DNA from: Akkermansiaceae bacterium UBA1315
Lineage (GTDB): Bacteria > Verrucomicrobiota > Verrucomicrobiia > Verrucomicrobiales > Akkermansiaceae
DNA: 64,000 nt
Direction: 5' to 3'
NCBI GenBank assembly: GCA_002307065.1
Contig: DBTN01000037.1
Span: forward strand, 18,230-82,229
In this document: positions 1-64,000 of the stretch, piece by piece
Numbering within the stretch: the first letter of the stretch is position 1
Layout: every line of letters begins with the position of its first letter
Made by a program: the position numbers and the translations under genes
Notes under the pieces: generated by a model
The model's database searches: none
Seen by the model: the letters and a program-made list of their open reading frames with translations, nothing else
What the model was told of the DNA's origin: nothing

Positions 1-1463
1 TGCAGCAGCTTGACTTCCACCGTCGCATCGGTCGCGGAGCCGGTTCGTGCCGTCATGAAAATATTGACCGCACATAAGATGAACCCCAGCAAATACAGCC
101 CGCCACCGAAGGAACGGAGCATGTAAGGGATGTGAATCGTTTGCAGTGTTTCGACAAATTCGTATTTCAGTGTCGCTCCGCCGGGATTGGTTTCACTGAG
201 CATCAGGCCTTGAGTGATGCCTGCGACCCACATCGCGGAGACATATAAAAGAATCCCGACAAGGCCGACCCAGAAATGCATGTTTGCCATCGCGGTTGAC
301 CAAAGCTTCGTCGACCACAAACGCGGAGCGAGCCAGTAGAACATCCCCGCAGCCATGAAGCCGTTCCAACCTAACGCACCGGAGTGGACGTGACCGATCG
401 TCCAGTCGGTATAGTGCGACAGCGCGTTGACCGAGCGGATGGAAAGCAGCGGACCTTCGAAGGTCGACATTCCGTAGAAAGTGACCGCCACGGCGAAAAA
501 TTTGATGATCGGATCGGTGCGGAGTTTATCCCAAGCCCCCCGCAGCGTCAGCAGACCATTGAGCATCCCGGCCCACGACGGAGCCCAGAGCATCAGTGAA
601 AAAAGCATGCCGAGCGTTTGCAACCAGCGCGGCAAGGACGTGTTGAGCAAGTGGTGAGGACCCGCCCAAATATAAATAAACACCAATGCCCAGAAGTGAA
701 TGATCGACAACCGGTAGGAATACACCGGCCGATCCACGGCCTTCGGCACGAAATAATACATGATCCCCAGAATCGGAGTCGTCAGGAAAAACGCGACGGC
801 ATTGTGCCCGTACCACCATTGCACCAATCCGTCCTGAACACCGCCGAAGATCGGATACGAGTGAATCAGCGAGGTCGGAATGGAGAGGTGATTGACGACA
901 TATAACAAAGCGATCGTCACAATCGTCGCGATGTAAAACCAGAGCGAAACATACAAACTCGGCTCATTCCGTTTCGCCAGCGTCCAGAAGAAGTTCACCC
1001 CAAAGATCACCCAGATCACCACGACGGCAATGTTCAGCGGCCAGATCAATTCGGCATACTCTTTGCCTCTTGTGAGGCCTGCGGGAAGCGTGATGGCCGC
1101 GCCCACGATAATCAACTGCCAGCCCCAGAAATGGATTTTCGAGAGCCAATCCGAAGCCAGCCGGACTTTACACAAACGTTGTGTCGAATAATACACTCCG
1201 GCGAAAACCATGTTTCCCACAAATGCGAAAATCACTGCATTGGTGTGCAACGGACGGATTCTGCCAAATGTGATATAGGAAAGCCCCTCGCTTTTCACCA
1301 ATCCAAAGGTGATGGCTTCGAGGAATTTTCCGTTCATTTGCCACCAGGAAAGTTGTGTGGCGGCAAGAACCCCGACCAACATTCCGACAATGCCCCAGAA
1401 AATCGAGGCGGTCATGAAACGGCGGACGGTGCGATCGTCGTAGGTGATGGTAGCGGTGGACAT
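1..1463 (-). CDS. ccoN: cbb3-type cytochrome c oxidase subunit I (runs off the window start; possibly a CcoN-CcoO fusion)
   Basis: Manual translation from ATG at 1463: MSTATITYDD...GRIRPLHTNAVIFAF...QWWYGHNAVAFFLT...WAGPHHLL...WTIGHVHSG, the canonical CcoN heme/Cu ligand motifs. The frame stays open to position 3. Confidence 0.95.
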   Translation of the reverse strand, partial: MSTATITYDDRTVRRFMTASIFWGIVGMLVGVLAATQLSWWQMNGKFLEAITFGLVKSEGLSYITFGRIRPLHTNAVIFAFVGNMVFAGVYYSTQRLCKVRLASDWLSKIHFWGWQLIIVGAAITLPAGLTRGKEYAELIWPLNIAVVVIWVIFGVNFFWTLAKRNEPSLYVSLWFYIATIVTIALLYVVNHLSIPTSLIHSYPIFGGVQDGLVQWWYGHNAVAFFLTTPILGIMYYFVPKAVDRPVYSYRLSIIHFWALVFIYIWAGPHHLLNTSLPRWLQTLGMLFSLMLWAPSWAGMLNGLLTLRGAWDKLRTDPIIKFFAVAVTFYGMSTFEGPLLSIRSVNALSHYTDWTIGHVHSGALGWNGFMAAGMFYWLAPRLWSTKLWSTAMANMHFWVGLVGILLYVSAMWVAGITQGLMLSETNPGGATLKYEFVETLQTIHIPYMLRSFGGGLYLLGFILCAVNIFMTARTGSATDATVEVKLL

Positions 1464-1472
1464 GGCGGAGAG

Positions 1473-1634
1473 TTAGAGGCGGCCGACCGGTTTGGTCGGC
1501 GGTGTGTCGAGCGGCAAAAGAGAGTCGCGCTCAAAGCTCGACCGTTTCGAACGACGGGCTTCCGCCGCGAAACAGACGACAAAAATTCCGGCCAGGCAGG
1601 AGCTGACAAGAATGGTGATGGCGAGCACGTTCAC
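1473..1634 (-). CDS. ccoS: CcoS-like small membrane protein (cbb3 oxidase maturation), 53 aa
   Basis: Manual translation, GTG start: MNVLAITILVSSCLAGIFVVCFAAEARRSKRSSFERDSLLPLDTPPTKPVGRL. One TM helix followed by a DSLLPL tail, directly upstream of ccoN. Confidence 0.65.
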   Translation of the reverse strand: MNVLAITILVSSCLAGIFVVCFAAEARRSKRSSFERDSLLPLDTPPTKPVGRL

Positions 1635-1712
1635 GCCGGTATCCAATCACGCCCGACCGGATTCCGCCCCGCATGGGCTCTCAAAGACTGTGCGGATCCT
1701 CCGCGAAACCAG

Positions 1713-2873
1713 TCAGCGGCCTGCCATCTGGCGGCGCGGCGCTTTTCTTGCCGCCGCGATCTGCGCGATCAACCGGTGCAAAATCAGCCGATGGTCCAAA
1801 CCGGTCGTCACCAGAGCTTGGTCCGCTTTCATCGTCGCCTCCATCACCTCTTGCAGGCCGTCGTATTCGAAATTCGCAGCGCCTTGGGCCGCGAGGAAAA
1901 TGGGGAAAACATTTACGCCGCTACCGTCTTTTTTCTGCGGAAGCCAGGCACGATCCGCTTCGGGCAAGCGGTTGAGACCGCCGGAAAATCCTTGGTAGTT
2001 ACCGGTCGGGACTTTCAGTTTTTCGACGATCAATTTCGCCATGAAAAGATTGCGAATCGTCGGGATGATCGAGGCGCGCATGATTCCGATGGCCGATTCG
2101 TCCGCTTCGAGCTGCTGATCGATCAGCGAAATCGCGCGGGCGGTATCGCCTTTTTGGATCGATTTCCCGATTTCAAAAACGACGGCAGCGCGGCTGAGTG
2201 GCACCATTTCCCGAACGTCTTGCTCGGTGACGGTGCGGCGTTCGGTTCCGAGATAAAGATCGAGTTTTTCCAATTCGTTGCCGATCTGCTGCGTTTGTTC
2301 GCCGGCGAGCAGGACAAAAAGCTCGAGCGCTTCGTTTTCGAACGTTAGTCCGAGTTCGTCCGCGCGTTTTTCGACGAGCGAACCGACTTGGTCCATCCAA
2401 TCGTCGCGGCTGGTGTCGATCCGGTCGTAAACCTGAACGTCCGCCGCCTTTTCGATGAATTTCCAGAACGCACGGCGCTTATCGACGCCTTGGGCGGTGA
2501 GCAGAAATTTCACGCCGTCCGGCAAACCTTTTTCCAACGTCGCCTTCAGACTTTCGATTCCGGATTCCGTGCGTTGCGAGCGACCGGTTACGGTGTCGGC
2601 GAAAAAATTCGCGTTGCGCAGCCAGACGACTTTATCGCCGCCGAACATCGGGATCGTCAAAAGCGCCTGGATCGTCGAAGAGCAGATTTCGTGAGCCGAA
2701 TCCGAATTATCCGCGATACCGTCGATCGTTTCGTGGGTAAATCCGTCGTCCACACCGCCGGTCAACCGGTTATAAAGAACCAGCGCCTTTTCCCGCACCA
2801 AACCTTCGTCACTCCCGATCACGGCGAAAAAATTCCCGTCGTTCTTAGGATTGGATTTCGGTTTCGCGGCCAC
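1713..2873 (-). CDS. holA: DNA polymerase III delta subunit
   Basis: VIGSDEGLV, ALLTIPMFGGDKVVWL and QIGNELEKLDLY motifs; 386 aa. Confidence 0.9.
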   Translation of the reverse strand: MAAKPKSNPKNDGNFFAVIGSDEGLVREKALVLYNRLTGGVDDGFTHETIDGIADNSDSAHEICSSTIQALLTIPMFGGDKVVWLRNANFFADTVTGRSQRTESGIESLKATLEKGLPDGVKFLLTAQGVDKRRAFWKFIEKAADVQVYDRIDTSRDDWMDQVGSLVEKRADELGLTFENEALELFVLLAGEQTQQIGNELEKLDLYLGTERRTVTEQDVREMVPLSRAAVVFEIGKSIQKGDTARAISLIDQQLEADESAIGIMRASIIPTIRNLFMAKLIVEKLKVPTGNYQGFSGGLNRLPEADRAWLPQKKDGSGVNVFPIFLAAQGAANFEYDGLQEVMEATMKADQALVTTGLDHRLILHRLIAQIAAARKAPRRQMAGR

Positions 2874-2927
2874 GCCGAAGAGTTAGCGGGCCATCGACGG
2901 CAGCGCAAGCTCACGACCTTGGCCGGA

Positions 2928-3389
2928 TCAATCCTCTTCTATACCACGAAGAAAAACCGGTCGCGAAAGTGCCGCGTTTACTTCCTCTTGAGAAAAGAAC
3001 GGCCAGGCGGGTCCGTGGCCTTGCTGAAGGACCCGCTGCCTTTTCTGCCGAAATTTCCTAAAGGCAAACCCAAGCGTGAGAAAAAACATGCAGTTTTTGA
3101 GAAAAACGATCGGTCCTGACGACGGCCACCGGTAAGGAAGATCCGATTTCAAAAACAAAACCCAGCGCGCCACATCCTTCTTGGTAAACTTATCCAGAGC
3201 CTTGTTTCCGGTCAGTCGATGTTCGGTGGTATCACTGTAAAGATGCCATCCACCGTTCCAAAAAATTGAATCGGTGGCCTCATCGTCCGAGATAGGCAAA
3301 GAATCTTCGTATTGGTCGTTGCTGATCCTCCCCGACGCCAGCCAGCGGAGCTTTTGCGCATGATCGTTTCTGGCAACGCGGTCAATCAT
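2928..3389 (-). CDS. Conserved-looking hypothetical protein, 153 aa
   Basis: Clean ORF with protein-like composition (W/Y/D rich, LFLKSDLPYRWP). Its start overlaps the stop of the upstream small ORF. Confidence 0.65.
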   Translation of the reverse strand: MIDRVARNDHAQKLRWLASGRISNDQYEDSLPISDDEATDSIFWNGGWHLYSDTTEHRLTGNKALDKFTKKDVARWVLFLKSDLPYRWPSSGPIVFLKNCMFFLTLGFAFRKFRQKRQRVLQQGHGPAWPFFSQEEVNAALSRPVFLRGIEED

Positions 3390-3582
3390 CGCTGGTGTAA
3401 GTCACCGAACCCCGAGTAATCCGATAAACTCGCGGAAATCCGGATTCAGGTTGTCCATGTTTCTCGTTCGTTTGGCAAATGACGGCCATTGCGCTCAACC
3501 GTTCCAAGTAGCTGCGATCTTTCCACGGATTTTCCCGGTTCCGGAAATCCTGCAAATTTCGTCTGACCACGACTTTTTCCAT
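3382..3582 (-). CDS. Small protein (66 aa) resembling the partners found upstream of nucleotidyltransferase TA toxins
   Basis: MEKVVVRRNLQDF...SYLERL...GFPRVYRITRG matches, from memory, the pattern MEKVV...ERL...RVYRI of those partners. Confidence 0.5.
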   Translation of the reverse strand: MEKVVVRRNLQDFRNRENPWKDRSYLERLSAMAVICQTNEKHGQPESGFPRVYRITRGSVTYTSDD

Positions 3583-3623
3583 GAGCGAGTGAAATCTCTC
3601 ACAAACCGGTGAGTTGCTCCACC

Positions 3624-4154
3624 TCAAAGATCCGACAGCGGAATCTCTCCCAGCCGGTCGGCTTTTTTCTTTTCGCGGGCTTCGCGGAAGAAGCTTTGGA
3701 TCAAATGCAGGCATTCTTCGCCGAGGACACCGGAAGTGATGTCACAGCGGTGATTGAGCGGAGGATTGCTGTCCAAAAGATTGATCCATCCCCCAGCGGC
3801 GCCTGCTTTCGCGTCAGGGCAACCGAAAACCACCCGCTCTGGCCGACAGTGGACGATGGCTCCGGCGCACATCGGGCATGGTTCCTTCGTCACATAAAGC
3901 GTGCATTTTTCCAGCCGCCAATCGCCGATCGCTTCCTGCGCGGCGGTCAAAGCGAGCATTTCCGCGTGAGCGGTCGCGTCTTTCAGCGTTTCGACTTGGT
4001 TCCAAGCACGAGCGATGATCCGGCCTTCTTTGACAATCACCGCGCCGACGGGGACTTCGGTCGCAGCATACGCGCGGCGGGCCTCACGGAGCGCTTGGCC
4101 CATGAAATACGCGTCGCTTTGCAAATCGATGATCAGGCCGTCTTTATCGTCCAC
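3624..4154 (-). CDS. tadA: tRNA adenosine(34) deaminase (start uncertain, 4154 or 4175)
   Basis: EVPVGAVIV, DATAHAEM and TKEPCPMCAGAI zinc-deaminase motifs. Confidence 0.95.
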   Translation of the reverse strand: MDDKDGLIIDLQSDAYFMGQALREARRAYAATEVPVGAVIVKEGRIIARAWNQVETLKDATAHAEMLALTAAQEAIGDWRLEKCTLYVTKEPCPMCAGAIVHCRPERVVFGCPDAKAGAAGGWINLLDSNPPLNHRCDITSGVLGEECLHLIQSFFREAREKKKADRLGEIPLSDL

Positions 4155-4160
4155 GCGGCA

Positions 4161-4188
4161 AAGGTCATGGGTCAAAAGTCATTGGTCA
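4161..4188. repeat. Heptamer tandem repeat, NNNGTCA x4
   Basis: aaggtca tgggtca aaagtca ttggtca, read directly. Confidence 0.75.
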
Positions 4189-4201
4189 ATCGCGGAAGAT
4201 C

Positions 4202-5887
4202 TCAAACCGGTAGTCTCAGCACCGCACCGGTGTCGGCGCTGGTGACCATGGCCGCGTATCTCGCAAGATAACCGGTTCGCGCTTTCGGAACCGGTGCGAC
4301 ATACCGTTTTTTTCGCTCCGCTAAAATTTCATCGCTCACGTTCAGATGAATCGTCCGCGCCGGGATATCGATCTCGATGAGGTCGCCCGGTTCCACCAAA
4401 CCGATCGTCCCACCGGCTGCGGCTTCGGGAGAAACGTGGCCGATCGCGCCGCCACGAGTCGCTCCGGAAAATCGCCCGTCGGTCACCAGCGCAACCGAAT
4501 CGCCGAGTCCACGCCCCGCAAGCGCGGCGGTCGGCGCGAGCATTTCCTGCATACCCGGTCCGCCTTTCGGGCCTTCGTAGCGAATCACCACCACATCGCC
4601 GGATTTCACGCGACCTCCCAAAATCCCGACATGCGCTTGTTCCTGAGATTCGAAAATGACCGCAGGGCCGGAAAATTTCATCATCTTCGGACTCACTCCC
4701 GCCGCTTTGATCACGCAGCCATTTGGTGCCAGATTCCCAAACAAAATCGCCAGCCCGCCTTGCTGAGAATAAGCGCGCTCAACCGGACGGATCACCTCCG
4801 CGTCTTTCACTTCGGCAACGGAAATCGTCTCACCCAGCGTCAAACCGGTCACGGTCATCGCATCCGGATGAAGAATGCCTGGCATTTCCGATAAGGTTTT
4901 TAAAATCCCCGAAATTCCGCCCGCGCGGTCGATGTCCTCCATGTAATGCGTGCCGGATGGCGCGACTTTGCAGAGGTGCGGAACGCGCGCGGAAATCGTG
5001 TTGAAATCCTGCATGGTCAACGACACTTCCGCTTCGGAAGCGATGGCGATCGTGTGCAGAATCGTATTCGACGATCCGCCCATCGCCATGTCGAGAGCCA
5101 GCGCGTTCTCAAAAGCCTCACGGGTGAAAATGTCTCTCGCTCGCACGTTGTCGCGAACCAATCGGATGATCGTTCGCCCCGCTCGTTGAAAAAGCGCGTC
5201 ACGGGCCGGATCCGTCGCGAGGATCGAACCATTTCCCGGCAGGGCGATGCCGAGCGCTTCGCAAAGGCAGTTCATCGAATTCGCGGTAAACATCCCCGAG
5301 CAAGATCCGCACGTCGGGCAGGCATTGCGTTCGATTTCCTCAAGCTGCCGTTCGGTGATCGAATTCGCGGAAAGCTGGCCGACCGCTTCGAAAACCGAGG
5401 CGAGATCCAACGATTTCCCGGTGCTCGGGTTTTTCCCCGAACGCATCGGACCGCCGGAAACAAAGACCGTAGGAATGTTCACCCGAGCGGCCCCCATCAT
5501 CATCCCGGGAACAATTTTGTCACAATTCGGAATACAAACGACGCCATCAAAACAATGGGCTCGCAACATGGTTTCCACGGAATCCGCGATGATTTCCCGC
5601 GAAGGCAGCGAATACTTCATGCCGCCGTGCCCCATGGCGATCCCGTCGTCCACGCCGATGCAGTTGAATTCAAAGGGGATACCGCCCGCCTCGCGCACCG
5701 CTTCCCGCACTTTTCGACCGACCACGTCCAGATGCGCATGCCCGGGAATGATCTGCACAAAGGAATTCGCGATCGCGATAAATGGTTTCTCCCAATCGTC
5801 CTCCGACTGGATCGCACCGGTCGCGCGAAGAAGACTGCGGTGCGGCGCGCGGATTGCTCCCTTTTTGATCGTATCGCTGATTGCCAT
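4202..5887 (-). CDS. ilvD: Dihydroxy-acid dehydratase
   Basis: [42 protein letters not shown] and TDGRFSG motifs. Confidence 0.97.
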
Positions 5888-5943
5888 GCCGTCAGGATAC
5901 GAAGATCTTCCATATTGAGAATGACTTCATCGGTCGCGTTTTG

Positions 5944-5958
5944 ATACTTTTTTGGTAT
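5944..5958. promoter_or_regulatory. LysR-type recognition box ATAC-N7-GTAT
   Basis: ATACttttttgGTAT is the T-N11-A palindrome of the BenM/CatR type. It overlaps the LysR ATG in the divergent ilvD intergenic region. Confidence 0.7.
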
Positions 5959-6835
5959 GAACTATTCATTTCGGGAACTGGAATGTTTCATCGCCGTTGC
6001 CGAGGAACTTTCCTTCACCAGAGCCGCAGAACGCCTTCATCTCGCGCAGCCGCCGCTCTCCAGACACATCCGAACCTTGGAAGAAAAAGTCGGCGCCGAG
6101 CTTTTCCTGCGAAGGCCGCGAAAAATCTCACTCACTCCCGCGGGCATGATTTTTTACGAAGAAACCCGCAACATTCCCCGCCGAATGGAGAGAGCCGGAG
6201 AAATCGCCAAAAGAACATCGCTGGGCGAAACCGCGCGGCTGCGTCTCGGATTTGTGAGCGCGGTCATGAACGATGAGCTGATCGATATTTTCCGCCGGTT
6301 CCGGAAAACTCACAGCGGCGTGCAGATCATGCTTCACGATCTGGCCCCTCAGGAGCAACTCAATGCCATCGCCGATGGCCGATTGGAGGGTGGTTTCATC
6401 GGGCTTCAGCCGCGCGAGGCACGAACCGGTATCCGGTTTGTCCCCTGGCACAAAGAACCGCTGAAATGCTTCGTTCCCCAAGGCCACGTGTTTGAGGAAA
6501 AGAAAATCCTCCATCTCGAATCGGCGATGGATGAATCTTTCATCGCCGTCGCCAGTGAATCCGCGCCCGCCTTCGCCGCGCACGTCCGGGACCTCTGCGG
6601 AGCCGCTGGCTTTCGCCCGCGCGTCATTCTCGAATCCCCACGTGCTCAAGCAGTTGCCTTAATGGTCGCCGCTGGATCGGGCATCGCGATTCTACCGGCG
6701 GCATTGGCCGGACTGTTTCCGGAATCGGTCCGGGCGATTCCGCTGAAAGGAAATCCGTCGATCACCCACGTTTTCGCGTGCCGCAAACAAAAGCCGACCC
6801 CTGCGCTGGACGATCTGATCCGGATGATGAAATAG
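5957..6835 (+). CDS. LysR family transcriptional regulator (AlsR/BenM-like)
   Basis: N-terminal HTH FIAVAEELSFTRAAERLHLAQPPLSRHIRTLEE plus a substrate-binding domain. Confidence 0.95.
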   Translation: MNYSFRELECFIAVAEELSFTRAAERLHLAQPPLSRHIRTLEEKVGAELFLRRPRKISLTPAGMIFYEETRNIPRRMERAGEIAKRTSLGETARLRLGFVSAVMNDELIDIFRRFRKTHSGVQIMLHDLAPQEQLNAIADGRLEGGFIGLQPREARTGIRFVPWHKEPLKCFVPQGHVFEEKKILHLESAMDESFIAVASESAPAFAAHVRDLCGAAGFRPRVILESPRAQAVALMVAAGSGIAILPAALAGLFPESVRAIPLKGNPSITHVFACRKQKPTPALDDLIRMMK

Positions 6836-6867
6836 CTTCGCGAAACGTGTTGGACGTCCGAGATTCG

Positions 6868-7554
6868 ATGTTTCATCCTCTGCCCGTGATTCCGAAGACT
6901 TTCAAAGACCGCGTCATCGCCCCTTCCCTGTTGGCCGCCGATTTTTCCCGGATCGGTGAAGAAACGACCCGTGCGATCAATGCCGGGGCCGACTGGATGC
7001 ACATGGACGTGATGGATGGCCACTTCGTGGAAAATATTTCGTTCGGCCCGGCGGTGATCCAAGCGGTTCACGAGACGAACGACGTCTTTCTGGATGTCCA
7101 CCTGATGATTTCCCGACCGGATCATTATCTCGCACGCTTCATTTCCGCCGGATCTGACCTGATCACGGTGCATGTCGAAGCCGACCACGATGTGAAAGAA
7201 ACCCTCGGACGAATCCGCGAAGCCGGTTGTCTCGCCGGTCTCGCGCTCAATCCGGCGACGCCGATCGAAGCGGTCGAACCCTACCTTGATCAAATCGATC
7301 TGCTCCTCTGCATGACCGTCGTCCCCGGCTTCGGCGGGCAGGCATTCATGCCGGAAGTGCTTGAAAAAATCAAAGCGGCCGCCGCATTTCGCGAAGCACG
7401 TGGGCTGGAATTCCACATCGAAGTCGACGGCGGGATCGACGCGAAAACCGCCGCTCTCTGCGCGGCCGCAGGAGCGAATGTGATGGTCGCCGGTTCCTCG
7501 ACCTTCGGAGCGGCCGATATGAAAGAAGCCGTCCGCGCGATTCGCGAGGCCTGA
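6868..7554 (+). CDS. rpe: Ribulose-phosphate 3-epimerase
   Basis: IAPSLLAADF, HMDVMDGHFVENISFG, MTVVPGFGGQ and EVDGGI motifs. Confidence 0.96.
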   Translation: MFHPLPVIPKTFKDRVIAPSLLAADFSRIGEETTRAINAGADWMHMDVMDGHFVENISFGPAVIQAVHETNDVFLDVHLMISRPDHYLARFISAGSDLITVHVEADHDVKETLGRIREAGCLAGLALNPATPIEAVEPYLDQIDLLLCMTVVPGFGGQAFMPEVLEKIKAAAAFREARGLEFHIEVDGGIDAKTAALCAAAGANVMVAGSSTFGAADMKEAVRAIREA

Positions 7555-7600
7555 CTTTCGATGCTTGCTCACCGGGCGGTGACTGACTTGACTCCGCCGC

Positions 7601-8383
7601 ATGAATCGCCCCGACGGACGCCAGATCGATCAACTTCGCGAAATTTCCTTCGTTCCAAACGTCGCACCGCACGCGACCGGTTCGGTGCTCGTTTCGTTTG
7701 GCGACACGCGAGTGATCTGCGCCGCGACGATCGAGGACGACGTCCCGCGCTGGATGCGCTCTCAACGGGTCGAGGGCGGCTGGCTCACAGCGGAATATTC
7801 GATGCTTCCCTATTCGACGCTGGATCGCAAAGCCCGCGACATTTCCCGTGGCAAACTCGACGGTCGCTCGTCGGAGATCCAGCGCCTGATCGGCCGCGCG
7901 CTGCGGGCAGTGATCGATTTGAAAAAACTCGGCCAGCGCACGGTTTGGATCGATTGTGACGTTTTGCAAGCCGATGGCGGCACCCGGACCGCATCGATCA
8001 CCGGCGGCTGTGTGGCGGCGGCGATCGCATTCAACAAGCTGATGGCGGCTGGCAAGATCAAAGATTTCCCGATGAAAAAACTCGTCGCCGCCGTTTCCGC
8101 AGGCGTCTTCGAAGGCACACCGGTTTTGGATTTGAACTACCTCGAAGACAAAGCGGCGTCGGTCGATTTTAACGTCGTGATGACGGAAACTTCCGAGTTT
8201 GTGGAGATCCAAGGCAGCGGCGAAGAAGCGGTTTTCTCGTCCGAGGAAATGACCGCGATGCTCGACCTTTCCCGCAAAGGCATCGCCGAACTGATCTCCA
8301 AGCAGAAGATGGCGATCATCAATGCAGACCGCGCGGAACCGGTGGACCTCACCTCGTTGACCGCCGCTTTCGGACGCCGCTGA
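7601..8383 (+). CDS. rph: Ribonuclease PH
   Basis: RPDGR, GWLTAEYSMLP, EIQRLIGRALR and QADGGTRTASITG motifs. Confidence 0.97.
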   Translation: MNRPDGRQIDQLREISFVPNVAPHATGSVLVSFGDTRVICAATIEDDVPRWMRSQRVEGGWLTAEYSMLPYSTLDRKARDISRGKLDGRSSEIQRLIGRALRAVIDLKKLGQRTVWIDCDVLQADGGTRTASITGGCVAAAIAFNKLMAAGKIKDFPMKKLVAAVSAGVFEGTPVLDLNYLEDKAASVDFNVVMTETSEFVEIQGSGEEAVFSSEEMTAMLDLSRKGIAELISKQKMAIINADRAEPVDLTSLTAAFGRR

Positions 8384-8387
8384 TTTT

Positions 8388-10121
8388 TCAGATCCGCTCC
8401 CGCCACCGGCGGCGCAAGGCTTCCGGGGCGAGTTCGGGGCGGAATTCCTTGAGAAATTTTTCCTCGGCGTCCAGCGTTCCGATCAGCAGGAGCTTGCCGT
8501 CTTTCGGCAGGATGATTCCCGGGTCCGGGTTGACGACGCGGTCGCCATCGCGCTCGACGGCGATGATCGTGCAACCGGTTTCCGTGCGCACCGCGCAATC
8601 GGCCAGGCGCCGCCCGGCGAGCTGCTCCGGAACCGGCGACGGAAAAACCGAGACGCCCTCGGCGAGCAACAGATTGTCGCTTTCACGCACCATGTTGAAA
8701 ATCGTGTTCGCGCCCATCGAGGCTGACGACAACACCAGATCCGCCCCGGCCCGGTGAAGCGTCTGGACGTTTCGATCCAAGGTGCAACGGGAAATGATCT
8801 GCAAATTCGGGCGCAGACGGCGGAAAAAAATCGTTAGCGAAATGTTCACATCGTCGTCATGCGTCGTGATGATCACCGTCGCCGCGTCGCGCGCGTGAGC
8901 GGATCGCAGGACATCGAGATGCGTCGCGTCGCCAATCACCGCGTCGTCCCGACCGAGGACGCGCTCAGGAATTTTTTCGATAATCGACGCCTGAAGACCT
9001 GCTTCTTTTAACGAGTCGCTCGCGATTCGTCCGACTCTTCCGCCGCCGACGATCACAATGCGACAACGCTCCGTGCGCGGATGCCGGAAGGCGACATTGT
9101 ATTTTTCGATCTGATCTTCCGTACCGGCCAAAACCAGTACCGACTGGCGTTTGATCAGCGTGTGCGGCTCGACGGTTTGCAAACGGCCATGATCCCAAAT
9201 TCCGATCACGCTCAGACCGGTTCGCTGGCGAATCCCGCTGGCCGCGATCGTCAGGCCTTCCAATTCGGTGTCGGCCGCATTGGCTTCCGCGATCAACAGA
9301 CCTTCCGCATTGCCGATGATATGGGCGGCCGAGTCTTTCCCGATCACCCGCCGCGCCAGAGCCTGACCCATCGTATTATCAAGCCTCAAAACCAAACTCG
9401 CTCCGGCCAGTTCTAACACGTCGCGTGCCGAATCCGACGATGCCGATGCGACGATCGTGACATTTTCCGCCATTTCCCGGGCGGTGAAGGTGATATTCGT
9501 ATTGAGAACATCCGACCGGGTCGCGACCAGCATCGCCGCACGATCGAGCCTCATTTTCCGATACGTTTCCGGGTCATCCAGCTCGCCCAGGCCGACGTGG
9601 ATCCCCTGTTCGTAAAGTTCGAGCGCCTCCGCAACGGTCGGCGTGAGGATCACATAGGAATGCCCATATCGTTCTAACAAAGGGATGAGCGCCGCGGTGA
9701 TCGGATCGTAGCAGGTAAAAATGACATGGTTCCGTGTTTCCTTCGGCAGCTCTCTTGGCGTCCGCGCCGCCGCCTGCGCTTTCATCCACGGCTCGTAAAA
9801 AAATTCGATAAACGTGAACGGCAAAATGACTAAGAGAAACATCACCCCGGTCACCAAAACCAGAATCGAAAACAAGCGCCCGGCATCACCGTGAAACGTG
9901 ATGTCGCCAAAGCCCAGCGTCGTCATCACCGTCAGCGTCCAATACAAACCGGTGATCCAACTGAAATGCTGGCCTTCCCGCTCCATCAATCCGTGGAACG
10001 CCACCGAATAGACCAGGATCAAAACCAACAAGACGGATAGCAACCGAAGCAGCGTCCGCAAATTCGAGCGGCTACTGCGGTTCCCTAAAAAAGCAGCGAT
10101 GACGGCGGCAAAAGATTTCAT
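8388..10121 (-). CDS. Potassium channel protein with tandem TrkA-N/TrkA-C (RCK) domains
   Basis: TMTTLGFGDI selectivity filter, two TM helices and an IVGGGRVG Rossmann motif. Confidence 0.9.
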   Translation of the reverse strand: MKSFAAVIAAFLGNRSSRSNLRTLLRLLSVLLVLILVYSVAFHGLMEREGQHFSWITGLYWTLTVMTTLGFGDITFHGDAGRLFSILVLVTGVMFLLVILPFTFIEFFYEPWMKAQAAARTPRELPKETRNHVIFTCYDPITAALIPLLERYGHSYVILTPTVAEALELYEQGIHVGLGELDDPETYRKMRLDRAAMLVATRSDVLNTNITFTAREMAENVTIVASASSDSARDVLELAGASLVLRLDNTMGQALARRVIGKDSAAHIIGNAEGLLIAEANAADTELEGLTIAASGIRQRTGLSVIGIWDHGRLQTVEPHTLIKRQSVLVLAGTEDQIEKYNVAFRHPRTERCRIVIVGGGRVGRIASDSLKEAGLQASIIEKIPERVLGRDDAVIGDATHLDVLRSAHARDAATVIITTHDDDVNISLTIFFRRLRPNLQIISRCTLDRNVQTLHRAGADLVLSSASMGANTIFNMVRESDNLLLAEGVSVFPSPVPEQLAGRRLADCAVRTETGCTIIAVERDGDRVVNPDPGIILPKDGKLLLIGTLDAEEKFLKEFRPELAPEALRRRWRERI

Positions 10122-10217
10122 CGTGCCCATGAGATACCCCACGGATCCAGACATTCCAAGGCCCAACCGGTCCCGAAAACAGCGCGGATCTTTCGATGCC
10201 GTCCAGCGGTGAAGACC

Positions 10218-11477
10218 TCAGGATTTCACCTGACCGGTCCCGCGGACGCGGTATTGATAACTGGTCAGTTCGCGCAAACCCATCGGACCGCGAGCGTGAA
10301 GCTTGTCCGTTGAGATCCCGATTTCCGCGCCAAAGCCAAATTCCCCACCGTCGTTGAAACGCGTGGAAACGTTGTGAAAAACGCAGGCGGAATCGACAGC
10401 ACGCAGGAATTTTTCCGCAGTCACTTGGTTTTGGGAAACGATGACATCGGTATGATGCGAGCCGTAGTGATTGATGTGCTCGACCGCTTCTTCAAGAGAA
10501 CCGACGACTTTTACGGACAGGATCAAATCGAGATATTCCGTTTCCCAATCCGCTTCCGTCGCCGGAATCGCTTCTGTTAGAATGCCGCAAGTTTTTTCAT
10601 CTCCCCGGATTTCAACTCCTCTGGCGACAAGCGCGGCGGAAATTTTTGGCAAAAATTCAGCGGCGATTTTTTCGTGAACCAGAAGCGTTTCGAGCGTGTT
10701 GCAAACACCCGGTTTCTGGGTTTTCGAATTGATTGCGATGTTGATTGCCATTTCGTGATCCGCTTCGGGATCGACGTAAAGATGACAGATCCCATCGTAA
10801 TGCTTGATCACGGGCATGCGCGCGAGCGAGACGACCGTTTCGATCAACCCTTTGCCGCCGCGAGGGATGATGAGATCGAGATATTTGTCCATGCCTGCCA
10901 GGACGGCGACGCTTTCACGATCGGTGAAAGGAATGAGCTGGATCGTATGATCCGGCAATCCGGCTTTCGCCCCGCCGGTTTGGAGAGCTTCAGCGATCGC
11001 ACGGTTTGAATGAATCGCTTCACTGCCGCCGCGCAAAATCGTCGCATTTCCCGTTTTGAAACAAAGCACCGCCGCGTCCGCCGTTACATTGGGCCGGCTT
11101 TCGTAAATGATTCCGATCGTCCCGATCGGAACCCGGACTTGCTCAATGCTCATGCCATTGGGTCGATCCCACTGATCGAGAACTTGGCCAACGGGATCAG
11201 GCAAGGTCGCGACTTGATCGATGCCTTCGGCCATCGCTTCGATGCGCTTCTTATCCAGCGTCAACCGGTCTAACATCGCGGAGGACAGCCCTTTCTCCTC
11301 TCCTGCCACCAAGTCCAGAGCATTCGCTTTTAAGAGCTGTGGCACGCTTTCCCGAATACCCGCCGCCATCGCGTGAAGGATGGCATTTTTTTCATCGCTG
11401 GAAAGTTGCGAGAGTCGATAGGACGCATCACGCGCCTGGCGGCCCATCTGATGGACGGTTTCTTGAATTTGAGACAT
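10218..11477 (-). CDS. proA: Gamma-glutamyl phosphate reductase
   Basis: IIYESRPNVT, LRGGSEA, VCNTLET and FGFGAEIGISTDKLHARGPMGL motifs. Confidence 0.97.
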   Translation of the reverse strand: MSQIQETVHQMGRQARDASYRLSQLSSDEKNAILHAMAAGIRESVPQLLKANALDLVAGEEKGLSSAMLDRLTLDKKRIEAMAEGIDQVATLPDPVGQVLDQWDRPNGMSIEQVRVPIGTIGIIYESRPNVTADAAVLCFKTGNATILRGGSEAIHSNRAIAEALQTGGAKAGLPDHTIQLIPFTDRESVAVLAGMDKYLDLIIPRGGKGLIETVVSLARMPVIKHYDGICHLYVDPEADHEMAINIAINSKTQKPGVCNTLETLLVHEKIAAEFLPKISAALVARGVEIRGDEKTCGILTEAIPATEADWETEYLDLILSVKVVGSLEEAVEHINHYGSHHTDVIVSQNQVTAEKFLRAVDSACVFHNVSTRFNDGGEFGFGAEIGISTDKLHARGPMGLRELTSYQYRVRGTGQVKS

Positions 11478-11484
11478 GGAAAAT

Positions 11485-11787
11485 TTAGAATTTCTTCAAC
11501 CGGTTGAGACGGGAAGGATTTTGAGACTGGTGGAAGACGGACAATACCGAAATCGAGCATTCGTCGTATTCGAAGAGAACGGAATACGGAAATTTTTTCA
11601 CAGAAACTCGTCGGACGTCATCGAATCGAAGCGGGTAAATTTCGGGCTGGACTGCCGCAGCATGAATCGCTCGCCTAACAGCGATTTCAAACCGTTCGCC
11701 CAGACCCGATTCTTGGACTTCATACCAGTCGTAGGCGGTGTAAATCTCTTCTTCGGCCTCTGCCGAGATAGTGATGCTCCTAACCAC
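11485..11787 (-). CDS. RelE/ParE family toxin
   Basis: AEEEIYTAYDWYE...GLGERF...RRVSVKKFPYSVLF...VFHQSQNP pattern. Confidence 0.9.
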   Translation of the reverse strand: MVRSITISAEAEEEIYTAYDWYEVQESGLGERFEIAVRRAIHAAAVQPEIYPLRFDDVRRVSVKKFPYSVLFEYDECSISVLSVFHQSQNPSRLNRLKKF

Positions 11788-11998
11788 GTCTTGCCTGAAT
11801 TCGCTTTTCCACCGTTTCCCAAGATACTCCGGAAGAAGGATCGGCCTTCAGTCGAGCTGAGCGGGCTCGTATTTCCGCAATAAATTCCGGCGATTCCTCG
11901 AAATCATTTTCCTCTTCCTCGATGGAACGCGTCAGCTCCTCGACGATTTGCCACCGCTCTTCGATCGGAAGTTTTTTCAATTCGTCCAAGGCGATCAT
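11780..11998 (-). CDS. Addiction-module antitoxin
   Basis: LKKLPIEERWQIVEEL...EIRAR...VSWETV; overlaps the toxin start by 8 nt. Confidence 0.88.
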   Translation of the reverse strand: MIALDELKKLPIEERWQIVEELTRSIEEEENDFEESPEFIAEIRARSARLKADPSSGVSWETVEKRIQARRG

Positions 11999-12028
11999 GG
12001 CAGAATCTTACTCCGAATTTCCCCCCGC

Positions 12029-12811
12029 TCAAGACCGATTTCCTAAACCGATCCCAGGGTGAAACCGGGTGGAAATGCCATTTCCGGCGATGATTCCGGC
12101 GAGGCGTTCCGGGTGACGACCGTGGGCGATATGAGTCTCAATCCCGGCGTCGACCGCGAATTTCACCGCCGCCAACTTAGAAGCCATCCCGCCCATGGAG
12201 AAGCGGCCTTTGTCTTCGCGAACATGACGGAAAACGCCATCAATATCGGTCACCTCCGGAATCAGCGCACGCGTTTCCGGGTCAAGCAAACCGTCCACAC
12301 TGGTGAGAAGAATCACTCGATTCACGCCCGCGAGTTTCGCAACACGGACGGAAAGCATGTCGTTATCCCCAAATTTCAACTCCTCGACCGCGACCGAATC
12401 GTTTTCGTTAATGATCGGTAAGATCCGGGGTTCGACCAGCAACCGACGCAACGTATCGGTCACATAACCCGCGCGCTCCGGCGTCGCAAGATCCGCCGCC
12501 GTGAGCAAAACCTGAGCGATCGTGATGTCGAAATTTTCAAAAAGACTGCTGTAAGTCTGCATCAGCCGAGCTTGCCCCACCGCCGCGCATGCCTGGCGAG
12601 TCGCGGTTTCCTTCGGATATTCCGCAAGACCAAACGACGACACCCCCGAGCCAACCGCTCCGGACGAAACAAAAAGACAACGGTGCCCCGCATTCATCAG
12701 CCCGGCAATCGCCGCGACAAGATGCACCAAGGCGGCACGATCCAACGTGCCATCAGAGGATTTGGTCAGGACACCGGTTCCGGCTTTGATCAGTGTAAAA
12801 TCGGGAATCAT
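12029..12811 (-). CDS. proB: Glutamate 5-kinase (no PUA domain)
   Basis: IKAGTGVL, VSSGAV, AAVGQ, PIINENDSV, FGDNDMLS and GGMASKL motifs; 260 aa. Confidence 0.95.
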   Translation of the reverse strand: MIPDFTLIKAGTGVLTKSSDGTLDRAALVHLVAAIAGLMNAGHRCLFVSSGAVGSGVSSFGLAEYPKETATRQACAAVGQARLMQTYSSLFENFDITIAQVLLTAADLATPERAGYVTDTLRRLLVEPRILPIINENDSVAVEELKFGDNDMLSVRVAKLAGVNRVILLTSVDGLLDPETRALIPEVTDIDGVFRHVREDKGRFSMGGMASKLAAVKFAVDAGIETHIAHGRHPERLAGIIAGNGISTRFHPGIGLGNRS

Positions 12812-12884
12812 GAGAGGGACTTGTTAGAAAGCGAGGGGACGGATGACCGGTTTGGCAAAAGCCGAAACCGAAAGGCGCGTGCGA

Positions 12885-14025
12885 TCAATCGTCCTCATCC
12901 TTGGATCCTTTGACACGTACTTTGCCGCGCAGTTTCGCTTCGATGAACGCGTCGATATCGCCGTCCATCACATCTTGGATATTTCCGGATTCCTGACCGG
13001 TTCTCAGATCGAGAACTTTTTGGTAAGGCTGGAACACATACGAACGGATCTGATTTCCCCAAGAAACGTCGCCCTTTTCACCATAAGCACGGTCGGACTC
13101 AGCGCGCTGTTTGTCCTCCTCAATGGTGTAAAGTTTCGCTTTGAGAATCTGGTAAGCGAGCTCCCGGTTCGCGCCTTGCGTCCGGGCAGCCGTCGAACGA
13201 ATCAAAATACCGGTTGGAAGGTGGCGAAGGATGACGGCCGTTTCCACTTTGTTCACGTTCTGGCCGCCTTTGCCGCCGGAACGCGTGGTGGTGATCTCGA
13301 CGTCCTTGTCGTTGATCTCGATCTTGATTTCCTTGGAAACCTCCGGCGTCGCGTCGATCGAAGCGAACGACGTGTGACGTTTCGCCGCCGAATCGAACGG
13401 GGAAATCCGTACCAACCGGTGGACGCCGCGTTCGTTTTTCAAATAACCGTAAGCATAGTCGCCTGTGATTTTTAAAGTCGCCGAACGCAAACCGGCTTCA
13501 TCACCGTCCTGCCAATCCAGCGTTTCAACCGCATAGCCCTTTCGCTCCGCCCAGCGGACATACATCCGGTGCAGCATCTGCGCCCAATCGCACGCTTCCG
13601 TGCCACCCGCTCCTGCGGAAATGACGAGGAAACACGGCGAAATATCGCTCGGTTGATCGAGAAGAGTCAGCAATTCGTAAGCTTGGATGTCGTCGTCAAG
13701 GCTCTTCGCATTATCGAGCGCCTCACGGGCCAAATCGGCGTCGTCGAATTCTTTCGCCAACGAAACACCTTCTTCGATGTCGGATACGCGAGCCTCAAGC
13801 TTCAGGAACGAATCGAGTTTTTTCTTCAGACCGGCCGCTTTCGCGCTGATCGTTTTCGCCTTATCCGAATCATTCCAGAACTCGGGCGCACCCATCGCTT
13901 CTTCAAGCGTGTTGATTTCGTTTTCGAGGGTGGGGACGTCAAAGATACCTTCTGAGCTTCGACAAGCGGCTTTTCAAGCCAGCGGTGTCGAGCGCCAGAA
14001 GGTCGGCGGTAGGAAGTGAAGACAT
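12885..14025 (-). CDS. prfB: Peptide chain release factor 2 with programmed +1 frameshift
   Basis: A 28-codon ORF0 (MSSLPTAD...RRYL) ends at CTT TGA C. The +1 frame continues DVPTLENEI... into the RF2 body with SPF and GGQ motifs. Confidence 0.97.
13938..13953 (-). promoter_or_regulatory. prfB frameshift cassette (internal SD-like AGAAGG plus CTTTGAC)
   Basis: Minus strand reads AGAAGGTATCTTTGAC. Confidence 0.93.
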
Positions 14026-14131
14026 GCGGAACGAGAAAAGTCCATGAGCCCCCACGACGCAAGAGCGAAGATCATCAACCCGATTTTGCAGGACCGAAAC
14101 CGGCCTGACAATCCCACGGGCTTGTCCCTCT

Positions 14132-14989
14132 TCAGACTCGCTCGGATCGAAATCTGCGGCCGCCTACCCCCATCGCGAAAAGCCAAATTGCCAAACCGGT
14201 CGACGGCTCAGGGACGACGGCGATGATCGTGTCGCTGAGCCGAATCGAGTCGAAGAGAATATCGCCTGATGCGTTCTGATAAGTGATTTTGAAATCATCC
14301 AAAACCGTTCCCGTGTTCACTAAGTTCGCAGGATTATTTCCTAATTGCGACCAAACATCTTCCGCTTTGACCCAAAGGTCCCAGTGACCATCGGTCAAGG
14401 TGCCGATCGTGCCATCCGGTTTCATATAAGTCAGATCGCTTCCGGAGTTATTGATTCCCCACCAGACATCCATCCACTGACCGGTTTGCAAAGCAGATCC
14501 AAGATTCGTACCCGTATTGTGATCTCGGAATTGATAGGTATCGATCGCTCCATCCGCGAAATTGATGCCAAAATCACTGTGCGTCAGCGCATTTCCCGGA
14601 TGACTGTTTCCCGTAGTAAATCCCGAGCCTGCCGCAAACATCAGCCCAGAACCATAAGTCGACGTAATATCAGCAATCTGCATCCGAATCTCCACCTGCA
14701 ACACGGCCGCATTCCAATCATCGCCGTTGATGGTGATCGCCCCCGCGTTTCCGGTTCGCAGCGCGCGCAACGAATCATCCGCGATCGACCATACCAAACC
14801 CGCTCCCGACGTGGAAATTCCGTCCGCCTGATTCGCACCGGTTCCCACATAACTCGCCAAGTCCGTCGATCCGGAAAAGTTTTGCTCCCAAAGAATCGCC
14901 GCCTTCGCCGAAACCGCAGAAAACGCAAATATCACGGTCACGAAAATGCTCGGCAAAAATCCAGCACGCTCAAAAATAGGTTCTTTCAT
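14132..14989 (-). CDS. PEP-CTERM sorting-domain surface protein
   Basis: N-terminal signal peptide (…AVSAKA), and C-terminal VPEPST, a TM helix and a basic RRFR tail. Confidence 0.92.
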   Translation of the reverse strand: MKEPIFERAGFLPSIFVTVIFAFSAVSAKAAILWEQNFSGSTDLASYVGTGANQADGISTSGAGLVWSIADDSLRALRTGNAGAITINGDDWNAAVLQVEIRMQIADITSTYGSGLMFAAGSGFTTGNSHPGNALTHSDFGINFADGAIDTYQFRDHNTGTNLGSALQTGQWMDVWWGINNSGSDLTYMKPDGTIGTLTDGHWDLWVKAEDVWSQLGNNPANLVNTGTVLDDFKITYQNASGDILFDSIRLSDTIIAVVPEPSTGLAIWLFAMGVGGRRFRSERV

Positions 14990-15103
14990 CACGGGGGGAA
15001 GTTGCCAGATGCCATCCATTAGCACCTGACGATCAACCCCCTAGCAACAAACGTACCTGAATGTCAAAAAACAATCTTCGAAAAAACGATCCGTTTGAAG
15101 AAA

Positions 15104-15538
15104 TCACCTCGGCTGCTTTCTGAGCAAGGCTTGCTCCAGATTTTTCACCAAGGAATCCATTCCCGCCTCGAAGGCCCGGCGTGCGAAGGCGGCGTCGTTT
15201 GCATAGGTTTTCATCGGCCTCGCTTGGGCTCTGTCCAATTTCACCACCTGCTTCAGCAATGACTTTCCGTCCGAGCCGATGATTTCGACTTCCATCAGTA
15301 TCGACGGACTCATCAAAAAAATTTCCCCGCTATCCGATTTCGAAGAACGCGCATAACCGTAACGGATCACCGTCGGGCGGACCTTCGCCGCGCCGTCTTT
15401 CCGCAACCGGTTTTTAAAGAAAGCATCCTTCCGCAAACCGGCTTCCAATTTCTCCGTCAGCCGCTTGTCCAAACCGGTTGGTATATTTCTCTTCGCTGCC
15501 TCCGCATCATGCCCATTGGCATGTTCAAACTTCGATTG
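15104..15538 (-). pseudogene. Probable 5'-truncated gene fragment downstream of the Rhs immunity gene
   Basis: Open frame from a TAG at 15539-15541 to 15104 with no ATG near its 5' end (first usable start is TTG at 15472). Host-like composition. Confidence 0.35.
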
Positions 15539-15644
15539 CTAAATTTTCGCCCTCATTCAGCTCTCCATGTCGATGCGGATACTGGCTAGAATTGCACGAC
15601 AATTATTTTCCAGACAGCTTCTAAGCGCACCTGCTCTCTAGAAG

Positions 15645-16112
15645 TCAAAATTTTTCACCTTCAATCGGAAACCATTCGCCTTGATTTTTCATCTTTTTTA
15701 CCGGCGTTGATAGCTTTGCGTAATCTCCAGTCGCGAGGGCTAAGTAAAGCTTCCTATCTAACCCAACCCATATGCAGTAGAACATTCCACTTTCCTGCAT
15801 TTCTTTAGAGAGCCTCAAGGCCTCTTCATTTTTTCCCTCCAGCGATACACCATAAAACGCTGGCATCCTATAGTTTATCAAAAGACCATCATAATCAATG
15901 GTTACTTTTTTTGTAACAACCATATAGTCACCCATAAAGTAATTAAATTGCCCCGGACCCACCTTAATCACTTTTTTATTATCGGAATTTATGATCAGCC
16001 ACTTTTTGGATGGGTTATAAAAATATAATTTCGGCGGAGCAACACACCCAAAAATAAAAAAAGAAAAAATTATTAATATGATTACTTTTATTAAAATTTT
16101 TTTACTGACCAT
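15645..16112 (-). CDS. Lipoprotein, putative cognate immunity protein of the Rhs toxin
   Basis: Signal peptide with lipobox (FIFG-C23), strongly AT-rich, and overlaps the toxin stop by 11 nt. Confidence 0.75.
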   Translation of the reverse strand: MVSKKILIKVIILIIFSFFIFGCVAPPKLYFYNPSKKWLIINSDNKKVIKVGPGQFNYFMGDYMVVTKKVTIDYDGLLINYRMPAFYGVSLEGKNEEALRLSKEMQESGMFYCIWVGLDRKLYLALATGDYAKLSTPVKKMKNQGEWFPIEGEKF

Positions 16113-19100
16113 ATATCAAGTTACTTCCTTGTTTAACGTTCCAAACTTTATTTTCACCATATGTTTGAGGACCCCTCTCGAATAAGCTATAGGGGCCATG
16201 AGCAAGGTATTTCGGATTCATCAAGTAATCAAAAGCATATGTAATCAAAACCCCTGGCAAATACAACAGACCCGTTTGCTGGCCTTGATATGTGTGCATC
16301 ACTTCGTGCTGACCTACAGTATGCCCCTCGGCTGCCATCATCACTTCCGGACCAAATTTAGAAGCATACGATATAACATTCCCAAAAGTAATCGCGGTCA
16401 TCATTAAATTATGACCCGTAACCTGGATAGCATTATTATCAAACGATATGCCGAAGTCCCACTTTTTCGAAAAAGGATACGCGAGGGCTTCCGCCACGAA
16501 CCCCGAGGCACCAAAAGCCAAACCAATCAAAGTATTGGGAAAATTCCATATCTTACCTATCAAATCAGAACCATATTCAGATATACTCTTTAAATCGTTG
16601 GACTTCCCGGTTAATTTTTTCACATTTGCCAGCGTGCCCAGCCCTGAAGAAACCATATACTGGAATGCAGATGTGTAAGCTCCATTTGCAAATTTGCCTC
16701 CACCCAACGTGCTGACAGTCCCTCCGACAGCTGCGGATTTGATTGTTCCTGAAACCATGTTTCCATTTCCATAAGGCAATAATTGCCCGGCGGCGGACGC
16801 AGCCGCAGTGATGAACCCGTCGCTGAATTTTCCTCCCATCGCTTCGTTGACGGTTCCACCCACGATACCATGACCAGCAATGTGGGCAAGCGTTGAGGCG
16901 TAATTTCCAGCTTGGAATGAGCTTGCCACTCCGTTCCCCATTCCACCGGTAATCGCGCCCTGTACGGCACCAATTGCCGCGCCTCGAAGAATGTCACCGA
17001 TATCACCACCATTCAGTGCAGCACTCAGCCCTCCACCGACTGCTCCTGCGATGGCCCCTGTTGCCGCCATTCCCGTGGCGCTCAAGGTGGTGGCACCGGC
17101 TGCCGTGGTTGTGGTAAATGCACCACCAGCCGCCATGAATGCTGCCCCCACTCCCCACGTGACGACTGCCACCACCACGATCACCACAATCGTCCTCCAG
17201 TTTTTCTTCACCCAGTTTTTGAGTTTGTGGAAGGCTTTGCTGAGCCAGGAGAAACCGCTGGGGTCGGTGAGGTTCAGCGGGTTGTTCATCACATAGCTGA
17301 ACCGGTTGAAGTTTTGGGAGTATTCGGGGACTTGGACGAAGGGATCCGGGCTGAGCATGCGGCCGAGCTCGGGATCGTAGATGCGACCGTTCATGTGGAT
17401 GAGGCCGCTGTCGTCGAGTTGTTCGTGACCGGTGTAGCCGCGGTGATAATCTTCGCCGGAGGTGAGGAAAGGTTGATTTCCTTCCGTGCGACCGGCGGTC
17501 CATTGGGTGGCATCGCGGCGTTCGCCCCAGGCGTCGAAGGACTGGCGTTCGAGGGTGGGTGGGGAGAAGGATTGGCCGTTCCAGGAACCGGTGAGGAGGA
17601 GGTCGGTGGAGCCGAGGTGGTCTTTTAGAACGGTGGTCAGTTTGACGGCGGTTCCGCTTTCCGTTTCAGTCCGGGTGTAAACGCCGATCCCGCCCAAGGT
17701 GTGGCGATGGATGGTCTTTGAGGGGACGTTCTCGAGCGTCGAATCGTGGACTTCTCGTTCGTAGGCACCCAGGTAGAGGGTGGTCTCAACCACTGTCCCT
17801 TCCAAGGTCGTTCGGGTTTTCTGTTGCCGGGCGCGGTTGCCTCCGGCATCGAATTCGAAAGAGGTGAAGACCCGACCGACCGGGCGGAGCGACGCAAGGC
17901 TCAGATCGCTGAGCGCGGGCGCTTCATCGTAAGCAACACTGGCGAGCTGGCCAAAAGACGTCCAAGTGTAGTTTCGTTTGGTATCACTGATGACGTATCC
18001 GGCGGCATCGTAAACATAATCGCGCTGTTGGCCTTTGACAGTGGCGCGGGTGACAGCGTGGGGGCGACTGCCGTTATAGTTTAACGTGGCGCTGCCTTTG
18101 GTGAGGAGATTTCCGTTTGGCGCATAAGTATAATTTTCCGGCGGAGGAACAGTCGTGGTGGGAGCGCCGCTGTGGGAGGAAACCGCAGATTGGGTCAACC
18201 GGTTGAGCGAATCGTAAGTGAAGATTTCGGAGCGTCCGACAATGAAGTCGCTGCGGCTTGAAAGGTTACCGAGCGTATCCCAGCCGTAAGTTTTTTGTTG
18301 GAGGACCGTACCATTTCGCGAAGCGGAAAGACCGGTGAGCAGACCGCTGGTCGGATGATAGGAAGCTGCTGTTGTCACTCCCTGAGCAAGGGTTTGGCTG
18401 AGCGCACGACCGGACGAATCGAATCGACCCGCCTGCCAAAGCACGGTGCCCACGCCGGGGAAATTACTGCCCGGCGGACCTCCGGCAAGCGTCAGGGAAA
18501 CCGGAAAGGAATAGAGCGGATCATATTCGTGCACGACCGTGAGACCTCCGGCATCGGTCTCGGTAAGCGGTCTGCCGAGGGCGTCGTAGGTGCTGGAAGT
18601 GGTGAAGGTTTCGCCGAATTGGGTTTTCCGGGTGGACAGTGGGCGACCCAAGGAGTCATAAGAAATCTCCTCAAGGTATCCGCCGGGACCGGTGGTTTTC
18701 CAAGGTTTGCCGAGACCATTTCCTTGGGCGTGATCGTAATAGGTATGATAGGTACCTTCCGGTTTTTGGACGGTGACCGGGCGACCTAAGATATCATAAG
18801 TGAAATACGTGGTCTGATTTTTCGCATTGGTCGAGGACAGAACTTGGCCGAGCCCATCATAAGTCGAAGAGGAGCTTCCCGAGTTGGCTTCCCATACACC
18901 GGTCTTGTTACCGAACAGGTCGAAAGTATTGGTTAATAAGGTGGCACCGTCGATGGAGACGCTCATCAGTCTGCCCTCTTGATCGTGATGAAACCGGGTG
19001 GTTTGATTCGAGGGATCCCGCGATTGAATAAGCCTGCCGTGTTCGTCTTCCCAGCGTTCGAGGGATTTTCCGTTCCGATTGAGAACCTTTGAATAAGTGA

Positions 19101-22100
19101 CCGGTTGCCCATCTAGAATCTGAGCACCGTAGGCTTGGATGCGCTCAAAACCTCCATCGGGATGCTGCGTGACCAAGGCTCGATCCAGGAGGTCGTAGGT
19201 CACGTAGGTAAACGCCGGAGTTTCTCCCGCCGCAAACGCATTTGAAGCAGCCACCTTTCGACCGAGATAATCGTAAACATTGACCGAGTACACTTTCGAA
19301 TAGCGCGCCGTACCGGCCGCCGTCGCGTCACGCAGGATCGTCGTTTCTGAGACCAAATCCCGACCATTGGCATCCAGATATACTTTTGCGACCGGTGCTC
19401 CCGAGCTTTCCTTTGCCCGGAAATAATGAATGTTGTTTTGCAACCAAGCGGCCACGGATGAAGGCAGCTCAGCATTCGTGGCATAACCGGTGATCTCGCC
19501 GGTTTGGGTCCCATCCGGGTGATCGGTGCGGATCAGCGTGCCGAAAGCATCATAAGAAAAACGGGTGGTTTTTCCGGTCAGATCGATCGTGGAGAGCAGC
19601 AGCGATTTCTGCGTATCGTATTGATAGGTCGTTTCATGATTGAGCTGGTTTTTCTCACCAATGACAAACCGCCCCTGCGAATCATACTGGGTCGTGCTGA
19701 ACCGGGTTTCACCGCTGGCGGATACCGTCGCCTGAACTACATTCCCGAAGCTATCGTGGGTGTAGGTCTTTGTGGAAGAGAGCGGGTGTCCAGGCTCGAC
19801 GGTTTCACTCGTCAGCAAACCGGTCGATGTGGAATAGGTGAAAGCTGAGGTTTTTGAAATGGAGGGTTTCCCTGCGCCCGATTTAGTCACCGTGGATTGA
19901 GAAAGCCGACCGAGGTGCCATCGATTCTCGTCGACGGTGTGATGGTAAACATGGGTCGAAACGACTTTGGATCCATCCAGACTTTCGACCGTGGATTTTT
20001 TCACAAATCCATAACTGTCGAAATCTTCGAGATTTTGGGTGGTTTTGGTTTCGATTTTCAGTGTGCCATCCAGATCAAAGGTATGCTTCACAGAGGATGT
20101 CTGGACCGGTCTTCGAATCGTGCCACCGATACCGGTTTGAGACGGCATTTCTGCGTAGCCCGAAGTTTCCAACGCCACCAGCTTCATCCCTGCGGAAACT
20201 CCTGGAAAAATCGGACTCACATCGGAGGGATCCACCCGGACTTTTGTCTGCACCGAAACCGGACTGCCCGCGAACGGATACTCGCGCGACATTTCCGTGC
20301 GACTCCATTGGCCGTTGAGTTCGTCGATTGCCTCCACCCAGCCGAAGCCAAGAGACGTTTCGTTTTTCCGATCGTAACGCAAATCCCCGTACCGCTGTGA
20401 TTTGTATCGTCGGCCACCCATGCCGTCTGGTTCGGAATAACGGGAAACAACCAGACGGGAGTCGATCACTGAGACATGTCCCTCTGGCAAAAATTCCGGA
20501 CCTTTCTCATAAACGCGAGAATGAAATCCGACCGTCGGTGAGGGATCATTCAACCTTCGGTATTCCACAACAATATCCTTACCGAACCCATCCGTCACCG
20601 CCTTTACTTTTTCCTGACGACACTGGTTGATATAGACTTGGGGGATTCCATTGGCATGCAAGCCCGCCAGCAGATCAGGAAAACCGTCACCATTGACATT
20701 CACAAACTGAGCGGCGGGAGAGGAAGAGTTTCCGGTTCGGAGTCGGAATCCATCCGGCAGCCCCCAAGAAGCATCCTCCCGCCACCCTGAGCCCGTATTG
20801 ACGAAGGCTCCATTATTCGTGGCGTTAAAAGGCAGAGTCGTCGATGGACCTTCTTGCGTGACATAATCGCGGGAAATCAAAATATCCGTCAATCCATCCC
20901 CATTGAGATCAAGAATTTCTCCTCCGGAGACCCCGTCTCGGTGGGAAATCAGTGAAACCGGCACCACATGACGAGAATCTTGAATCCAAGCAGATCCCGC
21001 CGCTGAGTTACCCGCGCCTTTGTTATACCAAGTAGCGTAAGAGTGGGTATAACTCATGACCGTATAACCACCTCGACCGACAACTTTTTTAGTTCCAACC
21101 GTATCAGCTCGAAGGAGATCAAGAAGACCATCACCATTCAAGTCGACAAGCCGAGTTCCGGCGTCATTTCCTAATGAATCGGAAATGACTGGGTGACCGT
21201 TTGGACTCGAAGTCGCTCCCAAGAAGGGAAAAGTCCAAGCCGTCTGTGGCGAAGAATTGATCGAATAATCGTAGACTGGGCTCTTCCAGCTAGGTATTTG
21301 AGAAGGTCCAGACGCCGCGCTCATGAGCCATGATGCCCTGTCTTGTGAATAACGCGTTTGCTCAATTCGACCTTTCAAGTATACCGATTCTAATCCTCTG
21401 GCGAATGTGTAGTCTGGAAACCCGTCGCCATTTAGGTCCGCTGCGGCAAATCCGATTCGTGGTTTCGGATAACCATCGGCATATTCTTTGAGGAACTCTG
21501 GAAAAGCCAATGCATCCGACTGGATCCAGCCTAGACCAAGGTGAACCTTGTTTAGGAAGACCGTTCTTGAGTTAGGCCCGGCAATTAGCGTGTTTTCATC
21601 ATTTGCAACCAAAGAGCCAAATGGCGAAGTCGACACCACCAAGTCAAGATAGTCATCTCCGTCCATGTCGATGAATTCCTGATCCAATGTGTGAGAAGCT
21701 CCCCCGTATCCGCCCGAAGAACTCACATTTTTACTTCGATAGGGGAAAGATTGATCATAGCTCGAAAGCGGCTCCCACCGAGCGTTTCTAAACGTGTAAA
21801 ACCGATAATTTTTACGCGATTCGTTATTTAAATAATTATAGATACTTGGAACAAACAGATCCAAGGTTCCGTCTCCATTGATATCGACCGGTTTTGCCAA
21901 CAAATCGTGACGAGCTGACCAATATGCAGGATTGTCTCCCCCGCTGCCATTTGCCAGAGGAGCGTCAGTCGGAGGAACGAGAAAATCAGCCGGAGTGAAT
22001 TTCTCTCCTGTGTTTAGAAAAGCGGTTCCCAGAGTATTTGGGACGATCGTTTTCGTCTGCGGATCTGTTTTTGACGGCTCTTCTTGATAACTCAGCACTC

Positions 22101-24585
22101 TCCAGTCCATGATATCGATCAATCCGTCCGAATTGATATCCACAAACCGCACTCCCCGATCCTGCGACGAACCGTCGAGCAAACGAGGCAATTCATAATC
22201 GCTCGCGAAGGCAATCGGCATCACATTTTCCGCAGTCTCCGAAGACGAACGAAAAACACGAATATTTCGAAATTCCGCCCATCCCATTCCGTTGGCCGCA
22301 TTGTCGTCCGAGTTGATTAATGCCAGATAATTCGCGATCCCCGTTTTGTGTTCACCCAAGTTGAAAGTATACGTTTTCCATTCCGACGGATCATAGGAAA
22401 ACGCTTCGCCGATCCATTCAGGACTTTCTCCTGTTCCGCCAATCCGGACCGCACAATCGGGTCCGTAAGTCGTCACCTTTTTCACCCCTCTGCCGGCTCG
22501 CACATACATCGAGCCCTTGTTGCTTTCATTCAAATCATCATCCAAAGCCAACACCGCACCGAACTCCAAATGATCTCCCCTAAACTCGAACTGTACCTTC
22601 GTATCCGAATGAATGGCAATGGGCGCCCCCGGGAGAGGAACGGCTCGGGAAGCATCACCTGAAAGAAGAATGCCCCGTCCTTCGTCATTGGGCATCACAT
22701 AAGCATTTCCCGTTCCGGCATTGGCCTCCAAATTGTTCCCATATAAGGGATAAGAGCCTCCGGAGCGCTTCACCCATTTCGGTTCGCCAGCGGGCAGGGT
22801 ATCCCATTCGATTTTGGTTGGGGGAACCGCCAAGTCGTTTGCGACAAATTTCTGAACTTGGGTTAATAGAGATCGGTTGGTTTGATCGCTCGTGGCGTAA
22901 GAAAGCGCATACCGGTGATTCAGATAGGATCCGGTATTGACACGGATTTCTTTGAGCCTTTTCGAAGCCCATATCCTTTTCCCTTGATGATATGAAAAAT
23001 GAATATCGGGTCTTTCTTCATAAATGCAGCGGACGGCGCAACTCGGGCTCAAACCCGTCGAAGTATTTCCCGTGTATAAAATTTCATCCACCCGATGATT
23101 TGCCACCTCGTCTGGATTCTGCGTACCATCTGAGATATAATTCACCTGATAAAAGTTACCGACGGTATCTGATACTCTTTTGATCGCCCAAGAGATCGGC
23201 GCGATCCCGGATGACGGCATCGACCTTGAATCTGCCGTAGTGCCGAACTCAAGGATCAAGCCCGCCTTTGTTTCGACCTTCCACGATGAGACTCCTGCAT
23301 TGGCATTTCCGCTGAGGCGCACTCGAGAAAAGGAATCCAGCTCTGTCCGATATTCAGATCCGTCTTCGCCATAGTTTCCCGAAACACAAACCAATCTCTC
23401 GCCATTGAGAAAGAACCGGTCATCCGGCTGAAAATCCACTGGATTTGAAAAACCGTCTTTTCCGTAAGTCGCGGTCCCCCGTGTGATGCTTTGAAGGCCA
23501 GATAGTTCAAATCCCAATCCCGCGATTCCATTTCCCCCGCCGCTTGAATAGCTCAGTGAAATCTTCGGTTCCATGCCGCCGGTTCCTTTGGGCAAATCGA
23601 TCGGGATTGAATAATTCGCCGACCCGTCGCCACCTACGGAGAAGGAACCTTTGAGTGACCCGACCGGTTGGTGGCTTCCCATGATGGTCAGTGGCGGGAT
23701 CGTGCCGATGCTTCCGACACCGGTCAGGCCATTGGCGACAGAACTGCCGGATGCCCAGAGCGAATCGAGGTAATGATCCAAGTAGGATTTTCCCGTGCCC
23801 GGTTTGAGCGCGTCGCGATCGTAAAGATTGGGATTTGAGCCATTCGCAATTTCCCAAGCATCGGGAAGCCCGTCTTTATCCGCATCCGGGAAAAGCATAT
23901 TTGCCGGATCGGCAGATAAATCATCCACCAATGTATCTCCACGGCGACTGCCGAAAAATTCCAACGACGTCAGGTTTTCCCCGCGTCCTTCGAATGACAG
24001 ATTGACCGCTGCCAATTTCCCGTCGATGAACAAGTCCCATAGATTCCGATCATAATCGTGTCGCAACGTCACGCGCATCCAAGTCTCCGAAACCGGTGCG
24101 TCACTCGAAACCTGAAAGGTCCCCGGTGTGATGAACCACTGCGACGAACCGGTCTGACCGTCTGCACCATTAAATGCCCATAGCTGGCCGGTTTGCGAAC
24201 CGGTTGGGACCTGAAATGCGATCTGGCTGCCATTCGCTACAAAGCTCGCCAAACTTCCTTCTGATTCCGCCGTTGGCTTAATTTGGAAATCGATGAACGC
24301 CGTCCGCTCTTCCGCATCCCAGGAAACTTCGCGCCGCAACCACGCTTCTTCCGATCCCTGATCGAGCCGCAACGCTTGCCCGCCGCCGACGCCCTGCCCC
24401 GTCGGCGTCACCGTTGCCGAACCCGAAACCCTGGCCCATTCCGCCGGATTCGATTCGTAGATCAGTTCCAACGGAACAAATTCCGGGGCCTCAAAATCAA
24501 TCGGCGGCAACTCGGCCAGCAATTGATTGGCGATGAGAGAAAAATTCGTGAAGAGACCGATAGCGAGTTTCAGCCGGGGGGACAT
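16102..24585 (-). CDS. Large secreted SpvB/FG-GAP/YD-RHS repeat polymorphic toxin (TcB-TcC-like single chain), 2827 aa
   Basis: Signal peptide; SpvB-like GSANYSIPIDLPKG...PKISLSYSS; multiple DxNGDG repeats; YD repeats; RHS core RGYTGHE...HMNGRIYDP...SPDP...NNPLNLTDPSG; C-terminal HEVMH. Confidence 0.93.
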   Translation of the reverse strand: MSPRLKLAIGLFTNFSLIANQLLAELPPIDFEAPEFVPLELIYESNPAEWARVSGSATVTPTGQGVGGGQALRLDQGSEEAWLRREVSWDAEERTAFIDFQIKPTAESEGSLASFVANGSQIAFQVPTGSQTGQLWAFNGADGQTGSSQWFITPGTFQVSSDAPVSETWMRVTLRHDYDRNLWDLFIDGKLAAVNLSFEGRGENLTSLEFFGSRRGDTLVDDLSADPANMLFPDADKDGLPDAWEIANGSNPNLYDRDALKPGTGKSYLDHYLDSLWASGSSVANGLTGVGSIGTIPPLTIMGSHQPVGSLKGSFSVGGDGSANYSIPIDLPKGTGGMEPKISLSYSSGGGNGIAGLGFELSGLQSITRGTATYGKDGFSNPVDFQPDDRFFLNGERLVCVSGNYGEDGSEYRTELDSFSRVRLSGNANAGVSSWKVETKAGLILEFGTTADSRSMPSSGIAPISWAIKRVSDTVGNFYQVNYISDGTQNPDEVANHRVDEILYTGNTSTGLSPSCAVRCIYEERPDIHFSYHQGKRIWASKRLKEIRVNTGSYLNHRYALSYATSDQTNRSLLTQVQKFVANDLAVPPTKIEWDTLPAGEPKWVKRSGGSYPLYGNNLEANAGTGNAYVMPNDEGRGILLSGDASRAVPLPGAPIAIHSDTKVQFEFRGDHLEFGAVLALDDDLNESNKGSMYVRAGRGVKKVTTYGPDCAVRIGGTGESPEWIGEAFSYDPSEWKTYTFNLGEHKTGIANYLALINSDDNAANGMGWAEFRNIRVFRSSSETAENVMPIAFASDYELPRLLDGSSQDRGVRFVDINSDGLIDIMDWRVLSYQEEPSKTDPQTKTIVPNTLGTAFLNTGEKFTPADFLVPPTDAPLANGSGGDNPAYWSARHDLLAKPVDINGDGTLDLFVPSIYNYLNNESRKNYRFYTFRNARWEPLSSYDQSFPYRSKNVSSSGGYGGASHTLDQEFIDMDGDDYLDLVVSTSPFGSLVANDENTLIAGPNSRTVFLNKVHLGLGWIQSDALAFPEFLKEYADGYPKPRIGFAAADLNGDGFPDYTFARGLESVYLKGRIEQTRYSQDRASWLMSAASGPSQIPSWKSPVYDYSINSSPQTAWTFPFLGATSSPNGHPVISDSLGNDAGTRLVDLNGDGLLDLLRADTVGTKKVVGRGGYTVMSYTHSYATWYNKGAGNSAAGSAWIQDSRHVVPVSLISHRDGVSGGEILDLNGDGLTDILISRDYVTQEGPSTTLPFNATNNGAFVNTGSGWREDASWGLPDGFRLRTGNSSSPAAQFVNVNGDGFPDLLAGLHANGIPQVYINQCRQEKVKAVTDGFGKDIVVEYRRLNDPSPTVGFHSRVYEKGPEFLPEGHVSVIDSRLVVSRYSEPDGMGGRRYKSQRYGDLRYDRKNETSLGFGWVEAIDELNGQWSRTEMSREYPFAGSPVSVQTKVRVDPSDVSPIFPGVSAGMKLVALETSGYAEMPSQTGIGGTIRRPVQTSSVKHTFDLDGTLKIETKTTQNLEDFDSYGFVKKSTVESLDGSKVVSTHVYHHTVDENRWHLGRLSQSTVTKSGAGKPSISKTSAFTYSTSTGLLTSETVEPGHPLSSTKTYTHDSFGNVVQATVSASGETRFSTTQYDSQGRFVIGEKNQLNHETTYQYDTQKSLLLSTIDLTGKTTRFSYDAFGTLIRTDHPDGTQTGEITGYATNAELPSSVAAWLQNNIHYFRAKESSGAPVAKVYLDANGRDLVSETTILRDATAAGTARYSKVYSVNVYDYLGRKVAASNAFAAGETPAFTYVTYDLLDRALVTQHPDGGFERIQAYGAQILDGQPVTYSKVLNRNGKSLERWEDEHGRLIQSRDPSNQTTRFHHDQEGRLMSVSIDGATLLTNTFDLFGNKTGVWEANSGSSSSTYDGLGQVLSSTNAKNQTTYFTYDILGRPVTVQKPEGTYHTYYDHAQGNGLGKPWKTTGPGGYLEEISYDSLGRPLSTRKTQFGETFTTSSTYDALGRPLTETDAGGLTVVHEYDPLYSFPVSLTLAGGPPGSNFPGVGTVLWQAGRFDSSGRALSQTLAQGVTTAASYHPTSGLLTGLSASRNGTVLQQKTYGWDTLGNLSSRSDFIVGRSEIFTYDSLNRLTQSAVSSHSGAPTTTVPPPENYTYAPNGNLLTKGSATLNYNGSRPHAVTRATVKGQQRDYVYDAAGYVISDTKRNYTWTSFGQLASVAYDEAPALSDLSLASLRPVGRVFTSFEFDAGGNRARQQKTRTTLEGTVVETTLYLGAYEREVHDSTLENVPSKTIHRHTLGGIGVYTRTETESGTAVKLTTVLKDHLGSTDLLLTGSWNGQSFSPPTLERQSFDAWGERRDATQWTAGRTEGNQPFLTSGEDYHRGYTGHEQLDDSGLIHMNGRIYDPELGRMLSPDPFVQVPEYSQNFNRFSYVMNNPLNLTDPSGFSWLSKAFHKLKNWVKKNWRTIVVIVVVAVVTWGVGAAFMAAGGAFTTTTAAGATTLSATGMAATGAIAGAVGGGLSAALNGGDIGDILRGAAIGAVQGAITGGMGNGVASSFQAGNYASTLAHIAGHGIVGGTVNEAMGGKFSDGFITAAASAAGQLLPYGNGNMVSGTIKSAAVGGTVSTLGGGKFANGAYTSAFQYMVSSGLGTLANVKKLTGKSNDLKSISEYGSDLIGKIWNFPNTLIGLAFGASGFVAEALAYPFSKKWDFGISFDNNAIQVTGHNLMMTAITFGNVISYASKFGPEVMMAAEGHTVGQHEVMHTYQGQQTGLLYLPGVLITYAFDYLMNPKYLAHGPYSLFERGPQTYGENKVWNVKQGSNLIYGQ

Positions 24586-24703
24586 GACGTGTTCTTAGGA
24601 ACACTTATCAAAAAATTTGGCAAACTTTTTCTGAAAAAATTTCCGTCTGAATCTACACCGTATTTATCTTGTAGTCAGCCTATTATGAAATCGAATAATC
24701 CGA

Positions 24704-25474
24704 TCACGTTTCTTTCACCGTGAGTTTGTCGCCTTTTAGCCACCGCCTCAAAACCCCGCTATCGCCGGTCAGATTTCCCAGCATTCGCCAATTGGAATTT
24801 CGTAAAACGTTCGCCTCGTCTTTGCCTTCGTCGACTACGCACCACGGCCGCGAGCCAGAGGAGTGAATGAATCGAAAACCGGTTTTTTCCACGATGACAA
24901 AGGCGACATGCGTATCGAGGCCGATCACATAAATTCCCGGCTCGGCATTTTCCAAACCGGCGGCGAATGCCTCGTATTCTTGCCCGACCGTGAGCAGGCA
25001 CGACTCCCTGTCCAAAAACGTCCGCAAGATATTCTCCGATGGCTGCTGCGCCAACCGGTAGCGGTCCAATCGAAATCCCGCATCGCGCAAAACCGTCGCC
25101 ACGAAATACCCACACGCCACCTGCTTTTCTCCGGGAAATTCCGCAGTGCCGTTAAAATCCCAAGGCGTCCCCAGCCAGCAGCGCATCAGCGCCGGCAGCG
25201 CCTGTTCGAGAATCAGTCGCGCATCTTGCTCGACCTTCAGCCGTTCGGCCTTCGAGCCGGTTTCGTAACGTTTCGAAAGATCGATGCGCCATCTTTCCAG
25301 GTTTTTCACCAAACCTTGATACGTCGCCAAATCCGGTTTCGGCAGGGGTTCGGCGCTGACTTGGACGAACGCGATTTTCGTCCGCAGCCAATTTCGCAAA
25401 GGCTCACGAAACCACCAACCCGCGACGCCCAAGGAGACTGCCATCAGGATAAAAAGTTTCCAAAACCCACGCAC
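24704..25474 (-). CDS. Membrane-anchored NlpC/P60-like (papain-fold) protein
   Basis: N-terminal TM helix; WLGTPWDF...ACGYFVATVL (Cys) and LDTHVAF (His) resemble the papain-like catalytic dyad. Confidence 0.55.
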   Translation of the reverse strand: MRGFWKLFILMAVSLGVAGWWFREPLRNWLRTKIAFVQVSAEPLPKPDLATYQGLVKNLERWRIDLSKRYETGSKAERLKVEQDARLILEQALPALMRCWLGTPWDFNGTAEFPGEKQVACGYFVATVLRDAGFRLDRYRLAQQPSENILRTFLDRESCLLTVGQEYEAFAAGLENAEPGIYVIGLDTHVAFVIVEKTGFRFIHSSGSRPWCVVDEGKDEANVLRNSNWRMLGNLTGDSGVLRRWLKGDKLTVKET

Positions 25475-25556
25475 CCGGAGACTCTAAACCGCAATCCGTT
25501 GCGCACAAGCTCCGTCCGCGCCTTGCAAGTTCGCCGCCACCGCTCAGATTTTCCCC

Positions 25557-26189
25557 ATGCTCAAGCAACAACGCGCCGATCACGTGCGGCATCGCCTCGA
25601 CGAATTGTATCCGGAAACGCCGATCCCGCTTGATCATACCAGCCCGTTCACCCTCCTCGTGGCCGTTTTGCTGTCCGCTCAATGCACCGATGTCCGCGTC
25701 AATCAGGTCACACCCGCGCTTTTCGCACTCGCGGATACACCGGAAAAAATGATGCACGTCCCAGTTGAGGAAATCCGCGCGATCATCCGGCCCTGCGGCC
25801 TTTCCCCGCGCAAGTCCGCTGCGATTTCCGAATTGTCAAAAATCCTCGTCGAGCAACACGGCGGCCAAGTTCCCGCCGATTTCGACGCGCTCGAAGCCTT
25901 GCCCGGCGTCGGTCATAAAACCGCTTCGGTCGTCATGGCCCAATCGTTCGGCATCCCCGCGTTTCCCGTCGACACCCACATCCATCGCCTCGCCACCCGA
26001 TGGAAACTGACTTCCGGAAAAAACGTCGTGCAGACCGAGCGCGATCTCAAAAAGCTTTTCCCGCGCGATTCTTGGAACCGCTTGCATCTGCAAATCATCT
26101 TCTACGGTCGCCAATATTGCACCGCCCGCGGCTGCGACGGCAAACGCTGCCTCCTGTGCCAGGAACTTTTCCCGCCGACAAACCGGTGA
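25557..26189 (+). CDS. nth: Endonuclease III
   Basis: LLSAQCTDVRVN, HhH LPGVGHKTA and VDTHIHR motifs. Confidence 0.95.
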   Translation: MLKQQRADHVRHRLDELYPETPIPLDHTSPFTLLVAVLLSAQCTDVRVNQVTPALFALADTPEKMMHVPVEEIRAIIRPCGLSPRKSAAISELSKILVEQHGGQVPADFDALEALPGVGHKTASVVMAQSFGIPAFPVDTHIHRLATRWKLTSGKNVVQTERDLKKLFPRDSWNRLHLQIIFYGRQYCTARGCDGKRCLLCQELFPPTNR

Positions 26190-26192
26190 TGC

Positions 26193-26405
26193 CTATTTGA
26201 AAAACAGGAAATAAAACGCCAGCGCGAAGAAACCGAACCACACCGAGGCGATATGCGCGACGCCCAGCGATCTCGCGCCCGCCGTTTCCGCCGGATCATC
26301 GCGATGCGGCCCAAACAGCACGGAATATTTCGCCAAAATCCAAATCCCAAACGCGGTCCACGAAACCATAAAAAGGACGAGTGATGTTTTGATGAGAAAG
26401 TTCAT
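26193..26405 (-). CDS. Small two-TM membrane protein, 70 aa
   Basis: Two hydrophobic helices; divergent from the MocR regulator. Confidence 0.65.
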   Translation of the reverse strand: MNFLIKTSLVLFMVSWTAFGIWILAKYSVLFGPHRDDPAETAGARSLGVAHIASVWFGFFALAFYFLFFK

Positions 26406-26453
26406 GACCGGTTTCGGGTGACACTCATCATTACGCTGGCATTTCGCGATTGG

Positions 26454-26524
26454 ACAGATACAGATTTCAGGATTCTTCGAAATACAGATACTGTACTGCT
26501 CCCGCAGTGGATCGAGTGTATCTG
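26454..26524. promoter_or_regulatory. Putative MocR operator: ACAGATAC direct repeats plus an inverted copy
   Basis: ACAGATAC at 26454 and 26484; GTATCTG at 26518. Confidence 0.55.
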
Positions 26525-26558
26525 GTGAAATGCCAAGTTCACTGTTATGATCTCATCG

Positions 26559-27983
26559 ATGTCGCAAACCGCACCGATTTATCGCGATCTTTCCGCGAAA
26601 CTTTCGGCCATGATTCGCGCGGGATCCTTTGTCGCAGGGGATAAACTTCCTTCCGTCCGGAAGTCGAGCCGTGAACACCAGGTGAGCATCACGACGGTTT
26701 TGGAGGCATACCGGTTGCTGGAAGACGAGGGCTTGATCGAATCCCGGCCGCGATCGGGCTACTACATCAAACCGCCTTCGCTACCGGTACAGTGGGAACG
26801 GGTCACCGCGAATTACCGGCCGAAGCCGACCCGCATCGAATCCTCCTCCATTTTCGAAGCGGTCATGGATTCTGTCGAAAATCGCGATATGATTCCGTTT
26901 GCCGCCGCCGCGCCGGACGACACGATCCTTTCCAGCGCAAGGCTGGCACCGATCACTGCGGCGGTTTTCCGATCCTATGGGGCCGAGGCTTTACGCTACA
27001 CACCGCCGATGGGTCGCCGGGAATTGCGCGTTGCCCTTTCCCGCCGACTGCTCGGGGCTGGCATCAAGGCGATGCCCAGCGACATCATCACGACCCACGG
27101 CGCCACGGAAGCGCTGCTCCTCGCCCTCCGCGCCGTCACTCGCCCGGGCGATCTCGTCGCGGTCGAAACGCCGACGTATTTCGGCATCCTCAATCTCATC
27201 CGTGACCTCGGCCTGCGGGCGATCGAAATCCCCGTCAGCCCCGCGACCGGTTTATCGATCGACGCGCTGGAGAAAGCCGTGAAAAAACACCGCGTCACCG
27301 CCTGCGTCGTGCAGCCGAATTTTCAGAACCCCGTCGGCTGTGTGATGCCCGCCGAACAGAAAAAACGCCTCGCCAGCCTTTCGATCACCGCCGGTTTCAC
27401 CCTCATCGAAGACGATGTTTACGGGGATCTTTCCCACGATGGCAGCCGTCCGCCATCGATCGCGCTGTATGGCGGCGACGTCATCCACTGCGGCTCCGCC
27501 TCCAAAACCATCGCCCCTGGATTGCGCGTCGGCTGGGTCGTCCCCGGCAGGCATTTGCAAGAAATCAAGCGCCTCAAAACCATCCAGTGCCCTTGGAACG
27601 CGACGCTTTCCGAACTGGTCGTCGCCGAGTTTCTCGACGGCGGAAATTACGACCGACACCTGCGCCGCATTCGGAAAATCTACGCCGCTCAGTGCGCGCG
27701 GATGCGCCAGGAAGTGCGGCGGCATTTCCCCAAATCGACCAAAATTCATTCGCCGGTCGGCGGTTTCGTTTTGTGGCTGGAAATGCCCGAGGGGTTTGAC
27801 TCGGAAGCCTACACGGTTGACGCCATCTCACGCGGCATCAGCATCGTCCCCGGCACGATTTTTTCGCCGTCTCTGGGTTTAAAAAACTGCCTGCGCATCA
27901 GTTGCGGCATCGCCTTCGAAAAGCGCACGCTCGATGCCATCGCCACCTTGGGAAAACTCGCCAACCGCTATCTTCCTTCCTGA
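26559..27983 (+). CDS. MocR/GntR family PLP-dependent transcriptional regulator
   Basis: wHTH KLPSVR...VSITTVLEAY...RPRSGYY plus an aminotransferase domain (EDDVYGDL, SASKTIAPGLRVGW). Confidence 0.94.
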   Translation: MSQTAPIYRDLSAKLSAMIRAGSFVAGDKLPSVRKSSREHQVSITTVLEAYRLLEDEGLIESRPRSGYYIKPPSLPVQWERVTANYRPKPTRIESSSIFEAVMDSVENRDMIPFAAAAPDDTILSSARLAPITAAVFRSYGAEALRYTPPMGRRELRVALSRRLLGAGIKAMPSDIITTHGATEALLLALRAVTRPGDLVAVETPTYFGILNLIRDLGLRAIEIPVSPATGLSIDALEKAVKKHRVTACVVQPNFQNPVGCVMPAEQKKRLASLSITAGFTLIEDDVYGDLSHDGSRPPSIALYGGDVIHCGSASKTIAPGLRVGWVVPGRHLQEIKRLKTIQCPWNATLSELVVAEFLDGGNYDRHLRRIRKIYAAQCARMRQEVRRHFPKSTKIHSPVGGFVLWLEMPEGFDSEAYTVDAISRGISIVPGTIFSPSLGLKNCLRISCGIAFEKRTLDAIATLGKLANRYLPS

Positions 27984-27988
27984 AAAAC

Positions 27989-28576
27989 ATGTCTCCCTAC
28001 GAACAAGCCCGCCGGCAGATTGACGCCGCCCACGCTGCCGATCCAGACCGGCTGCCCGATGGCTCTCCCGCCGCCCTCGTTTATGCCAATCGGATGGAAA
28101 CCTGGGTTCAAAAACTCGTCCCGGATGCTCCGGAAATATTGCGGCTCGCCGCCCGCTGCCAACATCTCGAGCGCTGGAAAACCCCGCGCGATTCATTTCC
28201 CAAAGACCGCACCGGCTATCTCACTTGGCGGAAATCGCTCTACCAAACTCAAGCGGAACGGGCGAAATCCATCTTTCTCCAAACCGGTATTTCCCCCGAG
28301 GAAGCAGAAGCCGCCGCAGTCTGGATTTCCAAAACCGGTCTGAAATCCAACGCTGGAACTCAGGCGCTCGAAGATGCCGCCGTGCTCGTGTTTCTCGAAC
28401 ACGAAATCGCCGGTTTCGCCGCCAGCCACGCGGACTACCCGCGTGAAAAATACATCGGCATCCTTCGGAAAAGTTGGAACAAGATCACCCCCGCCGCGCA
28501 GGCCTTCGCCACGCAACTTCCTTTCCCACCCGCCATCGCCAGCTTGATCGAAGAAGCGATCCGCGGTCCTCAGTGA
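27989..28576 (+). CDS. DUF4202-family protein
   Basis: IDAAHAADP, LRLAARCQHLERW..PR...YL.WR and QALEDAAVLVFLE patterns. Confidence 0.8.
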   Translation: MSPYEQARRQIDAAHAADPDRLPDGSPAALVYANRMETWVQKLVPDAPEILRLAARCQHLERWKTPRDSFPKDRTGYLTWRKSLYQTQAERAKSIFLQTGISPEEAEAAAVWISKTGLKSNAGTQALEDAAVLVFLEHEIAGFAASHADYPREKYIGILRKSWNKITPAAQAFATQLPFPPAIASLIEEAIRGPQ

Positions 28577-28588
28577 AATTCCGGACAA

Positions 28589-30391
28589 TCACAATTCGTC
28601 GTAAATCTCGGTCAAACCCTCGGGATCAACGATCCCCGTAGAACCGGTTTTGATTTCGTCGATCCACGCACGGACGAGGATCGCACTCGTGTCCGCGCAT
28701 GCCTGGAGCCCATAGGAATAGGGGCGGACGCCGGAGATATGCGGAAACGCGATGTCATGGATTCGAGAATTCGGGTTTCCGTCAGCGCCGATCACCCGAT
28801 AGGTGCCATCGACATCGATGCCGCCGGTTTGGTAAAACAGTTCCCCCTCGACCTGAAACAGGTGCTCTTTTTTCTCATCCGGAATCTTTTTCGCGTTCTC
28901 CGATTTCGAAAAAGGCGCCCGCGCCTTGCGGACCGCTCCGCTTTCGACCAGCGACGGAAAAGGATATTCCTTCAGCTCCAGCGGTTTTTGCCCGCTGCAA
29001 TCGACAAACATCCGGTAACTAACGGTGGATTTTTCTCCGTCATCCTCCACTTCGATCGCAGTCATGTCTTTTTCCTCAGCGTCTTCGCCGAGAGTGACAT
29101 TGCCGGAAACGAGCTCAAGTTTCCCCGCGTCATACAATGCCAACAAGGTGTTACCGGAGGGCAATGGCATCGCCGCGATCACATTCATGAGAAATGGCAT
29201 GAAGTGCGAATGAAACAAAAGATGATCTTCCGCCGGCATCAGCTCGGCATGAAAATTCAACGTATACATCAAGTCATCCAACACCTCTTTCCAATGAATC
29301 GGCTTGCGGTTGAGAACGGAATCTTTCGCTTCCACCATCTCATGACGCATGCCTTCAAAAGCATTTTGATAATCGTGTTCATCCGTCATTTTTTCGGAGA
29401 ATTCACGAATCCCAAATTTCGGATCCGTCAGCAGCTCGACCATTTCAGGCATCTTATCTTTTGCGAAAGCATCCGAAAGTGCTGGGCGGCAAACTTTGTC
29501 AAAATACGTCTCGATTCTCAGGAAACCATTTTCATCTAACAGATCCAGCAATGAATCGCGGTCCACGTGGCGATAGATTTCACGCAACGGCTCGACTTGC
29601 TCAAACTGCAAATGAGGCAACAGACCTTGCGCGGAATGCATGACAATTTTGAAATTCTCCGCCCCGGGATGAGGATGAAAAACCAACCGCTGATCCGGAT
29701 CTCCCCGAAACGTGCCATGACGATGCGCCAGCGAGGAAACCACATCAAACGCACTCAAAGACGCGCCAAGTGTGCCAATGGTGAAATCATGAAACTCACC
29801 GTCTTTGGGAATCAGTTTCGAAATCGGCCAAGGCGATGCATAATATCCCTTTTCCGGCTGATCTTCTTCCGTCCAGTAATGTCCGGTCGCGATGATGACT
29901 TTTGAAAACTCCCACTGTTCACCTTCAGCAGACCTGACTTTCACCGACCCAGGTTCCTGATGAAGATCCACAATTTCACATCCTGCATACTCTTGAAACG
30001 GAATGCCAATCTCCGAAAGCTCACTGACGATGGCTTGGTATTGGGAATTCAAATATCTCCCAAGGGCCAACCGGTTGTAAACCGTATGCTCGTCGATCTC
30101 GACATCTGCCAGATCGATCTCCTCCAAGATCGACCGGTCTTGCTTCCTTAACCAATCGGCAAATGAAACCATCAGCTCTGGCAATTCCTCCGACGAAATA
30201 TTTGCCATGTTGTAGCGGTCCGTCGTCTGAGGGCTGTAAGGCATCCCCGTTCCCGTGAGACCGCTCTTTTCAAATATCGAAATGCCCTGAAGGTGATCCT
30301 TTAAAAATCGGGCCTCCGTCAAAAGATGTTTGAGCAAATAAATGGAAGAGGGTCCGCTTCCGATGATGGCCAGATTTTTCTGAGGATTCAT
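28589..30391 (-). CDS. FAD/NAD(P)-binding oxidoreductase (YdhS-like)
   Basis: IIGSGPSS Rossmann motif, GTGMPYS, IIATGH and GASLSAFD. Confidence 0.85.
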   Translation of the reverse strand: MNPQKNLAIIGSGPSSIYLLKHLLTEARFLKDHLQGISIFEKSGLTGTGMPYSPQTTDRYNMANISSEELPELMVSFADWLRKQDRSILEEIDLADVEIDEHTVYNRLALGRYLNSQYQAIVSELSEIGIPFQEYAGCEIVDLHQEPGSVKVRSAEGEQWEFSKVIIATGHYWTEEDQPEKGYYASPWPISKLIPKDGEFHDFTIGTLGASLSAFDVVSSLAHRHGTFRGDPDQRLVFHPHPGAENFKIVMHSAQGLLPHLQFEQVEPLREIYRHVDRDSLLDLLDENGFLRIETYFDKVCRPALSDAFAKDKMPEMVELLTDPKFGIREFSEKMTDEHDYQNAFEGMRHEMVEAKDSVLNRKPIHWKEVLDDLMYTLNFHAELMPAEDHLLFHSHFMPFLMNVIAAMPLPSGNTLLALYDAGKLELVSGNVTLGEDAEEKDMTAIEVEDDGEKSTVSYRMFVDCSGQKPLELKEYPFPSLVESGAVRKARAPFSKSENAKKIPDEKKEHLFQVEGELFYQTGGIDVDGTYRVIGADGNPNSRIHDIAFPHISGVRPYSYGLQACADTSAILVRAWIDEIKTGSTGIVDPEGLTEIYDEL

Positions 30392-30525
30392 GCAGATGAA
30401 AATCGAACATCGTAGCCGAAGCGACGAAATCAAGACGATCCGCAATCATGACCGTCATTGATCACTTTTCGATTCGCCCGACATCGAATCACGATGTAGC
30501 CTGAAAAACGGATCAGGCAAAATCG

Positions 30526-31041
30526 ATGGAAGAAAACGACGAAGAATCAATCATCTCAATCGAAGCGAAGCTCTCGCACATCTATATCTCTGCCGGTCAC
30601 GACTATTGGGGTCGCCACGGCGAGGGCCGATTGCAAAACGGCATCACCGAGGTCAGCGAAATCCAATGTGTCGCCGGCATGGGACTGCGTGGCGACCGGT
30701 ATTTCGGCTACAAACCGGACTTCAAAGGACAGGTGACCTTCTTCGACGCAAAAATCGTCGAAGAAGTCCGTCAGCATTTCAAACTGCCCAAACTTCCCGC
30801 CTCGGTATTCCGTAGAAACCTCATCGTCAATGGCCTCGATCTGCCCCGGCTCCTCGGCAAGCGTTTCCGATTTCAAAATATTATTTTCGAAGGTTCCCAA
30901 GACTGCAAACCGTGCCACTGGATGGACCGCGTCATCGCCGATGGCGGCGAACAATTTCTCAAAGGAAATCTCCGCGGCGGACTGCGGGCGAAAATTCTCA
31001 CCGACGGCGTTCTGCGCGTCGGCGGCTCCAGGCCTGACTGA
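30526..31041 (+). CDS. MOSC domain protein
   Basis: GLRGDRY, FRRNLIV, CKPCHWMD and GGLRAKILTDG motifs. Confidence 0.9.
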   Translation: MEENDEESIISIEAKLSHIYISAGHDYWGRHGEGRLQNGITEVSEIQCVAGMGLRGDRYFGYKPDFKGQVTFFDAKIVEEVRQHFKLPKLPASVFRRNLIVNGLDLPRLLGKRFRFQNIIFEGSQDCKPCHWMDRVIADGGEQFLKGNLRGGLRAKILTDGVLRVGGSRPD

Positions 31042-32132
31042 GCGAGCAAGATCCGCTCCCGACGGTCTGATTTCTCAGAGGTCTGACCACCCCCACAGAA
31101 CGACGGAACCCGAGAGACCTGTCCATCCCCATTGAATCCAAGAACCTTCCTCGCGGGTGATACGCACACCTTCAATTGAAAAGATCGGAGGATCAGCGTG
31201 AGAAGCTGCGTTTTCGACATTACAGCTCACTCTCGCCGACCCTCCGAAAGGGACGTCGTTCGCCTTCGGATAGCGTAACTCTATCCAAGGAACCAAAAAG
31301 ATATCTAACAGGAGAGATGCAAAATCCGGGTCACGCGCCCGACCCCGCACCAGAGGGAAAAGGATCCTTCTTAACGGAGCGCTGGCTTTAGCCGGCGTGT
31401 CAAATTCGCTTGTTGCAGCACGAAAAATCGGGGGCAATGGGGGGATTTCATGGGAGAGTTTTTCGGAGGGATGAATCAATCTCGATCCCTCAACCGCTCA
31501 AAGTACGACAACCCTCGTATTCGCAACGAACCCACTTCAACGCTAAGCGAAGCAAACCCGTTTCGTAACAAAGAAGTCGCAATCATCGGATCGGATCAAA
31601 GAGTCCTTCCGGATGGACGGGGAGTTAGAAAACCGTAGAGAGACGGCTGTGACGATCTTTGGCCACCTCCCAAAGAAAGTGGCTTGGACATGCACCGCCA
31701 CCCCCCCGACCTTTGGATCGGGTGTGACATCGTTGCGGTCGATGTCGACCGCTCTCTACAGGATTTCTACATCCTCGCCCGCCGAGGCGGACAAACAAAA
31801 TCAATCACTTATCCCCCAAAACATCAACTCAAAAAATCGAACCGCTTCACCATGGGGCCCTTTTCCCGTCACGGAAACAATCCCGGCCAACGAGAAAATC
31901 AGCAATGCCAAATAGAATGGAAACCGCCCGAACAATGACGAAGGATTTTTCAAATTTGCGACTGCTCGGAAAAACTCAAATCACTATTTTCCGCAGAGGT
32001 TTCGATCCGCCTCGATTGGGCGACAAATCTGAAAACCCGAAACGCCCGGATACTGAAACCTTAAAGGTCTGGCCACGGGCAAAGGACGACTGAATCACAT
32101 CAACCCGTCAATCACAATGTTAAAATCCAAGG

Positions 32133-32175
32133 ACTGACCCCGTTTACTGACCCCGTTTAGGTATCCGTTTAGGTA
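32133..32175. repeat. Direct repeats ACTGACCCCGTTT x2, then CCGTTTAGGTA x2
   Basis: Read directly at 32133-32158 and 32153-32175. Confidence 0.8.
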
Positions 32176-32216
32176 AGGTATCAAATTTCGTGGATTTTTC
32201 TGCCTGACTGGGTGGT

Positions 32217-33140
32217 TCAATCAGATCGGGGGCGGATGCTTTCCGGCCATAAGAGGGATCGGTGGAGTTGCGCGCCTGCCATGGCACCACTGCCCACTGC
32301 CAACGAAACCGAGTGGGGTGAGCGGGCTGCGTCGCCGCAGGCAAAGATACCAGGCACCGACGTCTTGGCTTCTGAATCGATTTGCAACTGCATGCCCATG
32401 GGCGTTTCTTCTAATGCGCAACCTATTTGCTCTACGAGGCTACCGGAAGGATCGGTGCGCGGCGAGGTGAACAAACCGGCGAAGCAAAGTCGACGGCCAT
32501 CGTTTAGTACTACGTCTGCCGTACCTTCTATTCTGTCGATGCGCTCTTGTTCGATGATTACGCCCCGTTTCTCCAGGCTGAGTCGAACCGGATCTTCCAA
32601 CTCCAGAGCCCCATTGATGAGTAAGGTCACGCTTCCCCAATCGGTGAGGAGTTCGGCCTGATGAATCGATAAGGGCCGCACGGCGATAACGCCGATGGCG
32701 CCTCCGTTCAATTCATAGCCGTGACAATAGGGGCAATGGAAAACGTGAGTTCCCCAGCGTTCGGCCAGGCCTTTTACGGGAGGGAGATGGTCGCGCACAC
32801 CGATGGCCAGCAAAATGCGTCTGCCTTGCCACGAGTTGCCGTTCGTCGCCGTGACGGTGAAATCATCCACTTGGCCGGAGACCTCTTTGACGCTCTCTTC
32901 CGCCCAAGTGAGGGTAGGGTAAGCTTCGAGTTGGCGGCGTGCCGTTGCTGCGAGTTCGGCAGGGTCGATGCCATCACTTCCCAGAAATCCGTGTGAATGG
33001 CGGGCGAAACGGTTACGGCGCTGGCCGGCATCAATGACCAATACCGATCTGCGAGCCCGTACCAATTGCAGGGCAGCGGCCATTCCTGCGTAGCTTCCGC
33101 CGATGACGATAAAATCATGCTTCATATCAGTTTTTTCCAT
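32217..33140 (-). CDS. NAD(P)/FAD-dependent oxidoreductase (thioredoxin-reductase-like)
   Basis: VIGGSYAGMAAA, FHCPYCHGYE and GIFACGDAA motifs. Confidence 0.92.
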   Translation of the reverse strand: MEKTDMKHDFIVIGGSYAGMAAALQLVRARRSVLVIDAGQRRNRFARHSHGFLGSDGIDPAELAATARRQLEAYPTLTWAEESVKEVSGQVDDFTVTATNGNSWQGRRILLAIGVRDHLPPVKGLAERWGTHVFHCPYCHGYELNGGAIGVIAVRPLSIHQAELLTDWGSVTLLINGALELEDPVRLSLEKRGVIIEQERIDRIEGTADVVLNDGRRLCFAGLFTSPRTDPSGSLVEQIGCALEETPMGMQLQIDSEAKTSVPGIFACGDAARSPHSVSLAVGSGAMAGAQLHRSLLWPESIRPRSD

Positions 33141-33570
33141 GTTTTACGGCCGCATGTCGGCAAGAGAAGTCGGCGGCCAGATCCGCAAGGGTGATCTCGG
33201 AAAAGCGCTTCAGTAGCAGGGCTTCTGCTTCATCCAGTGTGACAGCGAGCGCGGCGTTGACCGCTTGCTCGACCAAGCATTCTGGAGCTTCGTTATGATT
33301 GCCAATCGCGAAAATGGCGGGTTCCTCAAGTGCCTCGTGCAAATGAAGCAAGGTGATGGAGCAAAGGTCTGCTTTGATGACCCATCCACCTGCGTGACCT
33401 CGATCAGAGCTTACAATTCCCGCTTTCCGTAAATAACCCATCGTTCGCCGAACGACCACCGGATTGGTGCTCAAGCATTGGGCAAGAACCTTCGAAGTGA
33501 CGGGGCCTTCGTGATCCGCCATGTGCAAAAGCGCATGAAGAACCGAAGACAGGCGGCTGTGACGCTTCAT
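33127..33570 (-). CDS. Rrf2 family transcriptional regulator
   Basis: MKRHSRLSSVLHALLHM...TNPVVVRRTMGYLRKAGIV.S.RGHAGGW. Confidence 0.92.
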   Translation of the reverse strand: MKRHSRLSSVLHALLHMADHEGPVTSKVLAQCLSTNPVVVRRTMGYLRKAGIVSSDRGHAGGWVIKADLCSITLLHLHEALEEPAIFAIGNHNEAPECLVEQAVNAALAVTLDEAEALLLKRFSEITLADLAADFSCRHAAVKHGKN

Positions 33571-33898
33571 GTAACTATTGATGTTCCATTTGTCCCGCTC
33601 AGTCAACTCGATTTTCCGAGGAGACGGAATCGGACTTCTTGTTTTGAGTGCTCTTGCGATCAGTGGGGGGATAAATATCTGGCGCTGCTGGGTTTTTCGC
33701 GGCGATTTAGAAATGATCAATTGGTATTCTGGAGCCTTTGGTGTCAGGAGGATTCAGGATCCAAAACAGCCGGGGCGAGGTGTCAAGTGGTAGTGTACAA
33801 TGCCCTTCCAGACTCCTCATCCACGATGGGGGGAATTAAAAATGGCCTGGGACCTGGCACGACAAAGAAATAGGCCACTAAAAATCAGAGAGAAAAAA

Positions 33899-33973
<75 letters not shown>

Positions 33974-34145
33974 ATTTTTTTCTGTCACCGTTTGGGGCGA
34001 ACAGGAGGCAATCCGGTATCGGCCCGCGCGCGGTTTGTCCAACGAAATTTACAAAACTCCTGACAATCCGCAACGCCCGATTGGTCGGGCCGGGTTGACA
34101 GTCAGAGCCTGGTCCCCCATGGTCCGCGGCTTAGAAGACTAAAAT

Positions 34146-35507
34146 ATGATTTTTAAAAGCCTCTGCCGCCACGCTGGGATCGGCGCGAATTCCTATCTGA
34201 TAGAAACCAAGACAGCTCGCGTCGTCTTGGACGCCGGTATGCATCCCAAGCACGAAGGCAATGAGGCGATCCCTCATTTTGATTTCCTCGAACCGGGAAG
34301 CATCGATTCCGCGATCATCACTCACTCGCACTTGGACCACGTCGGCACGCTGCCGGTTTTGCTCGATTCCCAGGCACAGGCGAAGGTTTTCATGAGTCCG
34401 GAAACGGCCGAGCTATCGTCCGCGTTGCTGCATAACTCCGTGAACGTCATGCAGTCGAAACGCGTTGAACTCGGCATCACCGAATATCCGCTGTTTGATC
34501 ATCGCGAGTTGGATCGTATCAAGGAAACGATCGAGCCACGCGGAATCGAGCGCCCTTTCGACCTCGACCATGGCGGCACGCTGCGCGCCACATTCCACGA
34601 TGCTGGTCACATTCTCGGCTCGGTCGGCGTGACGATCGAGGGCGACGGGAAAAAAATCTTCTACACCGGTGACGTGAATTTCGAAGACGCCACGCTGCAA
34701 AAAGGCGCCGTTTTCCCGACGGACACGGTCGACGCATTGATCGTGGAAACGACGCGTGGTGACAGCTCGCGCCGGCCGGACTACACCCGTGCCAGCGAAG
34801 AAGCGGATCTCGCGGAATCGATCAGCCGGGTGCTCGCACGTGGGGGTTCCGTCCTGATCCCGGTTTTCGCCATGGGAAAAACGCAGGAAGTCCTGGCGAT
34901 GCTGCATCGTTTCAAAAAAGAAGGCCTCATTCCGAAAAAAGCCCCGGTTTACATCGGCGGCCTGAGCACGAAAATGACGACCATTTACGATCGTTTCACC
35001 GATTCTTCACGGCGCAATTTCCCCGGATTCAAATTCCTCTCCGACATGGAGATCGAAGGAGGAAACCGCAAACGCAAAGGCAGCATTCCCTTCGCCGCCG
35101 GTTGCATCTACGCGCTTTCCAGCGGCATGATGACGGAAAAAACCGTGTCGAACAACTTCGCCCGCCAGGGTGTTTTGGAAAATTCACGTCACGGGCTTTT
35201 CTTCGTCGGTTATGCCGATCCGGCCTCGCCCGGCGGACAAATTCGTGCAGCCCAACCGGGCGACGACGTTCTGCTTGATCCAGCGTATCCGCCGGTCAAG
35301 ATGCGTTGCGAAATGCGGATCTTCGATTTCAGTGGCCACTCGACCCGTGAAGCGATCGCCGACTTCGTGGTAAAGGTGAAACCGAAAAAGGCATTCCTCG
35401 TCCACGGCGACGATCCCGCGATCGAATGGTTCCGCCAAGAGCTGAACCGCCGCATCCCGGAAACCGAGATCATCGTCCCGCTCCCGGGCGTCGCTCACGA
35501 AATCTAA
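34146..35507 (+). CDS. MBL-fold beta-CASP ribonuclease
   Basis: THSHLDH, AGHILGS, YTGD, PVFAMGKTQE, FSGHS and LVHGD motifs. Confidence 0.92.
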   Translation: MIFKSLCRHAGIGANSYLIETKTARVVLDAGMHPKHEGNEAIPHFDFLEPGSIDSAIITHSHLDHVGTLPVLLDSQAQAKVFMSPETAELSSALLHNSVNVMQSKRVELGITEYPLFDHRELDRIKETIEPRGIERPFDLDHGGTLRATFHDAGHILGSVGVTIEGDGKKIFYTGDVNFEDATLQKGAVFPTDTVDALIVETTRGDSSRRPDYTRASEEADLAESISRVLARGGSVLIPVFAMGKTQEVLAMLHRFKKEGLIPKKAPVYIGGLSTKMTTIYDRFTDSSRRNFPGFKFLSDMEIEGGNRKRKGSIPFAAGCIYALSSGMMTEKTVSNNFARQGVLENSRHGLFFVGYADPASPGGQIRAAQPGDDVLLDPAYPPVKMRCEMRIFDFSGHSTREAIADFVVKVKPKKAFLVHGDDPAIEWFRQELNRRIPETEIIVPLPGVAHEI

Positions 35508-35543
35508 GCGTTTCCCCTGTTTTTCACCCGAATCCCCGAATAT

Positions 35544-36371
35544 ATGTTACCCGAAAACACCTGGCTCATCGGCCTCGCCATCCTTTGCGTCGTTCTCGGC
35601 GCGATGCTCAGCTCGAAATTTTCCAAAGGCCGTGCGGAAAAAAAGCGCCTCGCTGAGGACTCCTCCGCACGGGATCGCGGGAAAAAACTCGAAGAATCGC
35701 TCTCCAAAGCCCAAGCGAAACTCAAAGAAGTCCAAGCGGATTTCGATTCGCTCAAAAACAGCTCCGTCAGCAAATCCGCCTTGGAATCGGTCCACGCTGA
35801 GCTTGCAGAGCTCCGCCAAGCCCTCGACACCGCTCAAAAACGCGCCGCCGCTCTTGAGACCGATTTGAAAAAGTCCCAGGAAACGCTCAAAGGCCTCCAC
35901 GCTCGCGCAAACGAGGTCGATCGCACCCAAAAAGAACGCAGCTTCACTTTGGAAAACGAGCTCTCCAAAACCCGCGCCCAGCTCGCCGACGCCCTCGCCC
36001 GCCCGGACAACACCACCGAACTCCACGCGGAAATCGAGCGCCTGCGCGAATCCGTCGCCAATGGCACCCGCTACGCCGGCGAGCTCCGCAAACGCGAGGC
36101 CGCCGCTCAAGAGGCACTTCAAAAACTTCAGCGCAAACTCGACAAACAACCGGTCGAGTCCACCGATCCGGTCGAATCCGCCCCCAACGATTTTCCGGCA
36201 CGCGAATCGGACCGCATCGCCGCCGCGAAGGCCGAAGTCATCCGGCTCCACGCTCTGAATGCCGAACGGAAAAACGTCACCCCTGCCGCCGAACTGCCAC
36301 TTTTCCCTGAAGAACCGGTTAAATCCGCGCTGGCGGCGAATGAAAATCAAGAAGACGAAACAATCGTCTGA
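35544..36371 (+). CDS. Membrane-anchored coiled-coil protein
   Basis: N-terminal TM helix followed by a long E/K/A/L heptad region. Confidence 0.75.
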   Translation: MLPENTWLIGLAILCVVLGAMLSSKFSKGRAEKKRLAEDSSARDRGKKLEESLSKAQAKLKEVQADFDSLKNSSVSKSALESVHAELAELRQALDTAQKRAAALETDLKKSQETLKGLHARANEVDRTQKERSFTLENELSKTRAQLADALARPDNTTELHAEIERLRESVANGTRYAGELRKREAAAQEALQKLQRKLDKQPVESTDPVESAPNDFPARESDRIAAAKAEVIRLHALNAERKNVTPAAELPLFPEEPVKSALAANENQEDETIV

Positions 36372-36396
36372 GTATCCCACGTAAAAACCCGACCAT

Positions 36397-38574
36397 ATGA
36401 ACAAGCACTTGGCTTTCCCGCTCCTTCTGCTCACCTCGGCCCACGCCCAGCCGCTCGATAAAACCGTGATCGCGGAAGGATTCCACGATCCGATGGAAAT
36501 CGCCGTCGCTCCCGACGGCGACCTTTTTGTCACCGAACGCGAAGGCCGCCTGCTGCGCGTCCGCCCGTCAACCGGTGGGATTTTCGAAATCGGAGCGCTC
36601 AAAGTAGAAGCGCTCCGAGCCAGTGATCCGAACAGCAACTACGCGCGAGAAGACGGTCTGCAAGGAATCGCGCTTGATCCGGACTTCGCCAACAACCAGC
36701 GGATCTACCTTTATTACAGCGATCCGGAAAAGGTCCTGGACCGCTTGTCACGCTTCACGCTCAAAGACGGAAAGCTCGATAAATCGTCTGAATTGGTGCT
36801 CATCGAGGTCCCGACGACCCGCGAAAACAAAGTCTGCCATCACGGGGGCAGCGTCGAATTCGGCCCTGATGGATTGCTTTACCTCAGCACCGGCGACAAT
36901 ACCAACCCGTTTGAAAGCAGCGGCTCGTCACCGATCGATGACCGCGAAGGTCATGAATACGCGAACGCTGCTCGCAGCGCGGGAAACACCAATGATCTGC
37001 GGGGAAAAATCCTGCGCATCAAGCCGACCGAAACCGGTTACGAAATCCCCGAAGGAAATCTTTTCAAACCGGGCACGCCAAAAACCCGTCCGGAAATCTA
37101 CGTGATGGGCTGCCGCAACCCGTTTCGCATTTCGATCGATCCGAAAACCCGCAATCTCTTCTGGGGCGAAGTCGGCCCGGACGCCGCCAGCGACACCGCC
37201 CGCGGCCCGCGCGGTCAGGACGAAGTGAACGTGGCGAAAGCCGCCGGCAATTTCGGTTGGCCCTTTGTCATCGGCAACAACGAACCTTACAGCCGGTTTG
37301 ATTTCGCCACCAACAAGGTCGGCGAAAAACAAAATCCTGCCGCGCCGAAAAACGAAAGCCGAAGCAATACCGGTTTGACCGATCTGCCGCCCGCCCAACC
37401 GGCGCTGATTTGGTATCCCTACGCGGAAAGCCCCGAATTCCCGGTTCTGGGAAAAGGCGGCCGCAACGCCATGGCCGGACCGGTTTTTTATCACGACTCC
37501 GCCCGCAAATACAACATCCTCGGACCGGAAGACGACAAAACCCTGCTCGCCTACGAATGGATGCGCGGGAAAATTTTCAAAGCAAAACTCGATGCTGACG
37601 AAAAACTGAAAAACCTCGAAGTGCTCGCGGACGGATTCATCCACCCGATGGATCTCGAAATGGCCCAGGACGGCACGCTCTGGATGCTCGAATACGGAAG
37701 CGACTGGTGGTTTAATAAAAACGGCAAAATCCTGCGCTTGCTGCCAAGCAGCGGAAACAAACCGCCGACGATTTCCATCGAAGTTTCCTCCGCCGATGCC
37801 AATCAGTTTCTCGTCAAGGAAGCGAGCGATCCGGACGGCGACCCGGTAACCATCACCTGGTGGCTCACCGAAGGCGCTACCGAGCGCTCATTGGGAACCG
37901 GTCAGACAGCCTCTCTTTCCGGAACCACGGGCACGGAAGTCCGCGCCGTCGCGACCGACGGCAAGGGCGGCATTGCGATCGCACGCGTTTCCTTGGTGAA
38001 AGAAAAGGCGTTACCGCAGTTGATTCTGGACATCGGAGGCCAACCCAAATCGCTCAATTTCAACCAGGAAGTTTCTTTCGCCGTCCGCGCTGAAGGATTG
38101 GACAGCTCCAAGGTCACGGTCCGCGCGCGCTACATCCCGCCGACCGGTCACGACGCGGGCGGTCCGCAATTCAGCACCGATGTTGAAACTCTGGTGACTT
38201 CCAAACTCTGCCTCGCTTGCCACCAAGTCGCCCATCCATCGGTCGGGCCACAGTATCTCAACGTCTCCCTGAAATACCGCGATCGCGCGGATGCGGTGGA
38301 TTATTTGAAAGGCAAACTCAAGAACGGTAGCACCGGCGCCTGGGGCGAAGTTCCCATGCCGCCGCAGATCGCCGTCAATGATGAGGAAGCGAACACGATC
38401 ATTCGCGCGATCCTCGGTTTGGCCGATGGCATCAGCGAAGCGAGCGGCTCCGCTTCCGGAAAACTCAAGCTCGCGCCTCAACCCCCGGATGCCGCTCCCG
38501 CCGGAGCGTGGGAAATCAGCGCAGACGCGCCTGGCTTCCTCGGTGCGAAATTCCGCGTGGCTGCGGAAAAGTAA
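36397..38574 (+). CDS. PQQ-dependent sugar dehydrogenase (GSDH) with PKD-like and cytochrome c domains
   Basis: Signal peptide; CHHGG, LRGKILRI and GCRNPFR motifs; heme motif CLACH. Confidence 0.88.
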   Translation: MNKHLAFPLLLLTSAHAQPLDKTVIAEGFHDPMEIAVAPDGDLFVTEREGRLLRVRPSTGGIFEIGALKVEALRASDPNSNYAREDGLQGIALDPDFANNQRIYLYYSDPEKVLDRLSRFTLKDGKLDKSSELVLIEVPTTRENKVCHHGGSVEFGPDGLLYLSTGDNTNPFESSGSSPIDDREGHEYANAARSAGNTNDLRGKILRIKPTETGYEIPEGNLFKPGTPKTRPEIYVMGCRNPFRISIDPKTRNLFWGEVGPDAASDTARGPRGQDEVNVAKAAGNFGWPFVIGNNEPYSRFDFATNKVGEKQNPAAPKNESRSNTGLTDLPPAQPALIWYPYAESPEFPVLGKGGRNAMAGPVFYHDSARKYNILGPEDDKTLLAYEWMRGKIFKAKLDADEKLKNLEVLADGFIHPMDLEMAQDGTLWMLEYGSDWWFNKNGKILRLLPSSGNKPPTISIEVSSADANQFLVKEASDPDGDPVTITWWLTEGATERSLGTGQTASLSGTTGTEVRAVATDGKGGIAIARVSLVKEKALPQLILDIGGQPKSLNFNQEVSFAVRAEGLDSSKVTVRARYIPPTGHDAGGPQFSTDVETLVTSKLCLACHQVAHPSVGPQYLNVSLKYRDRADAVDYLKGKLKNGSTGAWGEVPMPPQIAVNDEEANTIIRAILGLADGISEASGSASGKLKLAPQPPDAAPAGAWEISADAPGFLGAKFRVAAEK

Positions 38575-38576
38575 AC

Positions 38577-38631
38577 TGGACCTCGGACTTGAGTCCGAAA
38601 TCTTCAACCACGGACTCAAGTCCGTGGTCCA
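38577..38631. repeat. REP-like inverted doublet TGGACC(T/A)CGGACTTGAGTCCG between convergent genes
   Basis: 21-nt copies at 38577-38597 and, inverted, 38611-38631 with one mismatch; a third copy at 55510-55530. Confidence 0.8.
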
Positions 38632-39089
38632 ATTTTCCCAAAGCGCTTTTCGAGTTCCTGCCGCCGGAACGCGAAAATGCGCTTCAGCTTTTCACCGACA
38701 AATACCGCGTGAGCCAGCGCGCCAAACGGTCCGAATGGCAACGCGTAGTGAACGAGATCCCGCATCCGCACGCCACCTTCGATTTCCTCGAACGTATGCC
38801 GATGATGCCAAAACCGGTAAGGCCCAAATCGTTGCTCATCGACGAATGATCGGCCTTCCTCGACGGATTTGATTTCCGTCACCCAGCCAACCCAAGTCAG
38901 CGGCGCGACTTTCACCCGATAGGTGATGATCTGGCCCTCATACATTTTGTCGCCGGAAAGCGTCAGCAATTTCATCCCAAGATCGCCCGGAGTGATCTCG
39001 TCCAGATTCCGCGGCGATGAGAAAAAGTCCCACGCCTCGGCCAAGGTGAGCGGCAGGATTTGCTCCTGCTCTAAAACGTGGATCTTCAT
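38616..39089 (-). CDS. SRPBCC family protein
   Basis: WDFFSSPRNL..ITP, FVDEQRFGPYRFWHHRH and IFAFRRQ patterns. Confidence 0.9.
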   Translation of the reverse strand: MKIHVLEQEQILPLTLAEAWDFFSSPRNLDEITPGDLGMKLLTLSGDKMYEGQIITYRVKVAPLTWVGWVTEIKSVEEGRSFVDEQRFGPYRFWHHRHTFEEIEGGVRMRDLVHYALPFGPFGALAHAVFVGEKLKRIFAFRRQELEKRFGKIGPRT

Positions 39090-39640
39090 GATGGGTGACC
39101 GGTGAAAAAGTAGCGTGCGCTTTCCAAAATACCCGTCGCCAGTTCCCCAAGGCTCAAACCGGACGTTTCCACCTTCAAGTGGGCGGTTTCCGCATACCAG
39201 GGCTTGCGCATTTCTAGCAGCTCTTCGATGCGTTTGTAGGGATCATCCGTGTGCAGCAGCGGCCGATCACGCGATCGACCGGTTCGATCAAGCAGAACCT
39301 GGATCGGCGCGTGCAACCAGACGACGTAGCCGAGATTTCGCAGCAGCGGCCGGTTTTCCGGACGGACGACGACTCCGCCGCCCGTCGAAATGATCCGCCG
39401 TGGCCCGGGGACTTCCGACAACTCGCGCAGCAGCCCGCTTTCCATGTCGCGAAACGCCACCTCTCCCTCTTCTTCGAAAATCCGGGTGATCGGTTTTTCC
39501 GCGAAATGCTCGATCACCGCGTCCATATCCACCAATTCGTAGCCCAGCCGCTGATGCAGCTCGCGCCCGATGGTGGATTTTCCGCAACCCATAAACCCGA
39601 TGAGAACGATGTTCTTCGGTGTGGTGCCCAATTCGTTCAT
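39086..39640 (-). CDS. aroK: Shikimate kinase
   Basis: LIGFMGCGKSTIG, IFEEEGEVAFR, STGGG and RPLL motifs. Confidence 0.95.
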   Translation of the reverse strand: MNELGTTPKNIVLIGFMGCGKSTIGRELHQRLGYELVDMDAVIEHFAEKPITRIFEEEGEVAFRDMESGLLRELSEVPGPRRIISTGGGVVVRPENRPLLRNLGYVVWLHAPIQVLLDRTGRSRDRPLLHTDDPYKRIEELLEMRKPWYAETAHLKVETSGLSLGELATGILESARYFFTGHPS

Positions 39641-39725
39641 ACCGCACCCTAGCTCGCTCCGTGCCGATGAAGAAACTGGAAAATCAGGATTCGCCAGCCG
39701 TCGTGCGATCTGGCAAAACCGCCGC

Positions 39726-40757
39726 GTGTCCGAGACCCGAACGATCCAAGCCGCCGATGACGAAATGCAGGAAGCCGTGAGCGCCGCCTGCGAATTGCTC
39801 CAACAAGGAGAAATCGTCGCCCTGCCGACCGAAACCGTGTATGGCCTCGCGGCCGATGCTTTTAACCCGGAAGCCGTCGCGAAAGTTTTCGCCGCAAAAG
39901 AACGGCCGTCGTTTGACCCGCTGATCGTCCACATTGCCAGCCGCGGCGATCTGAAATCCGTGGCGATCATCCCCGAGGAAATTCTGCCGACGGTGAATCA
40001 GTTGACCGCCGCATTCTGGCCCGGCCCTTTGACGATCATTTTACCGAAGCACCCGGATGTTCCGGACATCGTGACTTCCGGTCTGCCCACGGTCGCCGTT
40101 CGCCAAAGCGCCCACCCGATTTTCCGCGCGGTAAACAAAGCGCTTGGCCGACCGATCGCCGCACCGAGCGCCAACCGGTTTGGGCGAATTTCCCCGACTT
40201 CCGCTTCCGCCGTTTCCAAAGAACTGGATGGCCGGATCCCGCTGATCGTCGATGCCGGAGCCTGTGCCGAAGGCGTGGAAAGCACGATCATTTCCATCGA
40301 ACCTCGCGAAGGGAAAAAACCGATTTTCAAACTTCACCGCGCCGGACCGGTGACCAAAGAACAACTTCAGGATTACGGCAAAGTTGAAAAAGCCCGCGAA
40401 GTTTCTAACGAAGCCCCCCAAGCCCCCGGTCAGCTCGCCAGCCACTACGCGCCACGAACGCCGCTGATTCTGCTGGAAAAACCGGAAGATTTCGAACCGG
40501 AAGAAGGCAAACGTTATGGCCTCCTCAGCTATCGCGGTGAAGACGACAGCCCTTACATCGATCTCCACGATTGGGAAATGGTGGAAAGTCTCAGCCCCGG
40601 TAGTGGAAAACTTGCCGAAGCGGCGATCCGGCTTTTCTTCGTCATGCGCCTCATGGACGAAGCCGGCCTCGACGCGATCATCGCCGAACCGGTCAGCGAA
40701 ACCGGACTGGGCGTCGCCATCATGGATCGCTTGAGAAGAGCGTCGACCCGAGCCTAG
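39726..40757 (+). CDS. sua5: Threonylcarbamoyl-AMP synthase with Sua5 C-terminal domain
   Basis: PTETVYGLAA, KERPSFDPLIVH, FWPGPLT, AAPSAN and APGQLASHYAP motifs; start (GTG) uncertain. Confidence 0.93.
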   Translation: MSETRTIQAADDEMQEAVSAACELLQQGEIVALPTETVYGLAADAFNPEAVAKVFAAKERPSFDPLIVHIASRGDLKSVAIIPEEILPTVNQLTAAFWPGPLTIILPKHPDVPDIVTSGLPTVAVRQSAHPIFRAVNKALGRPIAAPSANRFGRISPTSASAVSKELDGRIPLIVDAGACAEGVESTIISIEPREGKKPIFKLHRAGPVTKEQLQDYGKVEKAREVSNEAPQAPGQLASHYAPRTPLILLEKPEDFEPEEGKRYGLLSYRGEDDSPYIDLHDWEMVESLSPGSGKLAEAAIRLFFVMRLMDEAGLDAIIAEPVSETGLGVAIMDRLRRASTRA

Positions 40758-42955
40758 GAACCGGCCCGGTCCGGCGATTCGGGTTTTTTCTCCTTGGAAA
40801 TCATCCGAAGCATCGCGCTGAGCTCGGTCACGATACGGCCAAGCTGCGGATAAGTCCACGGCTCGCGAAAATGCGCAGGATCCGCTTCACCACGCTGGAT
40901 CTCGGGCAGCCGGAAATTTTTCAAACCGGTCAAAACCTCTCCGATATCGGCGGGGGGACGCCCGGTCTGTTCGCAGAAAATCAGGGCCTCAAATGCCACG
41001 CCACAGAGACGGGAGAATTGCTCGACCGTTTCCGCGTGCCGCGTTTTCTCGCCATCGAGATGCAACGTGATGACCGAAAGCGCACGAGCGACGCGTTGGT
41101 TTCCATTGGCAAGGGCACCGGCCTGTTCCAGACCGCGCTGTTGATTTTTCGGATCCGCAATCATCCGGCGCAGCGAAGAAAATGCCTCACTGTTTGCCGA
41201 CTCTGCCGCCTGCCGCACCCGCAAGATCGCGTCATCTTGAACGCCGCCGTTCCTCAACCGGTCGAGGGTCATTTGCAGATACTCGCCATTTTTCCGCAAG
41301 GCCGCCGCCATGATCGCAGGGAAACGCCCTCTCTCCCACGCCGGCCAAAACAAAAATGCCGCCGCCAGGGCGAGCATCCCACCAAGCAAAGTGCTGGCCA
41401 TTCTTTCCAAGGTAAAGGCCAGGGTCACCGGATGCTGAGCCTCGGTGAGCAGCACCACCATCAACGTGATGAAAACCACTGCCACGGCATAGTTCCGTTT
41501 CAGATAGTACGCGAATAGAGCGATGGTGATCGCGATCGCCACCAGCAACACCGCCGCCGGTGGATGCAGCCACAACAAGCTGCTGGCAATCAGTCCGCCG
41601 GCCAAGGTCCCGACGACCCGTTGCGCCGCCTTTTCCCGCGTCGATCCAAAATCAGGCTGAAGCACGACAAGCATCGTAAAGGGCAACCAGTAGCCGTGGC
41701 TGAATCCGCTCTGAATAAAAAACGCCACCCCGCCCAGCGCGAGAATCACCGCCCGCATCGTGTGCCGAACCAGCGACGGATCAAACTGCCCGTTCAAATT
41801 AAGGCTCGCCGCAAGGGGCCGCAACGTCAGCGTGCCCAAATCGAACAGCTCCATGGAAAAAGCCGCCCGCTCGTTCACCCGGTCCATCGTCGCCCGCAGC
41901 GACCGGCGGACCATCGGTAGTTGCTCCTCGATCTGCCGGATGATGTCGGCGAACTGCTCACCCGCGACCGGATCGTCGAGCTGGGATTTCACCTGCGAGC
42001 GGACGATCGCGAGAAGATTCTCCAACCGAGTCAGCCGGACTTCGAATGCCGTCCAGTGCGACGGCTGACGCGAAACGACGGCCAGCGCCACCATTCGGGC
42101 GGTGTTCGTGAGAGAGGTGAGCGCCGGGGCGAACACCGGTTCCAACCGCTGATAACCCGCTTGATTCGAAACCGTCTCCAACGCGGTGCGAAAGGCGATG
42201 ATCCGCAAACCCAACCGCGCGGCGGCGATGTTGAGCGCTTCAAGATGCTTGAGGAAATCCCCAGGATGACGTTTCGACGCATGCAGAATGGCTTGAGATT
42301 GATTCAGCTTCGCCCGCAGATTCACCTCGCGATCGATCATTTTTTCACGCTGCTCCGTCTTGTCCGGGGAAATCGCTTCGAGCAAATCCCCCAGCGCCAT
42401 CCAGCTCTCCGCCACCACACGACGCAGCGGATGTTGCGGATGAAACGGCCAAAACGCGACCTGCAACAGCACGCCAAAAAGCCCACCGATCAGGGTGGCA
42501 AACACCGGGTGACCGTTCGAAACCGGTCCCACCGACACCGGTCCGGCAAGGGAAATGAAAAACAGCAAACCGCTGGAAACGGCCAAACCCGGTCCATACT
42601 CGCTGCTCAAATGCCGCCAAAGCCCACCCGCGCCAACCACGATCGCCGTGCCCAACAGGGCAAATGGCAAACCGATCTCTCCCAAGGTCCCAACAAAAAC
42701 CGAACCGGTCAAAATCAACGTAACCGCCAACAATAGGCCCAGTCTCAATGAATAAACTCCCCGAACATCCACCTGAGCAATCGTTTGCGCAGCGATACAG
42801 GCATGGATCGGATCGAGGTGAATCCACCCGAAATGGGTCGCCAACAACGGCACCATGAACGCAATCACCGCGCGGATCGCCCGATTCAGGTCAGGCAGGA
42901 GAGATTCCCTTTCGATGAAATCGGCCAGATGCCGCCTGATTTTGTTAACGCCCAT
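40754..42955 (-). CDS. FUSC/YccS family membrane protein
   Basis: Two TM blocks; HGYWLPFTMLVVLQPDFGST...QRVVGTLAG. Confidence 0.88.
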   Translation of the reverse strand: MGVNKIRRHLADFIERESLLPDLNRAIRAVIAFMVPLLATHFGWIHLDPIHACIAAQTIAQVDVRGVYSLRLGLLLAVTLILTGSVFVGTLGEIGLPFALLGTAIVVGAGGLWRHLSSEYGPGLAVSSGLLFFISLAGPVSVGPVSNGHPVFATLIGGLFGVLLQVAFWPFHPQHPLRRVVAESWMALGDLLEAISPDKTEQREKMIDREVNLRAKLNQSQAILHASKRHPGDFLKHLEALNIAAARLGLRIIAFRTALETVSNQAGYQRLEPVFAPALTSLTNTARMVALAVVSRQPSHWTAFEVRLTRLENLLAIVRSQVKSQLDDPVAGEQFADIIRQIEEQLPMVRRSLRATMDRVNERAAFSMELFDLGTLTLRPLAASLNLNGQFDPSLVRHTMRAVILALGGVAFFIQSGFSHGYWLPFTMLVVLQPDFGSTREKAAQRVVGTLAGGLIASSLLWLHPPAAVLLVAIAITIALFAYYLKRNYAVAVVFITLMVVLLTEAQHPVTLAFTLERMASTLLGGMLALAAAFLFWPAWERGRFPAIMAAALRKNGEYLQMTLDRLRNGGVQDDAILRVRQAAESANSEAFSSLRRMIADPKNQQRGLEQAGALANGNQRVARALSVITLHLDGEKTRHAETVEQFSRLCGVAFEALIFCEQTGRPPADIGEVLTGLKNFRLPEIQRGEADPAHFREPWTYPQLGRIVTELSAMLRMISKEKKPESPDRAGS

Positions 42956-43309
42956 GGTTGAACTTCGCAGAACAGAATGGCGCACAATCCGCCACACGCA
43001 AGCCCGTCTCAAACGAACGACCTCAGCACCGTGTTACTTTTGAAACAATCACCTCGAAAAATGCATCTCTCTAAGTTCGGCAAATGTTTCGGCGATCAGC
43101 CCTTGCTCATCGTTGTGCAAGAAATGTTGCCGCTGCCAGTGGTGATGATACGTTGATCCGCGTCAAAGTTTTTAGAATCAGCGACTGGATCAAATGTCGA
43201 AACCTCGCACAAATCATGCATTTCCATTTTTCAGAAAATTGACATGCTTGAAATAACGATCGAACCGGCCTGAAACCGCAAGCTCCCGCATTCCTTATCC
43301 TTCATCAAC

Positions 43310-44074
43310 ATGCTCGCTGCTGAACGCCAACGCCGCCTCTTGGAACTCGCTCGAAAAGACCGCACTGTCCGAACAACCGACTTGGCGAGAGACTTTCATG
43401 TCACCGAGGAAACGATTCGCCGCGATCTTGACTTTCTCTCTCGGCTCGGCCACTTGCGACGCACTCACGGCGGCGCGATGGACGCTGCCGTTTCGCTCGG
43501 CGAGCTGTCTCCGAGCGAGCGAGAAGCTCGACAGTCCGAGGAGAAAATCGCCATTGGTCGCTCCGCAGCAGAATTGATACAAGACGGTGAGACGTTGCTA
43601 TTGGACGCCAGCTCGACGGGACTCGAATTCGCAACACAGCTCCCCAAAGACAAGCGGTTGCGTGTGGTCACCTATTCTCTCGCGATTCTTGAGCGGCTCG
43701 CATTGCGCGAGGATCTCGAACTTGTCCAACTCGGCGGGTTTTACGAAAGAAGCAGTCGCCGGTTCTCCGGTCTATTGACCGAGAAAGCATTGCTGGCGTT
43801 GCGCATCGACCGGTTTTTTTTCTCAGGCAGCGGTTTTAATCCCAAATATGGCGTTGGCGAATCGGATCCCGAACAAGCTCGCCTGAAGCAGATGATGGTC
43901 GAGCATGCCGAATGGTCTTGTGCCTTGATGGATCACACCAAATTGGGAGCACGCACGGATCATTTTTTTGCCCAATGCGCGGACTTTCACGTGCTGGTGA
44001 CGGACAAAGGAGGAAGAAGCTACGCGTCGAAATACCTGAAAGCCACATCTTACGACGTGCGCTTTGGTCGCTGA
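43310..44074 (+). CDS. DeoR/GlpR family transcriptional regulator
   Basis: ERQRRLL...VTEETIRRDL...RTHGGA and LLDASST motifs. Confidence 0.93.
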   Translation: MLAAERQRRLLELARKDRTVRTTDLARDFHVTEETIRRDLDFLSRLGHLRRTHGGAMDAAVSLGELSPSEREARQSEEKIAIGRSAAELIQDGETLLLDASSTGLEFATQLPKDKRLRVVTYSLAILERLALREDLELVQLGGFYERSSRRFSGLLTEKALLALRIDRFFFSGSGFNPKYGVGESDPEQARLKQMMVEHAEWSCALMDHTKLGARTDHFFAQCADFHVLVTDKGGRSYASKYLKATSYDVRFGR

Positions 44075-44099
44075 CTCTGCTAACTAGGATTCAAAAAAA

Positions 44100-45152
44100 T
44101 CAAGCGTTCAGCAACTTCCAGTCGTCCGCAGCAAGACAGCATGGATCGTTCGCCACCCAGTGGTTTGGGGCGATTTCCTTCAACGATAAATCCGCGCCGA
44201 TGGTTTCTTCGTAGCGCGGGTGCTTGATCCGGTGGCCAAAGGCGCTGCCCGCCGGCGGATCAATCGGCGATGGCACGTCACCTTCTAACAGAATTTTCTT
44301 CCGCTGGATCGTCGGGTCGGCCGAGGGGATCGCGGAAAGCAGCGCCTTGGTGTAGGCATGTTTGGGATTTCGATAAATCGCTTCCGCACTGGCGAGTTCG
44401 ACAATTTTCCCGAGATACATCACCGCGACCCGATCGCTGATATGTTTTACCACCGATAAGTTATGGGCAATAAAAAGATAAGATAAGCCAAAGTCCTTCT
44501 GAAGCTCGACCAGCAAGTTTAAAATCTGCGATTGCACCGAGACATCGAGAGCCGAAACCGGTTCATCACAAATGATGAGCTTCGGTTTCAAAGCGAGGGC
44601 GCGCGCGATGCCGATCCGCTGGCGTTGGCCGCCGGAAAATTCGAATGAATAACGATCTGCGGAAGCCGCAGGAAGGCCGACACGATCCAGCAACTCATTC
44701 ACCCACTTTTGTCGCTCCGACCGGCTTCCCAAACCATGGATGACATACGGCTCTTCTAGTATCGAGCGAACATTCATTCGTGGATCAAGCGACTCCGCCG
44801 GATCTTGGAAAATCATTTGAAAATCTTTTCGATACGGTCTCAGCCCGGATTGTCCGAAATCTGAAATATCCGTCTTTTCAAAACGGATCGAACCGGAAGT
44901 CGGCTTCAAAAGTCGGACGATCGCTTTTCCCAAAGTCGATTTCCCACAACCGGACTCGCCGACAAGACCAAGCGTTTCACCCGGTTTGATATAAAGCGAA
45001 ACGCCATCGACCGCTTTCACCGCACCGGTTTGGCGCAGCAACACACCACCGCGAACCGGGAAATGAACACGAAGATCTTCAACTCTGAGAAGCGGAGCTT
45101 TCTTCTCTTCACTTCGATGTTCAACGTTTGATGTTCGATGTTCGATGTTCAT
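44100..45152 (-). CDS. oppF: Peptide ABC transporter ATP-binding subunit
   Basis: [24 protein letters not shown] and HPYT-like oligo_HPY tail. Confidence 0.92.
   Translation of the reverse strand: MNIEHRTSNVEHRSEEKKAPLLRVEDLRVHFPVRGGVLLRQTGAVKAVDGVSLYIKPGETLGLVGESGCGKSTLGKAIVRLLKPTSGSIRFEKTDISDFGQSGLRPYRKDFQMIFQDPAESLDPRMNVRSILEEPYVIHGLGSRSERQKWVNELLDRVGLPAASADRYSFEFSGGQRQRIGIARALALKPKLIICDEPVSALDVSVQSQILNLLVELQKDFGLSYLFIAHNLSVVKHISDRVAVMYLGKIVELASAEAIYRNPKHAYTKALLSAIPSADPTIQRKKILLEGDVPSPIDPPAGSAFGHRIKHPRYEETIGADLSLKEIAPNHWVANDPCCLAADDWKLLNA
45113..45152. repeat. Heptamer tandem repeat TTCGATG-like x5.7, encoding [13 protein letters not shown] at the OppF N-terminus
   Basis: ttcgatg ttcaacg tttgatg ttcgatg ttcgatg ttcat, read directly. 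Confidence 0.8.
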
Positions 45153-46135
45153 ACCGGTTGATAACATTCAGGACACATTTCCACCCAGTGCCCGGATGAA
45201 ACTTCGGCGAAGCGTGGACGCTCGCGGCTCACGGGCGCGGTGCGGCCCATGCGTTGGCAGAAACGGCAGCCGTGCGCGTGATCTCCTAGGCTGGCGACCA
45301 TGCCGGGGATGGTGTTGAGGATGGATTTCGAAGGAGTTTCCAACGTCGGAATCGAGGCGAGCAAACCCCTGGTGTAAGCATGCAGCGGTTGTTGGAAAAG
45401 TTCCTTAGCCGGAGCTTTTTCGACGACGCGACCGGCATACATCACCACCACCTCATCGCAGGTTTCCGCGATCACTCCGAGGTCATGCGTGATCAGAATA
45501 GTGGACATCTCCATCTCCGCCTGCAACCGGTTCATCAAATCAAGAATCTGCGCCTGCACGGTCACATCGAGCGCGGTCGTCGGCTCATCAGCGATGAGCA
45601 GTGACGGTTTGCAAGCCAGCGCCATGGCAATGACAACGCGTTGGCGCATGCCGCCGGAAAGTTGGTGAGGATAATCCATCATCCGCTTTTCCGGAGCGGG
45701 AATGCGGACACTTTTCAGCATCTCGATCCCTGCGTCCCACGCGTCTTTTTTGGAAAGCTTCGTGTGGAGGCGAAAAACTTCGGTGATCTGTTTGCCGATC
45801 CGATGGACCGGGTTGAGCGCGGTCATCGGTTCTTGGAAAATCACACCGATTTCCCCGCCACGGATTTTCTGCATTTCGCGCTCGGTCGCGTGGACGAGAT
45901 CGTGGCCTTTGAAAAGAATGCTGCCGCCGAGAATTTTTCCAGCCGGTTGAGGTAAAAGCCGGACGATCGACATCGCGGTCACGCTTTTTCCGCAGCCGGA
46001 CTCGCCGACAATGCCGACGGTTTTTCCTTTCGGCACCGTAAACGAAACCTGATCAACCGCGCGCAGCAGCCCGCGTTCGGTTTCGAAGGAGGTGATGAGT
46101 TGATCAACCTCAAGAATGTTTTCAAAGGCGCTCAT
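45149..46135 (-). CDS. oppD: Peptide ABC transporter ATP-binding subunit
   Basis: [27 protein letters not shown] and DEPTTALD motifs. Confidence 0.93.
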
Positions 46136-48285
46136 TGCGGTGCAACCGGTTCGTCGGGATTTCCGGGAATGATTTCCGGAGCCGGTTTGACAGGGAGTTG
46201 GCGGTAATTTTCGACGACACGATTCGATTCTGGAAACGTTTTCCCCGACCGACGCGCAGCCTGCGTTTCCTGTTTCAGATCATCATCGATCCAATAAACG
46301 TAAACTTCGTGCGGATCATAAACCACCGGTGGACTGAAATGAGTCGTCTCACAATCCGGCCAGCGGACCCAGCGCCACGAACCAATACGAATGAAATCCA
46401 CGGCATAACCCGGAACAAAAATCCCTTCGTCGTGCATGATGTTCTGGAGTTTCCAAGACGCGACGCGAAGCGCTTCGGTATCGCGCGCGTTCCGAACTTG
46501 CTCACTCAGGCGATCGGTGTCCGGCCTCCCCCAGACAAAGATATTATTCGTCTGCGGTTTGGGATTTCCTTTTTCATCAAACGCATTGGTCGAGTGAAGG
46601 AACTGGTGGAAATCCGGAACCGGCGGGGTGATGCCCCAAGCGGTGAACGTGATTTCATGCTGCTTCTGCATGACTTTTTTGTAGGAAACCGTGGCTTCCA
46701 ATCCATCCAGCCGAAGATCAAGTCCGCAGGCTTTGGCATCTTCGCGAAGAATCGCGAAAATCCGATCCACGATAGGAATGGCGGCATAACTCGCGGAGAT
46801 CGAAAGTCGGGTGCCATCCGGTTTTTTCAAAATGCCATCCCGATCTTCCTCGGTGTAGCCGGCAGCCCGAAAAGCGGCACGCGCCTCGCTGACCGAATAG
46901 GGCCTCGCCCGGATCGACGGATCACTGAAGGTGACATATCCTTCGTTAAAAGCATTCAGCCGTTGGTAATCGCCGCGAAACATTACATCGATCACCTTCT
47001 GCCAATTCATGGCATAGTTGATACCGATGCGGACGTTTTTGTCATTCAGCGGCACCTTGCTGACATTGAGATAAAGCCCACGTGGAACTTTAGGATATTG
47101 ATTATAAAACGTCGTCCGCTCGATGTAACCGTCATAAACCGGAGGCATCTCGGATTTTTCATACCAATATTCCGGACGAGTAAGAATCGCCGTATCAAGT
47201 TCTCCGGCACGGAAAAGCTCGAAGGCTTTTGAGTCATCACGGACCACGGTGTGGACGATCTTGTCAGCATTGAAACGGTATTTGTAGTATTTCCGGTCTT
47301 TTGCCCACCAGTTTTTTACGCGGCTCTGAGTGATGGACGCGCCTTTGACAATGTCTTCGTCCTTCACTTCGTAGGCACCGGTCGTGGGGGGGAATTTCCA
47401 CTGATAACGTTCGGTGTAGTCCGGCCCATAATCGGTGTAAAAATGCGGCGGCGAAGGTGAAAGCCCGCCGGCGGTCGCAGCGGCGTACGGTTTCGCCTCG
47501 GGCAACGAAACCGAAATCATGCTATCGTCATAAATCGCGATCTGCGCGAGATTCTCCCGAAAGTACTGCTTTGCGTATGGATTGACGATGTTATCGGAAA
47601 CGCGGAGATAAACATAAACGAGGAAATCCTTTGCTTTCACCGGCACTCCATCGGAATAACGCGCTTCCGGATCGAGGTGCATATAGATCGTCCGCCCGTC
47701 CGCAGAAACCGCCCAGCGGTCGGCCAAGCCGGGAATCAGCTCCATCGTTTGCGGATGCAAGGTGACGAGCGACATATCGATATTATCGTAAAGCTCGCCA
47801 CGGAAACTGTTATTCGAATTTTCGCCAAAAGGTCGGAGCGTCGGTGGAAAACCGGGCATGAAGGTGCGAAACACTCCACCTTTTTTCGATGCCGGGTCGC
47901 CGATCTCCGGTTGGTCCATACCGGTTTCCCAAACAAGATCAGACGGAATTTCCGAAGGTGTGCCGATTTTCAAATAGTCGCCGAGAGACCGACGGAAATT
48001 CCATTTTTCCATCTCACCACGAAGAGCTTCGGCCTGGGCTTCCAGTCCGGACCTTTCCTCAACGGTCGCCGTTTCGAGCGCGGCGGAAATGCGGTCGATC
48101 TCTTTTTGCGTCGCCGACTGCTGCTCACCCAACCATTGGTGGATATAGGTATTGTAGAGCGGAAGGAAGTCATCAAATCCCAACGACCGCTCGTTTTGGC
48201 GGGTTTCCTGATGGCAACCGGTCCCCAGCAGGACGAACCATCCGGCGAGCATCAAACCCCACAATGAAATCAATCGGCGCATCAA
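46132..48285 (-). CDS. yejA: YejA-like extracellular solute-binding lipoprotein (family 5)
   Basis: Lipobox LGTG-C; KKGG..., PGLADRW..S.DG and TTGAY motifs. Confidence 0.8.
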   Translation of the reverse strand: MMRRLISLWGLMLAGWFVLLGTGCHQETRQNERSLGFDDFLPLYNTYIHQWLGEQQSATQKEIDRISAALETATVEERSGLEAQAEALRGEMEKWNFRRSLGDYLKIGTPSEIPSDLVWETGMDQPEIGDPASKKGGVFRTFMPGFPPTLRPFGENSNNSFRGELYDNIDMSLVTLHPQTMELIPGLADRWAVSADGRTIYMHLDPEARYSDGVPVKAKDFLVYVYLRVSDNIVNPYAKQYFRENLAQIAIYDDSMISVSLPEAKPYAAATAGGLSPSPPHFYTDYGPDYTERYQWKFPPTTGAYEVKDEDIVKGASITQSRVKNWWAKDRKYYKYRFNADKIVHTVVRDDSKAFELFRAGELDTAILTRPEYWYEKSEMPPVYDGYIERTTFYNQYPKVPRGLYLNVSKVPLNDKNVRIGINYAMNWQKVIDVMFRGDYQRLNAFNEGYVTFSDPSIRARPYSVSEARAAFRAAGYTEEDRDGILKKPDGTRLSISASYAAIPIVDRIFAILREDAKACGLDLRLDGLEATVSYKKVMQKQHEITFTAWGITPPVPDFHQFLHSTNAFDEKGNPKPQTNNIFVWGRPDTDRLSEQVRNARDTEALRVASWKLQNIMHDEGIFVPGYAVDFIRIGSWRWVRWPDCETTHFSPPVVYDPHEVYVYWIDDDLKQETQAARRSGKTFPESNRVVENYRQLPVKPAPEIIPGNPDEPVAPQ

Positions 48286-49856
48286 CGATAATAAGTGAAT
48301 TTTTTCGGATCGAACGCTTCGCGAATCGCTTCTCCAACAAAGGTGATCAGGACTAAAAGCGCGACGAGCACCACGAATGTGGACGTGACAAGCCAGGGCG
48401 CGGCGAGGTTGGAAAGACCGTCATTCAAGAGGCGTCCCCACGTTGCATATTCCGGCGGCAAGCCGAAACCCAGATAGTCCAGTGCAGTCAGTGAGAACAC
48501 CAAGCCGGACATGCTGAACGGAATCAGCGTCACGATGATCGCGATCGTGTTGGGTAAAAGATGGCGGAAAATGATCCGGGGAGTCCCTGCGCCCAGAACC
48601 CGGGCCGCAGCGATGTAGTCACGCTCTTTGTCACGATAAGCGGCGGTTCTCATCAGCGCGGTGATGCCCATCCAGCCGAAAACGATAAGAATCGTGAGGA
48701 TCACCGGCAGGCCTTTGAACCGCTCCGGCACCATGCTGGAAAAGATGATCACGACGAAAAGAAATGGCATGTTCGAAAAAATCTCGATCAACCGGTCGAC
48801 GATCAGATCGAACCAGCCACCAAAAAATCCCATCAACATGCCGACGGTGATGCCGATCAGATAAACCACCGGAAGATAAATCAGCGCGGCTTTCAGATTC
48901 ACCTGCAATCCCCCGTAAAGATATGCCAAGACGTCGTAACCTTGCGATGTGGTTCCCAACCAGTTTTTCTCCTCCGGAATCGGCGGTGCCGGATGATATT
49001 TCACGGCGCGCAGATCACTGGAAGAAAGCGCGAGGAAACTTTCTTTGGTGCCATCGCCACTGAACCGGTCGGATACCAGATTTCCATTGCGGTATTCCCC
49101 GCTGTAAACCGGTACGCCTTGCGCATCCCAACCGTCCATCGGCCCCGAGAGTTTTCCTTTCCGCAAAGTGAATCGCAGATGCATCTTCGATTTCAAAACA
49201 TCGAAATACCGCGCGGCCAATCCGGAGTAGGGCTCATTACTACCCGATTCGTAGTATTTCCCTTCGCGCAGCTCTAACGATTTCGAGCGCGGCGGCAGGG
49301 TGTCACCGGTCGGATCGTAAGGAATCAGCGGAAGAATGACTCGGCCTTTACCGGTTTGAGCAAAGGTGCGCTTCAGTTCTCGGTAATCCGCCGGAGCTTC
49401 TGCAGATTCTCCTTCGATCCCGAAGTCGCGATTTTTTAGATCGGTTTGTAAAAATGCCGGGAACGTCCATTTACCGTCGTGTTTCACAGCCAGCGCGCGC
49501 TTTCCGACGATCGCCTGATCGAGCATCGCCAGACTTCCGAGAATGATCAAAATAATCAGCGAATAATAACCGCGCTTGATTTCACAGAACCGTCGGACGC
49601 GACGAACCGTGACTGGATTCGGCGGACCAGAAGTGAACGAGCGCACGATCATCGTCAAACCGGTCAGCCATAAAATCGCAACTGCGAGCCAACCGAACCA
49701 TGGGAAAACCGTGCCCGCTTTTTCGAAATTCAGCCAGGGCACCTGACGGCTCGCGTCGAAAAACCAACGCGCCGTTGGAAAAGCGATGCGCTGGATTTCA
49801 CCGGTCGCCGCGAGGGCTCCGATGGCTGTTAGAAAAATTCCGATCGCTCGCATCAC
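48282..49856 (-). CDS. yejE: YejE-like ABC permease
   Basis: RRF..IKRGYYSL, WLGTTSQGYDVLAYL and RHLLPN motifs. Confidence 0.8.
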   Translation of the reverse strand: MMRAIGIFLTAIGALAATGEIQRIAFPTARWFFDASRQVPWLNFEKAGTVFPWFGWLAVAILWLTGLTMIVRSFTSGPPNPVTVRRVRRFCEIKRGYYSLIILIILGSLAMLDQAIVGKRALAVKHDGKWTFPAFLQTDLKNRDFGIEGESAEAPADYRELKRTFAQTGKGRVILPLIPYDPTGDTLPPRSKSLELREGKYYESGSNEPYSGLAARYFDVLKSKMHLRFTLRKGKLSGPMDGWDAQGVPVYSGEYRNGNLVSDRFSGDGTKESFLALSSSDLRAVKYHPAPPIPEEKNWLGTTSQGYDVLAYLYGGLQVNLKAALIYLPVVYLIGITVGMLMGFFGGWFDLIVDRLIEIFSNMPFLFVVIIFSSMVPERFKGLPVILTILIVFGWMGITALMRTAAYRDKERDYIAAARVLGAGTPRIIFRHLLPNTIAIIVTLIPFSMSGLVFSLTALDYLGFGLPPEYATWGRLLNDGLSNLAAPWLVTSTFVVLVALLVLITFVGEAIREAFDPKKFTYYR

Positions 49857-51200
49857 TTATTCGAATTTAATCCGGGGATCCACCATCGCGACAATAAAGT
49901 CGGAGATCACATTTCCAATCAGCATGAGAAATGCGGCAATGGTCAGCGTGCCCATGATGACCGGCACGTCGCGGGCGATGACCGATTGGTATTGCAGCAG
50001 ACCAAATCCCTGAATGTCGAAAACTGTTTCGATCAACATCGAACCGCCAACAAAAATGCCGACCAATCCGCCCAGACTGGTCGCGATGGGGATCATCGAG
50101 TTTTTCAGAGCGTGACCGAAAACCGCTTTGCGAAAACTCGCACCTTTCGCCACCGCGGTCCGCACATAATCGGCGGCGAGATGATCCATCAGATTGTTTT
50201 TCGTCAGCATCGTCAGCATCGCGAATCCACCGATGACATAACATAACAACGGCAAAACCGTGTGATGGGCGAGATCCTTGACCTTATCCCAATCCCCCAT
50301 TTGATCGAAGTCCGGACTGGTGAGTCCAAAGAGCGGGAAAAGATTCATGCGCGCACCGAGATGAACTAACAGAATCGCGCCGAGCGCAAAACCGGGGATG
50401 GAATAACCGATGAAAATCAGCACCGAACTCGCGCTATCGATAAACGTCCGGTGACGCAGCGCTTTCAAAATCCCGAGCGGAATGCAAACCGCGTAAGTGA
50501 TAAACGCCGTCAGCAATCCAAAATACACCGCGACCGGCATGCGGCTGAGAATCATTTCGTGAACCGGATCGTTATAAACCGTCGAGCGTCCGAGATCGCC
50601 CTGCAAAAGACCGGCCATCCGCGTTTGATAAATCACCGCGCGCGGGCTGTAACTCGGCACGTTTTCGCTACCGGTATTGCGCCGCTTGAACCGGTCCTGC
50701 CGATCCTTTTCCGTCTCAAAGCGCGCTTTCCACCCCTCGTCGGAAATCGCCCGACCGGTCTCGGCAAAAACCGCGGAAGAAATCCGATCGCCATCGCGAG
50801 TCACATGGACCAGCCGCCCGTCGCCGCGCAATACCACCGAGGCGATCTTTTCGGTATCGATCGAGCCGCCGATCGTTTCCTCACCCTGCGGGCCATACTC
50901 ACCTTTTGAAATGCGCGTTTCCTTCGGCAAGAGCCCGAGCCACTGGGCATACGCGCGCAAGACCGGTTGATCGAGGCCGAATTGCTCTTCCAAATCTTCC
51001 ATTTGCTCTTCGCTCAACCCGCCTTGGGATGAATTCGATGCCGACCGGTTTCCACCTTTTTCCGCCGCCCGCGCCGCTTCTTGCAGCGCCTGGTCCATCG
51101 GCCCGCCCGGAACAAACCGAGTGATGGTGAACACGAGCAGCGTGATCCCGATCATCGTCGGAAAAATAAGCAGCAGTCGTCTGAGAAAGTAACTTTTCAC
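49857..51200 (-). CDS. yejB: YejB-like ABC permease
   Basis: YFLRRLLLIFPTMIGI, FVPGGP and DYVRTAVAKG motifs. Confidence 0.82.
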   Translation of the reverse strand: MKSYFLRRLLLIFPTMIGITLLVFTITRFVPGGPMDQALQEAARAAEKGGNRSASNSSQGGLSEEQMEDLEEQFGLDQPVLRAYAQWLGLLPKETRISKGEYGPQGEETIGGSIDTEKIASVVLRGDGRLVHVTRDGDRISSAVFAETGRAISDEGWKARFETEKDRQDRFKRRNTGSENVPSYSPRAVIYQTRMAGLLQGDLGRSTVYNDPVHEMILSRMPVAVYFGLLTAFITYAVCIPLGILKALRHRTFIDSASSVLIFIGYSIPGFALGAILLVHLGARMNLFPLFGLTSPDFDQMGDWDKVKDLAHHTVLPLLCYVIGGFAMLTMLTKNNLMDHLAADYVRTAVAKGASFRKAVFGHALKNSMIPIATSLGGLVGIFVGGSMLIETVFDIQGFGLLQYQSVIARDVPVIMGTLTIAAFLMLIGNVISDFIVAMVDPRIKFE

Positions 51201-51317
51201 GCAGTGTTCGCTAAGCTTTTACCCCGGCTGCGATCCCATGCAAGTCTCGACGCCACCCGTAAGCGCCGCCGGGCTTGGACATTGCGGAAATTTTCGCGAC
51301 AACTGAGAACTTGGTGA

Positions 51318-51665
51318 TCAGTTCTGGGACGACGGCGCGGAATTTTCTCCCGGTTCTAAAAAGATGTAGTCGCCAATTTTTGCTGAGACAATTGCGGCAC
51401 GGATCCGGTCCACAAATCGCGGAATGTCTTTTCGTCGAATGAAGGGAAGCTCGATAATGGCGATCGCCCGGTTTTTAAGATTCTGCTGGTAACGCAGATT
51501 CTGATCCGCTGTTAAAAAGACGTCGAAATTTCCATCGATCAGCGAAATCAGTTCCCCGTTCTGAATCCCCGCCCATCCTTGATATTGAACGGTAAAAACT
51601 TCGAATTCCGTCAGATGGTGGCGCAAAGGCTGCGGCAGATTTTCATCGAGAATGACTTTCTTCAC
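51318..51665 (-). CDS. DUF5615 PIN-like toxin
   Basis: VILDENLP...GWAGIQNGELI...FLTADQNLRYQQNL. Confidence 0.88.
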   Translation of the reverse strand: MKKVILDENLPQPLRHHLTEFEVFTVQYQGWAGIQNGELISLIDGNFDVFLTADQNLRYQQNLKNRAIAIIELPFIRRKDIPRFVDRIRAAIVSAKIGDYIFLEPGENSAPSSQN

Positions 51666-51858
51666 GCGCCAGTTTCAGGAAAAGGGTTGCGTCATCTTTG
51701 TTCACCGTGGGGAAATCTTCCAAAAATTCTCCCAACGTGTCTCCAGCATCAATGTAGTTCAACAGAGTTTGAGCCTTCACTCTCGTCCCTTTGAAAACCA
51801 AGGTGCCGCCCAAGACCTTCGGGTCTGAATGAACCGGACTGTGATCAAGCGTGAGCAT
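51643..51858 (-). CDS. DUF433 family antitoxin
   Basis: HSDPKVLGGTLVFKGTRV...LEDFPTV; overlaps the toxin start. Confidence 0.9.
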   Translation of the reverse strand: MLTLDHSPVHSDPKVLGGTLVFKGTRVKAQTLLNYIDAGDTLGEFLEDFPTVNKDDATLFLKLAREESHSR

Positions 51859-51973
51859 GCGAAAAAAAATAGCAGAACTGCTCAAAATTACCAGCGGCGA
51901 ATCCGAACGGACCGGAACCTGCAGAAAAAATTCCGCTGCATTTCTTGCGAGAAGGCGTCACCATCGGTTCGTC

Positions 51974-53575
51974 ATGGTTTGCAGGCTTGCCCTCATCGTT
52001 TTCCCCGCTTTTTTGCTTCTCGCTTCCTGCCAGAAGGAGACACAGGTCGATCGTGCGACCAAAGACGGAATTTTGCTGGTGGGAAATTCGGCCGAACCCA
52101 AGGCACTGGACCCGCATTTGGTGACTGGGGTGATCGAGAGCAAGGTGATCAGCGCGCTTTTTGAAGGGCTCGTCGGCAATGATCCGAAGGATGACGACGC
52201 CACCCCGCCCGGCGCGGCGACTTCCTGGGAGCACAACGCGGACATGACCGAATGGACGTTCCGCCTGCAACCGGAAGGAAAATGGTCGGACGGAAAACCG
52301 GTGACGGCTCGCGATTTTGCATTCGCTTACCACCGGTTGCTGCATCCGGACACAGCGGGACCTTATGCGGAAATGCTCTATTTCCTCAAAAACGCGGAAG
52401 ATTTCAACAAAGGCAAAATCACCGATTTTTCGCAGGTCGGGGTGAAGGCGATCGATGATCTGACGCTGCAAGTGCAACTCCGCGAACCGGTTCCCTTCCT
52501 CCCGTCGCTCACCCGCCATTACACGTGGTTTCCGGTGCCGGAACACGTCGTGCTGAAATTCGGAAAAATGACCGACCGGTTTACGAAATGGAGCAATTTC
52601 CCGAACTTGGTCGGCAACGGCCCGTTCAAACTGACGAAATGGCGGTTTCACGATGTGATCGAGGTCGACCGCAACCCGTATTATTGGGACAACGCACACG
52701 TCGGCATCAACGGCATCCGGTTTTTCCCAATCGAAAATCCCTACACCGAAACCCGAGCCTTCCTCTCCGGCCAGCTTCACACGACCTATGCGCTGCCACC
52801 GGATCTGCTGAAATCGATGAAGGCGAAATCGCCGGAATTTCTCCGCCAGGAACCCTACGTTGGCACCGTTTTTGTCCGCCTGAATACCACGCGCCCCGCG
52901 CTCAACGACGAACGCGTCCGCCAGGCGCTCTCGCTCACGATCGATCGCAAACAAATCTGCGAACACATCGCCGAAGGCTTCGAGCCGGCGAAATCCTTCA
53001 TCCCGAAAATGGGCGCTTACGAGCCGGAACCGGTTCTGACGTTCGATCCGGAAAAAGCCCGCAAACTTTTGGCGGAAGCCGGTTATCCGAACGGCGACCA
53101 TTTCCCGCGCTTCTCGCTGCTCATCGCCCGCCCCTCCGCACGCGCAAGTGCCGAAGCCTTGCAAGCGATGTGGAAAGAGCACCTCAACATTTTGGTCAAC
53201 ATTCAAAACAAGGACTGGGGCTCGTATGTTTCCGCGCAGCAGAGTTTGGATTTCGACATGGCGATGGCCGGATGGATCGGCGACTACCTCGACCCGACGA
53301 CGTTTCTCAACATGTGGACCCAAGGAAACGGCAACAACAATACCGGTTGGAGCAATGCCAGTTACGAAGCGTTCCTCCGCGAAGCCGCATTAAAATCCGA
53401 ACCCGCCGAACGCCTCGCGCTTTTTCGCCAAGCGGAAAGTTTGTTGATGAAATCCCAGCCGATCCTGCCGATTTCGCACTACGCCCGCGTCTATCTTCAC
53501 CGGCCCGAAGTAAAAAACTGGCATCCCATTCTGTTAGACAATCATCCATGGAAAGCGATCCGCCTCGAAAAGTGA
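51974..53575 (+). CDS. oppA: Oligopeptide-binding lipoprotein
   Basis: Lipobox LAS-C; EPKALDPH, LFEGLV, WSDGKPVTA.DF and VGNGPF motifs. Confidence 0.92.
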   Translation: MVCRLALIVFPAFLLLASCQKETQVDRATKDGILLVGNSAEPKALDPHLVTGVIESKVISALFEGLVGNDPKDDDATPPGAATSWEHNADMTEWTFRLQPEGKWSDGKPVTARDFAFAYHRLLHPDTAGPYAEMLYFLKNAEDFNKGKITDFSQVGVKAIDDLTLQVQLREPVPFLPSLTRHYTWFPVPEHVVLKFGKMTDRFTKWSNFPNLVGNGPFKLTKWRFHDVIEVDRNPYYWDNAHVGINGIRFFPIENPYTETRAFLSGQLHTTYALPPDLLKSMKAKSPEFLRQEPYVGTVFVRLNTTRPALNDERVRQALSLTIDRKQICEHIAEGFEPAKSFIPKMGAYEPEPVLTFDPEKARKLLAEAGYPNGDHFPRFSLLIARPSARASAEALQAMWKEHLNILVNIQNKDWGSYVSAQQSLDFDMAMAGWIGDYLDPTTFLNMWTQGNGNNNTGWSNASYEAFLREAALKSEPAERLALFRQAESLLMKSQPILPISHYARVYLHRPEVKNWHPILLDNHPWKAIRLEK

Positions 53576-53590
53576 ACCGCACCCCACGCC

Positions 53591-54520
53591 ATGCTCGCTA
53601 ATATTTCCCAACGTTTCCTCCAGGGGCTGCTCGTGCTTTTTGTCCTGTTCACGGTCACATTTTTCCTGATCAAAGCGCTGCCCGGCGGCCCATTCAAGTC
53701 AGCGGAAAAAGCGATCCCCGAGCACATCCGGGCGAAGATCGAAGCCTACTACGGCCTCGATCAACCGGTTTTCATTCAATACGGACGACAGTTGAAAAAC
53801 CTCGTCACCGGTGATCCCGGCGTGAGCTTGCGACTCGAAGGCCGCGAAGTCACCGAGATCATTTCACAAGGTTTTCCGGTTTCGCTGCGGCTCGGATTGG
53901 TCGCGATGGTTTTTGCGATTCTCATCGGCATTCCGCTCGGCGTGATCGCGGCGTGGAAAAAAAACACGCTGATGGATTATTCGGCGATGGCCTTGGCGAT
54001 GATCGGCATTTGCATCCCGAGTTTTGTGATCGGCCCGCTGCTCGCGGAACAATTCAGCCGTCGTCTCAATCTGCTCCCCGCGACCGGTTGGGATCCGCTT
54101 TCGCCTTCATCTTGGCTTCTGCCATCCCTCACGCTTGGCCTCGCGACCGCCGCTTATCTTTCCCGACTCACCCGCGCGGGCATGCTGGAAATCCTCAATC
54201 AGGACTACATTCGCACCGCGCGATCCAAAGGCGTCGGCAGCTTTCGTTTGCTCGTCGTGCACTGTTTGCGCGGCGGCTTGATCCCAGCGGTCGCCTACAT
54301 CGGCCCGGCATTCGCGGCGATCATTTCCGGCTCGGTCGTCATCGAAAGCATCTTCGCCATGCCCGGTCTCGGCCTGCATTTCATCAAGTCGATCGAGGTC
54401 GGCGATTCACCGGTCATCCTCGGCATCGTCATGCTTTACGGCATCCTCATCATCCTCGCCAATTTCGCCACGGATCTCCTCGGCCTTTGGCTCAACCCGC
54501 GCCTCCGCGCCAGCCGCTGA
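53591..54520 (+). CDS. oppB: Oligopeptide ABC permease
   Basis: PGGPF, YGLDQP and DYIRTARSKG motifs. Confidence 0.92.
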   Translation: MLANISQRFLQGLLVLFVLFTVTFFLIKALPGGPFKSAEKAIPEHIRAKIEAYYGLDQPVFIQYGRQLKNLVTGDPGVSLRLEGREVTEIISQGFPVSLRLGLVAMVFAILIGIPLGVIAAWKKNTLMDYSAMALAMIGICIPSFVIGPLLAEQFSRRLNLLPATGWDPLSPSSWLLPSLTLGLATAAYLSRLTRAGMLEILNQDYIRTARSKGVGSFRLLVVHCLRGGLIPAVAYIGPAFAAIISGSVVIESIFAMPGLGLHFIKSIEVGDSPVILGIVMLYGILIILANFATDLLGLWLNPRLRASR

Positions 54521-54527
54521 ATTTCCC

Positions 54528-55505
54528 ATGTCCGACGTCACCGTTGAAAAAAGCAGCTCACTCTGGAAAGACGCCGTCCACCGGTTGCAGCGGAATCGCG
54601 CCGCGATCGTCAGCCTCATCGCGCTCGCGATCATCATTTTCGCCTGCATCGTCCTGCCCGCGATCCCCGGCTTCCTCCAAGACCCGAACGCCCAAAATCT
54701 CCCGAACAAAAACATCGGGCCCTCCGCTTCGCACTGGTTCGGCACCGATCACCTCGGCCGCGATATTTTTTCCCGCGTCCTGACCGGTGGTCGCATCTCG
54801 ATCGCCGTCGGCCTGATCACGACCCTCGTTTCCGTCACCATCGGCGTCTGTTGGGGCGCGATCTCCGGTTATGTCGGCGGAAAAACGGATTCGGTGATGA
54901 TGCGCATCGTCGATATCCTTTTCGCGCTGCCGTTTCTCATCATCGTGATTCTGTTGGGAAAAACGCTCGAACCGATCACCGCCAGCCTGACGAATTTCAT
55001 CGTCGATTCGCTCAACAAAACTGGGGCTGCCACGGAAACCCTGAATAAAACCCGTGCTTGGGTCGAGCCGATCACCACGCTCGTCCCGCTGTTCATTGCC
55101 ATCGGCACCCTTTCCTGGCTCACCGTTTCCCGCATCGTCCGCGCCCAAGTTCAAAGCGTGGCAAAACAGGAATTTGTGGAAGCGGCCCGCTCGCTCGGAC
55201 TCGGGCACTGCCGCATCTTGTTCCGTCACATTTTACCCAACACCCTCGGCCCGATCATCGTTTACACGACACTCACCATCCCCAGCGTCATGCTCCTGGA
55301 AGCAACCCTTTCGTTCCTTGGACTCGGGGTGAAACCGCCCTACAGCTCATGGGGCATCCTCATCGACGAAGGCGCAAACCGGATGATCTCCAATGGCTGG
55401 CTGCTTTTTTTCCCCACTCTCTTTTTCTCCACCACCCTCTTCGCCCTCAATTTTCTCGGCGACGGCCTCCGCGACGCCCTCGACCCCAAATCCGCAAAAG
55501 ATTAA
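54528..55505 (+). CDS. oppC: Oligopeptide ABC permease
   Basis: HWFGTDHLGRD, EFVEAARSLG and GDGLRDALDP motifs. Confidence 0.93.
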   Translation: MSDVTVEKSSSLWKDAVHRLQRNRAAIVSLIALAIIIFACIVLPAIPGFLQDPNAQNLPNKNIGPSASHWFGTDHLGRDIFSRVLTGGRISIAVGLITTLVSVTIGVCWGAISGYVGGKTDSVMMRIVDILFALPFLIIVILLGKTLEPITASLTNFIVDSLNKTGAATETLNKTRAWVEPITTLVPLFIAIGTLSWLTVSRIVRAQVQSVAKQEFVEAARSLGLGHCRILFRHILPNTLGPIIVYTTLTIPSVMLLEATLSFLGLGVKPPYSSWGILIDEGANRMISNGWLLFFPTLFFSTTLFALNFLGDGLRDALDPKSAKD

Positions 55506-55509
55506 AAAT

Positions 55510-55530
55510 TGGACCTCGGACTTTAGTCCG
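55510..55530. repeat. REP-like palindrome of the same family as 38577
   Basis: tggacctcggactttagtccg. Confidence 0.75.
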
Positions 55531-55560
55531 ATCTTTTTCATCATTCCGGCCTTTCCAAAA

Positions 55561-55640
55561 CGCAGATTAAAGGATTACGCAGATTACGCAGATTCATTTT
55601 TAAGGTTCAGAAATCCATTCTTCAATCCGCGTAATCTGCG
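55561..55640. repeat. CGCAGATTA tandem units with a 17-bp inverted copy (miniature hairpin element)
   Basis: cgcagattacgcagatt (55578-55594) pairs with aatccgcgtaatctgcg (55624-55640), one mismatch. Confidence 0.75.
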
Positions 55641-55679
55641 CTAAAAAACGCGCCGCTCATCCAGTCCCCTTTTCTTAAA

Positions 55680-57575
55680 ATGTCTCTTCTCTCCGCCAAC
55701 GAAATCCGCCTCTCCTACGGTTACCAAACCCTTCTCGATGGCGTCACCCTTGCCGTCTCCGCTGGCGAAAAAGTCGGCCTGGTCGGCCGCAATGGCTGCG
55801 GAAAAACCTCGCTGCTCAAAATCCTGACCGGCCAGCAAAAGGCCGATTCCGGCGATATCTCGCTGCGCCGTGCGATCCGCGTCGGCTATCTGCCCCAGGA
55901 ATTCGAACTCGATCCCACCCTCAGCGTCCAAGAAAACATTGCCGCTGGAGCTGCCGACGTCGTCGACGCGATCACCCGTTACGAAAATGGTGACGGCTCG
56001 GAAGCGGAGCTCAACAACCTGCTCCATTTCATTGACCACACCGATGGCTGGAATCTCGACAGCCGGATCAAAGCCACCGCTACCGCGCTCGATGCGCCAC
56101 CGCTCGACGCACCGGTCGGCCCGCTTTCCGGTGGGGAAAAACGCCGCGTCGCCCTTTGTCGCGCGCTGGCCTGCCAACCGGATTTACTTCTGCTCGATGA
56201 ACCGACCAACCATCTCGACGCCGAATCGATCCGCTGGTTGGAAGAATATCTCAAGACCTTTCCCGGCGCCGTCATCTTCGTCACCCACGACCGGTATTTC
56301 CTCGACGTCATCGCCACCCGCATCATCGAGATCGACCAAGGCCGTGCTTTTTCCCATCCGGGAAATTACACCGCTTTCCTCGAATCCAAAGCCATCCGCC
56401 AACAGATCGCCGGACAAACCGAGCGCCGCCGCCAACGTTTCCTTCGCACCGAACTCGAATGGGTTCGCGCCGGCGTCAAAGCCCGCGGCACGAAAGCGCG
56501 TAACCGATTGGACCAGTTTTACGAAGTCGAAGGCATGGAAGCCCCGCCCGAAGAACGGGAAATGGACTTGCTCATGCCACCGCCGCCGGACCTCGGAAAC
56601 ATCGTCGTCGATCTCGAAAACGCCGGAGTCAACGTCGGCGCACCCGGATCCCCTCGCTGGCTTTTCCGCAACCTCACCCTCAACCTCCGCCCCGGCCAAT
56701 GCACCGGCATCATCGGTCGCAACGGCGTCGGAAAAACGACGTTGCTCAAACTTTGCCTCGGCCAGATCGAACCGACCGAAGGCACCGCCGTCACCGGCAA
56801 ACGCGTCAAGGTCAACTACATCGACCAAACGCGCATGCAGCTCGACGGAACCGGTTCGCTGCTCGATGAAATTTCCGACGGCAACGAAAAAGTCCAATTC
56901 GGCAACCAAGTGCTCGGCGCCCGCGCCTACCTCCGCCGCTTCCTTTTCAACGACCAACGCATCAATGAACGTGTCGATCTCATGTCCGGCGGCGAACGCG
57001 CCCGACTGATGCTCGCCAAAGTGCTGAAAAACGGCGGCAACCTCATCGTCCTCGACGAGCCCACCAACGATCTCGATTTGCAATCGTTGCGAATGCTTGA
57101 GGAAGCGCTCGCGAGTTTTGATGGTTCGGTCATCGTCGTTTCCCACGACCGGTATTTCCTCGATCGGATTTGTGATCAGATCATCGCCTTCGAAGACGGC
57201 GGCGTCACGGTTCAGGAAGGAAATTATTCCTACTATCTCGAAAAGCGCCAAGCGCGCGAGAACGCCCAAAAAATCCAAGCCCAAGCCGCCGCGCGAGACG
57301 CCGCCGCTCGTCAAAAAGCCGCCGCCAGCCCTCAAACTCCGGCGAAAAAAGGCCGCAAACTTTCCTTTAACGAGAAAAACGAACTCGAAACCATCGAAGC
57401 CGTGATTCATGCCGCCGAAGAGGAAACCGGTCTGCTCGAAGCCCAACTGAACGACCCGGATTTCCAAGCCAAGAACTTCAACGAAATCCCCGCCCTCGTC
57501 GAAAAGCTCGAAGCCCAAAAAGCCAAAGTCGCCGCGCTCTACACCCGCTGGGAAGAACTCGAAGCACTCGCATAA
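55680..57575 (+). CDS. uup: ABC-F family ATPase (Uup-like)
   Basis: Two ABC domains (GRNGCGKT and LSGGEKRR; GRNGVGKT and MSGGERAR) and a C-terminal coiled KLSFNE...RWEEL tail. Confidence 0.9.
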   Translation: MSLLSANEIRLSYGYQTLLDGVTLAVSAGEKVGLVGRNGCGKTSLLKILTGQQKADSGDISLRRAIRVGYLPQEFELDPTLSVQENIAAGAADVVDAITRYENGDGSEAELNNLLHFIDHTDGWNLDSRIKATATALDAPPLDAPVGPLSGGEKRRVALCRALACQPDLLLLDEPTNHLDAESIRWLEEYLKTFPGAVIFVTHDRYFLDVIATRIIEIDQGRAFSHPGNYTAFLESKAIRQQIAGQTERRRQRFLRTELEWVRAGVKARGTKARNRLDQFYEVEGMEAPPEEREMDLLMPPPPDLGNIVVDLENAGVNVGAPGSPRWLFRNLTLNLRPGQCTGIIGRNGVGKTTLLKLCLGQIEPTEGTAVTGKRVKVNYIDQTRMQLDGTGSLLDEISDGNEKVQFGNQVLGARAYLRRFLFNDQRINERVDLMSGGERARLMLAKVLKNGGNLIVLDEPTNDLDLQSLRMLEEALASFDGSVIVVSHDRYFLDRICDQIIAFEDGGVTVQEGNYSYYLEKRQARENAQKIQAQAAARDAAARQKAAASPQTPAKKGRKLSFNEKNELETIEAVIHAAEEETGLLEAQLNDPDFQAKNFNEIPALVEKLEAQKAKVAALYTRWEELEALA

Positions 57576-57580
57576 CTCAA

Positions 57581-57646
57581 GGAGTGTTGGCGTCTCGCCA
57601 ACGCCTAGAGTTTCAAAATTACATGTTGCCGAGGCGCCAGCGCTCC
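57581..57646. repeat. REP-like inverted doublet GGAG(C/T)G(C/T)TGGCG(C/T)CTCG(C/G)CAAC
   Basis: 57581-57602 and inverted 57625-57646 match at 18 of 22 positions. Confidence 0.7.
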
Positions 57647-57694
57647 TTGAAAACACCATTGCGTCCCGATCGAAAAACCGGTTCACTTTCGCTT

Positions 57695-57807
57695 ATGGAT
57701 TACCGAAGGATTCCCGGCCTCGATCCAAAAATTTTGGACGATCCGATCTTCCAACGAATCAACGCCGAAAAAAATGAGGTGGAAGTAATCAGGGAGACCA
57801 AATCCAG

Positions 57808-57811
<4 letters not shown>
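57695..57811 (+). CDS. 38-aa upstream ORF coupled (ATGA overlap) to potA
   Basis: MDYRRIPGLDPKILDDPIFQRINAEKNEVEVIRETKSR; its TGA overlaps the potA ATG. Confidence 0.45.
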
Positions 57812-58943
<1,132 letters not shown>

Positions 58944-58947
<4 letters not shown>

Positions 58948-59771
58948 ACCGTCGCCGGGAATGGCTAAACACCGCGCCCAGCTTTCTTTGGCTGACGGTT
59001 TTTGTCGTGCTTCCGGTGCTGGTGATTTTCGCGATCGCGTTTCGCCCGACGCTCGGCGGCGGCGGGATCGGCGACGGCTGGAGCCTCGATGCGATACGAT
59101 CGCTTTGGGACTTCAGTTATCTTGAATTGCTTTCGCGCACCGTTTGGATCAGCGCGGCGGTGACCGGTCTGTGCCTGCTCGTTTCCTTGCCGGTCGCCTA
59201 TGCCATGGCGCGCATGACGCCGGTTTGGCGGGCGCGAGTGGTGCTGCTCGTGATCGTCCCGTTTTGGACGAATTTTGTCATCCGCGTTTTTGCGTGGCAG
59301 CAGATCTTGCATGCCGAGGGCTGGCTGGCCGACCGCTTGCGCGACCTGGGAATCCTGGGCGAAAATGACCGACTGTTGGGAAATGCGTTCGCGGTGATCC
59401 TGGTCAGCGTTTACACTTATCTCCCGTTTGGCATTCTGCCGCTTTTCGCTGCTGCGGAAAAATTCGATTTCGGTCTGTTAGATGCCGCGCGTGATCTCGG
59501 AGCGGGAGCCTTGCGATCGATCACAACGGTTTTTCTGCCAGGCATCCGCCAGGGGTTGATGACAGCGATGATCGTCATTTTCATTCCCATGCTTGGCTCC
59601 TACATCGTGCCGGACATGGTGGGGGGAACCGACTCGCAAATGATTGGAAACAAGATCGCCCAGCGAAATTTCGGCGATCGAAACTTACCCCAAGCCGCCG
59701 CGCTTTCCGCCGCGCTCACCTTGCTCGTGATCGCTCCGATGTTCCTGAAACGCAAAAAAAACGAAGCATGA
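58944..59771 (+). CDS. potB: Polyamine ABC permease
   Basis: IVPFWTNFVIR, LLDAARDLGA and LGSYIVPDMVGG motifs. Confidence 0.92.
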
Positions 59772-60556
59772 AACGCAGCCGATTTCCCCTTTTGGCAACG
59801 CTCGCGGTGCTGGCGTTTCTCTATCTGCCGATCGCTTTTCTCGTCGCCAATTCGTTCAACGCTTCCCGTTACGCGGCGAACTGGACCGGATTTTCCACGA
59901 AGTGGTATCAACGTTTGACTGAACGCGAAGATCTCACGACCGCACTCGGCACCTCATTAAAAATCGCGACCTATGCCAGCCTCGCGGCGATGATTCTCGG
60001 GACAACAGCCGCATTCGCGTTGCATCGTTACCGGTCGAAATTTCAGGAAACGCATCGCTTGCTGGTGGCGTTGCCGTTGGTGTTGCCGGATATTTTGATG
60101 GGGATGAGCTTGTTGCTTTTGTTCGTCGCCGCAGGGGTTGATCTCAGTCTGCTGACCGTGACATTCGCTCATATCACGTTTTGCCTGAGTTATGTCGCGC
60201 TGGTGGTTTCCGCACGGCTGGATGGATTTGATTTCACGGTCCTGGAAGCCGCCCGCGATCTGGGAGCGACGCCGTTTCAGACCTTTCGAAAAATCGCGCT
60301 GCCGCTTCTTGCTCCGGGAATCCTGTCCGGCGGATTGATGGCGTTCACCTTATCGATCGATGATTATGTCGTGACCTATTTTGTCAAAGGGCCCGGCACG
60401 GACACTTTGCCGACTTTGGTGTATTCCATGATCAAAAAAAGCAAGGAGCTCCCGGTGATCAACGCGCTTTCATCGATCATGCTGCTGGTCACCTTCGCAG
60501 TGGTGGCGATCGCGCAGCGCCTGACGCGGCGTGGATCGGCCGGAGAAAACCTCTGA
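59768..60556 (+). CDS. potC: Polyamine ABC permease
   Basis: FLYLPI..L..NSFN, EAARDLGATP and FTLSIDD motifs. Confidence 0.92.
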   Translation: MKRSRFPLLATLAVLAFLYLPIAFLVANSFNASRYAANWTGFSTKWYQRLTEREDLTTALGTSLKIATYASLAAMILGTTAAFALHRYRSKFQETHRLLVALPLVLPDILMGMSLLLLFVAAGVDLSLLTVTFAHITFCLSYVALVVSARLDGFDFTVLEAARDLGATPFQTFRKIALPLLAPGILSGGLMAFTLSIDDYVVTYFVKGPGTDTLPTLVYSMIKKSKELPVINALSSIMLLVTFAVVAIAQRLTRRGSAGENL

Positions 60557-60607
60557 CGTTCATTTCCTGCTCCACATTTGCCCAAGCTTCGCTTAGATCA
60601 CGGGGAA

Positions 60608-64000: not shown

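Follow-up and report, generated by a model that had tools for sequence, protein, structure and literature searches.

A single intact open reading frame on the reverse strand of the window, the stretch of 64,000 nucleotides analysed here, encodes a protein of 2827 residues (P0001), the sole Rhs-type gene in the genome (3.09 Mb, 92.7% complete) of a soil Luteolibacter-type bacterium. P0001 is a clear and fairly ordinary member of the 'TcdB/TcaC' polymorphic-toxin class catalogued in 2012 (Zhang, de Souza, Anantharaman, Iyer, Aravind; PMC3482391), and we judge it likely, with a probability of about 0.7, that it is an antibacterial toxin of this class that takes the form of a fused TcB-TcC-type cocoon and works by the mechanism proposed below. 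Direct observations are the order of the domains, the pattern of conservation, the boundary of the cassette, the lack of T6SS genes and the repeated presence of a lipoprotein gene beside the toxin domain. From the N-terminus, a signal peptide is followed by a ConA/LamG-like jelly roll, one TSP3-type calcium motif, the SpvB/TcB N-domain, a probable CBM-like insert, an FG-GAP propeller, the RHS shell, the Rhs core with its DPSG end and the cargo (Table 1). Domain matches and signal-peptide features thus bore out the first-pass annotation, which had described a single-chain TcB/TcC-like Rhs toxin with a Sec signal.

Table 1. Positions in the window of the P0001 gene, its predicted domains and the adjoining gene.
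Feature	Position	Strand	Basis
Whole Rhs/TcB-TcC-like polymorphic toxin gene, 2827 aa (P0001)	16102..24585	-	Uninterrupted frame
Signal peptide, aa 1-24 (MSPRLK...NQLLA / ELPP)	24514..24585	-	Sequence features and homologue alignment
ConA/LamG-like beta-sandwich (lectin-like) domain, aa 25-232	23890..24513	-	AF2 and Foldseek
TSP3-type Ca-binding motif and conserved linker, aa 233-318	23632..23889	-	PF18884 sub-threshold, invariant residues
SpvB/TcB N-terminal domain, aa 319-600	22786..23631	-	Pfam and PDB sequence matches
Insert of ~200 aa, probably CBM/galactose-binding-like beta-sandwich, aa 601-800	22186..22785	-	Protein-language-model matches
FG-GAP (integrin-like) beta-propeller, aa 801-1330	20596..22185	-	Pfam and DxNxDGxxD motifs
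RHS/YD-repeat shell, aa 1331-2351	17533..20595	-	Pfam RHS_repeat, TIGR01643
Rhs-associated core (aspartyl-protease plug), aa 2352-2445, DPSGF at end	17251..17532	-	TIGR03696
Conserved pre-toxin domain, aa 2446-2660	16606..17250	-	Hydropathy, conservation, sub-threshold DUF637
Variable toxin domain, aa 2661-2827, HEVMH at 16294-16308	16102..16605	-	Alignment A2, AF2, structure matches
Candidate immunity gene, 155-aa lipoprotein	15645..16112	-	Lipobox, HMM rank, overlap with toxin stop

The N-terminus of P0001 carries basic residues within the first 10 positions and then a hydrophobic core, features from which a Sec signal peptide with putative cleavage after A24 was called. Residue -1 is Ala or Gly in 27 of 28 family members, and the mature N-terminus is also conserved. 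The jelly-roll-like domain of about 230 residues described earlier was recovered by AF2 modelling as a confident ConA-like beta-sandwich (pLDDT 80.8, pTM 0.79), and Foldseek comparison with the PDB matched this model to BoNT HCN/NTNH and calreticulin lectin domains (E 4e-7 to 1e-5). PF13385 Laminin_G_3 is present in non-Rhs relatives, and the fold of the P0001 domain suggests a lectin function. Three relatives from the same bacterial family (G006, G017 and G018) align only from the TSP3 motif onward, which suggests that the N-domain is exchangeable.

Translation of positions 23851-23886 returned exactly DADKDGLPDAWE, as annotated, and the full TSP3 motif string covers 19 residues (aa 234-252, positions 23830-23886). 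PF18884 TSP3_bac scored 18.8 bits on it, under the 25-bit cut-off. In an alignment of 28 sequences (A1, mean identity 53%) D234, D236, D238, G239 and E245 are invariant, the D-x-D-x-DG core included, and the motif with its linker is 70-84% identical to relatives, among the best-kept N-terminal stretches. The N-terminal module is therefore kept in homologues; a survey found it in at least 72 Verrucomicrobiota protein clusters, and other giant proteins (P0073-P0078) contain many successive copies of the LamG+TSP3 unit. Judged from these sequences, the motif is a generic TSP3-type calcium-binding repeat of a LamG-TSP3 cassette, placed after a LamG/ConA-like domain, and not the verrucomicrobial speciality that had been supposed. 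The annotation had further proposed that a usually C-terminal module may have been relocated to the N-terminus. In five large ORFs of the genome a variant, DxDxDGxxNxxEY, does lie about 104-124 residues before the C-terminus, and three small ORFs carry a motif at a relative position of 0.54-0.72. In those ORFs, however, a C-terminal domain of about 100 residues, absent from P0001, comes after the motif, so there is no evidence of a sorting module having 'moved', and the relocation was not supported.

Pfam placed SpvB at aa 319-493 (E 1.1e-13), and PDB sequence matches included YenB (4igl, E 2e-5) and the N-domain of SpvB (6p0x, E 5e-6). The following insert, rated lowest in conservation within the body (mean pairwise identity 0.21-0.33), is probably a CBM/galactose-binding-like beta-sandwich according to protein-language-model matches to CBM-type clusters (score 0.91-0.95), which serve as a lead only. 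FG-GAP and FG-GAP_3 matches span aa 901-1243 of the propeller, which shows six canonical DxNxDGxxD motifs (aa 816, 901, 1050, 1148, 1226 and 1296) and one degenerate copy, with a conservation of just 0.20-0.35. The RHS shell, detected by Pfam RHS_repeat (E 8.6e-28) and NCBIfam TIGR01643 YD_repeat_2x, is 60-64% identical to family members. No block is better conserved (0.64-0.78) than the Rhs core, which NCBIfam Rhs_assc_core TIGR03696 detects at aa 2352-2444 (59.3 bits; cut-off 32.5 bits). DPSG closes the Rhs region at aa 2441-2444 with 383 residues remaining, in agreement with the annotation. The released peptide, expected there to begin with FSWLSK, probably starts instead at S2446 (SWLSK...) and not at F2445, by analogy with Rhs1, which is cut after DPLGL and whose toxin begins at the following residue (PMC8636562); the cargo would then count 382 residues.

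The cargo had been described as one unit. It is indeed present after DPSG and is bipartite, with a family-conserved hydrophobic Gly-zipper pre-toxin domain followed by a variable toxin of 167 residues. The pre-toxin domain contains a TM helix at the hydropathy peak (aa 2466-2485) and then a Gly-zipper-rich region ending GGGKFANGAYTSAFQ; in relatives the junction motif reads GGGKFANGAxTAAFQHLLNAE. It is kept in 58 of 77 family members, and most of the 3620 matches of a whole-cargo search came from it. DUF637 scored E 0.0023 and 18.2 bits against a Pfam cut-off of 26.6 bits, fell below E 0.01 in 17 of 34 relatives, and its clusters, with those of PT-VENN, were also reached by a language-model search; the domain thus appears distantly DUF637-like. 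The 2012 catalogue names DUF637 among the pre-toxin domains found in T5SS (CdiA) toxins (PMC3482391), and the CdiA region (DUF637/PT637, PT-VENN) is likewise a glycine-rich conserved module directly before a variable toxin, with a fixed junction motif. The match is, however, sub-threshold, a strong TM helix precedes the P0001 module, and this module would lie inside an Rhs cage past the autocleavage site rather than in a filamentous T5SS protein. Its GC content of 55.3% is similar to that of the shell, and the compositional junction falls after it, with 41.3% in the toxin and 35.3% in the immunity gene against 55% in the remainder of the gene.

The toxin domain had no match among the 77 family members but 40 relatives elsewhere. 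Its AF2 model (pLDDT 91) found its best solved-structure match in the VgrG2b effector (6h56), a weak one (Z 4.2, 13% identity), and resembled an eCIS_core cluster in the ESM Atlas (TM 0.59/0.76); the eCIS_core Pfam profile scored 13.8 bits, below its cut-off of 22. Residues invariant in alignment A2 include Glu E2803 downstream of HEVMH, and Glu stands in place of the first HExxH His in 5 of 27 relatives. On this model the domain looks like a DUF4157/VgrG2b-like HExxH zincin. The C-terminal metallopeptidase of Pseudomonas aeruginosa VgrG2b (DUF4157; immunity protein PA0261) acts in the periplasm as an HExxH toxin and is neutralised by a lipoprotein (PMC6899460), and P0001 resembles it in its small HExxH domain, its lipoprotein immunity candidate and its probable periplasmic site of action. 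The similarity is remote and sub-threshold in Pfam, though; the P0001 toxin is carried by an Rhs cage, not a VgrG spike, and the immunity proteins have no detectable relationship.

The gene downstream overlaps the toxin stop by 11 nt and encodes a lipoprotein of 155 residues with a lipobox (...IFG/C). Lipobox proteins are also the downstream ORFs at three other loci with a P0001-type toxin domain, and an HMM built from those three ranked the candidate top of 26,643 genome ORFs (E 0.0052; runner-up 0.89), making it the putative immunity gene for the P0001 toxin. Among 48 full-length relatives, identity was 0.43-0.78 in the body versus 0.06-0.07 in the last 167 residues. Warheads in relatives comprise Tox-REase-7, Mbeg1/lipase, CHAP and VanY/M15; the last two cut peptidoglycan, hence their targets are bacteria. 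The spread is patchy: a P0001-type gene occurs in 18 of the 151 genomes from the bacterial family and in 5 of the 16 from the genus. The cultured Luteolibacter ambystomatis, which has a 5.3-Mb chromosome and encodes P0066, is one such carrier.

In the proposed mechanism, P0001 would be exported by the Sec system, and the SpvB and RHS halves would fold, as in their homologues, into a closed cage in which the core plug cuts after DPSGF2445 and the unfolded cargo stays inside. Exit from the producer would proceed without a dedicated partner gene. The ConA-like domain with its calcium motif, the divergent insert and the propeller may then bind surface glycans or receptors of the target. The pre-toxin domain, with its single TM helix and glycine zippers, is predicted to insert into the target envelope and carry along the toxin. 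The toxin, presumably a small zincin-like relative of the DUF4157/VgrG2b C-terminal metallopeptidase (H/E-E-x-x-H ... E), would act in the periplasm. The producer would be protected by the lipoprotein from the overlapping gene, a step that is partly shown.

Profile searches for PAAR, VgrG and TssC over the whole genome gave no match, so that an absence noted in the window extends beyond it, and TssC was likewise not found in five other carrier genomes. A signal peptide was called, the N-terminal module was kept in homologues and strict co-occurrence with T6SS or TcA loci was not seen, three points on which the annotation had staked its reading beforehand. Its non-T6SS route agrees with these results, but such a route is already catalogued for the TcdB/TcaC class (PMC3482391). 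P0001 shares with T6SS Rhs effectors (Rhs1 of P. laumondii, RhsA, Tse5) the RHS cage, the DPxG C-terminal autocleavage and an immunity gene; it differs from them in lacking PAAR, prePAAR, VgrG and an Eag partner, and its SpvB-plus-propeller half replaces their N-terminal plug and PAAR. The genome holds three secretin genes, and the folded cocoon seems too big for a secretin channel.

This lack of evident release machinery also fits a protein that remains on the producer cell, fixed by a signal anchor that is not cleaved or by a partner to which it binds, and acts on contact, like CDI or WapA, instead of diffusing. We find this unlikely. The DUF637 similarity to CdiA and the suitability of lectin-like and propeller domains for adhesion agree with it, and Zhang et al. 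considered Sec/T2SS toxins possibly surface-anchored (PMC3482391). Nevertheless, no CdiB/TpsB-type partner or anchor motif was found for P0001, the protein contains neither a lipobox nor a PEP-CTERM signal, and the conserved residue -1 and mature end favour cleavage. WapA of Gram-positive bacteria is similarly an Rhs/YD toxin with a Sec signal that serves interbacterial competition without a T6SS; its producers, however, have no outer membrane to cross, and it lacks the SpvB-plus-propeller half.

It is quite improbable that P0001 serves as BC subunit in a true Tc (ABC) toxin aimed at eukaryotes such as protists, nematodes or insects, with its TcA pentamer encoded in a portion of the genome missing from the assembly. 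SpvB, propeller, RHS and core do stand in TcB-TcC order, as in the YenB-YenC2 and TcdB2-TccC3 cocoons, with a comparable aspartyl-protease plug and, by homology, an unfolded encapsulated cargo whose 382 residues fall inside the 201-400 range of TcC HVRs (PMC7861908). TcdB_toxin_midN is matched by some homologues, and the N-domain fold recalls lectin-like subdomains of botulinum neurotoxins. Two TcA families had no match in the genome, in searches that lacked a positive control since none of 14 control genomes matched either; the absence of TcA seen in the window extends to the genome with this limit. No neighbour gene, TcA-sized or other, is common to eight P0001-type loci. P0001 is moreover one chain and bears a signal peptide, whereas it is lysis that releases Tc toxins (PMC10847048). 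In TcB the propeller has to match a conserved TcA; that of P0001 is poorly conserved. The immunity-type lipoprotein gene that accompanies the toxin domain and the peptidoglycan hydrolases of sister proteins, of no use against eukaryotes, indicate bacterial targets.

That the Gly-zipper region is itself the toxin, a pore former like Tse5-CT (PMC10684867) with the HExxH domain as an accessory or processing module, is hardly credible despite its strong TM helix and zippers, because this region stays conserved (49-67%) in family members with differing last domains and downstream genes and so could not account for immunity that is strain-specific, the compositional boundary of the cassette falls behind it, and the lipoprotein co-varies with the last domain instead. 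For the antibacterial cocoon we prefer, Tse5 offers a precedent of another kind, a cage able to hold hydrophobic membrane-inserting cargo, since its Rhs shell chaperones an integral-membrane cargo and brings it to membranes (PMC10684867).

With the TcdB/TcaC class P0001 shares the signal peptide, SpvB, the integrin-like beta-propeller, the RHS repeats, a swappable C-terminal toxin, a downstream immunity gene and independence from a T6SS (PMC3482391). The phyletic list given for the class in a table of that paper does not include Verrucomicrobia. To the class architecture P0001 adds the ConA/LamG-like domain and TSP3 motif between signal peptide and SpvB, the insert of about 200 residues ahead of the propeller, and the DUF637-like pre-toxin domain behind the DPxG site.

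The Rhs gene of the window is a single uninterrupted open reading frame, and all the elements that the first-pass annotation had listed for it were found in its product, P0001 (Table). Pfam searches returned an SpvB domain (E 1.1e-13), an integrin-like beta-propeller of the FG-GAP/FG-GAP_3 families located downstream of it, with six canonical and one degenerate copy of the blade motif DxNxDGxxD, and RHS repeats (E 8.6e-28). The Rhs-associated core was recognised by NCBIfam TIGR03696 with 59.3 bits against a cut-off of 32.5 bits, and 383 residues extend beyond its DPSG motif. The calcium-binding-like motif at nucleotides 23851-23886 translates to DADKDGLPDAWE and lies within a string of 19 residues. 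The signal peptide proposed for P0001 is supported by its features: its n-region contains two basic residues, its core is hydrophobic, and position -1 is Ala or Gly in 27 of 28 relatives. The predicted mature N-terminal end is kept across relatives as [EQYD]LPPI[ST]FE.

By its domain order, P0001 belongs to the 'TcdB/TcaC' class, in which a signal peptide, SpvB and an integrin-like propeller occur with RHS repeats (Zhang et al. 2012, PMC3482391); it shares with this class the feature-based signal peptide, the SpvB domain followed by the propeller, the RHS repeats, a variable C-terminal toxin and an adjacent candidate immunity gene. The SpvB N-domain, the propeller, the RHS shell and the Rhs core with its DPxG autoprotease are also shared with the BC component of Tc (ABC) toxins, and P0001 would work in the manner of a fused TcB-TcC cocoon. 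Cocoon toxins of this Sec-exported SpvB-RHS type are common across many phyla and, to our knowledge, none has been studied experimentally. P0001 thus exemplifies a known, experimentally unexplored toxin class, and does so as a real, intact and well-described member. It has a lineage-specific lectin and TSP3 N-terminal module, a pre-toxin domain that is conserved and DUF637-like, and a DUF4157-like toxin, next to which a candidate lipoprotein immunity partner is encoded.

The lack of PAAR and VgrG genes observed for the window was found to extend to the whole 3.09-Mb genome (92.7% complete), in which TssC, PAAR and VgrG were all missing in searches whose controls matched E. coli. TssC was also absent from five other carrier genomes, so that the strict co-occurrence with T6SS loci, which the first-pass annotation had named as evidence against its proposal, was not observed. 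P0001, which has no PAAR/prePAAR N-terminus, is not a T6SS Rhs effector. The TcA families PF18276 and PF03538 likewise returned no match in the 92.7%-complete genome, but this search stands without a positive control, as no control genome matched either family. Since these searches detected no TcA partner, P0001 is not to be filed as a Tc toxin. No large conserved neighbour gene occurred across eight loci, where cross-BLAST of the ORFs gave only spurious in-gene frames; the flanks differed, and the only features to recur were small ORFs downstream and, at several of the loci, transposases. Three secretin genes are present in the window's genome. When the SpvB segment was compared with plasmid records, the top matches were orphan SpvB-RHS proteins, with relatives in Leptospira, Parabacteroides, Rhizobium and Shewanella.

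A search with aa 1-320 returned 77 protein clusters, 72 of which are Rhs proteins, mostly of about 2800 aa and with the same domain order, showing that the N-terminal module is present in homologues as had been anticipated. Where the sources give an organism, it is named as Verrucomicrobiota, Luteolibacter sp. or Luteolibacter ambystomatis. The distribution of the family is patchy, as for an accessory gene, with matches in 18 of 151 sampled genomes of the window's own bacterial family and in 5 of 16 within the genus; the source sample of the window's genome was a soil metagenome. Conservation was evaluated as the mean pairwise identity over 48 full-length family members, and the resulting profile (Table) shows that the protein varies most in two zones, one being the warhead and the other the insert together with the propeller. 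For the insert (about 200 aa), a resemblance to carbohydrate-binding modules comes from language-model features only, a lead rather than a result. PF26363 is named in the precomputed Pfam lists of the homologues P0007, P0021, P0025, P0039 and others. The gene is also a compositional mosaic, the insert, propeller and SpvB regions having about 50% GC and the N-domain, shell and pre-toxin domain about 55%.

Features of the Rhs toxin, its locus and motif-bearing ORFs of the same genome (nt, window positions unless stated; identity, mean pairwise over 48 members)
Feature	Position	Strand, length	Identity	GC (%)	Remarks
Rhs gene (P0001)	nt 16102-24585	(-), 2827 codons
N-domain			0.45-0.67
Beta-sandwich	aa 25-232
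DxDxDG motif string	aa 234-252
SpvB	aa 319-493		0.60-0.73		identity for SpvB region
Insert + propeller	aa 601-1300		0.20-0.35
FG-GAP/FG-GAP_3	aa 901-1243
RHS shell			0.39-0.58	55.2
Rhs core	aa 2352-2444		0.64-0.78
DPSG	aa 2441-2444
Pre-toxin domain	aa 2446-2660		0.21-0.44	55.3	identity for aa 2451-2650
TM helix	aa 2466-2485
Toxin domain	aa 2661-2827	last 167 aa	0.06-0.07	41.3
HEVMH	aa 2760-2764
Candidate immunity ORF	nt 15645-16112			35.3	overlaps toxin stop codon by 11 nt; lipobox IFG|C
Small ORF	nt 15104-15472	(-), 122 aa
PEP-CTERM-like ORF	nt 14132-15025	(-), 297 aa
prfB (release factor 2)	nt 12885-13960	(-)			frameshift site at ~13944
Small-ORF row, locus L004	L004 19485-20653				Luteolibacter ambystomatis
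Variant-motif ORF, C17		(-), 677 aa
Variant-motif ORF, C21		(+), 566 aa
Variant-motif ORF, C27		(-), 1703 aa
Variant-motif ORF, C30		(+), 1790 aa
Variant-motif ORF, C37		(+), 526 aa

The AlphaFold model of aa 1-320, based on the 28-sequence alignment, is confident (pLDDT 80.8, pTM 0.79) and contains a beta-sandwich that Foldseek matched to botulinum neurotoxin HCN, NTNH and the calreticulin lectin domain with E values from 4e-7 to 1e-5. At E<=0.001 the sandwich matched 143 PDB entries, and every top hit listed was a ConA-like domain. Because of these matches to ConA-like lectin domains, the earlier description of the domain as jelly-roll-like was correct, and the N-domain is modelled as a concanavalin A-like lectin/LamG fold with putative sugar binding. 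The DxDxDG motif scored 18.8 bits against the bacterial TSP3 family PF18884, under the 25-bit cut-off, and the D-x-D-x-D-G...E core of the TSP3-type motif is invariant throughout the Rhs family (28 sequences), in which the calcium-binding signature DxDxDGxxDxxE is present; the motif probably belongs to the generic bacterial thrombospondin type-3 calcium-binding repeats. The non-Rhs proteins that match the P0001 N-terminus combine Laminin_G_3 with many regularly spaced TSP3 repeats, about 279 aa apart in P0074, and since the LamG-TSP3 unit occurs also outside Rhs proteins, the ConA/LamG and TSP3 pair constitutes a reusable cassette. Three Rhs relatives from the same bacterial family (G006, G017 and G018) align from the TSP3 motif onward only, which suggests that the N-domain may be exchangeable between Rhs relatives.

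A relaxed DxDxDG search of the window's genome returned 13 ORFs. The statement that the motif usually sits near the C-terminus has some basis, as five large secreted ORFs carry the variant DxDxDGxxNxxEY(A)F 104-124 residues before the C-terminus and have in common the domain of about 100 aa that comes after it; the motif type itself is generic, and in three small ORFs it lies at relative position 0.54-0.72. The shared domain, which ends W...F.R..(I/V)T.P, may be a module that this lineage uses repeatedly for sorting or anchoring at the C-terminus. The further proposal that such a module had moved N-terminally in P0001 to free its C-terminus was rejected, because the domain found after the motif in those proteins is missing from the Rhs protein and the motif is generic.

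The cargo of P0001 is bipartite, consisting of a pre-toxin domain and a toxin domain. In Rhs1 the toxin begins directly after DPLGL (PMC8636562), and by analogy P0001 would be cleaved after DPSGF; the expected cargo peptide would then start with SWLSK, one residue later than the FSWLSK start first suggested. The pre-toxin domain opens with a strong TM helix, followed by a glycine-zipper-rich stretch ending GGGKFANGAYTSAFQ. It is kept at 49-67% in 58 of the 77 family members and accounts for most of the 3620 matches to the whole cargo in an exhaustive library search (alignment A3). Comparison with DUF637 (PF04830) gave 18.2 bits, under the 26.6-bit cut-off (E 0.0023, profile positions 34-168 of 168), DUF637 was matched at E<0.01 by 17 of 34 relatives (best 7.7e-6), and the language-model neighbours were DUF637 and DUF637+PT-VENN clusters. 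The domain thus appears to be a distant DUF637, P0001's own profile match being sub-threshold. Among the pre-toxin domains recorded for CdiA-type toxins is DUF637 (PT637) (PMC3482391). That the Gly-zipper region might itself be the toxin was rejected, since the region is conserved in the family, the GC boundary falls after it and the lipoprotein co-varies with the last domain. Base composition marks the same boundary as the split between the pre-toxin and toxin domains.

The toxin domain showed no match within the Rhs family and 40 relatives elsewhere. In the alignment of 27 toxin-domain sequences the invariant positions were W, PNT, GN, the HExxH Glu with the second His, a Gln and, some 40 residues further on, another Glu; in 5 of the 27, Glu takes the place of the first His. 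The AF2 model of the domain was confident (pLDDT 91) and gave no PDB match by Foldseek at E<1, nor did the alignment profile return a meaningful match among PDB sequences. An exhaustive VIA-align search placed the P. aeruginosa VgrG2b effector domain (6h56) at the top with Z 4.2 and zinc peptidases among the next, and in the ESM Atlas an eCIS_core (DUF4157) cluster was found at TM 0.59/0.76 and M56/M48 peptidases at 0.4. Pfam eCIS_core was the sole recurrent match, in 5 of 27 relatives (13.8 bits, under the 22-bit cut-off). The VgrG2b C-terminal domain is a DUF4157-type metallopeptidase, toxic solely in the periplasm, dependent on the HExxH Glu and neutralised by a lipoprotein (PMC6899460). 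With moderate confidence, the P0001 toxin is considered a remote relative of this metallopeptidase.

At three other loci with the same toxin domain (L006, L007 and L008) the downstream ORF is likewise a small lipobox protein. An HMM of these three ranked the window's candidate immunity ORF first among 26,643 six-frame genome ORFs (E 0.0052; runner-up 0.89); pairwise BLAST among the immunity candidates gave no significant match, the HMM ranking being the sole support for their relatedness. Pfam returned nothing on the candidate immunity ORF, on the 122-aa ORF downstream or on the upstream 256-aa ORF.

P0001 might be a complete, partner-free machine, a reading to which we assign a probability of roughly one in four. 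The target cell would be selected by the lectin domain together with the insert and propeller, which evolve fast, and the pre-toxin domain, caged unfolded and freed by autoproteolysis, would act as an undescribed self-inserting translocator, ferrying any attached toxin through the foreign outer membrane. The Rhs cage of Tse5 is able to chaperone membrane-inserting cargo (PMC10684867), which makes the translocator role plausible, though unproven. The pre-toxin domain, found in most of the 3620 cargo-matching proteins, would have a function comparable to that of the CdiA translocation region, with the difference that an Rhs cage would hold it in unfolded form. The Verrucomicrobiota Rhs family offers a clean single-gene case for asking how a cage of about 300 kDa exits a diderm cell and how its cargo enters a rival cell without TcA or T6SS, with the advantages of no conserved partner gene, two candidate binding modules, a testable hydrophobic pre-toxin domain and a cultured carrier, Luteolibacter ambystomatis. 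Together with its immunity gene, the toxin would bring the little-understood DUF4157-like periplasmic zincin toxins onto a new delivery scaffold.

The 122-aa ORF, which has no family match, is flanked by the candidate immunity gene and the PEP-CTERM gene; it may encode an orphan immunity protein or not be a gene at all. The product of the 297-aa ORF has a signal peptide and a beta-rich domain and ends in a PEP-CTERM-like tail (VPEPSTGLAIWLFAMGVGGRRFRS); this ORF belongs to the stretch of low GC that lies downstream of the toxin locus. In Luteolibacter ambystomatis, five small ORFs in a row, including two DUF4279, lie downstream of the homologous Rhs gene and are followed by IS66 transposase genes; the row resembles an array of immunity genes or of orphan cassettes. 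Finally, prfB has the classic CTT TGA C site for programmed +1 frameshifting, and the ORF listed from 13895 therefore misses about the first 25 codons, which lie in another frame.
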